Assembly: GCA_013416795.1 (NCBI GenBank)
Contig: RQSC01000024.1
Coordinates: 206,722 to 213,028 of the forward strand
Reading direction: 5' to 3'
Source: Prasinococcaceae sp. CCMP 1430
Taxonomy: Eukaryota; Plantae; Prasinodermophyta
Length of the DNA: 6,307 bases
Positions 1-6,307 of the stretch are shown here, piece after piece; positions within the stretch are counted from its first letter, which is position 1; each line of letters starts with the position of its first letter. The translations under genes were made by a program, and so were the position numbers. The notes below the pieces were generated by a model. That model made no database searches. It worked only from the letters and a program-made list of their open reading frames with translations, and had not been told where the DNA came from.

Positions 1-26
1 CCGGGGCGGGTGTGGCGCCCCTCTTC

Positions 27-65
27 CGCGCGCGCGCCCCCCCGCGCCGCCGCGCGCGCGCGCGC
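27..65. repeat. Alternating (CG)n tracts
   Basis: cgcgcgcgcgc at 27-37 and cgcgcgcgcgcgcgc at 51-65, upstream of the phosphatase gene. Confidence 0.85.
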
Positions 66-217
66 AAACGCCGCGTCCGCGTTCGAATTCGCGCGCGCAT
101 CAAAATCAACGCGCGCTCGGCCCGACCCAGGGACGGATACGTTCCAGCCTCCCCCCCCGCTGGCACCCCCCCGCATGCAAAGTGATAGGGCGGCGGATTC
201 CATTGACCTCGTTTTCA

Positions 218-341
218 ATGCATCTGGCTTTTTGCGCGGGGCGGCGCGCGTTCTCGCGCTGCGCGGCTCGCACCCTGAAAACGGGTTCGGTCGGAAGCCT
301 GAAAGTTCCGAGGGCGGCGCGGTGCGGCGCGCGGCGCGGGG
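218..341 (+). CDS. Candidate N-terminal transit-peptide segment of the histidine phosphatase (different frame from the catalytic exon)
   Basis: ATG at 218 gives MHLAFCAGRRAFSRCAARTLKTGSVGSLKVPRAARCGARRG, which is Arg/Ala/Ser-rich with no acidic residues. Removing one G from the G5 run at 338-342 joins it seamlessly to AQAREVRLLLVRH. Confidence 0.5.
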
Positions 342-740
342 GCGCAGGCGAGGGAGGTGCGCCTGCTGCTGGTGAGGCACGCGCACTCGGAGCCCGCGGG
401 GGCGACGCGCGACCACGACCGGCCAATCACGACCGAGGGCGCGCGCTCGGCCGCGTCGCTGGCCGGTGCGCTCGCGGGCGCGGGCTGGCTGCCGCCGGAC
501 CTGATCCTGTGCTCCGACTCGGAGCGCACGCGCCAGACGCTCGCTGCGATGCGCGTGGCCGAGCCCGCCCTCGATGGCGTGCGCACCGAGTTTCTGGGGT
601 CCTTCTACATCGTCTCCACGCTCGACGGGGAGACACGGCGGCACCTGGAGGACGCGATCACCGCAGCGGCGACAGATCCCGAGGCGGACGCGCAGCTGGG
701 GACGGTGTGGGTGATGGGGCACAATATGGGCTGGAGCGAG
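342..740 (+). CDS. Histidine phosphatase superfamily protein (SixA-like / plant At3g52155-like), catalytic exon; true start unresolved
   Basis: The frame reads (AQAREV)RLLLVRHAHS...DHDRPIT...PDLILCSDSERTRQT...GSFYIVSTLDGET...TVWVMGHNMGWSE. This has the RHx phospho-His motif (His codon 378-380), DHDRP, the SxxxRTxQT segment and the GHN motif of SixA-type phosphatases. The ORF-track 'M' at 357 is GTG, and there is an in-frame TGA at 300-302 with no in-frame ATG between it and 357. Confidence 0.9.
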
Positions 741-990
741 GTGCGTGCTCGGCGAGTGGCGAGCGCTCAGGGACGCAGCGCGGGTGCCCAGGGGCGCCGC
801 ACACGCGCCTGCGCAAACGCTCGCCCGCGCGCACGCCCTCGCGCCGCGAGCGCGGATCTCCACGCCGTTCGCACGAGCGCCGCGCCGTGCGCGCGAGCCC
901 ATGCGGAGGCACGCACAGTCCCGCCCCAGCGACGCGCCCAGCGTGCCATCGCTGACGTACGGCCCACCTGCGCGCCCCACGGAGCTCTAG
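741..990 (+). other. Spliceosomal GT-AG intron (250 nt, phase 0)
   Basis: Donor GAG|GTGCGT at 740/741, branch-point-like GCTGAC at 951-956, acceptor CTAG| at 990. Splicing gives GHNMGWSE|AASELAGTEIKL, matching my recollection of the family consensus GHNxGWEEAAS. Confidence 0.88.
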
Positions 991-1218
991 GCTGCATCTG
1001 AGCTGGCGGGCACGGAGATCAAACTGCTCGAGGCGAGTGCTGTGGGCCTCGTGCAGGAGGCAGGCAGCTGGGAGGAGGCGATGCGCGGCAGCAAGGGGCG
1101 CTGGCAGATCGACGCGCAGGTCACCGGTGACGGAGGCGGCAAGGCCGCGCGCGCAGGCGGAGAGGAGGAGGGCGATGGGGGGTTCTCCATGCCTCCCGGG
1201 GCGCAGCCCGCTGCGTGA
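991..1218 (+). CDS. Histidine phosphatase (SixA-like), last exon (not in the ORF track)
   Basis: 76 codons: AASELAGTEIKLLEASAVGLVQEAGSWEEAMRGSKGRWQIDAQVTGDGGGKAARAGGEEEGDGGFSMPPGAQPAA*, with TGA at 1216-1218. The AAS..G..I.L....SWEEA...W pattern resembles the C-terminal part of plant At3g52155-like proteins. Confidence 0.85.
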   Translation, partial: AASELAGTEIKLLEASAVGLVQEAGSWEEAMRGSKGRWQIDAQVTGDGGGKAARAGGEEEGDGGFSMPPGAQPAA

Positions 1219-1337
1219 GCAAGGCGCGCGCACAGTGGGCGCGGTGTACAGGAAAATTGTCTTGAGTACATGCTCCGTCCGGAGTTCCGCGCCGCGTGCT
1301 GCGCAGAGCGTCTTCGAAGGGCCGCTGGTGCCACTCC

Positions 1338-1386
1338 GCCCCCACCCCCACCCACACACTACCACCACCAGTACACACACCCACAC
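1338..1386 (-). repeat. GT-rich low-complexity tract in the PYROXD1 3' flank
   Basis: The plus strand reads ccgcccccacccccacccacacactaccaccaccagtacacacacccacac, directly after the PYROXD1 stop codon on the - strand. Confidence 0.7.
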
Positions 1387-1387
1387 G

Positions 1388-3103
1388 TCAGTCGAAGAAG
1401 TCCTCGAGGTCCACGCCGTCTGGGTGTGTCTCGGGCAGCATGATGGCCGGACCGTAGCGGCTGAGGTCAATGCTGTCCATGATCAGGTTCTCGTACGTCT
1501 CTGCCAGGTCCGTCTCGCCTATGAGCACCGCGCCCTGCATTTTCCCACGGACGAGAAGCACGCGCGCGAACTCCTCGCCCGGCGTGGAGCGCACGTACGT
1601 GACCACGTCCGCGGCGTCCACGTCCTCGAGCCCCTGCGCGTTGTACCTGCCCAGCAGGACTACGCGCAAGCCAAGAAACTCGGTAACGTGTGTGAAGAGG
1701 TCGAAGTTGAAGCCCAGCGCCATCTCGTCCGAGGCGCCGGCCATCACGCGGCCACAGTACGCGCCAAGCGCCTGCGCCTGCGACCACAGCCGCCACTGGA
1801 ACCAGTGACAGCCCTCCTCGCGCAGGCGCGCCCAGCGCGCGCAGCTGCACGCGTCGCCGGCGGCGTACACGCCATCCACGCTGGTGCGCATGAGGTCGTC
1901 AACCAGCAGACCGCCGTCCGCGTCCCGCTCGAAGCACTCGGGCAGCCACTGCGTGGCTGGCGCGACGCCCGTGGCGCATACGACGATGTCGACGCCGTAC
2001 GCCTCGCCGGTGGAGATCGTCGCCACGCAGCGCGAGCCGCTGCCGGGCGGCGCGTCGCGCAAATCGATCAGCTCGGCGCCGTAGGCGAGCTCGAAGCGCA
2101 CGCGAGCTCGTGTGGGCGCGGCGCCCCCGTCCGAGCCCTGTCCCTCCCCGCCGGGCAGCATGGTCGTCCACTTGGGCCCCACCGCATGGTGGAACTCGCC
2201 CGGCGCGTGTGCACGGGCTTCCGCGTCCTGGTCGGCGCCCTGCACTTCGCGCCCCGCCTCGCCGCCCCAGACTGCGCCAGGCGCGCCCGCTCGTCGCGCG
2301 CGCTTCCGAGAGCAAATGTCACCATCGGCACACACGTCGTCCATGTCCTCCTGGCCGCCGCTGGCGGCGCCAAGACATTGCGCCATGAACGCTGCGGCGT
2401 CGCGGTCGAAAAACGCGCCGCCGACGCCGCCGTCGGCGGCAGTGCGCACCGCCCATACGACACGCGCGACACCACCAGCGGACGCACCCACCTGCGACAG
2501 ATGTGCCGCAAGCTCCAACGCAATGCCACCGTTGCCGACCAGCAGGACGCTGAGGCCGCTGCCGTTGCCGCCGCCGTTGTTGCCACGCAACGCGCTGGCG
2601 AGTTCGCGCACGCTCGCCGCGTCTCGCACATAGTGCACGCATGCGTGGCGCGCATAGGCCGCTGTGGGCACGCGCGGCGCCGCGCCTGTCGCAACGCATA
2701 GCTTGCCGTACTCGATCACTCTCACGTCGTCGGCGCCGGTGCCGACGACAGTGATGGTGCCCGCAGCCGCGTCCACCGCAGTCGCAGCGCCCGCGACGAC
2801 GCACACGCCGTGCTTGGCGGCCCACTCGGCGACAGCGGCGTGTCGCGCGCCGACCTCGACCGCACGCGCCGTCACGCGCGCTCCTCGCTCAGCGACCGTC
2901 ACGCACTCGCCACCGGCGCACACGAGCGCGACACGCGGGCGACATGCTGGCGACGCGTTGCCGCCGTCTGCCTGTGGCTCGCCGCCTGCTTCCCGCAGGG
3001 CGCTGGCCGCCTCAGCCGCCGCCGACGTGCCACACACGCCGCCTCCAACGACGACAATGTCATACTTCTCCACGCATGCCATCGGCCCCTCCTCCCGTGC
3101 CAT
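1388..3103 (-). CDS. PYROXD1: Pyridine nucleotide-disulfide oxidoreductase domain-containing protein 1 (FAD/NAD(P)H flavoprotein), 571 aa, apparently intronless
   Basis: FAD-binding YDIVVVGGGVCG, KLCVATGAAP, second Rossmann motif LLVGNGGIALEL, AVGPKW, DIVVCATGVAP, VYAAGD, family-specific WFQWRLWSQAQALG, FDLFTHVTEFLGLRVVLLGRYNAQGL, GAVLIGETDLAETYENLI and acidic C-terminus DLEDFFD*. Start chosen at ATG 3103 (context gcgaagATGg). In-frame ATGs also exist at 3082, 3175, 3187 and 3262. Stop TGA at 1390-1388. Confidence 0.93.
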   Translation of the reverse strand: MAREEGPMACVEKYDIVVVGGGVCGTSAAAEAASALREAGGEPQADGGNASPACRPRVALVCAGGECVTVAERGARVTARAVEVGARHAAVAEWAAKHGVCVVAGAATAVDAAAGTITVVGTGADDVRVIEYGKLCVATGAAPRVPTAAYARHACVHYVRDAASVRELASALRGNNGGGNGSGLSVLLVGNGGIALELAAHLSQVGASAGGVARVVWAVRTAADGGVGGAFFDRDAAAFMAQCLGAASGGQEDMDDVCADGDICSRKRARRAGAPGAVWGGEAGREVQGADQDAEARAHAPGEFHHAVGPKWTTMLPGGEGQGSDGGAAPTRARVRFELAYGAELIDLRDAPPGSGSRCVATISTGEAYGVDIVVCATGVAPATQWLPECFERDADGGLLVDDLMRTSVDGVYAAGDACSCARWARLREEGCHWFQWRLWSQAQALGAYCGRVMAGASDEMALGFNFDLFTHVTEFLGLRVVLLGRYNAQGLEDVDAADVVTYVRSTPGEEFARVLLVRGKMQGAVLIGETDLAETYENLIMDSIDLSRYGPAIMLPETHPDGVDLEDFFD

Positions 3104-3169
3104 CTTCGCGGCGGGGGCCGCGGCACACCACGCGCAGCGGGCGCGGTGTGCCACCCGCGCCCGCGCAAG

Positions 3170-3188
3170 ATGCATGCATGCATGCATG
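3170..3188. repeat. (ATGC)n tetranucleotide microsatellite; 18-bp perfect palindrome containing RY/CATGCATG motifs
   Basis: atgcatgcatgcatgcatg; 3170-3187 is its own reverse complement. It lies in the spacer between the NSF-like stop and the PYROXD1 start. Confidence 0.9.
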
Positions 3189-3345
3189 GATGCGCGCGCC
3201 CCAGCGCGCCAGCGCAGGGATTGGTGCGCGCATCGGGGCCGGACTGCATATCTGTTGTACAAGCGTTAAGGGAGCATCGAGCGAGCACACCGTGCGCGAG
3301 GGGGCGCTCAGCCGCTCTATGGCACAAACAACGTGGGCGCCCGCC

Positions 3346-5466
3346 TCAGCGCGAGGGCACCGCAGCCGCCGCGGCCCCGGCGAGCCAGGGCGCGCTTGGC
3401 TCGCGCTCGGTTGGGCCCAGGCTGCCGAGCGTGGCCAGCACCTTGTGGAAGGTGGCCAGCGTGATGGCCTCGTCGGACTCGCGCATCTCATCGAGGCTGA
3501 GGCCGCAGCGGTGTGCGCAGTGGGCCAGCAGCTGCAGCAGGCGTTTGATGGGCACGGCACCGCCCAGTGCGGCGGCGGCCTCTCGCGCGTCGCTCGCGTT
3601 GAAGACGCGCATCTGGTGCATCACCTCGAGGATGTCCGCCGTGTCCAGCGGTGGCACGCTGAGCGTGACGTCGAACGCGTCCACCAGCCCCAAGCTGGCC
3701 ATCGCCTCACGCTGGGAGGTGGTGGCGATGACCACAACGCCCTTGCCGTCGCTAGCCGAGGGCGCCTCCAGCTTGGCGAGCAGTGCCTGCAGCGCCGCGT
3801 TGTTGTACGCGGGCCCCACCGGCGACCACTGCACGTGGCGTTCCAGGTCGTCCAGCACGATCACGCTTTTCTGCGAGCGCCCCGCGGTGTTGAAGAGCGC
3901 GGCGAGTGCGGTGGCGTGGCCGTCGCCGGAGCGGTCGGCATCTGCCGCGAGCGAGTCCGCCGTGGCCACCTGCACCAGCGGGAAGCTGCTGGCCGCGGCG
4001 AGCGTGGCGGCGAGCGCGCTCTTCCCAACGCCGCGCTCACCCTCCAGCAGCAGGCACGCGCGCGGCGAGCGGCCAGCGTCCACCTGCTTGATAAATGCCT
4101 CCGCCGCCGCCCGGAGCCTCTCGAAGGGGGCGCCGCGCGGCAACATTCCCAGCGGGCGCAGCGCCTCGAGCTGCGACGTCTGTGCGCCGTGGTGCGGCGT
4201 GACCTCCGCCAGCGCGCGGTCGAAGTCCGCCGCGCTCACGGCGATCTCGGCCTCGTCGGGCAGGCCCAGGCCAGCGCCGTGCACGCCGTGCGTCGCGGTG
4301 TCGCTCCTGTCGGGGTTGAGCATGCGGTCGAGCGCGAACGACGCCGCGGAGCGGCACACGCCCTCGAGCTCCGCCCCCGAGAAATTTTGCGTGCGCGCGG
4401 CCACCGCGCCCAGGTCCACGTCGTCGCCCAGGAAGTCCGACTCGCGCATGCCGCGCGTGTGGATGTCGAGGATCTGCGCGCGGCCGCGCTCGTCGGGCAG
4501 GCCGACCTCGATGTCCACCTCGAGGCGGCCCGGGCGCAGCAGCGCCGAGTCGAGCAGCTCGCGCCGGTTGGTGATGCCGATGATGAGCACGTTGTTCAGC
4601 GCCGACACGCCGTCGATCTTGGTGAGCAGCTGGTTGACGATGGTGTCCTGCATTGCGCTGGTGGACGAGTTGGAGGAGCCGCGCTGCCTGCAGATGGCGT
4701 CGATCTCGTCGAATATGATGACGTGGAGGTTTGAGTTCTCGCCGTAGCGCGCGTAGTCGCGCTCGGCATCGGCGAAGAGCTTGCGAATGCGCTGCTCACT
4801 CTCGCCCACGAACTTGTCCAGGATCTCCGGGCCGTTGATGATCTTGGGCTCCTTGTTCCCCCCGAGCATCGCGCCCAGCTTGCGCGCGATGAGCGTCTTG
4901 CCGGTGCCCGGCGGGCCGTGCAGGACGATGCCGCGCGCGTGCTTCAGCCCCAGCCGCCGCGCGACGTCCGGCGGCGCCGCGCGCGACGCGAACGCGCGCC
5001 GGAAGAGCACGCGGAACTGGTCGTCGAGCCCGCCGATGCCCAGCTCGGCGAGCTTGTCCACGCTGAGCAAGGGAGCGGTGGGCCGCCCCGACTCGGGCTC
5101 GGGCTCCGCCCACGCGGGGCTCTCATCCTTGTGCTTGTACGCGGGCCCCGCGCCCCTGGCCGCGGCGGGCTTCGGGGCCTTGCTGACGACGAACTTGGAC
5201 GGCCGCAGCTTCGGCCCGTCGTCGCCGCCCTTCTTGGCGGGCCTGGCCGCGGCGCCGGCCTCCTTGGCCTCCACCTCGACGCCGCCGACGACGAACTTCG
5301 GCCCGCCAATCTCGCCGGGCCCGGGCGCGCGCGGCGGGCCCTCCGCGGCGTACGCGCGCGACAGCAGATCCGACGCGACGCGCGCGAGCGCGCGAACAAA
5401 AAAGCGATACCAATCCGATCGGCCGGATTTGCGCGGGGGTGGGGCCCGGCTCTGCGGGCCGGCCAC
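3346..5466 (-). CDS. NSF: NSF/Sec18-like vesicle-fusing AAA+ ATPase paralog (D1+D2 only, no NSF N-domain); 5' end uncertain (frame open to 5640, candidate GTG at 5466)
   Basis: D1: LGIGGLD-FRRAFASR (from 5043), Walker A GPPGTGKT (4917-4894), NGPEILDKFVGESE, Walker B VIIFDEIDAIC, DTIVNQLLTKIDGV and SRH TNRRELLDSALLRPGRLEV. D2: LLLEGERGVGKS (4041-4018), VIVLDDLER and WSPVGPAYNNAALQALL, typical of the NSF D2 domain. Stop TGA at 3348-3346. No intron is needed between 5043 and the stop. Confidence 0.92.
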   Translation of the reverse strand: MAGPQSRAPPPRKSGRSDWYRFFVRALARVASDLLSRAYAAEGPPRAPGPGEIGGPKFVVGGVEVEAKEAGAAARPAKKGGDDGPKLRPSKFVVSKAPKPAAARGAGPAYKHKDESPAWAEPEPESGRPTAPLLSVDKLAELGIGGLDDQFRVLFRRAFASRAAPPDVARRLGLKHARGIVLHGPPGTGKTLIARKLGAMLGGNKEPKIINGPEILDKFVGESEQRIRKLFADAERDYARYGENSNLHVIIFDEIDAICRQRGSSNSSTSAMQDTIVNQLLTKIDGVSALNNVLIIGITNRRELLDSALLRPGRLEVDIEVGLPDERGRAQILDIHTRGMRESDFLGDDVDLGAVAARTQNFSGAELEGVCRSAASFALDRMLNPDRSDTATHGVHGAGLGLPDEAEIAVSAADFDRALAEVTPHHGAQTSQLEALRPLGMLPRGAPFERLRAAAEAFIKQVDAGRSPRACLLLEGERGVGKSALAATLAAASSFPLVQVATADSLAADADRSGDGHATALAALFNTAGRSQKSVIVLDDLERHVQWSPVGPAYNNAALQALLAKLEAPSASDGKGVVVIATTSQREAMASLGLVDAFDVTLSVPPLDTADILEVMHQMRVFNASDAREAAAALGGAVPIKRLLQLLAHCAHRCGLSLDEMRESDEAITLATFHKVLATLGSLGPTEREPSAPWLAGAAAAAVPSR

Positions 5467-5542
5467 GAGGGGCGAGGGGGCTTGTTCGGTTTGATTTGTT
5501 TGAGTGGTGCTTGGTGTTGCGAGCGGAAGGAGCGGGTGAGGT

Positions 5543-5574
5543 GGGGGAGGGGCGGGCGGGGGGCGGGGGGGGGG
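5543..5574 (+). repeat. G-tract cluster (G5-A-G4-C-G3-C-G6-C-G10), G-quadruplex motif; C-rich on the sense strand of the NSF-like gene
   Basis: Five G-runs of at least 3 separated by 1-nt loops, read directly from the sequence. Confidence 0.8.
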
Positions 5575-5767
5575 AGGAATGGGGACGCTGCGGTACACCT
5601 CGCTGTTCGCGTTCTGACGGACGTACGAAAACGAAAACACTCAAAGCACTTTAACGATTTTTCGTATGCAGCCGCCGCTGCCACGGGCGCTGCGCGTGCG
5701 CGTCTCTGCGCGTCGCGCACACGTAAAAGGGGTGCAACTGGCGCACTGCTGAGCTATCCGATTTCTT

Positions 5768-6307
5768 TCAGGGTTCAGGGCTCGGGGCCGCGGTGTCGCC
5801 AGCAGCCCCCTCATCGACTTTTCCTTCATCCTCCTCGCCCTCGCCTGCCTTCCGGCTCGCGCTCCTCGCCACGCGCGCGCTCCTGAGCTTGGACAGCTTG
5901 GCGCGCGCCACGCGCCGCGCCGCCGCGCCGTGCTCGAGCACCGCCGACAGCACGGGAATTGCGAACACCATGCCCGAGGTGACCACCAGCAGGGCGCCGA
6001 TCACCCGCCGGTCGTTCGTGCCGCCGACGGTCTCCACCTTGACCAGCAGGCCGGCGAAGAGGATGAGCGCGATCTCGACGAGCGCCGCCTGTGCGGAGCG
6101 GTCCACCGCGGCGTCCGCGAACGGGCTGAGCGCCAGGTTGGCCACGAGAAAGAAGCAGGCGACGAGAAGCCCAACGGCGATCTGGCCGCTCCCGCCGGCG
6201 TCGACGAAGACCAGCGCGCCGGTCAGCACCAGCTTGCGCAGCAGCTCCACCAGCTCCCAATACCAGCACTCGGTGTGGTAGGAGGCGAAGAGCTGGCCGC
6301 AGTGGCG
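5768..6307 (-). CDS. Multi-pass membrane protein with TRP-like C-terminal domain, 3' end only (continues beyond the window)
   Basis: The frame is open from the window edge: RHCGQLFASYHTECWYWELVELLRKLVLTGALVFV... The G-LF--Y----WYWE-VELLRKL motif is followed by about four hydrophobic helices and a basic-then-acidic tail. This pattern is typical of TRP-like (PF06011-type) C-terminal domains in algal and protist proteins. Stop TGA at 5770-5768. Confidence 0.72.
   Translation of the reverse strand, partial: RHCGQLFASYHTECWYWELVELLRKLVLTGALVFVDAGGSGQIAVGLLVACFFLVANLALSPFADAAVDRSAQAALVEIALILFAGLLVKVETVGGTNDRRVIGALLVVTSGMVFAIPVLSAVLEHGAAARRVARAKLSKLRSARVARSASRKAGEGEEDEGKVDEGAAGDTAAPSPEP

What the first reader, a model, noticed from the sequence alone, without database searches (positions are those of the whole stretch)
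3346..5466. NSF/Sec18 paralog with intact D1-D2 motors but no N-domain, replaced by a presequence-like and low-complexity segment
Seen: D1 (Walker A, DE Walker B, SRH arginine fingers, FVG pore loop) and D2 (GKS, DDLE) are complete and unmistakably NSF-type. Upstream of LGIGG there are only about 110-140 Gly/Ala/Pro/Lys-rich residues, preceded by YRFFVRALARVASDLLSRAY|AA. The next gene's stop is at 5768, leaving no room for a hidden N-domain exon in the spacer. Established: canonical NSF needs its roughly 200-aa N-domain to bind SNAP/SNARE complexes, and R-x-Y|A matches the R-3 mitochondrial presequence cleavage motif. Inference: this may be an NSF-derived unfoldase or remodeller retargeted to mitochondria (or plastid), where there are no SNAREs, acting on an unknown substrate. 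I do not know of a described system of this kind.
Basis: partly seen in the sequence, partly recalled or inferred. Interest (0 to 1): 0.75.

Follow-up and report, generated by a model that had tools for sequence, protein, structure and literature searches.

The report
NSF relative without its N-domain
This green alga carries a copy of NSF, the ring machine that normally pulls apart membrane-fusion proteins, with the cargo-binding front end replaced by what looks like an organelle delivery tag; at least eight related algal sequences share this build, so it is probably an undescribed organelle machine, although this copy has no normal start codon.

Summary
The minus-strand ORF ending at 3346 encodes complete NSF-type D1 and D2 ATPase domains (E 1e-127 to solved NSF, matching from NSF residue 219 on). 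It has no N-domain by Pfam, sequence or AlphaFold2.

This is not an isolated case. Eight relatives share the build: seven from metagenomes, plus Tetraselmis striata TSEL_013725. Together with the window copy they form one clade (support 100/100), apart from canonical NSFs. T. striata also keeps a canonical NSF, so the N-less form is a true paralog.

- **Shared traits:** an insert of about 10 residues in the D1 lid, an altered D2 motif, and a short conserved motif (core GPPRAP..PG..GGP.F) in a disordered linker.
- **Targeting:** all six relatives whose 5' ends could be read start with ATG plus an Arg/Ala-rich leader (net +4 to +7, against a median of -1 for canonical NSFs). This supports organelle targeting, but mitochondrion versus plastid is open and nothing has been localised.
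the window copy has no ATG in any frame for 641 bases upstream, and no in-frame ATG before Walker A. An in-frame GTG at 5466 aligns with the closest relative's ATG.
- **Selection:** the ORF body is under purifying selection.

The scan already holds a note on this AUG problem (s1-389971) and a note on a different NSF-derived paralog elsewhere in this genome (s1-405974).

The parts
3346..5466 (-). Candidate coding region of the N-domain-less NSF paralog: 706 codons plus the TGA stop at 3346-3348, read from the in-frame GTG at 5466.
   Evidence: ORF. NSF D1-D2 match. GC3 is at least 0.85 from about 5400 downstream and 0.94 over the body. dN/dS is well below 1 against the closest relative.
5464..5466 (-). 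In-frame GTG, the best candidate for the start position. Its context has C at -3 and G at +4.
   Evidence: In a global alignment it falls opposite the ATG of the closest relative's first exon. No ATG is available.
5127..5767 (-). A 641-base stretch with no ATG in any frame on this strand. It spans the intergenic leader and the N-terminal coding part.
   Evidence: 0 ATG observed against 4.6 expected, reached in 0.8% of shuffles. It is the only such 641-base stretch among 114 tested on this strand.
5350..5415 (-). Presequence-like amphipathic helix, residues 18-39 of the reading from 5466. It ends in an R-x-Y|A site at 5347-5358.
   Evidence: Highest hydrophobic moment (0.82) falls here, and the net charge is +6 over the first 40 residues. 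It is the only part of the N-terminal 130 residues that AlphaFold2 models as a helix, at pLDDT 55-68.
5293..5340 (-). Conserved short linear motif (core GPPRAP..PG..GGP.F) just after the presumed cleavage site.
   Evidence: The same motif lies at the same relative position in L001 exon 1, Tetraselmis P0122, L015 and L009. A variant, DPRWAGPG, occurs in P0029, P0051 and P0052.
5044..5292 (-). Gly/Ala/Pro/Lys-rich disordered linker that stands in place of the N-domain.
   Evidence: pLDDT below 50. No Pfam hit. This is the fastest-evolving part, with dN 0.58.
4174..5043 (-). D1 AAA+ domain. It starts at LGIGGLD (5023-5043) and holds Walker A (4894-4917), the pore loop with Phe (4795-4815), Walker B (4699-4722), sensor-1 (4564-4578) and the arginine fingers (4525-4536).
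   Evidence: Purifying selection, with dN 0.14 and dS 0.67.
4261..4305 (-). Clade-specific insert in the D1 lid (H-G-x-H-G-x-G-L-G core), absent from canonical NSFs.
   Evidence: Alignment. Present in P0001, P0029, P0051, P0052 and P0122. Modelled as a low-confidence loop at residues 391-400.
3349..4173 (-). D2 AAA+ domain. It holds Walker A with GKS (4018-4041), Walker B DDLE (3841-3864) and the clade signature SPVGPAY.NAALQAL (3781-3825).
   Evidence: dN 0.24 and dS 0.72.

Best explanation
The gene belongs to a conserved green-algal family of NSF paralogs that lost the SNAP/SNARE-binding N-domain.

**What replaced the N-domain (shown in relatives).**
- A cleavable-looking Arg/Ala-rich organellar leader.
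- A conserved short motif, with core GPPRAP..PG..GGP.F.
- A disordered Gly/Ala/Pro/Lys-rich linker.

**Proposed mechanism (inferred).**
- The protein is imported into an organelle. I lean towards the mitochondrial matrix; a plastid is the main alternative.
- It assembles through D2 into a double-ring hexamer, as NSF does.
- It uses ATP hydrolysis in D1 and the aromatic pore loop to thread and unfold, or take apart, a non-SNARE substrate.
- The conserved N-terminal motif takes over the recruiting role of the lost N-domain, binding either the substrate or an adaptor.

**The window copy.** The ancestral ATG position now reads GTG (5466). The protein is therefore made from a non-AUG start, or from an unrecognised upstream exon, or this copy has recently lost expression.
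For: **NSF identity without an N-domain.**
- D1+D2 are specifically NSF-type (E 1e-127 against 1e-90 for Cdc48/VAT; Foldseek).
- All catalytic motifs are present.
- There is no N-domain by Pfam or AlphaFold2.

**A clade, not a one-off.**
- Nine N-less sequences are monophyletic at 100/100 and at SH-aLRT 99.
- They share derived traits: the D1-lid insert and the D2 signature.
- Inside the clade, window+Tara is sister to the members that include the only named chlorophyte (Tetraselmis). This fits vertical descent.
- Tetraselmis striata has both the paralog and a canonical NSF.

**Targeting.**
- Six of six relatives have an ATG followed by an Arg-rich, nearly acid-free leader, net +4 to +7. Canonical NSFs have a median of -1.
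- The motif after the leader is conserved.

**Selection.** dN/dS is about 0.2-0.3 in D1 and D2.

**Mechanistic background.** In NSF the N-domains and alpha-SNAP position the SNAREs, and the D1 pore-loop Tyr294 is needed for disassembly (PMC6160233).
Against: - There is no localisation, expression or activity data for any member.
- Green-algal plastid and mitochondrial leaders look alike, and no predictor was run.
- The window copy has no AUG. The GTG has a poor -3 base, and GC3 is only 0.65-0.70 between 5466 and 5400. This particular gene may be silent or read differently.
- No transcript-derived copy was found.
- The clade sits on a long stem, so its origin relative to canonical NSFs is unresolved.
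- Whether this genome has a canonical NSF was not established.
Confidence: 0.55

Rival explanations
1. Same family, but plastid-targeted. The leader would be a chloroplast transit peptide, and the machine would work in the stroma or at the envelope or thylakoids, for example in protein import, quality control or membrane remodelling.
For: Leaders rich in Ala, Arg and Ser, starting MA.. or MS.., are also typical of green-algal transit peptides (sequences). Every identified member comes from photosynthetic green algae or from algal-looking metagenome contigs, which have high GC and a PEP carboxylase neighbour.
Against: An R-x-aromatic|A site directly before the conserved motif in two distant members, and strongly amphipathic Arg helices, fit mitochondrial presequences somewhat better. 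Neither point is decisive.
Confidence: 0.25
2. The family is real, but the window copy is a recently disabled gene. The start codon mutated from ATG to GTG, perhaps under the GC-biased pressure of this roughly 72% GC genome, and no protein is made.
For: There is no ATG in any frame for 641 bases, and no in-frame ATG before Walker A. Every relative keeps its ATG. No transcript-derived protein turned up.
Against: The 706-codon ORF is intact, GC3 is 0.94, and there is long-term purifying selection. An ATG-free leader is what a gene relying on a weak start would need. Loss would have to be very recent to leave no other lesion.
Confidence: 0.15
3. The window gene starts in an unrecognised upstream exon. 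The only upstream ATGs on this strand near the gene are at 5829 and 5814, inside the 3' end of the neighbouring gene. An intron would then remove the stop at 5641-5643.
For: Both ATGs are in the ORF frame, and GT..AG pairs that keep the frame exist, for example 5655 or 5649 to 5452 behind a pyrimidine-rich tract. The closest relative has a 503-base intron in this gene and only about 60 bases between its ATG and the upstream gene's stop.
Against: The candidate exon overlaps another gene's coding end. Its product shows no similarity to relatives' leaders. The joined stretches have non-coding-like GC3. The splice sites are weak guesses.
Confidence: 0.1
4. A cytosolic N-less NSF that mixes into, or competes with, canonical NSF hexamers and so tunes SNARE recycling. 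The window copy might then start at the in-frame CTG at 5367 and carry no leader.
For: D2, the oligomerisation ring, is conserved. The CTG at 5367 has a purine at -3, and GC3 is clearly coding only from about 5400.
Against: ATG-initiated Arg-rich leaders are conserved in six relatives. The clade-specific changes in D2 (SPVGPAY.NAALQAL) argue for a separate homo-oligomer rather than mixing.
Confidence: 0.07
5. Artefact: a canonical NSF whose N-domain exons were lost through mis-assembly or lie elsewhere.
For: Nothing beyond the missing start codon.
Against: The upstream gene ends at 5768, leaving no room. The architecture is the same in 16 Tara contigs and in four other contig sets. A eukaryotic gene model in Tetraselmis coexists with a canonical NSF. 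The clade-specific signatures are present.
Confidence: 0.03

Closest known systems
NSF / Sec18 (vesicle-fusing ATPase, type II AAA+)
   Same: D1 and D2 are about 45-50% identical to canonical plant and algal NSFs and 40-41% identical to solved NSF/Sec18 chains. The domain order is the same, as are Walker A/B, the aromatic pore loop, the arginine fingers and an ATP-binding D2.
   Different: There is no N-domain, which is the element that binds alpha-SNAP and SNAREs (PMC6160233). Instead there is an Arg-rich leader, a short conserved motif and a disordered linker. There is also a D1-lid insert and an altered D2 motif. The family forms its own clade.
Cdc48/p97 paralogs retargeted to organelles (for example the symbiont-specific Cdc48 of complex plastids; from my own knowledge, not checked here)
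   Same: A cytosolic type II AAA+ unfoldase duplicated and sent to another compartment by an added N-terminal targeting sequence.
   Different: Those paralogs keep their N-domain and their ERAD-like partners and occur in algae with secondary plastids. Here the parent is NSF, the N-domain is gone, and the hosts are primary green algae.
Organellar double-ring unfoldases Hsp78/ClpB and ClpC
   Same: Two AAA+ rings, presequence-directed import, and substrate threading by pore-loop aromatics. This is the kind of job the N-less NSF may do.
   Different: These belong to an unrelated AAA+ clade (Clp/Hsp100) with its own N-domain and middle domain. The similarity is functional analogy only.
Second NSF-derived paralog in the same genome (scan note s1-405974: signal-like segment plus IPT/TIG-like domains in place of the N-domain)
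   Same: It also carries NSF D1-D2 with the N-domain replaced. This suggests that NSF has been repurposed more than once in this lineage.
   Different: It has a different front end (secretory-type signal and folded domains) and lies on a different piece of the genome. I did not examine it.

Membership tests
NSF/Sec18 family (canonical) | N-terminal domain (double-psi barrel plus alpha-beta roll; Pfam CDC48_N/CDC48_2) that binds SNAP-SNARE | tested here: not met
   No Pfam hit in the whole ORF or in the 141 N-terminal residues. A canonical algal NSF used as a control gives weak CDC48_N and CDC48_2 hits. The PDB alignment starts at NSF residue 219. AlphaFold2 models residues 1-130 as disordered.
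NSF/Sec18 family (canonical) | D1 AAA+ domain with Walker A/B, aromatic pore loop and arginine fingers, closest to NSF D1 | tested here: met
   The pore-loop aromatic is Phe rather than Tyr, and Trp in some clade members.
NSF/Sec18 family (canonical) | D2 AAA+ domain of NST-type order: nucleotide-binding oligomerisation ring following D1 | tested here: met
   GKS Walker A and DDLE Walker B. The structural match covers both rings.
NSF/Sec18 family (canonical) | Groups with orthologous NSFs in a tree | tested here: not met
   It falls in a separate 100/100 clade of N-less proteins, outside the canonical green plus haptophyte NSFs when rooted on Acrasis. The long stem leaves the depth of the split unsure.
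NSF/Sec18 family (canonical) | SNAP-dependent SNARE disassembly activity | not testable with these tools
   This needs biochemistry.
N-domain-less NSF paralog clade (defined here) | D1-lid insert, D2 motif SPVGPAY.NAALQAL, and a short N-terminal region with the GPPRAP/DPRWAGPG motif | tested here: met
   The window has all three.
Mitochondrial presequence-bearing precursor | Initiator Met followed by a positively charged, acid-poor amphipathic helix | tested here: inconclusive
   The helix, charge (+6) and hydrophobic moment are present, but there is no ATG and only an in-frame GTG. The feature is met in six relatives.
Mitochondrial presequence-bearing precursor | R-2 or R-3 processing site | tested here: met
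   R-A-Y|A at 5347-5358. R-R-F|A lies at the matching place in Tetraselmis P0122. It is a short motif, so chance matches are common.
Mitochondrial presequence-bearing precursor | Import into mitochondria | not testable with these tools
   No TargetP, MitoFates or PredAlgo was available here, and no localisation data were found.

The most novel reading that the evidence does not exclude
Green algae (Prasinodermophyta and Chlorophyta) have kept, since before those two phyla split, a second NSF-derived double-ring AAA+ machine. It works inside a SNARE-free organelle and finds its substrate through a short linear motif instead of an N-domain. In Prasinoderma it is translated from a GUG codon at the ancestral start position.
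Probability: 0.35. Interest if true: 0.75.

Novelty: new variant of a known kind. Interest (0 to 1): 0.62.

Why it matters
NSF is usually treated as a single-purpose, near-universal eukaryotic enzyme whose N-domain ties it to SNAP and SNAREs.

- **New biology.** A conserved paralog that has dropped this domain and gained an organellar leader would be a new organelle AAA+ remodeller with an unknown client. It would also be a clear case of a trafficking motor being repurposed.
- **Testable handle.** The short conserved motif can be used directly for pull-downs.
- **Annotation.** Public pipelines name these proteins 'vesicle-fusing ATPase', which is probably wrong as a statement of function.
- **Start codon.** The missing AUG in this genome is a concrete test case for non-AUG initiation, or for start-codon erosion in a very GC-rich genome.

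Tried and rejected
- **Transcript-derived or annotated copy of this gene.** The full-length word search and an N-terminal fragment search found nothing closer than 74% identity. The true 5' end stays unknown.
- **Canonical NSF of this genome.** The scan notes hold none. The high-GC canonical NSFs P0147 and P0135 group with trebouxiophytes, not with this lineage. This point is unresolved.
- **Organism names for the metagenomic members.** Two cluster look-ups gave names only for Tetraselmis.
- **Upstream-exon models.** Enumeration found frame-keeping GT..AG pairs, but none is convincing.
- **Short 70-base intron (5410-5341) that would remove the helix.** I rejected it by reading the sequence: its length is not a multiple of three, and the upstream frame runs into the neighbour's stop.
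- **Three-frame tblastn of the upstream region against relatives.** It was swamped by low-complexity matches and was replaced by direct reading.
- **First tree.** Long branches (Phytophthora, an unnamed transcript) attracted the clade. I rebuilt the tree without them. A mixture-model 'careful' run was killed by the sandbox.
- I redid the step from files by coordinates.
- **Literature.** Three full-text searches found no description of an N-less or organellar NSF.
- **Not run: the large representative-protein search.** It returns no names, so it could not settle the taxonomic range.
- **Not run: joined spliced model.** The closest relative's two exons were handled separately by reference throughout, and the joined model was not sent to any tool.
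Full report
**What is in the window**

The window is about 72% G+C. On the minus strand an ORF runs from an in-frame stop at 5641-5643 down to the TGA at 3346-3348.

- Pfam finds two AAA domains and an AAA lid, and neither CDC48_N nor CDC48_2.
- Against all PDB sequences the best matches are NSF (E 1.4e-127) and yeast Sec18 (8e-123). These are well ahead of VAT, Cdc48 and p97 (about 1e-90 to 1e-82).
- The alignment starts at NSF residue 219, the N-D1 linker, and runs to the end of D2.
- An AlphaFold2 model built on 46 aligned sequences is confident for D1-D2. It is below pLDDT 50 for the first 130 residues, apart from one helix at residues 17-42.
- Foldseek returns only NSF and Sec18 chains at the top.
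- The same-strand upstream ORF stops at 5768 and is a hydrophobic, membrane-protein-like tail with no Pfam match.

- On this strand there is no ATG in any frame between 5767 and 5127.
- The only upstream ATGs (5829, 5814) lie inside the neighbouring gene's last codons and run into the stop at 5641-5643.
- The first in-frame ATG (4869) comes after Walker A.
- Zero ATG in 641 bases, against 4.6 expected, occurs in 0.8% of shuffles. It occurs in only this one of 114 such stretches on the strand.
- Third-position G+C is 0.4-0.5 upstream of 5490, 0.65-0.70 between 5466 and 5400, and at least 0.85 from about 5400 on. The body averages 0.94.
- The scan already holds a note on this point (s1-389971). 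I checked it and it holds.

**Relatives**

The word search and a profile search returned thousands of canonical NSFs at about 45-52% identity. A few proteins score higher or share odd features:

| Protein | Source |
|---|---|
| P0001 | Tara Oceans contigs, 74% identical to the window protein |
| P0029, P0051, P0052, P0121, P0129, P0289 | Other metagenomes |
| P0122 | Tetraselmis striata gene model TSEL_013725 |

All of them lack an N-domain.

They share features absent from canonical NSFs:
- an insert of about ten residues in the D1 lid, with an H-G-x-H-G-x-G-L-G core;
- a changed D2 motif, SPVGPAY.NAALQAL, where canonical NSFs have IGPRFSN..LQ.

Trees on D1-D2:
- In a quick mixture-model tree of 43 rows the eight N-less rows form one clade (SH-aLRT 99). 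That clade was drawn towards other long branches.
- In a careful LG+G4 tree of 31 rows without those branches, nine N-less rows are one clade at 100/100. Canonical green and haptophyte NSFs lie on the other side (87/95) when rooted on Acrasis.
- Inside the clade, window+Tara is sister to the rest, which includes Tetraselmis, the only named chlorophyte. This fits vertical descent. The stem is long, so the age of the duplication is open.

Other points:
- Tetraselmis striata has both this protein and a canonical NSF (P0284, TSEL_022625), which does give weak CDC48_N and CDC48_2 hits. The N-less form is therefore a paralog, not a replacement, in at least one species.
- The protein-atlas look-up lists two mainly chlorophyte clusters of more than 50 members each, with AAA and lid domains only.
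- Public pipelines call these proteins 'vesicle-fusing ATPase'.

**The N-terminal region in relatives**

*Closest relative (L001-L008).*
- The D1 ORF opens directly after a stop, at the point matching window position about 5215.
- A different frame upstream holds an ATG at L001:1364 and 87 codons whose end matches the window's 5340-5290 region.
- A 503-base GT..AG interval (L001:1625-2127, phase 0 at both ends) joins the two.
- The same landmarks at the same spacing recur in all eight loci from independent samples.
- The window has no intron there. I kept the two exons apart in every tool call and did not submit the joined model.

*Other relatives.*
- Reading upstream in frame in L009, L013 and L015 finds ATGs at 4803, 3462 and 6268.
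- P0122 and P0129 start with Met in their own models.

*Leaders.*
- All six leaders are Arg/Ala/Leu/Ser-rich. They carry net +4 to +7 in the first 40 residues with at most one acidic residue.
- 26 canonical NSFs have a median of -1.
- The window read from 5466 scores +6.

*Conserved motif.*
- After the leader comes a short conserved motif with core GPPRAP..PG..GGP followed by an aromatic residue. It is present in the window (5293-5340), L001, Tetraselmis, L015 and L009.
- A second, related DP(R/L)WAGPG motif occurs in one subclade.
- An R-x-aromatic|A site lies 4-5 residues before the motif in both the window and Tetraselmis.

**Is the window copy alive?**

Against L001, dN and dS are as follows:

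| Region | dN | dS |
|---|---|---|
| D1 | 0.14 | 0.67 |
| D2 | 0.24 | 0.72 |
| Linker | 0.58 | 1.07 |

- With such strong codon bias, dS is if anything underestimated.
- The body has therefore been under purifying selection, and it has no frame breaks over 706 codons.
- In a global alignment the GTG at 5466 falls opposite the relative's ATG. This fits an A-to-G change at the ancestral start.
- Whether GUG is used, an upstream exon supplies the AUG (one search lists frame-keeping but unconvincing splice pairs), or the gene has just been silenced cannot be decided without RNA or peptide data.
- No transcript-derived copy was found.

**How it most likely works**

*Shown.* The protein is an NSF-type double AAA+ protein with an intact catalytic D1 and a nucleotide-binding D2. 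It has no SNAP/SNARE-binding domain. It is conserved as a separate family whose other members carry an organellar-type leader.

*Established for NSF.* The N-domains together with alpha-SNAP position the SNARE bundle over D1. The D1 pore-loop tyrosine grips the threaded chain, and Y294A or Y294L mutations abolish most disassembly without changing ATPase activity or the hexamer (PMC6160233).

*Inferred.*
- The paralog is imported into a SNARE-free organelle.
- It forms a hexamer through D2.
- It threads a different client through D1.
- The conserved N-terminal motif acts as the recruiting element.

I lean towards mitochondria because of the R-3-type site and the amphipathic Arg helices. Green-algal plastid leaders are similar, however, and plastid targeting remains a serious rival.

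**Comparison with known systems, and novelty**

- The motor is NSF. It fails the membership test for canonical NSF on the N-domain and on tree position.
- The nearest analogy is the retargeting of Cdc48 paralogs to complex plastids. This rests on my own knowledge and was not checked here.
- Three full-text searches found no description of an N-less or organellar NSF.
- I rate it a new variant of a known kind.

**Organism**

The organism name Prasinoderma coloniale comes from another agent's note (s1-409080). I did not verify it. The same scan reports a different NSF-derived paralog elsewhere in this genome (s1-405974), which I did not examine.

**Limits**

- There are no targeting predictors, expression data or localisation data.
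- A canonical NSF in this genome was neither found nor excluded.
- The taxonomic range beyond green algae is unknown.
- The tree root and the depth of the split are unsure.

Noticed in passing
window 5127-5767 (minus strand): A 641-base stretch has no ATG in any frame (4.6 expected, reached in 0.8% of shuffles). It includes a long C-rich tract at about 5520-5590 just upstream of the candidate start.
   Followed up: partly
L001:1625-2127 (and the same interval in L002-L008): The closest relative has a 503-base GT..AG intron (GTACGC...TATAG, phase 0) inside the N-terminal linker. The window gene is continuous there, so this is an intron gain or loss between close relatives. In that relative only about 60 bases separate the upstream WD40 gene's stop from this gene's ATG.
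   Followed up: partly
L009:7541-11035 and L015:8814-12671: In two different metagenomic lineages the N-less NSF gene is followed on the same strand by a long (1164-1285 aa) PEP carboxylase gene. This looks like conserved gene order.
   Followed up: no
P0122 (Tetraselmis striata TSEL_013725), about residues 185-215: The public gene model carries an odd stretch of about 25 residues between Walker A and the pore loop that no relative has. It looks like a retained intron in the model.
   Followed up: no
window 1388-3262 (minus strand): The downstream neighbour is a 624-codon ORF with a split Pyr_redox_2 match (E 1.8e-24), that is, a pyridine nucleotide-disulphide oxidoreductase with long Ala/Gly-rich inserts. 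About 85 bases separate it from the NSF-like stop.
   Followed up: no
window 357-1001 (plus strand): This ORF has a histidine phosphatase (His_Phos_1) match only over its first 65 residues (E 2.7e-7). The rest is Arg/Ala-rich, so a frame change or intron is likely.
   Followed up: no
window 5768-6307 (minus strand): This is the 3' end of an upstream gene that encodes several hydrophobic helices and an acidic tail, with no Pfam match. It runs off the window. The only upstream ATGs in the NSF-like frame (5829, 5814) lie inside it.
   Followed up: partly
protein atlas, rank 6: A diatom-dominated cluster of 694-aa AAA + AAA_lid proteins scores 0.95 to the window protein. It may be a separate N-less NSF-like family in algae with complex plastids.
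   Followed up: no
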